NCBI GenBank assembly: GCA_951406725.2
Contig: OX597815.1
Location: 21,576,001-21,640,000, forward strand
Source: Octopus vulgaris
Lineage: Eukaryota
Direction: 5' to 3'
DNA length: 64,000 bases
Below, one piece after another: positions 1 to 64,000 of the stretch. Position 1 is the stretch's first letter; each line of letters opens with the position of its first letter. The notes under the pieces were generated by a model. That model saw only the letters and a program-made list of their open reading frames with translations, had not been told where the DNA came from and made no database searches. The position numbers were made by a program, and so were the translations under genes.

Positions 1-169
1 GTCCCAGATTATTGTAATTTTAGTATATCATTACTGTACATCTAATAAAATGACCTGCCAACTTTTGTTATTCCAAATTAAAGGTAACAGCTGTAACAAC
101 ACTTTGAACACACCTTACTAAACACTGCTGCCACTGCTGACTAGTCTGGAGAATGGAGTTGGGACGTTT

Positions 170-808
170 GGAAGCTCACTATGCAATAAGGTTTTGTGTT
201 AAATTTGGGGAAAAATGCAACAGAAACATGAATCAACCTTTTTTGCTGGTACAAGAGGTTCAAGGACGACAGAGAGGAGGTGAGAGCTGATAAGTGTGGG
301 ATGGAAAAAGACATCAAAACATCAGAGCTGATTGAGAGAATTTGCAATTTTCCAGATGAAGACAATCGTGTGTCTATAAAGACAATTGGTATATAGTTTG
401 AAGTTGGTGTAGCAACTGTACACAGAATTATTTGGGAAGATCTGCAGATGCACAAGATTTGTGCAGTTTGTTTTTAGGGTATTCAGTGATAAGCATCCTG
501 ATAACCAATTATTTGACAGAGATGGACATTAAAACTGTACCTCACCCTCCTTAGAGCCCAGACCTTGAAACCCTGTAACCCTTGGCTGTCCCCCAAACTG
601 GGGGAGAGCCTCGGAGACAGTCGTTTTGAAGATGAAGGAGATTTTGGAGTATTTCTCTGGGGATCTTCATGAAGTGGCTGCAGCATTACAACAAATGCAT
701 TGAAGTCAGAGCATCATACTTTGAAGGAGATTAAGATTTTGGACTTCCTGAGTTAATTAAATGTCTCTCCTGAAAAAGTCTGAAAACTTGTGGCATGTAC
801 TTTGTACT
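170..808 (+). mobile_element. Degenerate mariner transposon (internally deleted)
   Basis: Broken frames give FCVKxGKNATET, WYKRFKDDREEV, GVATVHRIIWEDLQMHKICA, a PHPPxSPDL-like motif and YNKCIEVRASYFEGD-stop. Confidence 0.85.
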
Positions 809-879
809 TTTAACAAGCTTTCAGAGTAGTTAAAGAATTACATATCATGCATGTTCCGATTGCTAACTATCATTGTGTA

Positions 880-1281
880 TCTTTGCTCTTTTGCTTGTTT
901 CAGTCATTTGACTGCGGCCATGCTGGAGCACCGCCTTTAGTCGAGCAAATTGACCCCGGGACTTATTCTTTGTAAGCCCAGTACTTATTCTATCATTCTG
1001 TTTTGCCAAACCATTAAGTGACGGCGACGTAAACACACCAGCATCGGTTGTCAAGCAATGCTAGGGGGACAAACACACACACACAAACATACACACACAC
1101 ACATATATACATATATACGACGGGCTTCTTTCAGTTTCCGTCTACCAAATCCACTCACAAGGCTTTGGTCGGCCCGAGGCTATAGTAGAAGACACTTGTC
1201 CAAGATGCCACGCAGTGGGACTGAACCCAGAACCATGTGGTTGGTAAGCAAGCTACTTACCACACAGCCACTCCTGCGCCT
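880..1281 (-). mobile_element. tRNA-derived SINE family A (head GGCGCAGGAGTGGCTGTGTGG)
   Basis: Pol III A-box/B-box-like head (TGGCTGTGTGG, GGTTCAGTCC), central (TA)n/(TG)n and conserved tail. At least five further near-identical copies occur in the window. Confidence 0.9.
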
Positions 1282-1394
1282 ATTACATCTGTTACATATT
1301 TTCAGCAGTCAGCTTGCCTGAGATCCTACTATACTTTTTGTTGTGAATCCATAGCTTATATTGGTTACATGCTTGATATAAAGTGTCTACCTAC

Positions 1395-1760
1395 TCCTTT
1401 TCTGCATGCCGAGTGTCGCCACTTCTCATACGACAATAGTGTTCTATATTCCTTACTGTTAAAACTTGTCGTTTTTTAGGCTTAACTCCCAGCCTCGGTT
1501 TTAAACCATGATTCCATGTTCTGAACTTTTCGTTTAATTCTTCGAAAAGGTCCACAATGAGAATTAGATCAACATTCATGTGTTTCGTAGACGGTCTGTT
1601 TTAAACTCTTTGAACTATAATAAGCAAAACGTGGATTGAGGAACGAACCATAATGGACAGCTAAATGCTTCACTGAGCTCGTTAACTCACTTTGTTGACA
1701 GCATAGTGTCCCTATATATGAACTGCATACCTTTCAGAAGCCATTTGTAGCGGGATGGGT
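1395..1760 (-). mobile_element. RTE-clade LINE reverse-transcriptase remnant
   Basis: DLILIVDLFEELNEKFRTWNHGL resembles the (Y)ADDLVLIAESxEEL...KF..WK.GL segment of RTE RT; upstream decayed sequence resembles the GVHQGSVLSPLLF region. Confidence 0.6.
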
Positions 1761-2819
1761 AGCAAAAGGTGTTGAGGTAGCAGATGAAATAGGCATGTGG
1801 ACGACATCAAAGTAAAACAATGGGAAAGCATCGGATTGTGGTTTAAATAATTTATTTAATCGACACTCATATTTACGTGTTGTATACACTAGGAAGTCCG
1901 CTACAAGACATTACCAACTTAAGAAGGGGATGTTAAGGGAGGTAACTCTAACGTAATGTACTCCAATATATAGAATCTATGAAAAATACAGTATTTGTGA
2001 GCGCACATCCTTTCAAAGACTGAATAACTATTTTAAGTACATTTCAATTAAACAAAACTTTAAACTTTAAAATTCTGTCTGAAATGACACAAGAAAATAT
2101 TGGCAGAGTTTCGGAATAACTCACTCACATAAGTTGGATTTTCTGCGTTTTCACCGGGATTTCTCATTTTTTTTTTACATCATGCATTTCAAAATGATTG
2201 GTGGTGGCGGTGGAGCCTTTTAGACAAAAATAAACAAAAAAAAAACAAAAACAAAAAACAAGACAAAACAAAAAAACCCATAACTTTTTAAACTGCTTTC
2301 CACTTTGCCCCATACCTTCAGGAAAGAAATCACCATTAAAAAAAAATTCCCTTTACTCCGTCTTATTATTATATTTCATAGTCTGAAATGTATGTCGATT
2401 AAAGTTTTAGAGGGAAGTTAGAGGGAAAAAAAATAAATAAAAAAAAAAATTAAATCCATGTTTTGAATGCATCCCTCCCACCAAATAGCAACCACCAAAA
2501 AAAAAATTTTTTTTAAAATTTTTACTCATTTTATATTCTATATTCTGAAACGTTTGGAATTCACATTTAAAACAAAATATATGGATTTAAACATTTTTTT
2601 TATTCTAAAAATTTGTATCACATATATTTCAGAATATGGAATATAATAATAGGAAGTGGAGGGGGGCGAAAAAAAAAATTAGATTTTTAATGATTTCTTT
2701 TATTATGAAGATGTGGAGTGTTGAGAAGAACAGTATGGATTAAAAAACAATTATGAAAGGCTTCCTCTCGTCACTTGGGAGTGGTGCAAAAAAAAAACAA
2801 ACAAAAAAAAAACAACAAA

Positions 2820-2975
2820 TGAGTGGCTGTGTGGTAAGTAGCTTGCTTACCAACCTCATGGTTCCGGGTTCAGTCCCACTGCGTGGCACCTTGGGCAAGT
2901 GTCTTCTACTATAGCCTCGGGCCGACCAAAGCCTTGTGAGTGGATTTGGTAGGCGGAAACTGAAAGAAGCCCGTC

Positions 2976-3056
<81 letters not shown>

Positions 3057-3260
3057 TGTGTGTGTTTGTCCTCCTAGCATTGCTTGACAACCGATGCTAG
3101 TGTGTTTATGTCCCCGTAACTTAGCGGTTCGGCAAAAGAGACCGATAGAATAAGTACTGGGCTTACAAAAGAATAAGTCCCGGGGTCGAGTTGCTCGATT
3201 AAAGGCGGTGCTCCAGCATAGCCGCAGTCAAATGACTGAAACAAGTGAAAGAGTATAGAG
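2820..3260 (+). mobile_element. SINE family A copy
   Basis: Reverse complement of the 880-1281 element, with an expanded internal (TA)n. Confidence 0.9.
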
Positions 3261-4266
3261 TAAAAGAAAAAGAAAAAAGATTTGAAAAATCTGGGCGAAA
3301 ACGGAGAAACTTCAACTCATCTCTCTGTGAGCTATTCCGAAACTCCGCCGAAATATCTTCTTCAGTGTTTCTCTCTTTTAAATGGTGTATTGCGTTTAAG
3401 AATTTTAAATTTCACTTTTATGCTGCTAATTATGAATGAAATGATTTGTATTGTTTACGGCATGTAGTACTTATTCTTACTTTATTCCAATAAAACAGCA
3501 AAAAAAAAAAGAAAAAAAAGAAAACTGTGCGAAACCCTCGGCTTTGAGTCACTCTAACTTCTGTCGATTTTTAATATAAAAACATATATACACTCATGTT
3601 TTGAATTTTATTTTTCCTGTTTACTCTCCCAAATCTGTCTGTCTGTCTGTCTGTTTGTCTGTTTGTCTATCTGTCTGTTTGTCTATCTGTCTGTCTTTCT
3701 GTCTGTCCGTCCGTCTGTCTATTTGTCTGACTGTCTGTCTGTCTGTCTGCCTGTATACCTGTCTGCCTGTCTGTCTCTCAGTCCGTGCGTCACCCTCCCT
3801 CACTATATTTTAATCCAAAAATTACTATTGAAAAGAGTTATTTCCCTTGAATTATGCTTCGATAAAAATCTATGCTGCATTGTGCAGTTTCTAATATCAA
3901 TTTATGAACGGATTTTGATGCACAGTGCAACCTGTAACGTTTTAGAAAAGTCAAATGATATCATAATGCTATATTTTCTATTAACTAACTCTGTTTGTGT
4001 TATGCTTACTTTAAAATTGCTCTTTTCTGTTCGAAATTGTTATTTAAATCATCAACTTCACTTGATGTGACATGTTCATACTTAAAATTGCAAATACTGT
4101 TTACGTCGGTAAAATAAAAATTAAAATTAGATAACTTCATATTACGTCTCGTGCAAGTCCTTCTTTGGAACACCAGAACTCACTTCTCTTTAAAACCTGT
4201 TGTATATTCCGAATCATATTTATGATGGTGCTGAAATTTGAGATAAAACTTTAGGCTACCTGTAAA

Positions 4267-4576
4267 ATCACGTGATCACGTGACCGACCAGGCTATCAGA
4301 TGTTGCCACACATCGCTGGTCACAATGCGCTTTGCATTGTTTTCGCCTTCAAATGACGCCACCCCTCTGGCTAAGCGAGCAGGCCTACAGAAGAAAGAGT
4401 GAGAGAAAGTTGTGGCGAAAGAGTACAGCAGTGATCGCCACCACTCCCTGCCGGAGCCTCTTGGAGTTTTAGGTGATTTCGCTCAGTAAATACTCACAAC
4501 GCCCGGTCTGGGAATCGAAACCGTGATCGTACGACAGCGAGTTCGCTGCCCTAACCACTGGGCCATTGCGCCTCCA
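4267..4576 (-). mobile_element. tRNA-derived SINE family B (head GGAGGCGCAATGGCCCAGTGGTTAGGGCAGC), tail type 1
   Basis: tRNA-like head with A/B boxes; matches the copy at 42380-42675. Confidence 0.88.
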
Positions 4577-4918
4577 CGCCTGTAAAATAGACGGATAATT
4601 CTTTGACTTACAAGTACTGAATAAAACATTAGCCTTGGGAAAAGCTACATGAGATACGCTAGTGTTCTATCAGGGTTGTCTTTCAACTAGTTTCATATGT
4701 TACAATCTTAATATGAGCTCAAGCACAGAGAATCAAATAGATTTATGAAAGGAAATAATTTTGTATGTATTTGGCAGTCAGTTAAGGATGTTTTGCAGCC
4801 GGTCATTTGGTTTTCAGACGTTTCTTTTGCGCTACTAGTTAACGTATCAGCTTGTTTCTTGCTTGGGTTAGAAGTAATATTTACCCGCATTTGAACGTGG
4901 ATGTTCTATTAAAATAAA

Positions 4919-5865
4919 CTGCATATACTTTACTGCATATATTTTATACGCACTTTCTGACCATTACTGCATATACTTTATACTTTATACGCACTTTCTG
5001 ACCATTACTGCATATACTTTATATTTTATACGCACTTTCTGACCATTACTGCATATACTTTATACTTTATACGCACTTTCTGACCATTACTGCATATACT
5101 TTATACTTTATACGCACTTTCTGACCATTACTGCATATACTTTATACTTTATACGCACTTTCTGACCATTACTGCATATACTTTATACTTTATACGCACT
5201 TTCTGACCATTGCTGCATATACTTTATACTTTATACGCACTTTCTGACCATTACTGCATATACTTTATACTTTATACGCACTTTCTGACCATTGCTGCAT
5301 ATACTTTATACTTTATACGCACTTTCTGACCATTACTGCATATACTTTATACTTTATACGCACTTTCTGACCATTACTGCATATACTTTATACTTTATAC
5401 GCACTTTCTGACCATTACTGCATATACTTTATACTTTATACGCACTTTCTGACCATTACTGCATATACTTTATACTTTATACGCACTTTCTGACCATTAC
5501 TGCATATACTTTATATTTTATACGCACTTTCTGACCATTACTGAATATACTTTATATTTTATACGCACTTTCTGACAATTACTGCATATACTTTATATTT
5601 TATACGCACTTTCTGACCATTACTGCATATACTTTATATTTTATACGCACTTTCTGACCATTACTGCATATACTTTATATTTTATACGCACTTTCTGACC
5701 ATTACTGCATATACTTTATATTTTATACGCACTTTCTGACCATTACTGCATATACTTTATATTTTATACGCACTTTCTGACCATTACTGCATATACTTTA
5801 TATTTTATACGCACTTTCTGACCATTACTGCATATACTTTATACTTTATACGCACTTTCTGACAA
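4919..5865. repeat. 41-bp minisatellite, ~23 copies (TTACTGCATATACTTTATAC/TTTATACGCACTTTCTGACCA)
   Basis: Period 41 read directly. Runs into GACAAGTTGTGGTGCACCTGAGCACTGTATACAATAATTTCATTAT, the CR1-type 3' tail also seen at 36840-36920. Confidence 0.95.
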
Positions 5866-6033
5866 GTTGTGGTGCACCTGAGCACTGTATACAATAATTT
5901 CATTATATCATTATATTATAAACTTTACTGCGGTAATTACCACGAGAGGAACTTTCGTATTGGCTTTCTGGTGCAAAATGCTCTCATGTTTATATCGCTA
6001 GCGGGGAGATAAGTCCCAGCTACTCCCAGCGCA

Positions 6034-6088
6034 GAGACGAACAGATCACGTGATTTCGACCTAGTTTGGTCTTGTCAATGATAGACAC
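6034..6088 (-). ncRNA. Minimal type-I hammerhead-ribozyme-like motif (U3-A8 variant)
   Basis: Minus strand: tca-TTGACAA-gacc(aaacta)ggtc-GAAA-T-CACGTG-A-TC-tgt. 4-bp stem II, palindromic stem III, AUC cleavage triplet; stem I is weak. Confidence 0.55.
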
Positions 6089-6110
6089 TCTTCCTCTCTT
6101 TTCTATTACT

Positions 6111-6492
6111 GGAAGCACTCCGTCGGTTACGACGACGAGGGTTCCGGTTGATCCGATCAACGGAACAGCCTGCTCGTGAAATTAACGTGTAAGTGGCTGA
6201 GCACTCCACAGACACGTGTACCCTTAACGTAGTTCTCGGGGATATTCAGCGTGACACAGAGAGTGACAAGGCCGGCCCTTTGAAATACAGGTACAACAGA
6301 AACAGGAAGTAAGAGTGAGAGAAAGTTGTGGTGAAAGAGTACAGCAGGGATCACCACCATCCCCTGCCGGAGCCTCGTGGAGCTTTTAGGTGTTTTCGCT
6401 CAATAAACACTCATAACGCCCAGTCTGGGAATCGAAACCGCGATCCTACGACCGCGAGTCCGCTGCCCTAACCACTGGGCCATTGCGCCTCC
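6111..6492 (-). mobile_element. SINE family B copy, tail type 2, with 11-bp TSD
   Basis: Same head as 4267-4576 but a different 3' half; TTTCTATTACT is duplicated at 6100-6110 and 6493-6503. Confidence 0.88.
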
Positions 6493-7025
6493 TTTCTATT
6501 ACTACTATTATGACCTCCACTCCTCGCAGCTAACTACTCTCGAGTTACTGCCATTCAGGCACATCTGACTGACTTGTTCCTTCTCATCTCGTCACCATAA
6601 TGTTCCCAGCCCACCAGCACTACCAAGAATTGCCCTACCCATTAGGTCCCTTCCTTCTCAGAACATCAGAAGGCCCGCGAAGGCCACAAATAGAGTCTCT
6701 TGCTCCAGGCTAAAAGGAAAAGAGTAAAAAGCAGATTACAGAGGCCTAATTTCACAGGATATCCACAAGTTATTGGTTGAAATACAGCAATGAAAATAAC
6801 GCCGGATTATCAAATAAATAACACATCATAGTAACTAATTAAATGATAATTTATTGCTAAAAAATTTCAATTATTTCATACAGCGACAGTCACGTGGATA
6901 CATTTATTTGACCATGTGTATGTGTGTGTACTTTATATATATAGAGAGAGAGCGATTTAACTCTTAGTTCTTATAATGTAGGTGTTTCCTAATAGCCTAG
7001 TCACATTTATTGACATTTGTACTTC

Positions 7026-7066
<41 letters not shown>

Positions 7067-7133
7067 ATGTATGTATGTATGTATAGGTTTGGTGATGCTA
7101 GCAGGAAAGTAGAACCCAAAGCATGAGTGTATA

Positions 7134-7173
<40 letters not shown>

Positions 7174-7807
7174 TAAATTAAACTAATGAGGGTAGAAATT
7201 GATATCAATCAATTAACATAAATTTAAACCAGTGGTCTAGAATATTCAAAAAAAGTCCGAACGTTTAAAAATGCGAAAAGTTTATTTGTCTCATTTTGGG
7301 ATTGGAACGGGTTAAGGGGCACTAGATGGGGTCGGATTGGCTCCAAAATTTACAGGGACATGTAAAAAGAGGCGAGGAAGTGAGTGGACTAGGTTAGAAA
7401 CTCCTATCCCAAAAGTTGTGGTTACTAGGGCAACAAAACCCACACTTTGACAAGTGTTTGTCGTTTCTCTCTTTCGCATATCACCCTGTCTTCCTCCATC
7501 TCTCTCTTTCCTTCTTTTCCTCCAATTTCTCTCTATAACGACGTTTGACAGCTTCGTCTCTCTGTCACTCTTTCTTCCCCCACCTCTCTCACTTTATGTC
7601 TGTCTGTATCTATAGATAGAAAGCGTTGACAGCCGCAAAAGTTTTAATATTCCCGCCACAGGTCTTTTAGAACGGTGAATTATTATCGCCCACCACCACC
7701 GCACAATCATAAAAGATATTATTAATCAGATATATTGTGTTAATTTATATATATATGTGTGTATATAAATATATATATAATGCGTATATATGTACATATG
7801 TAATGCG

Positions 7808-7851
<44 letters not shown>

Positions 7852-8136
7852 GTGTGCATATGTGGTCGGATTGTGCTGAAAATATGCACACCTATGTTAA
7901 AAGTGCTAGCGAGGTTGCATGTTGTTCTAGAGAACTAATTTTTGCATGTATAAATACTGAAATTTCTTTAATGGCAAAAGGCCGCTATATGTATAAATAT
8001 TGATATGAATATAATATACGAATATATATGATATATGACGGTATATAGTCCATTATGTATATACGGTTACTGAAGAATGCATAGTAGATGAAGTCAAAAC
8101 TCATATCAGAAATATTGAGTGAAGGTCAATACCCTT

Positions 8137-8217
8137 CTAGTTTAAATATTCCTTCGGCCCAAATCGTCTCACTAAATACGCCCATTTTGAAGGTCGGTAA
8201 TGGATCGCCGGCGGTTT
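8137..8217 (-). CDS. IB-domain protein, probable terminal coding exon 4 (basic/aromatic tail)
   Basis: Strong acceptor ttttgtatttttcag; the phase-0 frame gives KPPAIHYRPSKWAYLVRRFGPKEYLN-TAG. AT-rich UTR-like sequence follows, with minus-strand AATAAA at 7281-7286 and 6850-6855. No homology check was possible. Confidence 0.55.
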   Translation of the reverse strand, partial: KPPAIHYRPSKWAYLVRRFGPKEYLN

Positions 8218-9034
8218 CTGAAAAATACAAAACTATGATTTAATACTTTGTAATTATTTTGTAACATGTTGACTGGACAAGAGGTAAAGAGTTGGAAATG
8301 GTGTTAGAACATCTGTCTGTTGTATAATTTTAAAGGTTTCTGTCCTTGGTTTATTCTTTTACGGGTGAGTATAGTTAGTCTGCGGCTATGGTGAGGCACA
8401 GTAAACAAGGATTTCAGGCGAAGCTGACACATGTTTCATTCCCTCATGAACTTTTTTATCGAGTGTTTTACCATTTTGCGATTACGGATAGCCAAACATA
8501 ATAGAGATGGCAATAACCAAGCAATGCTTGTGTCCAAAGTTTTAAAAGGACGCATACCTTTCTCTAAACAACAGATACATTCGCCTTTAAAGAACTAGTC
8601 TGCAGCATTGGATGCAAAGGAAGTCGTAGGTGATACATTTTCCCTTCTCTTAGAAAAATGCGTAATCAAAGACTAGAGGTCCCCCACTCCCAGCTGTTGG
8701 ATGGCTGTGGACTACTGAGTTCATCCGCCCTTCGACAGGCCTTGTTTTTCCTCCGACGAAAACCATCTTACCAAGCAGGCTTGGTGGATTAACGGTGTAG
8801 TCACCAACGGCCCGACCATGCTGTACTGGGTTACAAGTTACCCGTAGCACTGGGCTGAACTTGGCATCTTGAGGAGAGAATCGAAATCCTTAATCCGTAC
8901 ATTACAAATGATCACGACACGCGGAACTTTACAAATCTGTAAGAATTTCTTAAAACAAGATGCTTTCCTTCACAACCTTGCTACCAAGTAGGTGGTCGGT
9001 TAAAATTTACTTTAAAATTAAAAAGGAAAAGAGA

Positions 9035-9065
<31 letters not shown>

Positions 9066-9570
9066 CATACGTATTTAAGTATGTGTGTATGTGTGTGTGT
9101 GTATGTATGTATGTATGCATGCATGCATGCATGTATGTATGTATGTATGTATATATATATATATATGTATGTATGTGTGTATGTGTGTGTGCATATATAT
9201 ACGTGTATGTATGTGTGTATGTATCTTTATGTGTTAAATTTTTAATGACCTAACATTTTATTTTGTTTTGTTTAGTAGATATACTAGTACGCAGACATAT
9301 CAGAATGAAAATAAAACAGTAATTAGATCCTTGTGGAACTGAAGTCTTCAAGTGAGCCCCAAATTCCGGTTCCTGCTAATTGTCTATAACTTTATGTAGG
9401 GACAAACATATTTCCTGACTGTTCCTATCCCAGCAATATACTTTGATGAAAACAAGGCCAGAGAATAATGACGCCTTTTTTTTTCATACGATCCTTAAGG
9501 GGAACAGCTGTCAATGTAGATTAATACCTCCTCTACTTCCTCTCTGTCTCCTCTCCTCTTCTCTCTCTCT

Positions 9571-9635
<65 letters not shown>

Positions 9636-9780
9636 GTGTACAATACACACACACAATTTAATACGAGTATCGTTCCAATACAAACCTATGCATTCTAAGT
9701 GTAAAAATACTTTCCTTAATTAAAAAGTTTAAAGCAACAGCAACGACGATGATGATGACGACGACGACGACGACGACGAC

Positions 9781-9821
<41 letters not shown>

Positions 9822-9829
9822 GTTCTTTA

Positions 9830-12800
9830 TTAACCACTAAGGATTTACGAAGTGATGGGGGACAGTACAGGACGGAAAATACAATTTGGGGTTACATAAA
9901 AGTATAGACAGTAAAATAACAGAAAAGAAGAAATAAAAAGGTTCAAACAAGAAATAATTTCCCAAAAGAGTGTAAAGATGGAGACTTCCGAGGACTGTTC
10001 GTGGAAACCCTCACAAAACCAGTCACTCTGACCACTAGGGCAAATACTCTCTCCCTAACCTTCTACCTCACTCCACAGGCGCATGCTCAGAGCAAACCTG
10101 TGAGCTCGGATCAACCTTGCCACTCTCATTCACCTTTCAACAAATTTGCTGAAAGATAGTACTTCACTCTTCAATCACACTTTTCTTTTCAAGTGTAACT
10201 TGAAAAAAATTGATGAGGGCTTTGCTAATAGGAAAGTGCCTGTCTTTAGCCCTTTTCATCCAGTCCTCTACACAAACTCTTTCATTAAGACTGCCAGACA
10301 GGACTGCCTGCCCTTCCCAGCCAAAGGAAAGAGGCGATCTTCACAGTGAACTCAGCAGATGGCCGGATCCATCCTAGACGCGAAAGCAGATGTTCGACAG
10401 AACTTCACAAGTCAGCAATGCTCGGGTACTGGATAGGTGCGTTCAGAACAGTTTCGTCACTCTGCACGCATTTCGGACAGGCCCGGCTGATGACACTGTT
10501 ATTTTGTCTCGAACCAGCAATGCACCCCACTTCCTCAGTAGTACAGCCAGGCTATAGATTTCTGGAAATTATCCATGAGTCATGATCTAAAAGTCTTCCG
10601 AAACAGACCGGCTTATTTTCTTCGACGTCCAGACTTTTACTGAGTGCCTCATCGCTCTTAGCTGCCACTAATCTTCCATAGAACGCTTAAGTGAAACTTA
10701 CAACAACCGCATTGGTCGATTGGCAGAAGGCTGTAAGCGCCTGACAATATTCAAGGTCCCAGGTTTTCTGCCTCGATCTAGGCTTGATCCAGTTCTCTTA
10801 AAAATACAAGCTATGGAAAAGCGAGTTAGGCAAACGGTGATCATATTTACTCACCGTCAAGGAAACTCTGAAAAGGTAGCAGTCTTAGCGCTTACCTACA
10901 CACTATCATCTACGGATATTGACGAGAAATGGAGCGTCTGATCAGTGAACGTGTCCCTTCCTCGGAAAGCGGAAGACCTGACGACCCAGTCCAGTGAGAC
11001 GCACGATGGTCAGGTGATAATATAAAATGGAGATGTAAGCGTTCATCACATCTACCTGGTCATTCAGTGATCATTTCTACCCGACCTTTCAGGGATAGCT
11101 TTCTCTCGGCCCATCTCTAGGTGAAATTCGCCATTCTGATTGTCATTTCATCTCAGTTCTTCTCCATTTGATCATCTGTCCAATGCTCTTTGACGCTGTT
11201 GGACGGCATGGACTTGCCTATCCAGGTGCTGAGCAGCAGGCACACTGAATTTTCCTGGTTAATATTTGCTCCTCTCACTGCCTCGTTAACCCTTAATGCA
11301 GTACCGTTCGCCTAGATGTGCCTGGTGTCCGACAAAAAGATGATGATGTCCATGTATGCTGACATGGTTCTTCCACACCCTAGTTCGCGCGGGATGTTGC
11401 CCGACGTCTTTAGTTTCGCGAGTGGTAACTCAAGAGTCAGTACGTAAAATGACGAGAAAGGACAACCTTGGGAGACCAAGCGCATGATACTGAATGCTTC
11501 CAATAAGTGGCCAATCACCCTCACCACCGAGCAGATGTCGCTGTACATTGCAGCGATCGAACTGCGGAAGACGAGACCGAAACCGACCAAGAGACACCAA
11601 GTATTGGTAGTCGATCCGATCAAAAGTTTTGATTGATATAATTTGATCAGGACCCCACCCATAGCAGGCTCGTTACCAACCCTCTCTGTGATGTCCTGCG
11701 TGAGCTGGAGGTTATCGTAGACAGATATATACGGGAAGCACATGTTTGCACATCACCAGTTAAGATTATCATTGTGATCCCCCTTTGCTTGGGTCCTTTC
11801 TCAGTAACGCCACTGCTCTTCGACTCACGGAACTTGGAATTTTCTTGATCTGCTGTCAATTGTAGTAGGTGTTTAGCAAGAGGTCTTGAAACAAATCTGG
11901 CATTCAAAATTAAAACACGAAGGGCAGACCATCCAAACACGCCGTTCTTCCAACTATCGATTCCCGTATTTCCGTGGCTGTTATGAATTTTATTACCTGT
12001 TGCTATTTGCTCCGTTACCTTCTTCACAAGACATATCTGAGTGGTTCTAAGCGGGGAGTGGCATATATTAGGGAGTCATTATCTTTTTGGTTTTGTTAAT
12101 GTTTGTGGGCCTTCAGTTACTGTTTCGGTTGGTGATGTGATGGTTCTTGAGGACTGTGTTCGTTTAGTTGTTTTCGTTGCTATTGACGCCACAGTTTGTG
12201 TTGGTTCTGTTATTGTTGTTGTCGTCACGGCCGCTGATGCTGCTGTTTGGTTGTTACTACTACTACTTTCGCTGCTTGTTTTATTGTTTCAGTTGCTGCC
12301 ATTGTTGCTGTTGTGACTACAGGCTGCCGTTGGTGCTGCTGCTGCTGCTGTATGAAGGTGGGCTGAAAAGTTCACAGGCTGACTATGAAGAAGTGATGCT
12401 GGAGTTGTGAAATCTTGCATGCATTAATTTCAACATTTCTTGATAATAAGTGCATTATTTCCAGGTAAACTGAATTCTGAATGTTCAAAGACTTCAAAAA
12501 GTAATTAGTAGCGACTTCTCTTGAAAATGAACAAAATTTGGCATCGTGGTGTTATCAAGTACCTGCAGAAAAAGGGTCAAGGCCCCAACAATATTCATGC
12601 TGATATGCTTGCTACATTAGGGGATGATGCTTCAGTGTAAAAGTGGGCAGCTGAATTTAAGAGGGGAAGCGTGAGACTCTTGACCATGACCCGTATGAAC
12701 ACCTAGCAACTACCAACCCCGAGGAAAACATTGATCGTATTCGTCACAGGTGATAGATTTGATTATAAGCCAAATGACCAATCCTATTAGCATATCCCTT

Positions 12801-14300
12801 GAGAGAGTTGAGAATATTCTTCACAATGAACTTAATATTGGTGAAGATTTCTGCTCACACCTGATCAAAAGCACACCAGGCTGATCACATCACGAAAAAG
12901 TCTGACATTGCTTGTGAAAGATCCAGCTGGTTTCCTTGAACATTTCCTAAGTGGGGATAAATATTGGGTTCATCACTATGAACCAGAGTCAAAGTAACAA
13001 TCCATGCAGTGGAAACACTCCTCCTCATCTGCTCTAAAGAACCCTGAAAAGGGCAACACCATCAATGGAGAGTACTACGCCAACTTGCTGAGGCAGTTAT
13101 GAAAGGCTATCAAGACCAAACACCCAGGAAAACCGATGAAAGGGGTCGTGTTTCTTCAGGACAGCGCTCCAGCACACAAGTCGCTGGTTTCAATGGCTGA
13201 TATGTGTGACTGTGGCTTTGAACCAGTTGATCACCCTTCTCATTCTCCTGATTTGATTCCATCTGGTTTAATCTGTCCCACAACATGAAAAACACTTGTT
13301 TCAACAGTTTTATGCCATATGGCAGATTTATCAGGTCCAGGATGGACTCATATTGCTTGATCTGTTTGGATCAGTAGATCCATCCCTGAACTAGACCATT
13401 TTTGTTTCCACAATACCCGGAGCTGCAGAATGTTAGTTATGTCCCCTATTTCGACGAGATATCTGCTGTTGATGACATCTTTGACCAACAGAACGAAAGG
13501 ATCTTCACGAATGGGGTCCAGGCACTGCAATACCGACGAAAGAAGTGTGTGGGCCGCAAGGGGACAATGTTGAAAAATAAACGATATTTCGTCACATTCC
13601 TGAGAGTTGCAGGATATGCACCATGTGATGAACACGATCAATGTTTTCCTCGGTGTTGATAGTTGCTGGGTGTTCAGATGGGTCAAGGTCAAAACTCACG
13701 CTTCCCCTCTTAAATTCCGGTGCTGTTGTGGTTGCGGCGACGGTATCGGCAGATGTTGTGGTTTTGTTTCTCTTATATGTAGGCAGAAAACAATATGATC
13801 GTTTGTGCCACTACGCAAATAGCACCTTGCCTTATAAGTTTCAACAGTTTTCTGCCATATGGCAGATTTATCAGGTCCAGGATGGACCCATATTGCTTGA
13901 TCCATTTGGATCAGTAGATCCATCCCTGAACCAGACCATTTTTGTTTCCGCAAAACTCGGAGCTGAAGAATGTTAGTTATGTCCCCTATTTCGAAGAGAA
14001 TTAAAACTATCAACCAGCAGATGGTTACTTCTAAGGGCACATCGACAATCTTTATCTTACTATTATTTAGACAAAGTAGATTCGTATGAGGAGTAGTTCG
14101 TCACTCATTAGTGCTGTTGGGGAGAGCTTACTGACCTCATCCTCAGTCGGGATTCTCACTTTTACCGTGCCATATTTTTTCCTGTAGCGACGTGCGTTTT
14201 GGTGCTTTTGCTGCTGTGTCGTTTGCTCTATTTTCTAGCCTTTTATTACTATCATTTTATAAGTTACGGTTTTCAGATTGGTTTCTTGTTGAATTGCCAG
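9830..14300 (-). mobile_element. Decayed Tx1/L1-clade LINE (ORF1 remnant ~13620-14250, ORF2 RT ~10000-11880), interrupted by a mariner
   Basis: RT segment DNLQL...GGVLIKLYQSK...AAMYSDICSVVRVIGHL...SQGCP...SAYMDIIIF, plus a C-terminal CPxCxxxxETxxH-like knuckle at ~10420-10480. The ORF1 remnant carries CYLRSGTNDHIVFC (CCHC-like). Confidence 0.8.
12351..13610 (+). mobile_element. Degenerate mariner transposon nested in the Tx1-like LINE
   Basis: Starts TA-TGAAGGTGGGCTGAAAAGTTC. Frames give MNKIWHRGVIKYLQKKG, KWAAEFKRG, WVHHYEPESK, TINGEYYANLLRQL, QDSAPAHKS, HPSHSPDL and KKCVGRKG...EK-stop. Right TIR missing. Confidence 0.9.
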
Positions 14301-14559
14301 TACTGGTCCACGGTTCACTACTGGTCCGTGACCTGGTATTGGTCTGAGTGGCTAAGGCCTCCTGATTAGAGCACTCCTCGTTACCAATACTCGATCCAGG
14401 ATTTTTTAAAGTTATCCATAGTAGGCCGTGACCGGAAAGTCTTTTGGAACAGGTGATCCAATTCGTTTTCGTCGACGCTTAAAGCTTTTCAGAGAACATC
14501 GTCGATCTTTTCTGCCATTAATTCTTTATAGATTTCTAAACAAGAACTTCTTCTGATCC

Positions 14560-15060
14560 TATTATCCGACTGATGAGCTAAGGAAAGGCGTGCCACACGA
14601 ACGGCGGTCACACATGCTAATCATCCAGGTGTCTTGAAGGTGGAGCAACTTGAGCATGTGCTTGTGCATTAGCGGCCACGATATGCTTAACCTGCCACGC
14701 AAAGGGTGCTGGCATTCGTCCCTTGGAACGCATTCATTTCGTAAGAAGCTGAAGAGCTTTCCAGTCTGGTCAAGCGGAAACTGGGGCACAGCACACTGGC
14801 CAGACGATAAACTATAATGGAAACGAGGTAAGTTTTCAGGAATAGCTTCTTATCGGCCGATTTCTGGATAAGACTGACTATCTTACTCGTAATCTCGTTA
14901 CTAGTTCTGGTTTACAGTGAGGTCGGGGCCAAACAAAGTCCGTCAGCCCAGTATGTATTTGCCTCTCCAGGTGTCGAGTTGTAAGCCTGTTGTCTGGATT
15001 GATTTTTGCTCCTGTCACCTCCTTGTATTTCTTCAGAACGGTGTCGACCATCTCAGCTTC
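14560..15060 (-). mobile_element. Second Tx1-like LINE ORF2 fragment
   Basis: VLKKYKEVTGAKINP and CQHPLRGRLSISWPLMHKHMLKLLHL match the post-RT region of the same family as 9830-14300. Confidence 0.7.
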
Positions 15061-15500
15061 GGGATTGTGATATGATGAGGAATGATGATGACGATGATGA
15101 TGATGATGGATTCAAATTTTGACATAAGGCCAGCAATTTTTGGGAGTGGGGTATTATATTGACCCCTGTGCTCAGCCAGTGCTTATTTTCTCGACCCCGA
15201 AAGGATGAAAGGCAAACTCAATCTCGGTGGGCTTTGAACTTAGAAAATAAAGTACCAGAAGAAATACCGCTAAATATTTTGTCCGATTCGTTAAAATTCA
15301 GCTAACCTGCTGACTAAATGGAGGCAGTGGTAGAGGTGGCGGTGGGGATGATGATGATGAGGATGATGATGATGATGAACTTTTATTATTGCCACAAAGA
15401 TGAGGAACGAGGTGATATTACAAGGAGAGTTTACAAAAAAATATGGCGACTTGTATATATATATATATACAAAAAAAAAATCTTATGGTAAATGTTATAC

Positions 15501-15747
15501 CTTTTTGAAATGCCTTTGAAAGCTTGTTGTAGTAGCAGATGTAGTGGGAAAATTAGTTGTCTTAGTAGTAGTAGTTATAGTGGCAGTAGGTTCATTATTA
15601 ATTGACGAATTGTGCGCTGCAATGGCAGCAGTAGATGTAGTAGCAGAAGCAGCGGCAGCAGCAGTCACATATTTTGGCGTGTTGGGCTGCGCAGTTGACG
15701 AGTTCAACTTGTTCCCCGCTGCCAACGAAGAATTGGACAGAATTTTC
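15501..15747 (-). CDS. IB-domain protein, coding exon 3 (Ser/Thr/Ala-rich mucin-like stalk)
   Basis: Acceptor ttgtgtattgcag in phase 2 matches exon 2. Open for 247 nt: (R)KILSNSSLAAGNKLNSSTAQPNTPKYVTAAAAASATTSTAAIAAHNSSINNEPTATITTTTKTTNFPTTSATTTSFQRHFKK. Ends at AAG|gtataa (phase 0), or reads into V-stop at 15495 if unspliced. Confidence 0.8.
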
Positions 15748-16675
15748 CTGCAATACACAAACTATGCATGACATTACACAAGCGAACTGGGGACACATGA
15801 TTCAAAGATGTTAATAGCTATATGATAGGCTGTGGCATTAAAAAAAACAACAACAAAAAACACCCCCCCCCAAAAAAAAAAAACCCAAAAAGCCCCCCAA
15901 AAAACAACAAAAAACAAAAAAAACATATGAAGCACGCATGATAATTCAATGAAAGTGTGCAATAGCATTTTTAACGTAATGAACGGGCGCGAATGTCAGC
16001 ATTAATAATTCAATGACAGACTATGTAAATGGTAAAATGCTTATAGTATTGCAAATTAGGGACTTGCAGGAGAAATTTAGAAGCTGTAATGAAGTCTACG
16101 CGTTTACAAATCTGAATGGAACACTATAAACTATCAACGTGTATCATAACAAACTGTATAAATTTCTTAGTTCTAGAAAATGTAATCATTGTTTTTTCAG
16201 TTCACAATGTTTATACATATTACAATATCTATACACACTGCCAATATCTGAATATTTGAAAGAAAAGAACAACAGTAAACTCCTCTGAAGCTCACCACAT
16301 TTTCAAAATAGTTCTAAATGCATCCTTTTTTCCTTTCAAGTTCCAAAAGTATCTTAAATAATTATTTCTAAATTCTAAATAGCCAAAAGATGTTCTAAAT
16401 TTTGCAACAATTTAACAGAATTCAGTTTTCATCGTTGCAATAAAGTAAGATATTTTGTTAACATCTTCTGATAGGAAATGATTAGTTTAGATTAAAGGTT
16501 TCAATAAAATTATCAGCACAGTGCACCAAACTTTGTTAACTCCGATAGCAAAAGTGAAACTGCATAACATCAATCCAAAAGCACACAAACTATCTGTAAT
16601 CTCTGGCTTCTGCTCAACTCCTCAATAGCTTGTATATATATATATATATATATATATGAGGAGGAGGAGGAGGAA

Positions 16676-17007
16676 ACCCCCCACTTCGGTCATGAATGAC
16701 CATGGGATTGCACCTAGAAAGTTACCCTCCGAGGCACAAGTCAGGGCAAGGTTGTTTATGGAAGGCCAGCATTCACTCATGCATAACAGCCTCCCTTCTC
16801 CACGCCACCAGTGTTATTCCAAGGGAAAGGCAAAGGGGCCGATAGAGCTTGGCACTAGTGATGTCGCAACTAATTTCTGCAGCTGAGTTAACTGGAGCAA
16901 CGTGAAATAAAGTGTCTTGCTCAAGAACACAACACGCAGCCCGGTCCAGGAATCGAACTCACGACCTCACGATCGTACGCTTTAACCACTGAGCCATGCG
17001 CCTTCAC
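16676..17007 (-). mobile_element. tRNA-derived SINE family D (inside intron 2 of the IB gene)
   Basis: Head TGAAGGCGCATGGCTCAGTGGTTA...GAGTTCGATTCC, followed by the CTTGAGCAAGACACTTTATTTCACG central-domain motif. Confidence 0.8.
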
Positions 17008-17108
17008 ACACACACACACACACATAATTAGAAAATGGGTTAGGGACAACTTATCTGGCGCTAAACGCTTTTAACACTAAAAAGCATAAAATTTCATTCA
17101 TTCCTCAC

Positions 17109-17195
17109 CTGGCATATCCTCTATACCAACATTTTCCAGACAGAGGTTCATCATACCAGAATCGATCCCAAAGGCAAATTAGTCCAGTTTGGCAT
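17109..17195 (-). CDS. IB-domain protein, coding exon 2 (completes the 12-Cys IB domain)
   Basis: Acceptor ttttttccccttcag, donor AG|gtgagg, 87 nt, phase 2-2. Reads (V)CQTGLICLWDRFWYDEPLSGKCWYRGYA(R), supplying the expected CxxGLxC...GxC end of the IB domain. Too short for the ORF track. Confidence 0.92.
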
Positions 17196-17587
17196 CTGAA
17201 GGGGAAAAAAAATGTATTGTTTTATGAGCCAATATAAAGAAATGTAATGTAGTTTTGTTTAATGCTTTAGAATAATGTTTAGTTTTCTAACTCTAACATT
17301 CGTATAATTATAATTATTATAATCATCTACTTCACAGTGATTCTTAATAGTTATTTATTGATTTCTGATTGGACTGATATTACTGCTACATGCACAAATG
17401 ATTTAATGACACCCAAAAGGAAACCATCCAAGTAAATAGCAAAGATGCGGCACCTGGGTCAAGTCTCTTCTACAATAACCCCGAATTGACCAACACCCTG
17501 CGAGTAGATTTGGTAAACGTAAACTGAAAGAAGCCCTGGCGATTCTTTTCCTCCGTCTTCCTTTTCTCTTGGTCTTTCCCTCTGTCA

Positions 17588-17626
17588 ATTGTTTCTGAAG
17601 AAGAGCTTGGCTCGAAATGTAAAATC
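17588..17626 (+). ncRNA. Degenerate minimal hammerhead motif in a Penelope-type terminal-repeat remnant
   Basis: ttt-CTGAAGA-a-gagc(ttg)gctc-GAAA-TGTA-aaa, followed by a pyrimidine-rich tail ending at (TA)n. Confidence 0.5.
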
Positions 17627-17725
17627 ACCTTTCTTTCCTTCCCTGAGCGTCTTCTAATACTTTGCGTGTACCATGTACCATGTCCATTGTTGTTCTTTTC
17701 TAGTGCTCTTTGTTTTTTGGGGATT

Positions 17726-17785
<60 letters not shown>

Positions 17786-17786
17786 G

Positions 17787-17823
<37 letters not shown>

Positions 17824-18094
17824 TTGTATGTATGTGTATGTGTGTATGTATGTATATGTGTGTGTATGTGTGTGTATGTCTTTGTGCTTGTACTTGTCTC
17901 CCACCACCGCTTGACAACCGGTGTTGGTTTGTCTATGTCCCCATAGCATAGCAGTTTGGCCAAAGAGACCGATAGAATAAGTACCAGGCTTGAAAAGCAA
18001 AATAAGTTCTGATGTCGTTTTATTAGACCAAACCCTTCAACGAGGTGCCCAGCATGACTACAGTCCAATGGCTGAATAAGGTGATAAAAGATGT

Positions 18095-18126
<32 letters not shown>

Positions 18127-18225
18127 TACTGCGTTCATAACTTTTGATGTGTATCAATAATATTAATTAAATGTCATTGAACTTGAATATGAAGAGAAGG
18201 TTAAACAAAAAAGAAACAATCTTAC

Positions 18226-18455
18226 ACAGTTCCGAACTCTTGGCATCTTTCACCCAGGGCAAGAGCACATTGTGGACAACAGCCGCAATAATCATAAACC
18301 ACTTCGCAATTTCTCTTTGGCAGTACTGGGCATTTGTAGGCTGTATTTGCTTGACAAGGGCAACCTGGTGGGGAAAAGCATGTCACAAAAGCAAAGCAAG
18401 CGCCAATGATATAAACATTTTGGAGGGACAAAACACCTGGAGGCTTCTTAATCAT
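18226..18455 (-). CDS. Single IGFBP(IB)-domain secreted protein, coding exon 1 (signal peptide + N-terminal part of the IB domain)
   Basis: Translates MIKKPPGVLSLQNVYIIGACFAFVTC-FSPPGCPCQANTAYKCPVLPKRNCEVVYDYCGCCPQCALALGERCQEFGT(V): hydrophobic leader plus the CGCCxxC IGFBP motif. Acceptor ttatttcgttgcag lies 7 nt before the ATG (exon starts 18462); phase-2 donor GT|gtaaga at 18226/18225. Confidence 0.92.
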
Positions 18456-18819
18456 TATATTCCTGCAACGAAATAAATAACTTTATTAAAAGCTTTTTCA
18501 TTGTAACTGACGACAACACTCGTTTTGCCACATTTAGACATAGAAACTGAAAAACGCTGACCGTTTGTGATAACGTTAATAAATCTACGTAGTATAACCG
18601 TCTGTCAAAATACGTTATGTAGAGAGTTGTGATAATTGTATATGATGTGATTAGCTGTGATAGCTAAAACAAAAAGTCACACATGATGGTAACGTAAAGC
18701 GAATAAAATTGTGATAAAGTATAACTGCGTTAATATATAACAATATCGAGTGATATCTTCGAGTTTATTTTATAATGTTAAAAATTGTGATAATACGTTG
18801 ATGGCAGCGGGTGATAATA

Positions 18820-18960
18820 TTAGGTTGTCCCAAAAGTTCGTAAACACTTGCGAAAATTGAATTTTTACTCGCCAAGTACTAACAAAAACAACAAAAATTA
18901 TTCCTCAAAATAAAGACCATTATTTTCCAAGACTTTCTACGAACTTTTGGGACAACCTTA
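18820..18960. mobile_element. Mariner-derived MITE (141 bp)
   Basis: TIRs TTAGGTTGTCCCAAAAGTTCGTA / TACGAACTTTTGGGACAACCTTA, flanked by TA. Confidence 0.9.
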
Positions 18961-19049
18961 TATAACTTATTGCGCAAAAATAACTTACGAGCTGTTTTTA
19001 CTACGAGATGGATTAATAGCTATGACACTAGATCCTTCCTGATTAATGT

Positions 19050-20560
19050 AACCAAATCAATTTGAATGTATGTTGGTAGAACTCGGCAGAATAAATGTGG
19101 GTAGGGCGGTGATTTCAGAAAACTGCATTTAGGGTAGGAATGATTAGGAAATGTCGAGTGCGAGATAGAAGGGGAAAGAATAAACTCATATGAGTTGTCT
19201 CTAGTGGTCTTGGATGACTGGGTGGTGAGGGCATCCAGTAAGACAGTTAATAGGAGCAGAGGCCATTGTAGTAGCGGTAGAAGACATATAGAGAACAGTG
19301 TGACAAGTGATCTAATGTTTGTAGCAAACTGTGAACGATACTTTGTTAACCAGCCAAATAGTTTTTTTGAATGCCATGTAGCAGCAGCCCTGTCCTCGAT
19401 ACTGCAATTTTGGATTAAGCTTTGTAATATGGTTCACGAATCAGCCACACATGGAGATATTAACATCCAGGGACGACTGGCATAATTCACGATGGATTGT
19501 TTGTGCGCCGTTTTTCATTCTTCATTGTTTTCCCTATATGTGCCGTGGTATGTAATTGTTTTCTTTGTGACTATTATGCATTTATGTTTTTAAGGGCGAA
19601 AGTTGGTTGTAGTTTTTCTTTTTTGAGTTGTTAGTAAAAGAGGTATTGGATTTGATATGTACTACTGTAAATCTTTTACTTTGGAGCTTGGTTTCTTGGT
19701 GGTCGATGCAAGGTTGGGGAAATTATGCAGTTGTATCTAGAGGTTGGTGGTAAGATGTGAATGTGATGTCATTTGCACATGAAGCTGTGAATGTTTTTGA
19801 AGAAGAAAAGATCATATACATAAAATGAATGTGAGGATAGATCTTGTGGTATCCCATTCGGGGTATAAAAGAATCTTGCAGGCGTTGCGGGTAAAAGCTT
19901 TTTAATAGAGAGAAGCTTTCCTCTAGCTGCAATAATCTTTGACTTTACTGCAGCAGTTTAGTTTCGAATAAGTTACTTATGGCTTTAGATGTGGCTTTGT
20001 TTCTATCGGATTGGCGAGACATACCGAACTTTACGGTCTTGGTCACCATCGTAGTTGTGTATATTCAAGCACATTTTTTGCCAGAAATAGTCAGAACAAA
20101 TTTCCAAAGCTCCGACTAGTATCTAACTTAATCAAAGGATCCAAATGGTGATAGGCTCTTATATTTTAGGAAGTGAAGAGTTGAGCTAAATTTGACTTTG
20201 ACCAAAGAATCTGATAGGATAAAACAACGGTGATGGTAAAAAAAAAGTCTCTGTAGTGAAAGCGGTTGAGGATGTTTGAAACGTCTGTGTATCAATGCAG
20301 ACAGTACGGAATAGTAAACGATTTGTCCTCTATTTCTGCTGTGTCTGTGCAAGATAATAGGGTATAGTTTACTAGCTGTGATATATTATGTTGCAGCCAA
20401 TTGTGTTGCACGGACAGTTGTGATACGCCGTATAATGATATATGGTATCCCACTTGTAATAATATATCCTCTGAAATAGCTTGTAAGTTACTGAAAAATG
20501 TGCAGTTGCTATGGTTGCTAAGAATGCTAAAACACAACATTAGATTAATGCTCATTGATT
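19050..20560 (-). mobile_element. Heavily decayed retroelement, possibly the N-terminal half of a Penelope-like ORF
   Basis: Coding-like composition with many stops; the fragment LVKVKFSSTLHFLK resembles PLE N-termini. Assignment weak. Confidence 0.3.
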
Positions 20561-21279
20561 TATGATTAAAATTTCGCCCAGGTCAATTTGAACTTTCGTT
20601 CTAACTCGAGTTTCAACAAGACAGATATTGAATAAAATTTAAAGAAATAAGATGCAATAGACAATCAAATTTTTTCCAGACAAGATTTACTAGAATTATT
20701 TTCAGACTAAAATGGAGCAGACAAGAGCGGGGATCTTAATTGATTATTTACAGTAACAATTTACACCAGAATCGAAAGAAAAAAAACCACAAAAAAAAAA
20801 AACTACCAGTAGTATATTGTAATATAATCGCGTGAAACGATTATACGTCATCATCTCATATAATTTGCTTTATTAATTTTTGTTGAAATCTGTTGTATTT
20901 ACATTGCAAACACTACTTGGGAACAAAGAGTTGCAAACAATGTAAAATCAGATAGAAGCAGGGGAAAAACAAATAAAAATGTAAAAAAGGTAAAAAAAAA
21001 GAGGAAGGATAGGAAAGAAAGAAAGAAATGAAGGAAGAAAGAAAACTTCTATTCAAATTGTGGTTTGTATTAGACGTCTGGTAAAACCCGTCAGCTAAGA
21101 TGAAAGTAAATTAAATTAACTAATACGGAAAAACAAATAATTTTTAATGAAACCGACCATCGGAGGGTTTGTTTGTAGTTTCGTTCGTAGAATGGACAGC
21201 AAAGATTCAACCAATAAGTAAATAAGTGAGTCACCTCTTAAATGATACAAACCTCAACTGTCAACTGTCACGAACAGTT

Positions 21280-21321
<42 letters not shown>

Positions 21322-21584
21322 CACCGCTGCCGCCGCCATCGCTGTTGCTGCTGGTGCTGCTATTATTATCATTATATAAAGGATGGAATATTTTCTTTTT
21401 GTCGTTTTAACCGTTTCGTACAGTACACAACCAACCCGTCCATGCCCACCATGTTCCGTGGTCTCTTGAGATGATTTCTGTTGCATGCGAGATGAGAAGA
21501 GGCTACTAAATTGAAGCTCAACCATCATCCGTTTCTATAGGAAAGGAACATGGTGAGTGTGCCCCACGAACCTTTCACAGCACA

Positions 21585-21586
<2 letters not shown>

Positions 21587-21644
<58 letters not shown>

Positions 21645-21664
21645 GAGAGAGCGAAAGAGAGAGC

Positions 21665-21717
<53 letters not shown>

Positions 21718-21752
21718 CGAGAGAAAGAGCGAGAGAAAGAGCGAAGGAGAGC

Positions 21753-21786
<34 letters not shown>

Positions 21787-21830
21787 AAACGATAGATAGA
21801 TAAATAGATAGATAGATAGAGAGAGAAACC
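21587..21830. repeat. (GA)n / (GATA)n microsatellite
   Basis: Direct reading. Confidence 0.95.
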
Positions 21831-22698
21831 GACGCAGTACTTGATTAGGGCTTTATTTTACCGACCCCGTAACAATGAAGGACAAAGTAGGCTTTTTTCA
21901 GTTCATCGGAGCAATAATTACTAGCTATTGATCCGACTCTCTAACGATTATGGTGGACAAAATGTTATGCCGCGTTTCGTTAAGTCTCTCTGTGCTCTCA
22001 GATAAAATTCTCGGCGAAGTCAGCGCAGTCTTTCTTCTCCCCGTGCTCTGTAAATATAAATAGCCATATATAGACCTTACTTGACTATATACACAGTTCT
22101 TAAGTATTTCGGCCCTTTCTGCTTTCATAAAAGTGAAGATGAACCAAGGCTCAAAATTGTCATCAATATCCTTTATTATAGCTCTTGTGTTGCGGTGCGC
22201 AAACATAATGGTACGAGCTTTTACTAGCTCGACGGCTTTTTTTTTGGTTTCGTTCTTGTTTTGAATGTTACACACTGATGGTTTCATAGTGCCAATCTCG
22301 ATCAATGATATAGAAGTGATTCAACACATCAGCCTGGACTGTTCACAGTTACTCTTTTGCGGGCATGAAAAACCATTGTGGCTTTCAAGATACATAGATA
22401 TATATGTTGCTTGATTTTTCTCGCTATTCGGTAAAAGACCGAGGTATGGATGCATCTGTCTTTGTCACATAGGTTTGCCAAACAGGTTTTTTCTTCACCC
22501 GTCTGTCTGAAGGAGATTCATTCAATGAAGAAAATCTGAAATCGCTTTACTCATTTCTTAATTCAAACTTTCCATTCACTCCTTTGATTATTGAAATGTG
22601 TGTGTGTGTGTGTGCTTGAGAGAAAGAGGGAGAGAGAGAATGTATATGTGTCGTGCTTGTGTCATTGCTGTTATCGTTAATCGTATCACTTAAATTGT

Positions 22699-22827
22699 TA
22701 CTACTACTACTACTACCACCACCACCACCACCACCACTACTACTACCACCACCACCACCACCACTGCTACTACTACTACCACCACCACCACCACCACCAC
22801 CACTACTACTACTACTACTACCACCAT

Positions 22828-22904
<77 letters not shown>

Positions 22905-22905
22905 A
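22699..22905. repeat. (CTA)n/(CCA)n compound trinucleotide repeat
   Basis: Direct reading; explains the poly-L/P/V ORFs. Confidence 0.95.
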
Positions 22906-22939
22906 TCGAGAAACCGATTCACTTATTATAACCGCTCGG

Positions 22940-23650
22940 AAACAAGCCACTAGAATCAATTGATAAAGGCAAAGATTGATAAAATTCATTCAGTCAGAGA
23001 TTAAAACACAATCTGTAGAAAAGGAGACGAAAGTATTAAATGAATGCAATGAGCTAGTACAAAAAGTGGGTAGGCGTACGTATGACTGTGTCGATAAAAT
23101 AGTGACTTGCGATGATAGCCGAGTGTGTGGATTCAAAGTGATGGAAAAAAGTGGTATGAACACAAACCAGAGGGTGTGATGGTGGTTAATAATTTGTTGA
23201 TTTTTATGGAATTTCATCATAAGGATTGACTATACTGGATGCAGGTAAATGAGACATGTTTGTAGAGAACATGAAAAAACATACAGTGTAGCATGTAAGA
23301 CTATTGACTTTGCAATACCATTTTGATAATAGAGTGGATATTAAAGAAATTGGGAATATCGAGCTATATCAGAATCTAGCCAAAGAGATGAAGACATAAT
23401 AGAAAACAAAGCTGACAATTGTTCCTGTGATAATTGGTGCACAACAACCAAACTTCAATCTATTAAACGAAGGTTGTTAGAATCGACGCACGAATTGTCA
23501 ACTTGCAGATAAGTGTCATGCTGTATTTTGCCAGAATCCGAAGAAAGATTCTTGACATTTGAGGACACTTGTTGCCACCAAGCAGCAGCAGCAGCAACAA
23601 CAACAACAACAACAACGACGACGACAACAACAACAACAACAACAACAACA
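22940..23650 (+). mobile_element. R4/Dong-clade (restriction-like endonuclease) LINE 3' end
   Basis: Decayed ECxxLxQK...RHD, WDF, IDFAIPFDNRVDIKE...YQNLAKEM, IVPVIIGA and ARIxRKILDI-stop; (CAG)/(CAA)n tail. Confidence 0.8.
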
Positions 23651-23936
23651 TTTCTGTAGTGTATATATGAGTTTTGAGGAAATGGGAAATTGTTGTTCGT
23701 TTATTCTTGCATCATGAAATATTTGTAAATTAACTTTTAATTGATTTAGGCTTTAGATTGTTCGATATTAAAGAAAAGTAGCGACATCTTTTATATCAAA
23801 CTTGCGACTTTTTTTTTTAATATAAAACTACCTACAGAAGGCGGCGAGCTGGGAGACACGTTAGCGCGCCGGACGAAATGCTTAGCGGTATTTCGTCTGC
23901 CGTTACGTTCTGAGTTCAAATTCCGCTTCACAAAAA

Positions 23937-24001
<65 letters not shown>

Positions 24002-24065
24002 ACATATATAACCATATATATATAATATAAATAATGTATATATATATAAGTAATGTATATATATA

Positions 24066-24140
<75 letters not shown>

Positions 24141-24413
24141 GCATATATGAGGCATATATGAGTACATGACGTCACCAACAGTAAACAACATGAAATACGA
24201 AAACAAATGAGTTAAATACGCAAACAACGAGACAAACGAATGGAAAACAGGACAAGTAACATAAAGAACGACCCTTTATCAGTTGTCGGCTGTCTATCTA
24301 CTCCTCATTTCGAGCATTGAACGGCAATATGAGTCTTCGAAGACAGTTGCTCCCATAAGTACCAAAATATAATTTGAGAGTTATTGAGGGTCGCCTCGCA
24401 TCCATCCCAAGTA

Positions 24414-24467
<54 letters not shown>

Positions 24468-24769
24468 TGTAACACAGTATCGATTCCATTGTGTAGTATC
24501 TTGGGCAAATGCTATTTTTTCTATAGAGTGGAGTTAACTCATACCTTGTGAGTGAAATTGAGGAGACTGAAACCGTATAGGAGCTCACCATCTGGATTGA
24601 ATCTAAAACTCAAAGGTATTGCCATGTCATGTACTATGTCTCACTGATTCTGCCTGAAAATTACGTTAAATGTGTCAGAAGCATGTTCAGATATATATAT
24701 ATATTGCAATATATAGTTGGCCTTGATGGTATTTGAAATCTGAACGTGATTAGATACAGCAATTATTAT

Positions 24770-25160
24770 TGAGTGAGAGAGCAGAGCATGCCATCAAAGT
24801 GACACTGGGGTAAAATATATGAAGCCTAGTATATCCATCATGACTACCCTTCAGATAAGGGTACACCAGGCACATGCATCACAACCGTATGTGCGCGACA
24901 TAGTGATCTTATTTCAAGATAAACAGCGCATGATCTTGCAGGTTAGAATTTTCTTCACGTCGAGTAATTCATCCTGCTCAAAAGGTCTCTGAATAATGGT
25001 TGTTTAAGGATGTTGAACGAAGCACCCATGTTTCCAGAGGTGAATTATCCAAACCCCAAAGAATTCCTCTCAACACATGACTATATGCTCGTGATTAGAG
25101 ATGCACATGTCAGCCACTATGAGACATGCTCAACTGAATAAGGTCAAACAACAGACAATT
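24770..25160. mobile_element. Interspersed repeat embedded in (TTA)n, probably a Dong/R4-type 3' UTR
   Basis: Non-coding, flanked by AATTATTATT on both sides; family assignment inferred from the target-site pattern. Confidence 0.4.
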
Positions 25161-25168
25161 ATTATTAA

Positions 25169-25217
<49 letters not shown>

Positions 25218-25573
25218 TGGGCTACAGTAAGACTCAAATTATTGACGAACTGAACCACAGTACATAAATGGTGTGGAATTCATCTATTCTGAAAGGATGA
25301 TGAGAAAAGTGACACGGATGCTATATAAACTTTCAAGACATGCAGGGATGAAACTAAATATTGTCATTCTTTTTCATTCAACACCAGTAATTCTGCCATT
25401 GCGCTCACAGTTTCTATAGCGTTAAGAATAAAAATATTGTCTTCTTACCTTTAAAGTGAGACTCAGCTGAATAGTCCTTTCTACCGGTCGACGAGACAGG
25501 ATTGTTGCAAATTAATCTGACGGTTGCCGTTCAGAGAAAAAAATTTGACTTTTCTACGTGAGCAAAAGAACCT

Positions 25574-25614
<41 letters not shown>

Positions 25615-26019
25615 GAGGGAAAGAGAGAGAGGGAGAGGGAGGGAGAGGGAGGGAGAGGGAGAGGGAGAGACTGTAGGGTTAAATGAAGTTTGTTGAAATG
25701 GCGGAGAGTTCGTATTTGTTCGAGATGGAAAAGAAACTACGTTTGGCATGTGTACGTGTCTAACTTCTGTAAAATTATACGTAGTCTGTACGTGTGTCTA
25801 TTAACGTGTGTTTGATATTGTGTCAGTACGCACGTCTATTAGCATGTGTTTTATATTTATAAAGAGATTTTTGTATATTTAGATTTACTTTCGTTTATGT
25901 GCGCACACACACACACTTGCACACACATATTTGTGTGCATTTTGTGACGTTGTTTGCCAACGTATTTATGTTTGTTGTAAGCGACACTCAACTGGGCATA
26001 CATATAAAAGTACACACAC

Positions 26020-26027
26020 TACGTACG

Positions 26028-26061
<34 letters not shown>

Positions 26062-26681
26062 CACACAAATCCATCCATCCATCCATCCATACATGCATAC
26101 GTATATACATACATATATACACACACATCCATCCATCCATCCATACATACATGATACATGCATACGTATATACATACATATATACACACACATCCATCCA
26201 TCCATCCATAGATACATCCATAGATACATCCATACATACATGCATACGTACATAAATACATATATACACACATCCATCCATCTATCCATCCATCCATCCA
26301 TCCATCCATCCATACATACATACATACATACATACATACATACATACATGCATACGTACATAAATACATATATACACACACATCCATCCATCCATCCATC
26401 CATCCATCCATACATACATACATACATACATACATACACTACTGGAACTATGATATATTCTGTAAAGATGAATACATCAATATAATTGAGCGCATTCGTA
26501 TACAACAATTATAAAAAGAAAAAAAATCTAAAAGGAAAACACCTAAAAAGTATCAATAAAAGCAAAACAGTCTATCAAACCCACAGTCACCCAACCATTC
26601 GTTTAATCAACGTTTCGTAAAACAGAATACCAAAATATACACTTTGGTGATTCTAATACTTTGATACAACACAATATGCAC

Positions 26682-26714
<33 letters not shown>

Positions 26715-26889
26715 CGCACAACACACACACAACACACAACACACACACACTCACACACACACACTCACACACACACACACACTCACACTCACATACACAC
26801 TCACACACACACTCACTCACACACACACTCACACACACACACACTCACACACACACTCACATACACACACACACTCACACACACATACT

Positions 26890-26920
<31 letters not shown>

Positions 26921-26980
26921 ACACACACACACACACACACAGTCACACACACAGTCACACACACAACACACACACACTCA
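26020..26980. repeat. Compound (CATA)/(CATC) and (CA)n microsatellite fields
   Basis: Direct reading (26020-26440 and 26680-26980). Confidence 0.95.
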
Positions 26981-27343
26981 GACGTTTACGTACGTTAGCA
27001 TTAAGAGATTACAGCATGTTTTCCTAGACAAATGTGTTTTTTTTCTAAACTCATTAAACATTTGACCAATAACAAAAGCCAATCCTTCCTAAACTATACG
27101 GTTCTCTTCTGTTTATTTCTACATAGTGTCCCTCTTCCTCCCTATTTTTTCTTTTTTACCTTTTCTGACTTAATTTTTTTTTCCTATTTTCTTTCTCCAT
27201 CTCTCTTGTCTATGCTGACACGTCCAAAAGTGCAAACAGTCCTACCTTATTTCAACTATGACTAGATAAACACTGACTGACATCACCTAACATGTTATTT
27301 CGCATTTATTTATCTTTTACCCTTTTAAATTTCCTTTCCCAAA

Positions 27344-27415
<72 letters not shown>

Positions 27416-27596
27416 GCGCTCTCACGCTCACACTGACACAGATACACATGTATATATACAACGGGCTTCCACACAGTTTCCATATCCCAAATTCACCACA
27501 AGACATTGTATGAAGCTCTGTCCTTTCGATAGCTTAGTCGGTATATGATGTCAACTTCTTTTTAGGTAAAAAAAGAGAAAATGAAAAAACCCAAAC

Positions 27597-27738
27597 GTTG
27601 AGACGAACCACATAGTTCTGGGTTCAGTCCCACTGCATGGCACCTTGGGCAAGTGTCTTCTACTATAACCTCGGGCCGACCAAAGCCTTGTGAGTGGATT
27701 TGGTAGACGGAAACTGAAAGAAGCCCGTCGTATATATG

Positions 27739-27810
<72 letters not shown>

Positions 27811-28022
27811 TTGTGTTTGTGTGTCTGTGTTTGTCCCCCAACATCGCTTGACAACCGATGCTGGTGTGTTTACGTCCCCGTAACTTAGCGGTTCGGCAAA
27901 AGTGACCGATAGAATAAGTACCAGGCTTACAAAGAATAAGTCCTGGGGTCGATTTGCTCGACTAAAGGTGGTGCTCCAGCATGGCCACAGTCAAATGACT
28001 GAAACAAGTAAAAGAGTAAAAG
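27597..28022 (+). mobile_element. SINE family A copy (5'-truncated)
   Basis: Matches 2820-3260. Confidence 0.88.
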
Positions 28023-28286
28023 AATATCAACCGTTTTAGGTTAGAGATTCAAGTAACAAAACAACATAATAGTTTATAATAACGAAGGAGTATAAACGAA
28101 GATCCCCTTTTAGTAGTTGATGTCAATGAAATTAAGCGTTTGTATATGAAGAGTATTGCACACGTGTGTGTATGTGTGCGTTGTGGTTAGAATGATGGAA
28201 AGAAGAAATGCATTCTGACTTTTCACTTCGAAATTGAACGGAATAATTCTTTTCAAAGAACAATATTTGGGAACAGACGTTCATAA

Positions 28287-28670
28287 TCTCTCTCTATATA
28301 AACGGTAGTTTGTCTGTGCGTGTTTCTGTGTGTCTGTTTTCTCGTACCCTCACTCTGACCACGGCTTTCAACCGATTCTGATGAAACTTGACACACACAT
28401 AGCCCAATGTCATAATTCAAAACTAACGCAGCGAAAATTTTGATAAGTTCCCCCAGTTCTGAAAAAAATCGATAAATTCGACATGGGGTCGAGAATCAGA
28501 AACTCAAACCACAGACCGTCTAGGGGACGCAACTCCACCTTTTTTAACTCTCAAAAAAATTTACCATCATTTTTTTTCCATTTTTTTGCTATTTTTTGGC
28601 TATAACTCTCTAAAAATGCTTTATAGTTATTTCCCTTACAAACCTGAGCAACGCCGGGCGATACTGCTAG
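28287..28670 (+). mobile_element. Non-autonomous Helitron
   Basis: A^TC...TATATAAA 5' end, subterminal GC-rich hairpin (CCTGAGCAACGCCGGG), CTAG^T 3' end, no TSD. Confidence 0.85.
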
Positions 28671-28787
28671 TATACATTAAACTGTAAGATTAGTGAACTG
28701 ATGAAATATCTTCTAAAATCATTATGTATTGATGTATTTCATTTACCAGAAGAGATTTAAAGAAAGGGAATGATAAAAAAATCAAAC

Positions 28788-28885
<98 letters not shown>

Positions 28886-28928
28886 GGATAAACAGATAGA
28901 TAAATAGATAGATAGATATAGGTATATA

Positions 28929-30182
28929 CAGGGTGTTCCAAAATTAAGGTAACCAACTTCTTTCAATTTTGCCACAGCAAAATATTGTTATATTTCGGGT
29001 CCGAGCGTTGCAATGCAATGGTAAATCGTTGCAATGCGATGGTAAAGCGTTGCAATGCGATGGTAAAGCGTTGCAATGCGATGGTAAATAATTATAACAC
29101 TACCACATTTATTCGATATGACTATCTCTGTTTCGAAACACAGCCTTAAGTCTAGGTGTGAATGCTTCACATGTGGCACACAGCTGTTCTTGCAGAACTG
29201 AAACCAATTCCTGGTGCAGTTTTGCCTTCAGAGCGTCGAGCAAAGCATGAGGAGTGCTCGAGACCCTCGTCTCTAAAATGGACCAAACAGAAAAATCCAA
29301 GGGTCGAGATCGGGGCTTCTTGAGGGCCATACATTTTTGCCTATGAATGACGGAATGTTTTTCTGTTTGGAACTGTGGGATGGTGCCAAGTCCTGTCGGA
29401 GGCTCCAAAGTGCGCCTTGAAAGTGTTCATTCAGCCGTGGAAACAGTTCAGCTTCCAGAATGTCGCTAATGGATCGTTGGGTGTTAATTTTGACACCCGA
29501 GGGTACAAAAATGAGGGGAGACTTTCCAGTGGCTTCCACAGCCACCCAAACTATAACTGACTGTAGATTTTGAAGTCGATTTACATGTCTACCCTCGACG
29601 GAGCCAGATACACTCCAGTGTCGGTCATTCTGGTGGTTTACTGACTTCGATGTCAAATTTCTTTTCATCAGTAAACATCAGGTTGGGCAGCGTGCCTTCA
29701 GCAATCTGACGCAGGGTAAGATGACTTCTCTCCGGTCTCATGGTCTTATAAACTTACGTGAGCTCATAACGGCGGATCGATGTTCGGCTTACTTTTGCTG
29801 TGGCAGCCAGTTTTCTGATAAAAAGACGAGGATTTCGTCGTATGTTTCCTCTGGTACTTTCGATAAGCTGAGGGGTCCGCACACTTCTTTTTCGGCCGCG
29901 TCCAGGTCGGTCAGCGGTGAAACCAGTCTCTTGAAATTACTTGGCAGTTTTCCAGACTGTTGTTCGGTTATAGCTGTATTACTTTCGTCTCCTTTGTGGA
30001 GGGTTATGATTGTATTTCGATATATAACCATTATTTCATTTATAAATCTGAATTTATTTAGTCTGAAACAAACAGAAGACTCACCAAGTTTTTAGAATGA
30101 TGTATAATTTTCATATTTTATCACATGTATCGATAGTTATTAAAGCCCGAAACTTCGGTTGCCTTAATTTCGAGACACCCTG
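28929..30182 (-). mobile_element. Full-length but frameshifted Tc1/mariner-superfamily transposon (maT/DD37D-like)
   Basis: TA-flanked TIRs CAGGGTGTTCCAAAATTAAGGTAACC / GGTTGCCTTAATTTCGAGACACCCTG. Transposase pieces: QETGFTADRPGRGRKRSVRTP, FTDEKKF, NHQNDR, QDLAPSH, WPSRSPDL..PLDFSVWSILE. Four 21-bp tandem repeats at 29004-29087. Confidence 0.93.
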
Positions 30183-31964
30183 TATACCACCTTTTATCGT
30201 TGTCAGTTGTGGATTTGAAATGTATTTTATAGAGAATATTATTGCTCAAATAATATTCTCTATAACATAAATGTTCATTTTGTTAAGAAGGTAAATATTT
30301 TTTAGAGTTTTTTCAATAAATTGTTCAGATGAGAAAAGCCACTCCCTGTGATCATTGCAGGTTTTTCTAAACTTGTGAAATGTTTGTGGATGATGTACAG
30401 TTTGAACAAATCCAGATTGATGTCTGCAGAGCATTATATTTTTAGAGACAACTAATGACAACACTTCATTATAATCCGTTCATTAAAAGTCATTTACAAA
30501 TCAACGAATTAACGAGTCATCATGGCTGTTCACGCAGGCTAACTCGACATGACAAATGCATAAATTTCGCTTTTTTCAATTCTTTCATCCTTATTTTCTG
30601 ACCTCAATCAAAATGGCATTAACTGTTAATATAAAAATTAAATTATCACAAAAAAGAACTGGACAAAATTTCAGAATTGGTCTATGATTACAATATTAGA
30701 CATTTAACCGAATTAATTATCCAGTATTTTTCTTAGAGACCAATTTGCATTCCATGCATCAAATTAGCATTTTTATAATGAACAGGAAATCATTTGTATT
30801 ATTTAATAATATTTATAGTTTAAATCTAGATAGGCAATGCCCATCTTAGCCATGCACATAGTAGGTCCCAGCTTTTACTATTTCAGTCATTCATCACCAT
30901 TTTTCTCGGGGTGGGGGTGAGTATTGTTAATTAAATCTTTCTAGTACCTGATTGGTACCTATTTTCATTGTCCCACCGCACCAAATGGATGAAAAGCTAA
31001 GCCAAACCTGATGGGATTATAAAAAAAAAAAACTTTTATTCAGAGAGGAAAGTCAATACCATAGACCGTTTCAAGGGCTTCAGAAACTAGTGGTAGGCCG
31101 GGAGAAAGTTATCCTCTGACCGAACACTTGACCCGAATACTTGCAACACAGAGGACTTCACTAATGGTGTCCCGAGCCAGATGGTGGTGTTAAGTTGGGC
31201 GTCAGATTAAATATATCACAAAAGAAGAGGATCTGTTCTTCTGGTGGGTTTCCACATAGTTTCAAACTACTAAATTTCCCTCACAAAGCTTTTGGGCGAC
31301 TCAAAGTAAAGAACACATGCCCAAGGTGTAGCGCTCTGGAACTGAACCCGAAACTACGTAGTAACCATACTTACACTTATGATACTGGTACTATTTTACT
31401 AATTCTCAGAAAACGAAATGAAGATTTTTTTGAGGTAAGGATTCTATCCGAGAAATTAGACGATCATAAAATACAATTCAATAATGCATTTAACCTAGTT
31501 TGTCAACTTCTTGCTCTTAACAATAATCATCATTTCTAGCACAGGCATAATATTAGTTATATCTTCCTCTGTAGTTTTACATTATTTTATCGACCTCGGA
31601 AGAATGACAACAAAGTTGAGCTCAACGAAACTTGGACTCAAAATGCAAATTTTGCCATCAGAATATTGTAATAATAATTTCCAATACTAAATATCAGGAA
31701 TCTTGGGGAAGGGAATAATCTGTTAAAACTAATCCGCAGAAGTGCTTGACTGGTAGTTATTTTATGAAAACTTGAAGAACGAAAAGGAAAAGTCGACAAC
31801 GGGATTTGGATTCGAAAGCATAAGATATTTTGTCTGCAGCTTTACGGATTCGTTCAATACACTATCCTTGTTGTAATTATGATATAACAATGATGTACAA
31901 TGGTCTTGGCTGTCCACGGCAGCTTTCATGAGATCAAGGAAGTTACTAATTTTTTATTTGCATA

Positions 31965-32288
31965 CTAGCACTGTGACTCGGCAACGCCGAGTCATAGTGC
32001 TAGTGCATGCATATACAGCTGCGTGCGTGCGTACATACACGCGAGTACTGTCCAAATCTCCGACCAATCACATACAGCTAGCTGGCATTCAATTGGCATA
32101 TCAAGTTTCAGGCATTTTGATTGGGTTTTGGATAAAAAATTCACAAAAAAGTAACTTCTATTGGTTTTTTTAATGGCTTTGCGGGGTGACTGGGGAAATG
32201 TAAAGATGTGTACAACCACCCTTGGACGGTTTTGAATGACCATAGAAAGTGTGAGCCCTCTAACTGAAAAATTGTGGATTTGTATAAA

Positions 32289-32350
<62 letters not shown>

Positions 32351-32373
32351 TTTGCCGTTTATATATATAGAGA
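31965..32373 (-). mobile_element. Non-autonomous Helitron with a long 3' hairpin
   Basis: Minus strand starts A^TCTCTATATATATAAACGGC, carries (TG)n, and ends GACTCGGCGTTGCCGAGTCACAGTGCTAG^T. Confidence 0.85.
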
Positions 32374-33909
32374 TGACAGTCTAAAACCTAAACTAATGGA
32401 AAGCAAACTTACATAAACTATACAATGCATGATTAGTTTCTTAATTGTAAATATACCCCACGGTGTTCCTTAATGAAATTAAAAGTAAATTCATATTTGG
32501 TGGTTCATGAAGCTTTCCTTATGAATTTTGTGGACCCCTCTCTTCTCCCTCTGTCCCTCTCTCTATCTGTCTGTATCACTCTCTTTCTCTCTTTTTTCTC
32601 TTTCACTCTCTTCATGTGTCATACATCAGTCGGTGATCATGCTCCTCCACATATTTAGCATGTTATCAGGCCAGTCTTTCTAAAGCCAGCTGGTAAGGCC
32701 ATCGGCTATCTTCTCGCACTGTCATTCTTGTCTTTTTCTCCGTTTCAGGTTTCTGGTTGTCATGAAATGCTCCAGGTTTTTTTCTTCCCGGTAGGTCATC
32801 TTCTGAATAAGGTTGTGCATCACTGTTGTAGTACACTGGAAAAAACAAAGATAGGATTGACTGTTGTAGAGTTTTTCTTAAAATTTCAGGTACTGTTTAG
32901 GGCAGGGGAAATATGCATTTTAGAAAGAAAAGGACGTACTTTTGGATTAGATTTGTCTTCTCGAAAAATATCAAGAGAATAGAAATAATGATGTACAATG
33001 TGATGGCATTAAATAGTTTCTGTTTAAGATTTCCTCCCTACTCCCAAAAGATAAAAAAAATTGAATAACCGTTTTTAACGTAAGTGCAAAGCCAGAAACT
33101 TTTTTGCTGGTAGGAGAAACATTATACTGTTGACATTTATTTATTTTATCAACCTTCTCAAGGATAAAAGTCAAATTTGATCATGGTGGGATATGAAACC
33201 AGAAGGTAGACATGGAACGCTTTAGCGATTCCACCAAATAATAATTTTACAAAAGTTCAGCCTTGCCTTATTTCCCTTTATCTCTGGTGAGACTGTTCTA
33301 GAAACTTGACAAAGTCTGTTGGAACCGAACGAGGGAGAGATAGAGTAGCTTAGGAGGAGAGTAACATATAAAGGGAAAAGAGGATTTCTTATCCAACTTT
33401 CCATATTTTAAAGCCAAAATTATTATAGAATTTATTTGCTGCTGATGGTAGCGATGATGGTATACATATGCTCTTTTATATAGAAAAGAATATTTGAAAT
33501 GCAAAATGGAGAGATGGCGATAGAGAGGAACCCATCTCTGTAACAGAGGCTAAATTGGAGTAGGTTTATCAATGTGCTTTGAAATTCATCATCACTGTCA
33601 TGAAACAGGTAGAATGCTAAGAGACTCACTATCTGCCTCTTTGCTAACAACTTGACCCTTCCTGCAAGAAAATCAAAAGTTTTTGGAGTTGTCTATAGCG
33701 GCACCTTTCACACACTGCTCTAGCTAACGGCTCCGTCAGCTGCATTTGTCAAGTGTCTTAACGCCTGCCTTATCATTTGGTACCACTGTATCTTTAGTTT
33801 GGTGTTCTCGCACAAGAATCTGTCGAGTTGGGCACCAACATCACTAGAATATCATGTGCTCGTGAAGAGCACAATTACTGAACCCGCTAGCATCACACTT
33901 TTTGCTCTT

Positions 33910-34320
33910 ATTTCTTTATTGCCCATAAGGGGCTAAACATAGAGGGGACAAACAAGGACAGACAAAGCGATTAAGTAGATTACATCGACCCCAGTGCGTA
34001 ACTGGTACTTATTTAATTGACCCCGAAAGGATGAAAGGCAAAGTCGACCTCGGCGGAATTTGAACCCAGACAGACGAAAAATACCTATTTCTTTACTACC
34101 CAGAAGGGGCTAAACACAGAGAGGACAAACAAGGACAGACAAACGGATTAAGTCGATTACATCGACTCCAGTGCGTAACTGGTACTTATTTAATCGACCC
34201 CGAAAGGATGAAAGGCAAAGTCGACCTCGGTGGAATATGAACTCAGAACGTACAGATAGACGAAAAATACCACTAAGCATTTCGTCCGGCGTGCTAACGT
34301 TTCTGCCAGCTCGCCGCCTT
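33910..34320 (-). mobile_element. SINE family C (head AAGGCGGCGAGCTGGCAGAA), dimer
   Basis: Head plus two ~180-bp units; ~15-bp imperfect TSD (ACAC[T/C]TTTTGCTCTT). Confidence 0.88.
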
Positions 34321-35067
34321 CAACACCTTTTGCTCTTGTCAGACAAATGGGCCAATTCCATTAGGATTCTACTTGTTCTAAATGGGCCATTTAGCTGTTT
34401 TTATATGATTTCTTCTTCAATAGAATAACTATTTTGCCCCTCTACTGACATGTTTGTCGTCTGTAGGTGTAGTTTGAACGTAGGACGCAAAGGAAATTAT
34501 CATAAATACCGCAAGGTACTGTGACACTGCCAACCCATCTCACTTCTCCCTTGTTTACTATCAAAGAGAATGGATGTTTATTTCAGGTGCGTTGATTGTA
34601 TTGAAATATTTAGGAAAACGGTGTGGCCCATGAAGACCTACATAAGTACACTTGCACAACAAAGAAACACGCACAAATAATCGCCTCAACGTATACAAAC
34701 AGATACAGAAAAAAAGGAAATGGGTCTTAGTGAAAGAAAATAAGGAATGAAAGGTATTAATGTTTACAGTCAACCTTTAAATGTCGTGTAGATATTTATG
34801 GGATTGGCGGTCTTCAGTACACTTTTTCCTTGAACGACCGCTAAATCACTAAATCGATAGGGGTGACAGGTCTGTTACATTTGTAAAAGTTGAAAGAAAT
34901 AGCAGGAAATCCATTTACGATATTTGCGTGATTTGCATAATGTACGAAGTTAAACATAAAACCTAATTGAGTAAATAATTAAGATAATAGATTGAGTTGT
35001 AATTTCGATGATGGATGTAAATAACAATTCCAGTACTAATTTATTTCATCATATAATGGCAGTGAAA

Positions 35068-35849
35068 AAGGCGGCGAGCTGGCAGAAACGTTAGCACGCC
35101 GCGCGAAATGCGTAGCCGTGTTTCGTCTGCCGTTACGTTTTGAGTTCAAATTCCGCCGAGGTCGACTTTGCCTTTCATCCATTCGGGGTCGATAAATAAG
35201 GTACCAGATACATACTGGGGTCGATGTAATCGATTTAATCCGTTTGTCTGTCCTTGTTTGTCCTCTCTGTGTTTGGCCCTTTGAGGGTAGTAAAGAAATA
35301 GGTATTTCGTCTGCCGCTACGTTCTGAAGTTCAAATTCCTCCAAGATCGACTTTGCCTTTCGTCCCTTCGGGGTCGATAAATTAAGTACCAGTTACGCAC
35401 TGGGGTAGATGTAATCGACTTAATACCTATGTCTGTCCTTGTTTGTCCCCTCTGTGTTTAGCCCCTTGTGGGTAATAAAGGAATAGGTATTTCGTCTGTC
35501 GTTACGTTTTGAGTTCAAATTCCGCCGGGGTCGACTTTGCCTTTCATCCTTTCGGGGTCGATAAATTAAGTACCAGTTAAGCACTGGGGTCGATATAATC
35601 GACTTAATACTTATGTCTGTCCATGTTTGTCCCCTCTATGTTTAGCCCCTTGTGGGTAATAAAGAAATAGGTATTTCGTCTGCCGTTACGTTTTGAGTTC
35701 AAATTCCGCCGGGGTCGACTTTGCCTTTCATCCTTTCGGGGTCGATAAATTAAGTACCAGTTACGCACCAGTGTAATCGATTTAATCCGTTTGTCTGTCC
35801 TTGTTTGTCCCCTCTGTGTTTGGCCCCTTATGGGTAGTAAAGAAATAGG
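35068..35849 (+). mobile_element. SINE family C tetramer with ~52-bp TSD
   Basis: Head plus four ~183-bp units joined at AAAGAAATAG|GTATTTCGTC; flank 35016-35067 is repeated at 35851-35903. Confidence 0.92.
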
Positions 35850-36322
35850 TTGTAAATAACAATTCCAGTACTAATTTATTTCATTCATATAATGGCAGTG
35901 AAATACTCTGCAACTATATTTGACTTCGCTAGTCTTGTTGACAGTTCTTCAAACCCAGATAACTGAATGAGCAGATTTCTGTGGGAAGAACCGTCACCAT
36001 CTTATATTATTTTCAGAAATACATTAGCCAAAGTGTTTTTTTAAAATGAGATTACCATATGATTTTACGGAAATCTAGTTGTTGTATTTTAGCGTCACAA
36101 TCACGACGCAAAGGCTCCCTTGCTGGTTCAACTTAAATAGTATATATTATTTTCTCAAAAGATTCACATTGTGCACACCATAACCTCTCCAAGGCAAAGA
36201 CATCTCAACCTCAGCAAGGGTTTCATTAGCTTGTAATATCTGTCTGTCTGAATGTCAGTCTGTCTGTATGAACAAAAACACACCTGCAACAGTAGTGGTC
36301 TCTTGAACATTTTGTTTTTCAT

Positions 36323-36397
<75 letters not shown>

Positions 36398-36437
36398 CGC
36401 GCGTGCGCGTCCTTGCGTATGCGTGTGTGTGTGCGTG

Positions 36438-36547
<110 letters not shown>

Positions 36548-36789
36548 TGTGTGTTCATGTATATATGTAGAGGACAAAGATTTTTTTAAATATTAAAATT
36601 GAAGGTGCGAGTTTGTTTCGATGAAAACTGTATCTATATATATAAGCTTAAAGCTCAAAGAATCCTGTTCCTCTAACTATATTTAGGTACCACGAGATTT
36701 TGTAGTTCAATATTGTACGTAGAGATGACATTGTGCTATTAAGGACTCATTAGTTTGCAGTTTAAATTCAAATATCGGTGTTTAAACGG

Positions 36790-37230
36790 ATGACACACAC
36801 ACTGTCTCATACACTGTTCGCTTTCCAGACATTTGTACATTACTGCATATACTTTATACGCACTTTTGACAAGTTGTGGTGCACCTGAGCACTGTATACA
36901 ATAATTTCATTATTATTATTATTAAAGTCAGAAAACTGCACAGCTCCCATGATTTTAGGAAACATTTTTTCGCACTCAGAGTTGCTGAAGCATGGAGCAA
37001 ATTACCTGCATTAGCTGCCAAGACATTGTATCCTTTAAAACCGCCATGCTTCCTGAAATTCGCCAACACTACACCTGATATCCCCCACCTCCATACGCAT
37101 GCACACATGTATATCATGGCTCATACTCTGTTCACTTTCCTGACTTTTGTACATATTTCTATGTACTATACATGTACCTTTTGATAAGTTGTAGTGCACC
37201 TGAGCACTGTACACAATAATTTTCATTATT
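36790..37230 (+). mobile_element. Two tandem CR1-clade LINE 3' ends
   Basis: KVRKLHSSHDFRKHFFALRVAEAWSKLP matches the CR1 C-terminal R..FF..RV...W..LP motif; each copy ends GTGCACCTGAGCACTGTA...(ATT)n. Confidence 0.8.
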
Positions 37231-37297
37231 ACCCCCACCTTCACTAAGGCAGAGGTATTATTTTCAGTTGTGTTTGTTTGTTTGTCCGTGGACAAGA

Positions 37298-37351
<54 letters not shown>

Positions 37352-38538
37352 GGTCACATACATATATGCAGAGATACACGCACACACATGTGTATACACA
37401 TGTATGTATGTATGTCAATAACTCATGAGTGCTATTGGTAACATGTAACACAGTACAGCCTATTGCATGGTTGGGTTGTAACTAAGCTGGCATCTCACGA
37501 GGCTAGTCTTTTGATGGTAGTCACTAGAAACCCAGCTAGACAAAAGCATTTGCGTAAACAACTATTTAAATAGCTCGATAAACGAAATTGAAACAGCATT
37601 GAATAAAAATAGCTATCAGTGTACCATACTAAATGTATGTGCACAATGAAAAATGCTACTGCTATTGTTTATATCTGTGAGAAAATTTCTTCACAGGCAT
37701 GCTGCATTAAAAATACAGTATGCATCTAAGCGAAACGAGCATCGACGTAGCAATGACACATAGGAACGTTAGACTCGTTCGCTTTCCTTGAAGCTTGTTG
37801 ACAACGAGTAACCATTTGTCACATGCCTGAACGAAACACGTCTAACGTTCCCGCGTGTCACTGCCGTTTGTTTAAACGAGAATATAAAAAAAGAGAAAGC
37901 AAAGTCTTCAGTATGAGTATGTGGTTTGTGGGGTCGACCGCGTCCTCTGCTTCATTTTTGTAAATCACTCATTCTAATTTAATTGTATATATTTTAATTG
38001 TTTGTTTATTCATATTTTCGTCTTATTCGATACCCTGACCCCAAAATTCTTTCTCTCTCTCTCTCTATCTATATATATTGTGTTTCTAATATGTCTACAA
38101 GGAGATTTTCTCTCGGACAAAAACCATAAGGATAGGCCTTTCTACATTGTACATACATGCAGTATGACACACATCTGGCTATTTTATTTTAATGGTGTTT
38201 CAGTTGCGTTCACCGTTTTTTTTTTTCACAGCTCAGCAAGCATTCTTCACAGTCAATGAATGTGTTATTATCTATTCCCTATACATCAAGGAACAAATTT
38301 CGGTCTGGCTCGTGACGAATGGGTACGCGTTATTGACAAGCCTCAAGAAAGGCGAAGAGCGTTTAACGCTCACGTGAGTCACTACTGCGACGATATTCGT
38401 TTTGCTTCGATATATATTGTGTTTTTAACATGATATATCTACGAGAAGTTTTTCCCCCCAGGCAAAAATCATAGTGACAAGAAAGCTTCCTATGGTGTGA
38501 TAATACATTTAGTATGATACGCAGATAACTATCTAAAC

Positions 38539-38705
38539 GTCTTCTTCTTCTTCTTCTTCTCCTTCTTCTTCTTCTTCTTCTTCTTCTTCTTCTTCTTCTT
38601 CTTCTTCTTCTTCTTCTTCTTCTTCTTCTTCTTCTTCTTCTTCTTCTTCTTCTTCTTCTTCTTCTTCACCTCCCCTCCTTCTCTCTCTCCTTTTTCTCTT
38701 TATTT

Positions 38706-38760
<55 letters not shown>
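38539..38760. repeat. (CTT)n and (TG)n microsatellites
   Basis: Direct reading. Confidence 0.95.
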
Positions 38761-38762
<2 letters not shown>

Positions 38763-39376
38763 GACAACTGAACGAGGCAGCTCGTGACGACTCAATTAGT
38801 TAAGGAAAGGTCTGCTAGAATCATGATCAGAAGGGATACCTCTACTAAATATAATGGTCAGCGAGAGAAATGAAAACTCCTGTCAACAGTTGTGAAACAA
38901 CACCCTACAATTCTCTCTAGCTCTAATTCTGTCCCTTACAACGTCATTCTATCTCTCTCTGTAATTTCTACTACTAAACAATGAAGAGGTCACATACACA
39001 AACTTTACTTTGCATGCTTTTGGATGTATCAAAACCTGCTCGTCAAGGCAAGGTATTGTAACGTAACAGCAAATAAATATTTCTTTAAAACTTCATGCAT
39101 TGTTCATCTTTTACATCCTACAGTATGCAATTATACTAACAATTATTTATCGTCCCACCAACTGACTCCGACATTTCATCATAATAATATGTACCAAATC
39201 AACCATCTGCAATTACACATGGATTTTATTTTAAACATGTTAGCTTTGGAACTTTCCTTCAGTTTTTCTGTCACATGCACATAGATTTTTGCTGAAAATA
39301 TTCAATATATTAAAAAAAATTCGACGTTTCGAGCGCAGGTTCAGTGTTGTTTTTATTATGTTCTCTGTTAGATATG

Positions 39377-39442
<66 letters not shown>

Positions 39443-40757
39443 CATACCTTTTATGAAATACATGCCGACGTTAAGACGTTTTCTCACTATAACAAACGTT
39501 GCATCATTAGAAACTGTCTCGTGTGCAGGTAATTTATATAATTCGCATAACCAATCTAGAATATGAATTTTACCTACACAAATAACTGTTGCTAACATTC
39601 TAAGAAATGCATATAAGTTTTCGCATTCTGCAGATTTCGAGTTTCCGAAGTTATAGTGTAAAATTAAATTTTTTGTTTGTTTTAAATTCACAAAGAAACA
39701 TGATTAGTGTAACGAAATAATGAGTGGAACTGTGTAATAGAGTGAGATTAAGAAAAATTACGTCGGAGAAAACGATTTGTAAACAGCTTCTTAATCAGTT
39801 TAAACAGGATTCTTCCGAGTACAGTTAGTTACCAGGTCTACAATAATGTTAAATATTAATCAATATTAATATTTTGTCCACATGTCTGTCAGATATGCGA
39901 ACCAAATATTTAGCAGGTATTAGAAGTATGAGAAGTAAAGTAAAAGAGCAAATAATTAGATGAACTATTGTGTTATATGGTTTGCTGGGACATTAACAGA
40001 ATTGGAATGTCCATGCTTAGTTACCATGCAATGTGGTAGTACAGTGTAGTAGTTAGATAGTGTTCCAAGACCTTCACTGTTCTGCAGAAATATAAAAGTA
40101 CAGGCGACGCAAAACACAATGGAGACCTCATTATTGTGATTACTTTTGGACAGAACCTTTTCGATAACAATAATCAGCTTCTAACATTAAACATATAAAG
40201 AATTTGGGAGACTTTAATTTTGACAACAATAACCGGTTGATAACATTATCTAAAATGGCTTCCATTTTCTATACAACCATCCTTTTACTCAACATGAATC
40301 ATGGCGTATATTATTTTCAGGGGAAACAACTTTAAGAAACGAAATGGAGTTGCTTTACTTGTATTGCATACTCAGTATCGTTCTAATAACACAAGGTTCG
40401 ATGCCAATTTCTGTTGTTGGAGTATCTCTGAAAAAAGCCTATTTTGCAAGAATATTAAAAAAAAAAAACAAACTTATTACTGATCTGTAAGTTATATCTG
40501 TCTTACAAATTCAATGTGAGCAAGCACAATCTGATCGTAGAATTACACGCATGAGCACGCACTTACCTACCTACCTACAAATCCACCTACCTACTTACCT
40601 ATCCATCTACCTACCTACCTCCCTACCTACCGGTTTAAACAGAAACGTGGAAAGGAAGAAATCACATCTTCGTTGGACATGAAAGATATCGAAAATATTG
40701 ACAGGAAGAGTAGCCTCCCTTGGATGTCTAATTCATATACTACTGAAGAGTATACAT

Positions 40758-41335
40758 CAAGGCTGGCCAACCTGAAGCCCGCGGGCCGCATGCGGCCCAC
40801 TTAATACTTTCTTGAAATATTGTGTTTAATTTCAAAATAAATTTGTTTGTGTGTAAAACATTTGTTTCAAAATAAATTTAAAATTTATAAGTGGCAATAA
40901 AACAATAGCCTACAATTTTATGATTTTAAACAAACGTAGGGATGGCTGTGTGGTAAGTAGCTTGCTTACCAGCCACATGGTTCTGGGCTCAGTCTCACTG
41001 CGTGGCACCTTGTGCAAGTGTCTTCTACTATAGCTTCGGGTCGACCAAAGCCTTGTGAGTGGATTTGGTAGACGGAAACTGAAAGACGCCTGTCGTATAT
41101 ATGTATATATATATACATATGTGTGTGTGTGTGTGTGTGTGTGTGTCTGTGTGTGTATGTTTGTGTGCCTGTGTTTGTCCCCCACCCAACATCGCTTGAC
41201 AACCGCTGCTGGTGTGTTTGCGTCCCCGTAATTTAGCGGGTCGGCAAAAGATACTGATAGAATAAGTACTCGGCTTACAAAGAATAAGTCCTGGGGTCGA
41301 TTTGCTCGCAATGTAATTCGAGTTGGCCAGGCCTG
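40758..41335. mobile_element. hAT-type MITE with a nested SINE A (40936-41308)
   Basis: TIRs CAAGGCTGGCCAAC / GTTGGCCAGGCCTG; 8-bp TSD GTATACAT/GTATACAC; GCCCGCGGGCCGCATGCGGCCC subterminal motif. Confidence 0.8.
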
Positions 41336-41382
41336 GTATACACCTTCACCATTCGAGACAAAGCTATATGATTAATAAAATA

Positions 41383-41613
41383 AGGCGGCGAGCTGGCAGA
41401 AACGTTAGCGCGCCGGGCGAAATGCTTAGCGGTATTTCGTCTGTCGTTACGTTGTGAGTTCAAATTCCTCCGAGGTCGACTTTGCCTTTCATCCTTTCGG
41501 GGTCGATAAATTATGTAGCAGTTACGCACTGGGGTCGATCTAATCGGCTTAATCCGTTTGCCTGTCCTTGTTTGTCCCCTCTATGTTTAGCCCCTTGTAG
41601 GTAATAAAGAAAT
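41383..41613 (+). mobile_element. SINE family C monomer
   Basis: 16-bp TSD TATATGATTAATAAAA. Confidence 0.88.
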
Positions 41614-41825
41614 ATATATGATTAATAAAAAAGATAAGAACGTCCCTAAACCGTAACACTATGACAGAGAATATTGCTTGAGTCATACTAGTCTGGAAGA
41701 TATCATCAACATGATCATCAGTGTCCCCAAAATTTCTGCTAGGTATTGTATGATGTCGTTGCAAGAATTGCTTTCAATGCTACCCTTCGGCAGGATTTGA
41801 CATGGCGGTGATTTTAAAAGCACAC

Positions 41826-42123
41826 GGAGGCGCAATGGCCCAGTGGTTAGGGCAGCAGACTCGCGGTCGGAGGATCATGGTATCGATTCCCAGACCCGGC
41901 GTTGTTTGTGTGTTTATTGAGGGAAAACACCTAAAAGCTCCACGAGGCTCCGGGTGGTTTCGACCCCTGTTGTACTCTTTCGCCCCAACTTTCTCTCACT
42001 CTCTCTTCCTGTTTCTTGAGTAAAGCTGCGATGGACTGGCGTCCCGTCCAGCTGCGGGGAACACATACGCCACAGAAACCGGGAAAACGGGCTCATGAGC
42101 CTGGCTAGGCTTGAAAAGGGCGA
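41826..42123 (+). mobile_element. SINE family B copy, tail type 3
   Basis: Same head as other B copies; 3' half CTGCGATGGACTGGCGTCCCGTCCAG...GAAACCGGG differs. Confidence 0.85.
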
Positions 42124-42379
42124 CGTTTATCGTTTATCGTTTAAAAGCACACTAGGACCAGGTTATGTCCTCACTTTTAAAAATAAGGAATACTTGCAGA
42201 ACATTCCAATCATAAACAATACTTTGGTGCAAACAACAGATAGTTTCTTGGAATGAATATAGACCCGTACATATCTGTATATATGTCAGAAGCACAAACG
42301 TAAAGATACACCCCCACACACATGTGTATATATAAAGATAGATAAAAGACAAGCATATATACATACATTTATACGTAAT

Positions 42380-42675
42380 GGAGGCGCAATGGCCCAGTGG
42401 TTAGGGCAGCGGACTCGCGGTTGTAGGATCGCGGTTTCGATTCCCAGACCGAGCGTTGTGAGTGTTTATTGAGCGAAAACACCTAAAGCTCCACGAAGCT
42501 CCGGCAGGGGGTGGTGGCGATCTCTGCTGTACTCTTTCGCCACAACTTTCTTTCACTCTTTCTTCTCTTGGACTGCGCGCTTAGCCAGCGGGGTGGCGTC
42601 ATTTGAAGGCTAAAACAATGCAAAGCGCATTGTGACCAGCGATGTGCAGCAACATCTGATAGCCTGGCCGGTCAC
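42380..42675 (+). mobile_element. SINE family B copy, tail type 1
   Basis: Reverse complement of 4267-4576. Confidence 0.88.
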
Positions 42676-43089
42676 ATACATACATGCATGCATGCATGAA
42701 GATTACCTCCATGCAATCCAAGAACAATCCTTATCAATGGCGTTAGACCTCTGTCGTTCGAGGATGAAACTTGAGTCGTTTGGGCAAAATAATTACTTCT
42801 TCCTGAAAGAGCATGTAAAGTGGCTGAACATACCCCAGATAACACGTACTTTTGACGTAATTCTTGGACAGAATCAGCGTGGCGTGTGTCAGAAGGCTGT
42901 ACAATCCACCTGACGAGTTTCTTTACACCTCTCGTCTATTTACTTTCACTAAATGGTATAAGTTGACATGAGACTTTAGAATATGACTGTTGCTTAAGAT
43001 GCCACGCAGTGGGATCGAACCCGAGATCTTTTGGCTGCGATGCAAAGTTCTTAACTATTTAGTCATACAGCACACTTAATAATTATTAA

Positions 43090-43560
43090 AAAGGCAAAAA
43101 TTACCAGCTGACAACAAATGTACGCCATGCAAAGCCAAAATCGAAGACATTAACTATATTTTGCCAATTGAGAAAAGTCAGCCAAGAAGAAAAAACGAAA
43201 TTAAAACACGACTGACCTAAAACTGTTGTCCAGAGCCACAAAATACAGCATACTCTTGTAAAAGTCAGCTGAATACTTGGACATCAGCTTAGAAAAATAT
43301 TGGAGAAAGAAGATATCTATGGACTATTGGTGAGAAAACTGCAAAACTAGTTGCCAAAATACACTTTGAATTTTATATTAATTACCATTGGAATGCTAGG
43401 ATATATACCAATTCTGCTGGATCAAAATATGACTGAACTTTGATTCCTGAAGAAAGAATGCACAACGATACATTTTAGACGATAATGGGGTAGTAAAAGA
43501 ACTGTAAGATTTCCCTAAAATTTTAGGGATAAATCCTTGTGAAAAAAATGAAAACAAAAA
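43090..43560 (+). mobile_element. Decayed RLE-type LINE 3' remnant
   Basis: DNKCTPCKAKIEDIN (CCHC-like), EKEDIYGLLV and TIGMLGYIP resemble R2/R4/NeSL C-termini. Confidence 0.55.
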
Positions 43561-43734
43561 ACAAAACAAAACAAAACAAAAAAAACCCCTTTTATCTAAA
43601 ATCTTGTCACGAAACCGGTGACCGATCAAAATAAAAGCTAAAATTCCAGTCAGGAAGAGAACACACATAAAACTTTGGGATGAGAGTTTTTCTTATCAGT
43701 ATAAATTTATGACTGGTTACTTATACCAAGAATT

Positions 43735-43890
43735 TCAACCGTGTTTCGTGGTCTGCTACCACAACAGCTCCTTTATAGGATCCAGTTAGCTCAAGACATC
43801 ATCAGGAAGAACAACGTGCGGTTTCGGTCCCAACTCCTCTACCGTTTTGATGTGGTGGCCCCCTCCTTTCGGAGGTGTCTTCAGCTCTGG
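43735..43890 (-). ncRNA. Two tandem degenerate hammerhead-like cores
   Basis: Minus strand: CTGAAGA (43884-43878) ... GAAAC, then CTGATGA (43805-43799), an extended imperfect stem II and GAAAC-ACG-GTT-GAA. Confidence 0.4.
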
Positions 43891-43934
43891 TGTTGGGTGC
43901 ATGTCTTCTTTCTTCTTTCCCCTGGCCTCTTCGA

Positions 43935-44362
43935 GAAACTAATATGGTGTAAATTGAATTGAATATTTCCGTAATATAAACATATATGAATGTTCAAACA
44001 TATTCAAACCTTGTAGAAGTAAGTAATTATAGTAACTATGCAAAGTTCGTAATATTTAGCTCTAAAACGGAAGATCTATCTCTATGATGCAGTTTTATTC
44101 ATGTTTTGAGCTTTCAGAAATTCCATTTACGATTGGCCTTGCATGTGTAGAGAGAATATTTCTGTTTGTTATGAAATGTTTATAAATAGAGAAATAATAG
44201 TACAATCGAATTTCTTTCGGGATATAAAAACAATTTTGAGATTTAGTTATGTCAAATATTATCATGCTTTTGTACAGGTTAGCGTGTTAAAAGTTAATTT
44301 TAAGGGAAGGTATTTTAGCTCTCTTTAATTTATTAAACGTGTCAGGATGAGTGAATGACTAA
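43935..44362. repeat. 428-bp direct repeat, copy 1
   Basis: Appears identical to 46590-47017 (offset 2655; the ORF track gives identical peptides at 44143 and 46798). Confidence 0.95.
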
Positions 44363-44387
44363 CGAGTGTCAACGAGTGTTAGCGGGC

Positions 44388-44700
44388 GACTGACTACCTT
44401 GTCAATTTTTTCCCCTTTAAATACCTGCTGCTAGCCTCCAGCAAGCAACCCCAGCAAGTTCTCACGTGACACTGTCTCAACTTTAACTGACCAATGAAGG
44501 CGCGCAGTGTTCGCCCACGCATTCTCTAAACGAGACTGTCGCCTGTCAATCAGCGAAGCTAATTCAGTGTCAGCTTGTCTCACCTAGTGATGTCATTTTC
44601 CTGCCGGCATGTTATGACTTTCAAGCCATTTTTGGTCTTCTCGCTTCATCCATATATAGAAGCTGGCTTTTTCGACCGCCTCCTGTACTCATCTTATTAG
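44388..44700. promoter_or_regulatory. Promoter-like island (TATA + Inr on minus, E-box, CCAAT)
   Basis: Minus-strand TATTTAAA (44423-44416) lies 32 nt before the A of TCAGTC (44391). Also TCACGTGA ~44462, CCAAT ~44491 and a plus-strand TATATAG at 44653; locally GC-richer. Confidence 0.35.
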
Positions 44701-44949
44701 TTTTCTCAGCTCCGAGCTAGAAAAAACAAATCTTCTTTTGAATATATCTGCAGTATTAACAGGAAGAATGGCTTCTTTTGGACATATGATTGATAAATTA
44801 CATCCCACCTACAACAATACATCTTTATAGGAGATAGCTATTACGTATCTGTGTGAATGATACATCATCGGCAGCCATCCCCAAAATGTCCACTTGTTAC
44901 TACTTTATTACTTTTCTATGTGAGAAATGGTTTTTGGTTGTTTTTAAAT

Positions 44950-45363
44950 TTTACTCATTTTCTTGTTTCAGTCATTTGACTGTGGCCATGCTGGAGCACC
45001 GCCTTTAGTCGAGCCAATCGACCCCAGGACTTATACTTTGTAAGCCTAATACTTATTCTTTCGGTCTCTTTTGCCGAACCGCTAAGTTACGGGGACGTAA
45101 ACACACCAGCATCGGTTGTCAAGCGATGTTGGTGGTGGTGGTGGTGGTGGGCGACAAACACAACACACAAACATACACATACATATATACATACATATAT
45201 ATACATATATACGGCGGGCTTCTTTCAGTTTCCGTCTACCAAATCCACTCACAAGTTGGCCCGAGGCTATAGTAGAAGACACTTGCCCAAGGTGCCACGC
45301 AGTGGGACTGAATCCGGAACCATGTGGTTAGTAAGCAAGCTACTTACCACACAACCACTCCTA
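44950..45363 (-). mobile_element. SINE family A copy
   Basis: Matches 880-1281. Confidence 0.88.
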
Positions 45364-45602
45364 CATAATATTCTAGAGAATTGGATGCTGCGAGTCGGTT
45401 TAGTTGTTTTATTTTATTTATTTTAATCACTGGTCTTTGGTCATGCTGGTGCTCTACTTTTTGTCGGTCATATCCCAATACCTATTTTATCGACTTTTTT
45501 TTTTATCGAACAGGTATACGAGACATAAAAGGACCCAACGGTTGTTTCCATGTTGTAAACCGATGAACATAGAAATCGACGGATACCTTCCCACATGCGT
45601 AC

Positions 45603-46020
45603 CTATTTCTTTACTACCCACAAGAGGCTAAACACAGAGGGGACAAACAAGCACAGAGAAACGGAGTAAGTCGATAATATCGACCCCAGTGCGTAACAGG
45701 TACTTATTTAATCGATCCCGAAAGGATGAAAAGCAAAGTCGACCTCAGCGAAATTTGAACTCAGAACGTAACGGCAGACGAAATACCTATTTCTTTACTA
45801 CCCACAAGGGGCTAAGCACAGAGAGGACAAACAAGGACAGACAAACGGATTAAGTCGATTATATCGACCCCAGTACGTAACTAGTACTTATTCAATCAAC
45901 CACGAAAGGATGAAGGGCAAAGTCGACCTCGGCGGAATTTGAACTCAGAACGTAACGGCAGACAAAATACGGCTACGCATTTCGTCCGGCGTGCTAACGA
46001 TTCTGCCAGCTCGCCGCCTT
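45603..46020 (-). mobile_element. SINE family C dimer
   Basis: Two units; TSD TTCCCACATGC[G/A]TACCT. Confidence 0.88.
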
Positions 46021-46069
46021 TTTTCCCACATGCATACCTAATCACTACACATATTTATTTACACGACAG

Positions 46070-46515
46070 TTTCGCCTTACCAACTGCACGTAGTATGATC
46101 AATCCAAAGTTGGAGAGTTGTTCACGGGAGAAAGAGGTTGCACCTATACAGTTATCTACATGTGTGACCGTATAAGCTCTGGGGTTGGTCCGGAGAACTG
46201 TGAGAATATTTGGACCTCAATGTAGCCAACAAATAAGTTGCGGATGGGAATAATGGGGCAGCCAGAGTTGTAGGGTTTGTGTATTTTTGGAAGGAGATAG
46301 ATGGACGTATGGGATGTTTGGATGATGAGGTTGGTGCTGGTAGGTGGGAGTGCAGAAGAGGAGACAAGGTCATGGATGGAGGACATGTGCTGCTGGTAGG
46401 GGTGGATAGGGTTGGAGGGGGGAAGGAGACAAGTGGGGGTTTTGAAGCTGAGCACTTCCTCCCTGTATAGGTCCGCACACCACATCATGACTGCTCCACC
46501 TTTGTCCAAAGTTGT
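46070..46515 (-). mobile_element. Penelope-like element RT remnant with an internal deletion
   Basis: DKGGAVMMWCADLYREEVL...IYLLPKIHKPYNSGCPII is fused directly to NLFVGYIEVQIFSQFSGPTPEL. These are the PLE motifs DKG, LPKIHK and ANLF, with the segment between the last two missing. Confidence 0.88.
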
Positions 46516-46589
46516 AGAAGAGAAAAAAACATTTGCATATGATGCCGTACAGTGGACTTGCCTGCGTCTACAGTATTGTTTCTGAAAAC

Positions 46590-47017
46590 GAAACTAATAT
46601 GGTGTAAATTGAATTGAATATTTCCGTAATATAAACATATATGAATGTTCAAACATATTCAAACCTTGTAGAAGTAAGTAATTATAGTAACTATGCAAAG
46701 TTCGTAATATTTAGCTCTAAAACGGAAGATCTATCTCTATGATGCAGTTTTATTCATGTTTTGAGCTTTCAGAAATTCCATTTACGATTGGCCTTGCATG
46801 TGTAGAGAGAATATTTCTGTTTGTTATGAAATGTTTATAAATAGAGAAATAATAGTACAATCGAATTTCTTTCGGGATATAAAAACAATTTTGAGATTTA
46901 GTTATGTCAAATATTATCATGCTTTTGTACAGGTTAGCGTGTTAAAAGTTAATTTTAAGGGAAGGTATTTTAGCTCTCTTTAATTTATTAAACGTGTCAG
47001 GATGAGTGAATGACTAA
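46590..47017. repeat. 428-bp direct repeat, copy 2
   Basis: See copy 1. Confidence 0.95.
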
Positions 47018-47049
47018 TGAGTTGTGACAGCCATAGAATAACGTATATA

Positions 47050-47612
47050 TTTGGAAATAGTAAAAAAAAAAGACAAAAAGCAAAGTTATTGGTTTCAGTG
47101 GAAAGTGAAGTCATAAAAGGAAAGATATTTTGAAGAACATTTTAGTTAGATAAACGAGATTTGAGAATTGATGCATAAGTATACATGATTATTCAAAAAG
47201 AATCAACCGATTTCATTACGCAATATTTTAATAAGGAAATAAAGAAATAAATATTTTAATACGGAAAAGCAAGTTCATTATGGAACTAAAGAATAAATTT
47301 GCTTTGCTTGAGGCGATTCCAGAAGATATTGACATAGAAGGGAAATGGAAAAACTTCGGTAAAGCATTCAAACAGACAGGTAAAGAAGTACTCATTGGAT
47401 CGTGATATGCTGATACGCGTCTGGGAGGAATCCTCTTATCGCCTTGATGTTGCCCGTGTTGCAGGTGGTGGCCACATGGAACACTTGTAAGACAGGAAAT
47501 AAAAGTTGATTGTGAGTAAATACTTGTGACTTAGCTGGAGTTTTCTATTGATTGCTTTTCCTTATTAAAATATTGCGTAATGAAATCGGTTCATTCTTTT
47601 TGAATAACCCTG
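47050..47612 (+). mobile_element. LINE fragment (47050-47395) joined to a Tc1-like 3' end (47395-47612)
   Basis: KFIMELKNKFALLE...WKNFGKAFKQTGKEVL (post-endonuclease LINE region), then DRDMLIRVWEESSYRLDVARVAGGGHMEHL-stop and a TIR-like TGAATAACCCTG. Confidence 0.65.
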
Positions 47613-47730
47613 AAAGAAGGAGGCGAGCGTACCAGTTGCGTACTGGGGTCGATATAATCGACTGGCCCCCACCTCCCCAAAAATTTCGGGCCTGTGCCTA
47701 GAGGAGAAAATAATATATACTAGAAAGAAT

Positions 47731-48230
47731 GTGGCGAGCGGGCAGAACTGATAGCATGCTAGTCAAAATGCTTAGCGGTATTTCAGAGTTCAAATTCCGC
47801 CGAGGTCGATTTTGCCTTTCATCCTTTTGGTGTCGATAAATTAAGTCTGTCCTTGTTTAGTCCCTTGTGGGTAGTAAAGAAATAGGTATTTCGTCTGCCA
47901 CTACATTCTGTGTTCAATTTCTGCCGAGGTCGACTTTGCCTTGCATCCTTTCGGGGTCGATAAATTAAGTACCAGTTACGCACTGGGGTCGATGTAATCG
48001 ACTTAATCCGTCTGTCTGTCCTTGTTTGTCCTCTCTGTGTTTAGCCCCTTGTGGGTAGTAAAGAAATAGGTATTTCGTCTGCCGCTACGTTCTGAGTTCA
48101 ATTTCCGCCGAGGTCAACTTTGCCTTTCATCTTTTCGGGGTCGATGAAATAAATACCAGTTAGACACTGGGGTCAATGTAATCGATTTGCACCTCCTGAA
48201 ATTTCTGGCCTTGTGCCGAAATTTGAAACT
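47731..48230 (+). mobile_element. SINE family C trimer
   Basis: Three units with the same junction; 15-bp TSD TATACTAGAAAGAAT. Confidence 0.85.
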
Positions 48231-50631
48231 AACATATACTAGAAAGAATTTTGGGTGATTCAAGAAACAATCATGGCCCTAAATATATTTGAGATTGTTG
48301 CTGTTCAGTCTCAGGTCAACCATGGCCAAAGCAGAATTATGATCAAAGGCATCCCTGTTGTGACCATCTCGACTTTTCGGGGCATGAAAGACTACATTAT
48401 CCAATGAGTCTTTTCCTTATTTAAAATATATATGCTTTGAGTGTATGTGTGTGCGTGTGTGTGTGTGGTGATTAATTGCTAATTCTAGCAGATCGAGTGT
48501 CCTTGCAGAGGCTTCCTCGTTCACTCGATATATTCAAAGTAACAATCATATTTCGGTAATTTGATGATCCGGCAGAGTTTATTATTATTATTATTATTAT
48601 TATTATTTTGTCTTATAGTAGTCTCCTGCTTTTGAGTTCTGCGACTGACAGTTTTTTGAAATGAATGTGATGCGACGAACTCAGTGAGTATCTTAACCAA
48701 TTGAGAAGCCGATCACTTGATGGTTGCAAAGAGAATTCATTTTACGCTAATGAATGCTTTGTTACATTTTGTGAGCGTAGAAATTGATGGATGCAGTGAG
48801 TCTCAGAGAACTGACCACGAAATTATTTGGAATTTGTGCGTTCGGAGAAGAGAAAAGAATACTTTGACTGTGGGTTAAACGCAAGGAACGTTTAGTTTCT
48901 TAAAAATCTTTTTCTAAATTTATTGGGGGGATCTAGACTGTGTCATTCGCAAAATGAACCCCCTTTAATTTTGCTCGGATTGCTTTCAATTTTGGTTTAT
49001 CAATGCAACTCTGAATTTTGATTACGATCAACCAATTATTTTATCTCGTAAATTAAAGAATCTGATGTTATTTGGAATTAAAGTTTGGAAATTTGGGTAA
49101 TTTTATCAACAGACAGCGAGGCATTAACAGCTTGTTATCATGACAACCGCATGCTGCGTTGTGTTTCACTCGCATTTATTGATTCTTCACACCACGAGAT
49201 TTACTTCGTCTGCGTGTTTTATTTTAATAAAAATAAATATTTATCAATTAGAATTTTATTATAGATATTTTTCGTCAATTGTCTTAATATTTTACATATT
49301 TTTCATACATAGCAAAAGTTGTTAGCGATGTTTATACAGTGTCTTGGCATTATGAAGGTGAATGGAATATGTGAATTTGACATTATTTTTGAATTCTGCA
49401 TGCAAAAACATATAAGATACAGGTATTCTTTTTCTTAGGACAAATTCTTTTTTGACCAGTGTTATTCTTATCGTACTTAACAAATCCAGACATGGAAACG
49501 TTACTCAACTTTGAAGTTTTGGGGACAGACACCCCTCTTTCACACACACGCACACACACACACGCATTTATATATTAATGATGTACACAAATCCATGACA
49601 GGTATACATAATACTGAAATACGCATAAAATAAACACATGCAGACAAATATATTAATATAACAAATAAAAAAAAATAAAAAAACATACAATCAATGAAGA
49701 GACAAAAGAAACAGTAAGATGATAGATATTGATTTTATTAGGTGTTTCTGTTTATTTAGAAACCTACAATGAAGAGGTCATTTCACAGACGCTAAACTAT
49801 AAATTTCACAGGGTACAACCTTAAAGTTGACGCCGCTCTGCTAAACGCAGAAAATTTCTGTATCGCTATTAGCTAAAAATACACAGTTTTCGATTTTTAA
49901 ACCCCTGTAACTTTTTCCTCCAATTTTTTTCTCCACAGAACCATACCTTCATAGCAATTAGACTGAAAAACTTAAGCCGATTTTCAGATTTTTTACTGTC
50001 TTTTAAAAAAAATGCATGTTGTGCGAATGAAAGAAACTAGATCCTTTATTGGATATGAAAGTTAGGTTGAAAAATTATTGGTTAGACTTGGAAGACTTTT
50101 CTGTGTGCTGAATATTTGTAAAGTATTTTTGAAGACGTATTACAGTATTTTGTTACACGAGTTTGATAATGGATATAAGTTTGATAATGTTGAGCTTAGG
50201 GATCTGATTCAGTTGTGTGTCGAAGAGACGTTTTCTTTGTAGCATTAGTTTGATAATCTTTTAATGGCTAGAATTGATATGATGAAACACATAGAACTGG
50301 GGTAGGATTTCTAAGCGAAGAAACAGGTTTCTGTGTACCGAAGATTCGAATGACTGGAGAGGAGGATTGTATTGGAAGAGATCGAGTGAAAAAAAAACAA
50401 AACAAAAAGAATTGTGATAGTTTGTGAATACTTCGTTACAAATAATTGTTTTCCTTGAGAATACCCCGAATGAAGAGAGAGGGATAGAAAGAACGAGAGA
50501 GAGAGAGAGCGAGAGAAAGAGAGAGAGGAAAGAAGGGAGGTAGAAAGATTAAGAGAGAGAGAGTGGTGGGGAGAAGGAAATATGTTGTAGTTAATAGTAC
50601 AGTTAAATAAAATACGAATAGTAATGTATTT

Positions 50632-51053
50632 GGATCTTTTCGGTTTGAACAGCAGTTTTTAACAATTTCTAGGTAACTTTAAAATTTTAAATTTCGTATA
50701 CTGGTAGAATGTGTTTATAAAACATCTTTTTCTCTTGGCTTTATTGAGAAAATTCTATAGTTTGTAATATATTTGTTATTTTTTTCTTCAATTTCTACAA
50801 TTTCAACCAATCAATTACGTCTATTCAGGTAAAAAGCATTCTGTGCCGTATGAATATGTCTCTCGTTTAAGAAACAGATTGGGTTTATTTACATTTCTGT
50901 AGAAAAAAAGATACCCTTCCCTCCACCCCTAACCAATCCTAACTAACCCTAAAACAGATAGAAATGCAATAGATCGATACTAGGGTCATAATTATGGGTG
51001 ACAATTACATATGACACTGCTAGAAAAAACTGCCGTTCAAACCGAAAAGATCC
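50632..51053. mobile_element. MITE with ~29-bp TIRs and 8-bp TSD (Merlin-like)
   Basis: GGATCTTTTCGGTTTGAACAGCAGTTTTT / AAAAACTGCCGTTCAAACCGAAAAGATCC; TSD ATGTATTT at 50624-50631 and 51054-51061. A GG start with an 8-bp TSD fits Merlin better than hAT. Confidence 0.85.
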
Positions 51054-52915
51054 ATGTATTTCTTTCGAATAAAAGAAAGAGAACAGATTCTACCCAACAT
51101 AGGCTAAACATCAACAATCGCATCAAAAAATAGATAGGTAGTAAACTGTAGACGAATAAGACACTATTTTGTGTTGAAGCAATGTATTAGAAGGAAAGAG
51201 ATTTGGAAATTCGAAATATTATGTACGATGTGCGATGGGTTAATTGATAATATTGGATTGGCTTCTGTTTGATGGAGATGTCAAGAAAACGTTAGTAATA
51301 CTTCGCTCTGAAGACTTTAATTTACCGAATTCTATTTATGCAGTACCTGATTCTACATTATTTCAACATTAATCATTCATTACTTGAAGGTTAATAAAAA
51401 CCGATTCCAGTTATGAATATCAGATAGATATGTATAAAAGATGGCGTTAAACAGCGAAACAAATTTTTTTTTTAGAAAGGAAGAAAGAAGGAAATGTATC
51501 CAACCATTTTAGAAATAGATGAGTGAAGCCATTCATATTTTAAATATTTATCGGTAGCTATAACAAAGAACAAAAGTTCACGATAAATTTATTATAAGCA
51601 ATGGGAATGTATTGGAAAACAAGCATTTCCTTCCAATTCTTTCTTATTTGAAGTTATATCGTCTTTCTCGCTATAAGCAAGTTGTTTTATTTCCTACAAC
51701 AGGTCAATTAGTTTTCTTTTTACTTTATACACAAACCCAAACATTTACTATCCCCCCCCCCACATGCTTTTGTACTTTCCCGTCTAAAGATGCAATACAG
51801 TAATTAAACAAGCTCAGTTCACTTTGTGGGTTACTTCTTGAAGCATGTCCAACAATGTGCATAACAATAATAATGGTCAATAAACGCCACTTTCACGCTT
51901 CCTGGTTTTCTTTACCATTTCAGCTGGAAGCGATGACCACTTGACACACATTTTAAATTTATAACGTTTTCATCACAGTCTCAAGTTTAGTTATACGCGT
52001 CAGTGAGTTTCTACGGCAGCAGATAACATTTTTTTGCAGCATTCTTGTGTAAGTTTTGAACATTAAATATTCGATATCAGTGTAAAGTCTCTATGAATTT
52101 GTCATTGTGTGTTAGTTGCAGGAAATTAGGCAGCGTTCATACATGACTCCTTTTTAGATGTGGTAAATAATCAAGCCCTGGTGAATACTTACTCACCATT
52201 CAGTGCGGACACTTCGGGGGTGCATTTGTGGTTGTTTGTAAATTATGACTCTCAAAATAAACAATAAGACAATTGTATTAATGGAAACTGCCAAAATTCT
52301 ATTCATTGTTAAGAAACAAACATCGACAGTAATTTTAGTACCTGAACCGGAACCAGACATCTGACACAACTGTTCGTTAGATTCATTGTTAGCGTTTCAA
52401 ATTCGGATAACGTATGTACTCGGCAGATTTATAAGACATAGGATCGAGGAGATTCCCATGTAAACGTTTAGCCCGTTTGCTTAGTGAGCAAAATATAGGT
52501 GACTTAATTTCATCAGCAGTTTGACTGGACCTTTTTTTTGGGAGATAAAATAATAGCAGTAAAAACAAATGTAAATGTAATTCCATTCGGTTCGAAATTA
52601 TATTCGAATCAATAGAATTTCCCCTCCTCTTCGTCTACGATTTGATTATGCTGCTGCTGCTGCTTCAGCTGTTGTTGTTAAGCAACAAGACGCATAAGGG
52701 TGATGGTCTAGGGCTTAGGGGCAGGAGACCCCAGACCTTCGAAAAAAAAAAAAAAAAAAAAACTTTGGTCGTCTTGTTGTAGTTGAGGGCTCTTCGTTGA
52801 CGCCCGACACCACTGGGCGGTGGCCCTCGAAGTCGCTGGAAATAGAGATCTCCAGGTTCAAATTCTTGGACGGCTGCTGCTGCTACTACTACTACTACTA
52901 ATAATAATAATAATA

Positions 52916-53250
52916 ATGAGCTTATTGTATGCAGTGCTCAGGTTGATTACAGTTCGCCGGAAAAGAGTAAAAGAAGGAACAGAAAACAGCAATACCTTAA
53001 ATAAAGACAGTAATGGTGGCCAAAAATGCATGCACAGTACACAGATTAAATCTAAAAAAAAAAAAAAAGACATAAAAATGAACAGTAAAAGAGCCATAAA
53101 GAGACAGGGAGACATAAGTTGGTCAGAGGTAGTGTTGTCGAGTTTCAGGAACATAGAATTTTGAAAGATGTAGTGTTCAGACAGCTAACACCCGACGCGA
53201 AAAAAATTTCAACATACAGATGTTTACATTCTACTTCAGACACACTGATT
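52916..53250 (-). mobile_element. CR1-type 3' fragment (reverse of the 36790-37230 family)
   Basis: (TAA)n, TATGCAGTGCTCAGGT and GAGTTTCAGGAACATAG match the reverse complement of that family. Confidence 0.55.
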
Positions 53251-53259
53251 CCACCAGTC

Positions 53260-55668
53260 TATCGCTCAGACAAATATTGTTATATTCTGAAGTCGTCGAT
53301 AGGAGGTTTCTATTTGGTACTGTACGACTCCCAGTTGCACAATGTTATCCTCAAACGGTTGGATCGTGATAATATCCATTCAGTATAACTACTATATCAA
53401 CACAATCTACTCTGTCGATGCTGGCCGACGCCCCCTTACTTATAGTCACTGGGTCATTCTACTCGTCACGTGGGAGGAGTGTACCATTATTACTAGTTCC
53501 CTATAACATCTTCCCTTGTAAGTTTTTCTTAGGAAGTATCTCTTTATTTAGCGATAATATTTTTATTCACCTCCCCTTTGAGTTTTTTCCTTCAGCAAAA
53601 TTTCACATTTTACCTCTACACCAAAGAGAAGCCGCTTAAATTTACTATAAGCCACGTGTTAATTTTTTAAACAAATGTGAGCACGTGCGACTTAAAAATC
53701 GTTCATCCTTGTTGAAGAATCTGTACAAACACTTCGTTTGTAATTCTTCTTTTTCGCGTAAACCGTCGGTGTTGCCCAGTCAGAGTGGTTATTCTTTTCA
53801 GTTATATAAAAACTTTCCAGTTCTTTGTTAACCCAATCTATTGGCTGCAAACGGTACATTTCCTTTTGGCCTAAATACAGGCGTTTCGTGTTTTACTGCA
53901 ATTTTTTGTTTCAGTCTTTTGGCCTCATTTGAACCTTCGACTGAGGCAACTATATTTCTACACAAAACACTTACGGGTGTATCCCATAAATTAAATAGTT
54001 GTATCCACCCTGTACCGAATAAATTAAATGAATATTTCAATACATATATCTTAGCCTTTTACGTTTGACCTAGAAATCTTACGGTACATATGCATTTACC
54101 GATAAAATATAGTCTTTTTTCTCCCCCGAAATACCATCTGCTACCTTTTTAAATTTAATTAATTTCGGCTTACCGACATATTTCCACGTTTTTTCGTTCA
54201 TAATAGTCATGTCACTACCTGAGTCGAATTTTAATTTTACACTTGCTTTTTTAATTTTCACATTTACGAATTTCCTGTTCGTTGTTTTACCCTTTTTTTT
54301 CGTTGACAAACTATTTACTTTTTTCTCGCTGTTATGGCGTTTTATCATCTTCGTTCTACAGTGCAACTTTATATGTCCTATATTTCCACAACGAAAATAC
54401 TCCGCTTTTATAAATGGACGGTTTTTCCTCAGGTGTATACCACCACACGTGAAACATGGGTTTATATCCTGATACTTGTGTTTTTTAGAAAATATTTTAT
54501 CTCTATTCAGACTATTCCGCACTAGTCTTACTTGGAAACAATCTTTACGTTTTCCAGACGCTTTTTGCAGGGTTACATCCTGGCTTTGTTCCAGCTTTGC
54601 GAGAATTCTAGTTCTAACTTCTGCGTCCTTTTCGGCAGGAAATCCCTCAGTAAAATTTAGTCATTTGAAAATATCTGGAGTTGATTCGTCCAGCTTAAAC
54701 TTCTCGCATTCCATGTTTATTCTACCAGCATATTTGACGTAGTCCTCGTAACTATTTTCCCTCTAAGTTCAGATACTTCCATCCTGTGTTGAACAAGGAG
54801 CTTTTTTCACTGAAAATCTTATACAATGTATCTATTGTGTCATTAAACTTTACGTCAGACGGTTTTCTTGGAAGTACATAATTATTGTATCGTTCATGTT
54901 CTGTTGGCGCCAGTTTTTTCAAGATTAAGTGAGTTTTGATCTCGTCGTCCCAGTCTTTACATTCTTTCTCGAAGATTTGCTCATATCTTCTGTAGTATAC
55001 TTCGGTGACAGCTTCGTCAGGTTCGCATTTGAATTCAGTCATTGAATTTACGACAGTCTGGTGAGAACACTTTTACTGGCTTTCCTTACGACTTCAGTAA
55101 TTGCAGCATTTATTGCTGTAATATTAATTGTTGTTGCTTCTGCTGTTGTATCTGCAGTTGTTCTTCTTCTTTCAGCTGTTGTTGCTGTTTTTGTAACTCA
55201 AGCAGACCGGCCAATAAATCTTCAATAACAACTTTTCGTAAAATTTACATAACAAAAACTTTGTGAGTTTGTTAACTCCTCTACGAGTTTCTATTAGCTC
55301 TATGTGAATTGGTTTATCTTCATCGTAACTGTTATATCTGTCTTTTTACGACGGCTGTCACTCTGATAGATATTGTTATATTCCGAAGTCGTCGATAAGA
55401 TATTTCTATCTGGCACTGTACGACACTCCCCCTCACCCGCAGTCGTACAGAGTTGTTATCTTCAAAAGGTTGGATCGTTATAACGTTCACTCACTATCAC
55501 AGTATAATTACTATATCAGCACAAACACGACTATCAACATAGTCTACACGTACTCTTGTACTCCTCCTACTCTGTCGATACTTGCCGACGTCAGCTTACT
55601 TATAGTGACTGTGACATTCCACTCGTCACGTGGGAGGGGTGTACCATTATTACTAATTCCTTACAACG
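53260..55668 (-). mobile_element. Ty3/Gypsy LTR retrotransposon lacking pol (LTR-gag-protease-LTR)
   Basis: LTRs at ~53260-53508 and 55330-55668; PPT AAGGGAAGA before the 3' LTR; degenerate PBS GTTACGATGAAGAT. Gag reads YYRRYEQIFEKECKDW...FSEKSSLFNT with two zinc-knuckle-like motifs (CFTCGGIH, FRCGNIGHIKLHC); protease FDSGSDMT. No RT, RNase H or integrase. Confidence 0.9.
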
Positions 55669-56642
55669 ATATGATTAATCTTATTTACCATGATAATTAT
55701 TTTATAAGTTTACTTATTAATCTATGAATATTTTCAACCTATTATGAATTGAGGTTCAATTACAGTGGCCCGACAATGTCCATAGTAATTTGTGGTAATT
55801 AAAAAAAACACATTTTGCACATAAATATACTAAGAGTTTTAAGAGCTACGAACCTTAGTTACAATGTCCTGATCTCAAAGAAAAAACATTGCCATAATAA
55901 GATGATGATGTAAAAACGACAAATGTTTGACACGACTCTCTATACCGATAATCAAAGAAGGTATAGATATAGAGCACCAGAGACGAAGTACTAACCAGAT
56001 TATGGATGATAATGATAAAGATGATGATGATGATGATGATGATGGTGATGGTGATGATGATGATGATGATTCTTTCTACAATAGGCACAAGACCAGAAAA
56101 TTTTGTGGGAGGGCGCTAGTAGACTTCATCAATTCCAATGCTCAACTGGTACTTATTCCATTGAATCCGAAAGCGGGAAAGACAAAGTCGACCTCGGCGG
56201 CATTTGAACTCAGAGCGTAGAGACGGATGAAATGTTTCTAAGAAATTTGTCCGGCGTACTAAACGTGTCTGCCGGCTCGAAGTAACAACAATAACAACAA
56301 AACAGCTACAGCAACAACAGTCACAACGATATAACAATAAATACAATAAACATTTCTAATATTGGCATAATAACAATGCAGACACTCGGTCTCTTCCGGT
56401 TAAAACGTCACCCGGAAGGAAGTTGGGACGCTATCAAATTACAAGGCCTTGAAATGGAAATAAGCACGATGTGAGTTATAAGAACAAAAATAGTACAATA
56501 ATAATCGATGCACTGTATTAGATAATAAAGAAGAACATGAGCAAAAAGCATTAAAAATACACTACAGATCTTAAAGCATTAGATCAGTGGTTCCCAACCT
56601 GTGGTCAGCGGACCCCTGGTGGTCCGTGAACTAAATAAATTC

Positions 56643-56712
<70 letters not shown>

Positions 56713-56870
56713 GACGACGACGACAATAATGACGATAAGTCTTTCTATAATAGGCACAGGGCCTGAAATTTTGGGGCAGGGGTAAGTCAATTGCATCGCC
56801 CCCCAGTACTCAACTGGCAACTGATACTAATTTACTACTACTACTACTACTACTACTGCTGCTGCTACTG

Positions 56871-56932
<62 letters not shown>

Positions 56933-56942
56933 GCTGCTGCTG

Positions 56943-56973
<31 letters not shown>

Positions 56974-57386
56974 GTAGATATACAGACACAGACGCACATA
57001 CACAACACTCACGCACACACACATATACACCCGTATATATATGTAAAAGTGTTTAAGATAGAAAACGAGATCATTATCCAGTCATAAACTATCCTGAGAA
57101 ACAGATATACCTACACAAACAATAACATTTCTAAATACAGAGAGAAAAAGAAACTTTCTCAAAGTACAAAAATTATATTGGCGTCAATAAAAGATTAATG
57201 CAACTATGAAGAACAGCGAAATGTCTTTATCTGCTGATAGCCGTAGAGCAAGAAGGGCATCTTCGTAAATAGTGTTAGCAATACGTCTACCCAGAACGAA
57301 ACTGCAAAATAATTAAAAATCAAAAGTAAATAAACACTTTCAAAAGAAAAGCCTCAGTCAATACAATAACAATAGACACCAGTCAA

Positions 57387-57612
57387 AGGCGGCGAGCTGG
57401 CAGAATCGTTAGCGCGCCGGGCGAAATGCTTAGCAATATTTCGTCTATCTTTACGTTCTGAGTTCAAATTCTGCCGAGGTCGACTTTGCCTTTCATCCAT
57501 CCTTTCGAGGTCGATAAATTAGGTACCAGTTGCGTACTGGGGTCGATCTGAATCGACTAGCCCCCCCCCCCCTTTCCCCAAAATTTCAGGCCTTGTGCCT
57601 AGAGTAGAAAAC
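57387..57612 (+). mobile_element. SINE family C monomer (short-tail variant)
   Basis: 17-bp TSD AATAGACACCAGTCAAA at 57371-57387 and 57619-57635. Confidence 0.88.
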
Positions 57613-58951
57613 AAAAATAATAGACACCAGTCAAATAAAATCTTTGGCAAAATGCTGTTTTGCTTTCACCAGCAGTGTTATGTGTTCAAACCAAGCTTCG
57701 TAGCATTTCTTACAAACAAGTGCACAGATAAATCCTTATAATATTACAACCAAAACAATACTCTTAAGTCTTAAAACTAACAAATCTTACGCTATTCCAT
57801 GAAGTAGACGAATTCTCAAGATGAAAACTGTGAAATGTTGTTCAATCACAAATCCACCCTTCACTCATAGAGACTGAAAAAAAAAAAATGAAAGGAAGAA
57901 TTATTTGTACTTCACTGACACATTCATATAAGGAGGAACTAAAAAAAATGATTTTGCAGCTGGCAAGCAGATATTATTAGACCTATATGGTGAGATGGTG
58001 GTGTTTGTTAGTCTTTCTATGTTTGCAGCGAATCTTGCATTGAGCGAGGTCTAGTAGAGCATGAAAACAATTGATTGTAGAGAAACGTCTTACTACTTTC
58101 AATGTCATCGTAGACCTGTACTTAAGTGTATGCATCCTTATACTTAACGAGTAAAATAAACTGTTGAATAATTCATGCAGGATACATATATTTTATTCTG
58201 GTTTCTGTGTTGAATGCTTCTGTAGTTCCAGCAACAAGCTACGAAGTAATCTATAATATGCTTCTGATTGGCGATTTTTAAAGAGAACTTACTGAAACGT
58301 AATAGAGATTTAATTTATAAATAAACATTACTGCTTTTGTTTTTTAACCTTACGTGTTTTACACAGCAACGAGGAATGTGATAACATTCAAACTAAGTAT
58401 AAAGTCAGTAAGCTGCTTTATGTGATCAGAGAAGAAGTATTGTATTGTGTTCATTGTATTCTAGGCGATCGTAGATCTGCAAATATTTGTAAGTTTGACC
58501 TGTTTTCTCGCAGGTCAGCTGGAAAGACACTTAGAAACGCAAACTACGAGTTTACGCCAATTCGGAAGCGAAGAAGCATTATTGAATCTTAACCTGAGAG
58601 GCGATCGATTCTAGATTCTTTATTATCCCGCTCTTTAAAACAAAACTATATCAAAGAGGTACTTCCACATCTACCTTTCTATGCCTCTATAGACGCTTTT
58701 CCGTTAGCATGCTTCAGAGGTGGAAGGTTTCAGGGAGGGAGCTAATGTACAACACGAATATTTGATCACTATAGACAAATAATTTGTGAAGGTTGTTCGG
58801 TAAGAAATAACAGAATCGTTTTTCTCGGACCACGAGAGACTACTATCGCCATACATACATACATACATACATACATACATACACACATACAAAAATGCAT
58901 GCATGCATACATACATACCCACACATATATATACATACATGCATGCATACA

Positions 58952-59032
<81 letters not shown>

Positions 59033-60121
59033 GCGCGCGCGTGCGTGTGTGTGTGTTTCTGTAAAAAGTTTTTCTTATAGACATTTTATTTTGAACACAC
59101 GACTAATTCGAGTTTCATGTTTTTCTTTTTAATTAGGTTTTATATCCTTATATTGGATATATATATATATATATACTTAATGAAGCAGGGTGAAGAAAGT
59201 ATATACACGACGCACTGCTATTGCTATTACACGAGACCCAACGCTCTATATCAAAGGCTCACAGTGAACTGCTACCAACACGAACTGCTAATCGCCTACA
59301 GTTCTTTACTTTATAATAATGAATCAATCCACCTTTTAGTCACTTGAAGGGTGGTCGTAATCCTTCCACAACCTTGCCGTTACTTTTGTATTTCTTTTGA
59401 ATCCTTTATACTTAGTATGAAACAATAGCGTTCTTAAATCCTTCTCAGTCTCATCATCAAAATGAAATGATGTTTTTAATAGCATGCTGCTCACTCGCAT
59501 TGCAATAGGTTGCAGAGCGCACGAACAGAAACGGATAATGGCGATACTGTTAAGATATAAAATCGTCCACACAGATTTAAAATTTTTACAACAGTAAAGT
59601 CCTGATAGATTTCATGACTTATTTTCATGTGATGTATAACTATGTTGATTTTATGCTTATATTTTGGAAGTTTCCTCGGTTATTCTCATGTTTTTTCATA
59701 GAATCCTATATAAAATTATTGTTATCTGCTAATATTATAGTCAATTATCTTATTTTGCAATGCCTCTCTTGCGTAAACGCCTAATCAACCGACGATAAAG
59801 TGTCGTACTTACTTGCCTGATGTAACAGTATGAGACAAAATTTACATTTAAACGTGTATATTACGATTGGCTGCCTGATGTACGAACTGATTCGAGTTGA
59901 TGTTTCCTTTGCCTTTTTTTTCATTCTTGTGTTACTGTAATATACTCAATGGGCAGTATAATAAATAAAATAAATAAAATTGCTTAATAAATTAAAATAG
60001 TATAACAAATTAAAATTTCCATTTATAGTTATTTTCTTATAGCATTGGTGATATCAAAGAGAAATAGCAATGAGACGTCATCATGTTATTTTAACAATAG
60101 GGCTGTTGTGTTCAGTTAAGG

Positions 60122-60339
60122 CAGTGCTTTTCAAACTTTTTGCTGGAGCGGAACCCCAAGGAAACATTCCACTGGCTCGAGGAACCCCTGTGCAATAATT
60201 TAATAGTCTTAGTACTCATATCTGCACAGGAGAATTAAAAATTACTGCCGATTTTAGCAGTTTTGTAACTTCTTGCGGAACCCCTGGACTGTACTGGCGG
60301 AACCCTAAGGTTCCGCGGAACCCTGGTTGAAAACCACTG
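60122..60339. mobile_element. hAT (Charlie-like) MITE
   Basis: TIRs CAGTGCTTTTCAA / TTGAAAACCACTG; perfect 8-bp TSD AGTTAAGG; GGAACCC subterminal repeats. Confidence 0.93.
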
Positions 60340-60829
60340 AGTTAAGGTGACCTAAGTTAATTGATATTCAGTTAAGGCATGGAACGAGGATTTCTGGTCC
60401 CGCACAAATTTCTCTGCCCGAAGGGCGAATATTAAGGTTAGTTTTATAACTCTATTTATAGTTGACATGTCCGCCGCAGACTAACTAGCTGTTCGCTGAA
60501 GATTCCCATACCATTTGCAGTTTAGGCTTTATCAAAAATACACACTTCTGTTGTTGTCTTCGTTGTCATCCTTGTTGTTGTCATTGTCGTAGTCGTTCCT
60601 ACAAAGCTAGTTTGAGCGGCGAGATGGACGCGTCCTACACGGCCACAAAGCATTAAATCATGTGGAACTGAATCAGGCTTATATATATATATATATATAT
60701 ATACAGGACTAGAACTGTTTCATTCAAGAGAAATCTTCAGGAAGCTCCTTCTATATAATAAATTAATTTTACTCTGCTATGTATTGAGTACCTTATTTAC
60801 TGTGGTTAACCCCGAATCAACCCGGGACC

Positions 60830-60878
<49 letters not shown>

Positions 60879-61073
60879 GCAGCTATATAAGGCGGGCAAA
60901 ATGCTTAGCAGCATTTCATCGGTCTTTATGTTCTGAGTTCAATTTCTGCCGAGGTCGACTTTACTGTTCATCTTTTTGGGATCGACAAAATAAGTATCAG
61001 TAGAGTACTGGGGTTGATGTAATCAACTTATCCCTTCCTCCGAAATTTCTGGTTGTGTACCAATATTTGAAGC

Positions 61074-61133
<60 letters not shown>

Positions 61134-61149
61134 ATATATTATTAATATT

Positions 61150-61625
61150 ATCATCATTATTTGTTGTTGTATTTCGGAATGGTCATTTTGCCAGTTTAGC
61201 CAATAAAAACACACGCACTATATATTTGGTGCTACTTTGCTTCAGCGTTATTTATTTTTTACATTAATCTTAATCTTATTTCGGCCAGAGTTCTTTCATC
61301 ACACTTTTGTGACCGCATCAGTGGTCCTTTGCTTTCTTCTTTCTTGTTTGTGTGTCTCTTCTTACAAACCGTCAGCCATTTTGTATTTCTATTGTATGTG
61401 TCTTCATTTGCGCATGCGTATATCTCTATGTGCGTCTATGTTTAGTTAGTGTGTGTGGGGGAATGCCTGTAATATTTGTATCTTCTGTTTATATACGTCC
61501 GTGTAAGATTAAGATTTAATTTATACATATATATATATATATTAAGATTAAGATGGCCGAAATAAGATTAAGATTAATGTAAAAAATAAATAACACTGAA
61601 GCAAAGTCACAACAAATATATAAAC
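61150..61625. mobile_element. Penelope-type terminal-repeat remnant with a partial inverted duplication
   Basis: 61220-61287 is inverted at 61554-61622. Degenerate hammerhead core on minus (CTGATGC-ggtca...tggcc-GAAA); flanked by (TA)n/(TAT)n. Confidence 0.55.
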
Positions 61626-61693
<68 letters not shown>

Positions 61694-61732
61694 TCTAAGT
61701 CTCTCTAAAGGAGACTACGGCAGCGGTACTGG

Positions 61733-62175
61733 ATATTAACAGTTATCGCCAAGCTAATATGGCAGTCCATATATATAGGAAGAAAGCTGCCGTTGATTAG
61801 CTCCAAGAGGCCATCGCCTCTAGCTAGCTATATGACACACGAACCTGTGTCCATTATAACCTTCGAGCAGACGGTCAGCAGCGATGCCTGCTGGGTTCGG
61901 CTACTCTGCATTGATAAAGGGCAAATACTCTGAAACATGTCTGTAGATGCCTGACCAGCAAGGGGAAGCGGCTGAGCTTCCCTGTTCGAAGGTTATAATG
62001 GACACATTATATCGTGTGTCATATAGCTAGCTAGAGGCGATGGCCTCTTGGAGCTAATGAACAGCAGCTGTCTTCCTATATTTATGGACTGCCATATTAG
62101 CTTGGCGATAACTGTTGATATATATATTAGCTTGGCGATAACTGTTGATATATATATTAGCTTGGCGATAACTGT

Positions 62176-62181
<6 letters not shown>
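61733..62181. mobile_element. Foldback element (~138-bp near-perfect arms) with terminal 30-bp tandem repeats
   Basis: 61733-61870 is the reverse complement of ~61982-62121, with about 6 mismatches and one small indel region. The last 30 bp occur three times, then (TA)n. Confidence 0.92.
61905..61947 (+). ncRNA. Minimal type-I hammerhead ribozyme at the foldback apex (U3-A8 variant)
   Basis: Stem I TCTGCA/TGTAGA; core TTGATAA; stem II AGGG(CAAATA)CTCT; GAAA; palindromic CATG loop; GTC cleavage triplet at 61939-61941. Confidence 0.65.
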
Positions 62182-62212
<31 letters not shown>

Positions 62213-62461
62213 TATGTATAAATTAAAAACAATTTTACATTAAAGTCAAAGATTATTCAAGAATTACATTTAGCAGCGTGCAAAATTAATATTCTTCAAC
62301 AAGAATAGTATTGACAGTGGTTTCGAAATCTAAGTCAGCTAAGCAATCTTTGACTGTGTTGTATTAAGAATCATCTTGGTTTTATATAGCCTCTGTTAAG
62401 TTAGAATTTTGTAGGTTAAACTGATTCTGTTGAGTGATATCCAGGTTGCAAGGTCTTTTAT

Positions 62462-62534
<73 letters not shown>

Positions 62535-62959
62535 TTTATTTAAAGCAGCAGAAAATTCAACAAAACACACATAATATATGCACACTAACAAATATATATA
62601 TATATGCTCATTATTTGCAAAAATTGTTCAGCCCGCAGGGTGGTCTCACCTTTCCCTTAGATAGCTGTTGTCGCTAATATTGCAAACGACTTGATTGCAA
62701 TACAAACAATGGTACCAGCGAAATAATGGCGTATCAGGACATGCAATAATGGCGTCGGCTGTAACGGAAATGGTAACAATGATGATGATGATGATGATGA
62801 TGATGGTGGCAGAAATGAGAGAATGGTCGTCATTGTGCAATAGGGACTGGACTAACGACAGTTCTGAATTAATGTCTGGCGGGTGACATGGCCGTTAAAC
62901 GCCGGTGATGAGCAACGCTTGATCGGTCGGTCGTCGTGAATATTGATGAGAAAGGAGAG

Positions 62960-63890
<931 letters not shown>

Positions 63891-64000
63891 GAGGGTTTAG
63901 TTAATTGTGCTAATGAACAGTGTAAATATCCGAATGGCTGGAAAGAGGGAAGAAATGAAGAGGAAAAGGAGAGAGAAACGTGGTTTAGTAGGAATGTGTG

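What the first reader, a model, noticed from the sequence alone, without database searches (positions are those of the whole stretch)
61733..62181. A ~390-nt rod-shaped foldback capped by a hammerhead ribozyme
Seen: two ~138-bp arms pair almost perfectly, and pairing continues imperfectly inward (CAGC/GCTG, CCTGCTGG/CCAGCAAGG, GGC/GCC). It ends in the stem I (TCTGCA/TGTAGA) of a complete minimal hammerhead fold: TTGATAA, a 4-bp stem II, GAAA-CATG-TC. The whole element is therefore one giant stem I with the catalytic core at the tip. The 3' end has three 30-bp tandem copies running into (TA)n. Known: minimal hammerheads with a 1-bp stem III and palindromic loop occur in Penelope-like terminal repeats and retrozymes, and are thought to cleave as dimers. 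Inference: this could be a non-coding mobile RNA family that self-cleaves into long nicked dsRNA (a Dicer/ADAR substrate or a self-priming RT template) and is mobilised in trans by a Penelope RT. It does not look like an ordinary MITE: there is no TSD and the centre is catalytic-like.
Basis: partly seen in the sequence, partly recalled or inferred. Interest (0 to 1): 0.82.

Follow-up and report, generated by a model that had tools for sequence, protein, structure and literature searches.

The report
Inverted insertion of a Penelope-type retrozyme
The long fold-back is one copy of an abundant 362-base jumping repeat that carries a hammerhead (predicted self-cutting) RNA motif, and its mirror-image half is likely built anew at insertion, as is usual for Penelope-like retroelements, so it is a new member of a known kind and not a purpose-built rod RNA.

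Summary
The palindrome and the hammerhead fold are real, but the boundaries and reading change. The family unit is a 362-bp non-coding monomer with one type I hammerhead at the tip of its own ~130-nt hairpin; 412 and 1,338 exact genome matches to two short patterns. Of 77 insertions sampled without regard to the hammerhead, 42 have an inverted 5' arm, 33 a single arm; junctions vary, only 3 sit at the hairpin base as in the window, and 17 of the 42 contain no hammerhead. Every classifiable inverted copy (35 of 35) has one arm ending at a near site and the other at a far site ~55 nt on: the Penelope 'tail'. Best reading: a non-autonomous Penelope-like element (non-LTR retrozyme) inserted by two coupled cDNAs that joined at the hairpin's 11-nt self-complementary base. 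Cleavage is untested; no RNA ends or 5' truncations pile up at the cut site; the autonomous partner was not found. Side finding: an ORF1-only LINE-like cassette inserts at a fixed spot just upstream of the hammerhead in this and related families.

The parts
61684..61870 (-). Inverted arm: copy of unit positions q209-q396 (q = position in natural monomer L034:4802-5204), ending at the far site
   Evidence: blastn of monomer on window, 94.6%
61684..61732 (-).
   Evidence: same sequence flanks one end of most copies
61856..62124 (+). Forward arm: 5'-truncated unit q82-q350, ending at the near site
   Evidence: blastn 91.1%
61860..61870 (.). 11-nt junction where inverted and forward arms overlap; equals the base of the unit's own hairpin (pairs with 61982-61992)
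   Evidence: sequence; same junction in subfamily A and B copies with tail on either side
61860..61992 (+). Conserved ~130-nt imperfect hairpin of the monomer (extended helix I)
   Evidence: 93.4% of cells paired, 14 of 47 pairs with two-sided change, against 31-41% in slid controls, 32 sequences
61905..61947 (+). Type I hammerhead motif with U3-A8 core variant and palindromic helix III; predicted cut after 61941 (untested)
   Evidence: 412 exact pattern matches genome-wide, control 0; U3-A8 variant described in PMC4209133
62124..62187 (+). Two extra 30-bp copies of the near end, private to this insertion
   Evidence: TRF 3.1 copies, 100%; no other locus held shows it
62178..62220 (.). (TA)n right flank, the family's usual target
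   Evidence: 51 of 75 insertions have (TA)5 within 30 nt
61627..61693 (.). (TAT)n left flank

Best explanation
The element is one insertion of a 362-bp non-coding, hammerhead-bearing tandem unit, likely moved in trans by a Penelope-like reverse transcriptase, and its long palindrome likely arose at insertion when two cDNAs, one primed from each cut strand of an AT-rich target, joined at their 3' ends. Shown: the unit, its tandems, two fixed 3' ends ~55 nt apart (q~347 and q~403), variable 5' ends, variable inversion junctions, TA targets, and that each inverted copy uses one near and one far end. Inferred: a GIY-YIG endonuclease nicks both strands; RT starts at the two internal sites of multimeric unit RNA (as shown in vitro for the anole element PAc); RT often stops at the hairpin; here the far-primed cDNA stopped at q~209-220, the near-primed one ran through the uncleaved hammerhead to q~85, and the two annealed by the hairpin's own complementarity, giving a seamless rod. 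The hammerhead would cleave mainly as a dimer in tandem transcripts (untested) and seems not needed to define the template ends.
For: Monomer with 362-bp period and terminal overlap; same-strand hammerhead pairs 341-365 bp apart (listing); 21 of 77 insertions longer than one period. 42 of 77 inverted, 33 single-arm, 2 complex; 35 near/far, 0 near/near or far/far, 7 unclassifiable. Only 3 of 77 have the window's hairpin-base junction; 17 of 42 inverted copies lack a hammerhead. Arms overlap by 1-5 nt in 24 of 42. The two arms of a copy are closer to each other than to the mean of other copies in 22 of 23, and the window-type junction recurs in both subfamilies with the tail on either side. 5' ends cluster at q200-221 (20 of 117, null 9.1). 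A fold-back of a single near-primed cDNA cannot supply the tail on the window's inverted arm (logic). Literature: inverted 5' copy, tail at one end, microsatellite bias (PMC8557442, passages); both strands cut and extended, two internal RT start sites bounding the tail, uncleaved RNA the main substrate (PMC11167929, parts 1-2 of 4). Autonomous hammerhead-bearing, TA-flanked PLEs with two 3' ends exist in this genome.
Against: No autonomous PLE sharing sequence with the unit was found in 114 PLE loci, so the helper is unidentified. The tail is ~55 nt against the 30-40 nt reported. Within-copy arm identity reaches the best between-copy value in only 3 of 23, and arm similarity could also come from gene conversion. 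L012 and L024 share one 3-nt-overlap junction with different ends, which could mean a palindromic template was re-copied. The 5'-end windows were chosen after seeing the data (best-window scan P = 0.034). The 77-insertion sample is from one contig and from exact matches to a 26-nt pattern, so it favours younger copies.
Confidence: 0.85

Rival explanations
1. One reading: the ~390-440-nt rod is itself the selected mobile RNA; it self-cleaves at the tip to a nicked dsRNA used for self-priming or as a Dicer/ADAR substrate.
For: Very stable fold with the hammerhead free at the tip; window-type junction recurs at several loci; any read-through transcript of such a copy would form long dsRNA.
Against: 3 of 77 insertions have this form; 33 have no inverted arm; 17 of 42 inverted ones lack the ribozyme; arms track their own copy and subfamily; in three RNA-seq runs of a related organism no place with many read ends and no strand-changing joint was listed (diverged reference, about 6% of each run, library strandedness unknown, so weak).
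Confidence: 0.06
2. Same family, but the inverted arm is made by snap-back of one cDNA (or by later recombination that flips the centre) and not by two primers.
For: Hairpin-base junctions occur in both flip and flop forms; 7 of 42 junctions are near-symmetric, as fold-back would give.
Against: Snap-back explains copies with the tail on the forward arm only; the window has it on the inverted arm. It does not predict that the second end always falls on the other fixed RT start site (35 of 35); most junctions are far from symmetric.
Confidence: 0.07
3. A MITE or foldback DNA transposon whose centre happens to hold a hammerhead-like sequence.
For: Long inverted arms; TA-rich flanks.
Against: Arms have unequal, non-mirror ends, variable length, tandem units and 5' truncation; flank duplications are 9-15 nt and variable; hammerhead stems covary across families.
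Confidence: 0.02

Closest known systems
Metazoan non-LTR retrozymes (Cervera and de la Pena 2020, PMC7229834; Li, Clavereau and Pollet 2026, bioRxiv 10.64898/2026.07.22.740005)
   Same: Non-coding 362-bp unit, 44% GC, type I hammerhead, monomers to trimers dispersed, proposed PLE-mobilised.
   Different: Over half the insertions carry an inverted arm and the Penelope tail, which the parts of these papers that I read do not describe; hammerhead sits on a ~130-nt conserved hairpin; no circular RNA or cleavage shown here; no homologous pLTR found.
EN+ Penelope-like element insertions (Craig et al. 2021, PMC8557442; Frangieh et al. 2024, PMC11167929)
   Same: 5' truncation, partial tandems, inverted 5' copy, tail at one end, AT/microsatellite targets, hammerhead in the terminal repeat, no pile-up of ends at the ribozyme cut site.
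   Different: No RT-endonuclease ORF; tail ~55 nt; the strict near/far pairing of the two ends is counted here (35 of 35), while the papers state only that the tail is often at one end.
Canonical metazoan type I hammerhead and PLE U3-A8 variant (Cervera and de la Pena 2014, PMC4209133)
   Same: Helix I 6 bp, helix II 4 bp, 1-2 bp helix III with palindromic loop, U3-A8 core pair.
   Different: Not the min-HHR (long helix II, bulged base) of that paper; activity untested.
Tx1-clade target-specific LINEs and SINEU-3 (Kojima 2015, PMC4494074) - for the side finding
   Same: Insertion into another mobile element at a fixed site, tandem insertions sandwiching a TSD.
   Different: The cassette here has ORF1 only, and its target is a hammerhead retrozyme; Tx1 membership not tested (no ORF2 seen).

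Membership tests
non-LTR retrozyme | Type I hammerhead in the repeat unit | tested here: met
   core positions depart 3.6% (17/470) against 7.5% elsewhere in 47 copies not picked by the hammerhead; 16 of 26 copies in the 3'-pattern sample keep an intact core
non-LTR retrozyme | Tandem unit of 150-450 bp, GC under 50% | tested here: met
   362 bp, GC 0.44; 21 of 77 insertions exceed one period
non-LTR retrozyme | Two consecutive units with complete hammerheads (Li 2026 definition of active) | tested here: met
   four same-strand pairs 341-365 bp apart among the first 100 listed matches; not met by the window copy itself
non-LTR retrozyme | No protein coding | tested here: met
   longest ATG frame 55 aa
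non-LTR retrozyme | Expressed as monomeric linear and circular RNA | tested here: inconclusive
   related organism: 332-429 reads per 11.5-12.9 million, both directions alike, head-to-tail joints that tandem DNA also explains, no end pile-up
non-LTR retrozyme | Self-cleavage of the RNA | not testable with these tools
   needs in vitro transcription; only 1 of 9 predicted Xenopus dimers cleaved in Li 2026
Penelope-like element (insertion signature) | 5' truncation, partial tandems, inverted 5' copy | tested here: met
Penelope-like element (insertion signature) | Tail at one end bounded by two fixed 3' ends | tested here: met
   35 of 35 near/far; ~55 nt, longer than the 30-40 nt reported
Penelope-like element (insertion signature) | AT-rich / microsatellite targets | tested here: met
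   51 of 75 next to (TA)5; no genome-background control was run
autonomous Penelope-like element | RT plus GIY-YIG ORF | tested here: not met
   no PLE ORF belongs to the unit in loci L001-L195
derivative of an autonomous PLE pLTR | Sequence homology to the pLTR of a coding PLE | tested here: inconclusive
   none in 114 PLE loci from three searches; the genome holds many more PLE families
min-HHR (Cervera 2014) | Long helix II, short helix I, bulged base before helix II, no helix III loop | tested here: not met
   6/4/2-bp canonical metazoan form
MITE | Matching terminal inverted repeats, uniform length, fixed TSD | tested here: not met
   unequal ends, variable arms, variable 9-15 nt flank duplications

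The most novel reading that the evidence does not exclude
The unit's conserved ribozyme hairpin is a working hub: it halts and pairs the two cDNAs of a coupled, dimeric Penelope integration in which each target strand is assigned its own RT start site (35 of 35 copies), and the same hairpin arm is the dedicated landing site of an ORF1-only LINE-like hyperparasite that has tracked hammerhead retrozymes across at least three families of 59-72% identity, choosing a position 14-22 nt upstream of the catalytic core although the target sequences differ, and then riding in Penelope-made arrays.
Probability: 0.3. Interest if true: 0.55.

Novelty: new member of a known kind. Interest (0 to 1): 0.3.

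Why it matters
As a class it is known. Its use is as a clean read-out of Penelope integration, which Craig 2021 calls still undefined: a short, abundant, non-coding family shows that inverted insertions always combine the two RT start sites, a rule that an in vitro PLE system can test directly. It also ties an invertebrate retrozyme to PLE machinery by insertion marks and not only by co-occurrence. The retrozyme-targeting ORF1 cassette, if confirmed, would add a new target class for site-specific LINE-type elements.

Tried and rejected
Rfam: nothing relevant. Autonomous partner: a young 4.27-kb PLE beside one copy, a second family, 20 more distant hits and 30 Pfam GIY-YIG hits show no homology to the unit; local alignment to the family with the same core and loop III scored below shuffles (83 against mean 100). 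Cleavage-defined templates: 3 of 117 5' ends at q165-176, null 4.4. Sequencing runs: no RNA holder on record was listed; the lay used a related organism's raw reads and one contig set; A>G and T>C places did not exceed G>A and C>T, which says nothing on editing because the reference is a diverged copy. The first BLAST sample is biased to palindromes and the hammerhead-pattern sample to intact cores; counts therefore use the 3'-pattern sample: first 100 of 1,338 matches, all on contig C1; two sites not fetched, L166, L190, L179 and other duplicates of one insertion left out, 77 kept. Single-sequence fold of the ORF1-like protein failed (pLDDT 33). Pfam has no hit on it; Atlas best score 0.75 is a lead only. 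Literature: 'octopus + hammerhead ribozyme', 'Penelope + twin priming', 'Tx1/HAL1/target-specific' and 'retrozyme/ORF1/target site' listed nothing on this family, on twin priming in PLEs or on elements targeting retrozymes; only listings were seen, most subscription papers and Repbase/Dfam are not searchable, so absence from print is not shown. bioRxiv supplements were not seen. Whether the window copy lies in a gene was not determined.

Full report
1. The observation. The arms 61733-61870 and 61982-62121 agree at 129 of 138 aligned bases with one 2-nt gap; the region folds at -289.8 kcal/mol, z -29.7. The hammerhead descriptor matches once in the window, at 61905-61947, with predicted cut after 61941; forcing the ribozyme fold costs 0.3 kcal/mol and 0 of 20,000 Markov controls give the motif. 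Rfam does not see it. By the definitions in Cervera and de la Pena 2014 (PMC4209133; parts 1-2 of 4 read) this is the canonical metazoan type I form thought to work as a dimer, with the U3-A8 core variant they report, and not their min-HHR.

2. The family unit is a monomer. The window lies in a 2.8-Gb genome (an animal, probably a cephalopod, from my recall of its repeats, not tested). Non-palindromic hits revealed a 362-bp unit with terminal overlap; I use natural copy L034:4802-5204 as ruler q1-403. The window holds an inverted q209-396 (61870 to 61684) and a forward q82-350 (61856-62124), so it starts ~50 bp left of the reported start. A hammerhead pattern has 412 exact matches and a 3'-end pattern 1,338, controls 0. 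There are at least two subfamilies ~85% alike and a young group at 98%; the window copy is of the older type. The unit has no ORF over 55 aa and 44% GC.

3. Architecture of insertions. In 77 insertions picked by the 3' pattern on contig C1 (selection in Tried and rejected), 42 are an inverted arm plus a forward arm, 33 a single arm, 2 complex. 3' ends fall at q~345-350 or q~402-403. Of the 42, 35 have one near and one far end, none has two alike, 7 have one end eroded or elsewhere (binomial P 6e-11 against 0.5). Junctions are scattered; arms overlap by 1-5 nt in 24 of 42; only 3 of 77 join at the hairpin base as the window does; 17 of 42 hold no hammerhead, 18 one, 7 two. 51 of 75 lie beside (TA)5; outside TA runs 7 of 14 inverted and 0 of 10 single-arm copies share 9-15 nt between flanks (control 5%). 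These are the marks listed for Penelope-like insertions by Craig 2021 (PMC8557442, passages): truncation, partial tandems, inverted 5' copy, tail at one end, microsatellite bias. Frangieh 2024 (PMC11167929, parts 1-2 of 4) showed for an anole PLE that both strands are cut and extended, that two internal RT start sites bound the tail, and that uncleaved RNA is the main template.

4. What is conserved. The inner hairpin q85-220 with the ribozyme at its tip: on 30 copies of the two subfamilies plus 2 of a sister family, 93.4% of cells pair, 14 of 47 pairs show two-sided change, slid controls pair 31-41% (the structure was derived from these sequences and many two-sided cells come from the two sister rows, so this is support, not a P value). 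Between the two subfamilies one pair swaps G-C to A-U (13 and 13), several go to wobble pairs, one mismatch becomes a pair, and one terminal stem I pair is lost in subfamily B. Core positions depart less than the rest in copies not chosen for the core (3.6% against 7.5%). Helix III stays palindromic or nearly so through sequence change (ACATGT, ACTAGT, ACTATAGT, ACACGTGT), as expected for dimer cleavage. Three sister units, two of them aligned to this one at 59-72%, carry hammerheads with different stems.

5. Mechanism. Shown: section 3. Inferred: tandem copies give multimeric RNA; a PLE protein nicks both strands of an AT-rich site and primes one cDNA at the far site and one at the near site; they stop at variable points and join by short complementarity. 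5' ends cluster at q200-221, the first strand of the hairpin met by RT (20 of 117, null 9.1), and at q126-141, the 5' strand of stem I (12, null 5.2), but not at the cut site (3, null 4.4); windows were chosen after the fact, scan P 0.034. In the window the far cDNA ended at q209-220 and the near one at q85-96, which are complementary (61860-61870), so the artificial arms continue the natural hairpin without a seam. A single snap-back cannot give a tail on the inverted arm. Arms resemble their own partner more than the average other copy in 22 of 23 palindromes, though the best other copy is as close in 20 of 23; the window-type junction appears in both subfamilies with the tail left or right. 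Against full independence: L012 and L024 share one short-overlap junction. The 30-bp triplication is private, probably slippage at the TA end (inference).

6. RNA. No own-species RNA holder was on record. In three raw RNA-seq runs of a related organism (about 6% read) 332-429 reads lay on the monomer in both directions alike, with head-to-tail joints and no pile-up of ends or strand-changing joints. That shows transcription of relatives, not processing.

7. Helper. Autonomous RT/GIY-YIG PLEs are plentiful, some young; one family has the same TTGATAA core and ACATGT loop, two 3' ends ~30 nt apart and TA flanks, but none of 114 loci shares sequence with the unit. The helper is unidentified.

8. 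Side finding. At L166 and L087 the unit is interrupted by a ~1.7-kb cassette with a ~450-aa ORF. Its model (pLDDT 91, 58 sequences) shows RRM-like domains (Foldseek E 3e-4 to tandem RRMs, VIA Z 9.5, rmsd 2.3 over 78 residues) and a CCHC knuckle (Pfam PF00098 in relatives), the layout of LINE ORF1 proteins (from my knowledge). It ends in AATAAAGA, is bounded by 13-20 nt direct repeats, and forms tandems separated by that repeat. In 23 of 27 readable loci among the 30 best hits the 3' junction abuts the target sequence of a hammerhead unit of four families, 14-22 nt upstream of the core where measurable; the other 4, and further arrays, use other targets (the query came from such a site, so the share is biased). 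14 exact junctions exist for this family. It resembles Tx1-type targeting of other elements (PMC4494074, passages); an alternative is PLE-carried cargo in the place of the RT ORF.

9. Comparison and verdict. It works like, and by sequence criteria is, a metazoan non-LTR retrozyme / non-autonomous PLE (PMC7229834 passages and Discussion; bioRxiv 2026.07.22.740005 parts 1-3 of 5); cleavage and circular RNA are untested. The rod is the usual PLE inversion landing on a natural hairpin. An earlier AI note on a shark family reached the same reading (not independent evidence). New member of a known kind; interest 0.3.

Noticed in passing
L166:1042-2765 and 3022-4619; L087; L230-L259; L296: ORF1-only LINE-like cassette (RRM-like domains plus CCHC knuckle, poly(A) signal, 13-20 nt flanking repeats) inserted 14-22 nt upstream of the hammerhead core in this and sister retrozyme families; also tandem arrays at other targets (L290-L295).
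   Followed up: partly
L237:3015-3390, L234 (minus strand), L243:2990-3220: Three sister hammerhead units (two aligned at 59-72% to this one); one has a C at core position 4 (CCGAYGA).
   Followed up: partly
L226-L229: Very young 4.27-kb tandem PLE; a few copies have one 1,199-aa frame while many identical copies show it as two frames of 454 and 775 aa (shared break or programmed frameshift, not resolved).
   Followed up: no
L338-L359: A 781-aa-frame PLE family with hammerhead in the 3' region, two 3' ends ~30 nt apart, TA flanks and tandem CCAAT/TGACGTC-rich repeats after the ORF.
   Followed up: partly
unit q126-141 (window 61900-61915): Excess of 5' ends at the 5' strand of stem I, ~40 nt upstream of the cut site; could be an RT stop or a transcription start (newt satellite 2 has such a start, recalled from memory, not confirmed by any search).
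   Followed up: partly
window 61219-61287 / 61554-61622: Separate 69-nt inverted repeat, 94% complementary, 266 nt apart, just left of the element.
   Followed up: no
window 33909-34247, 35121-35850, 45600-45970, 47854-48185: Tandem ~184-bp repeat family present several times in the window and other loci.
   Followed up: no
window 4938-5863: 41-bp minisatellite, 22.6 copies, 98%.
   Followed up: no
window 46267-46668 (-): Weak match to a PLE RT region (25%, E 0.004).
   Followed up: no
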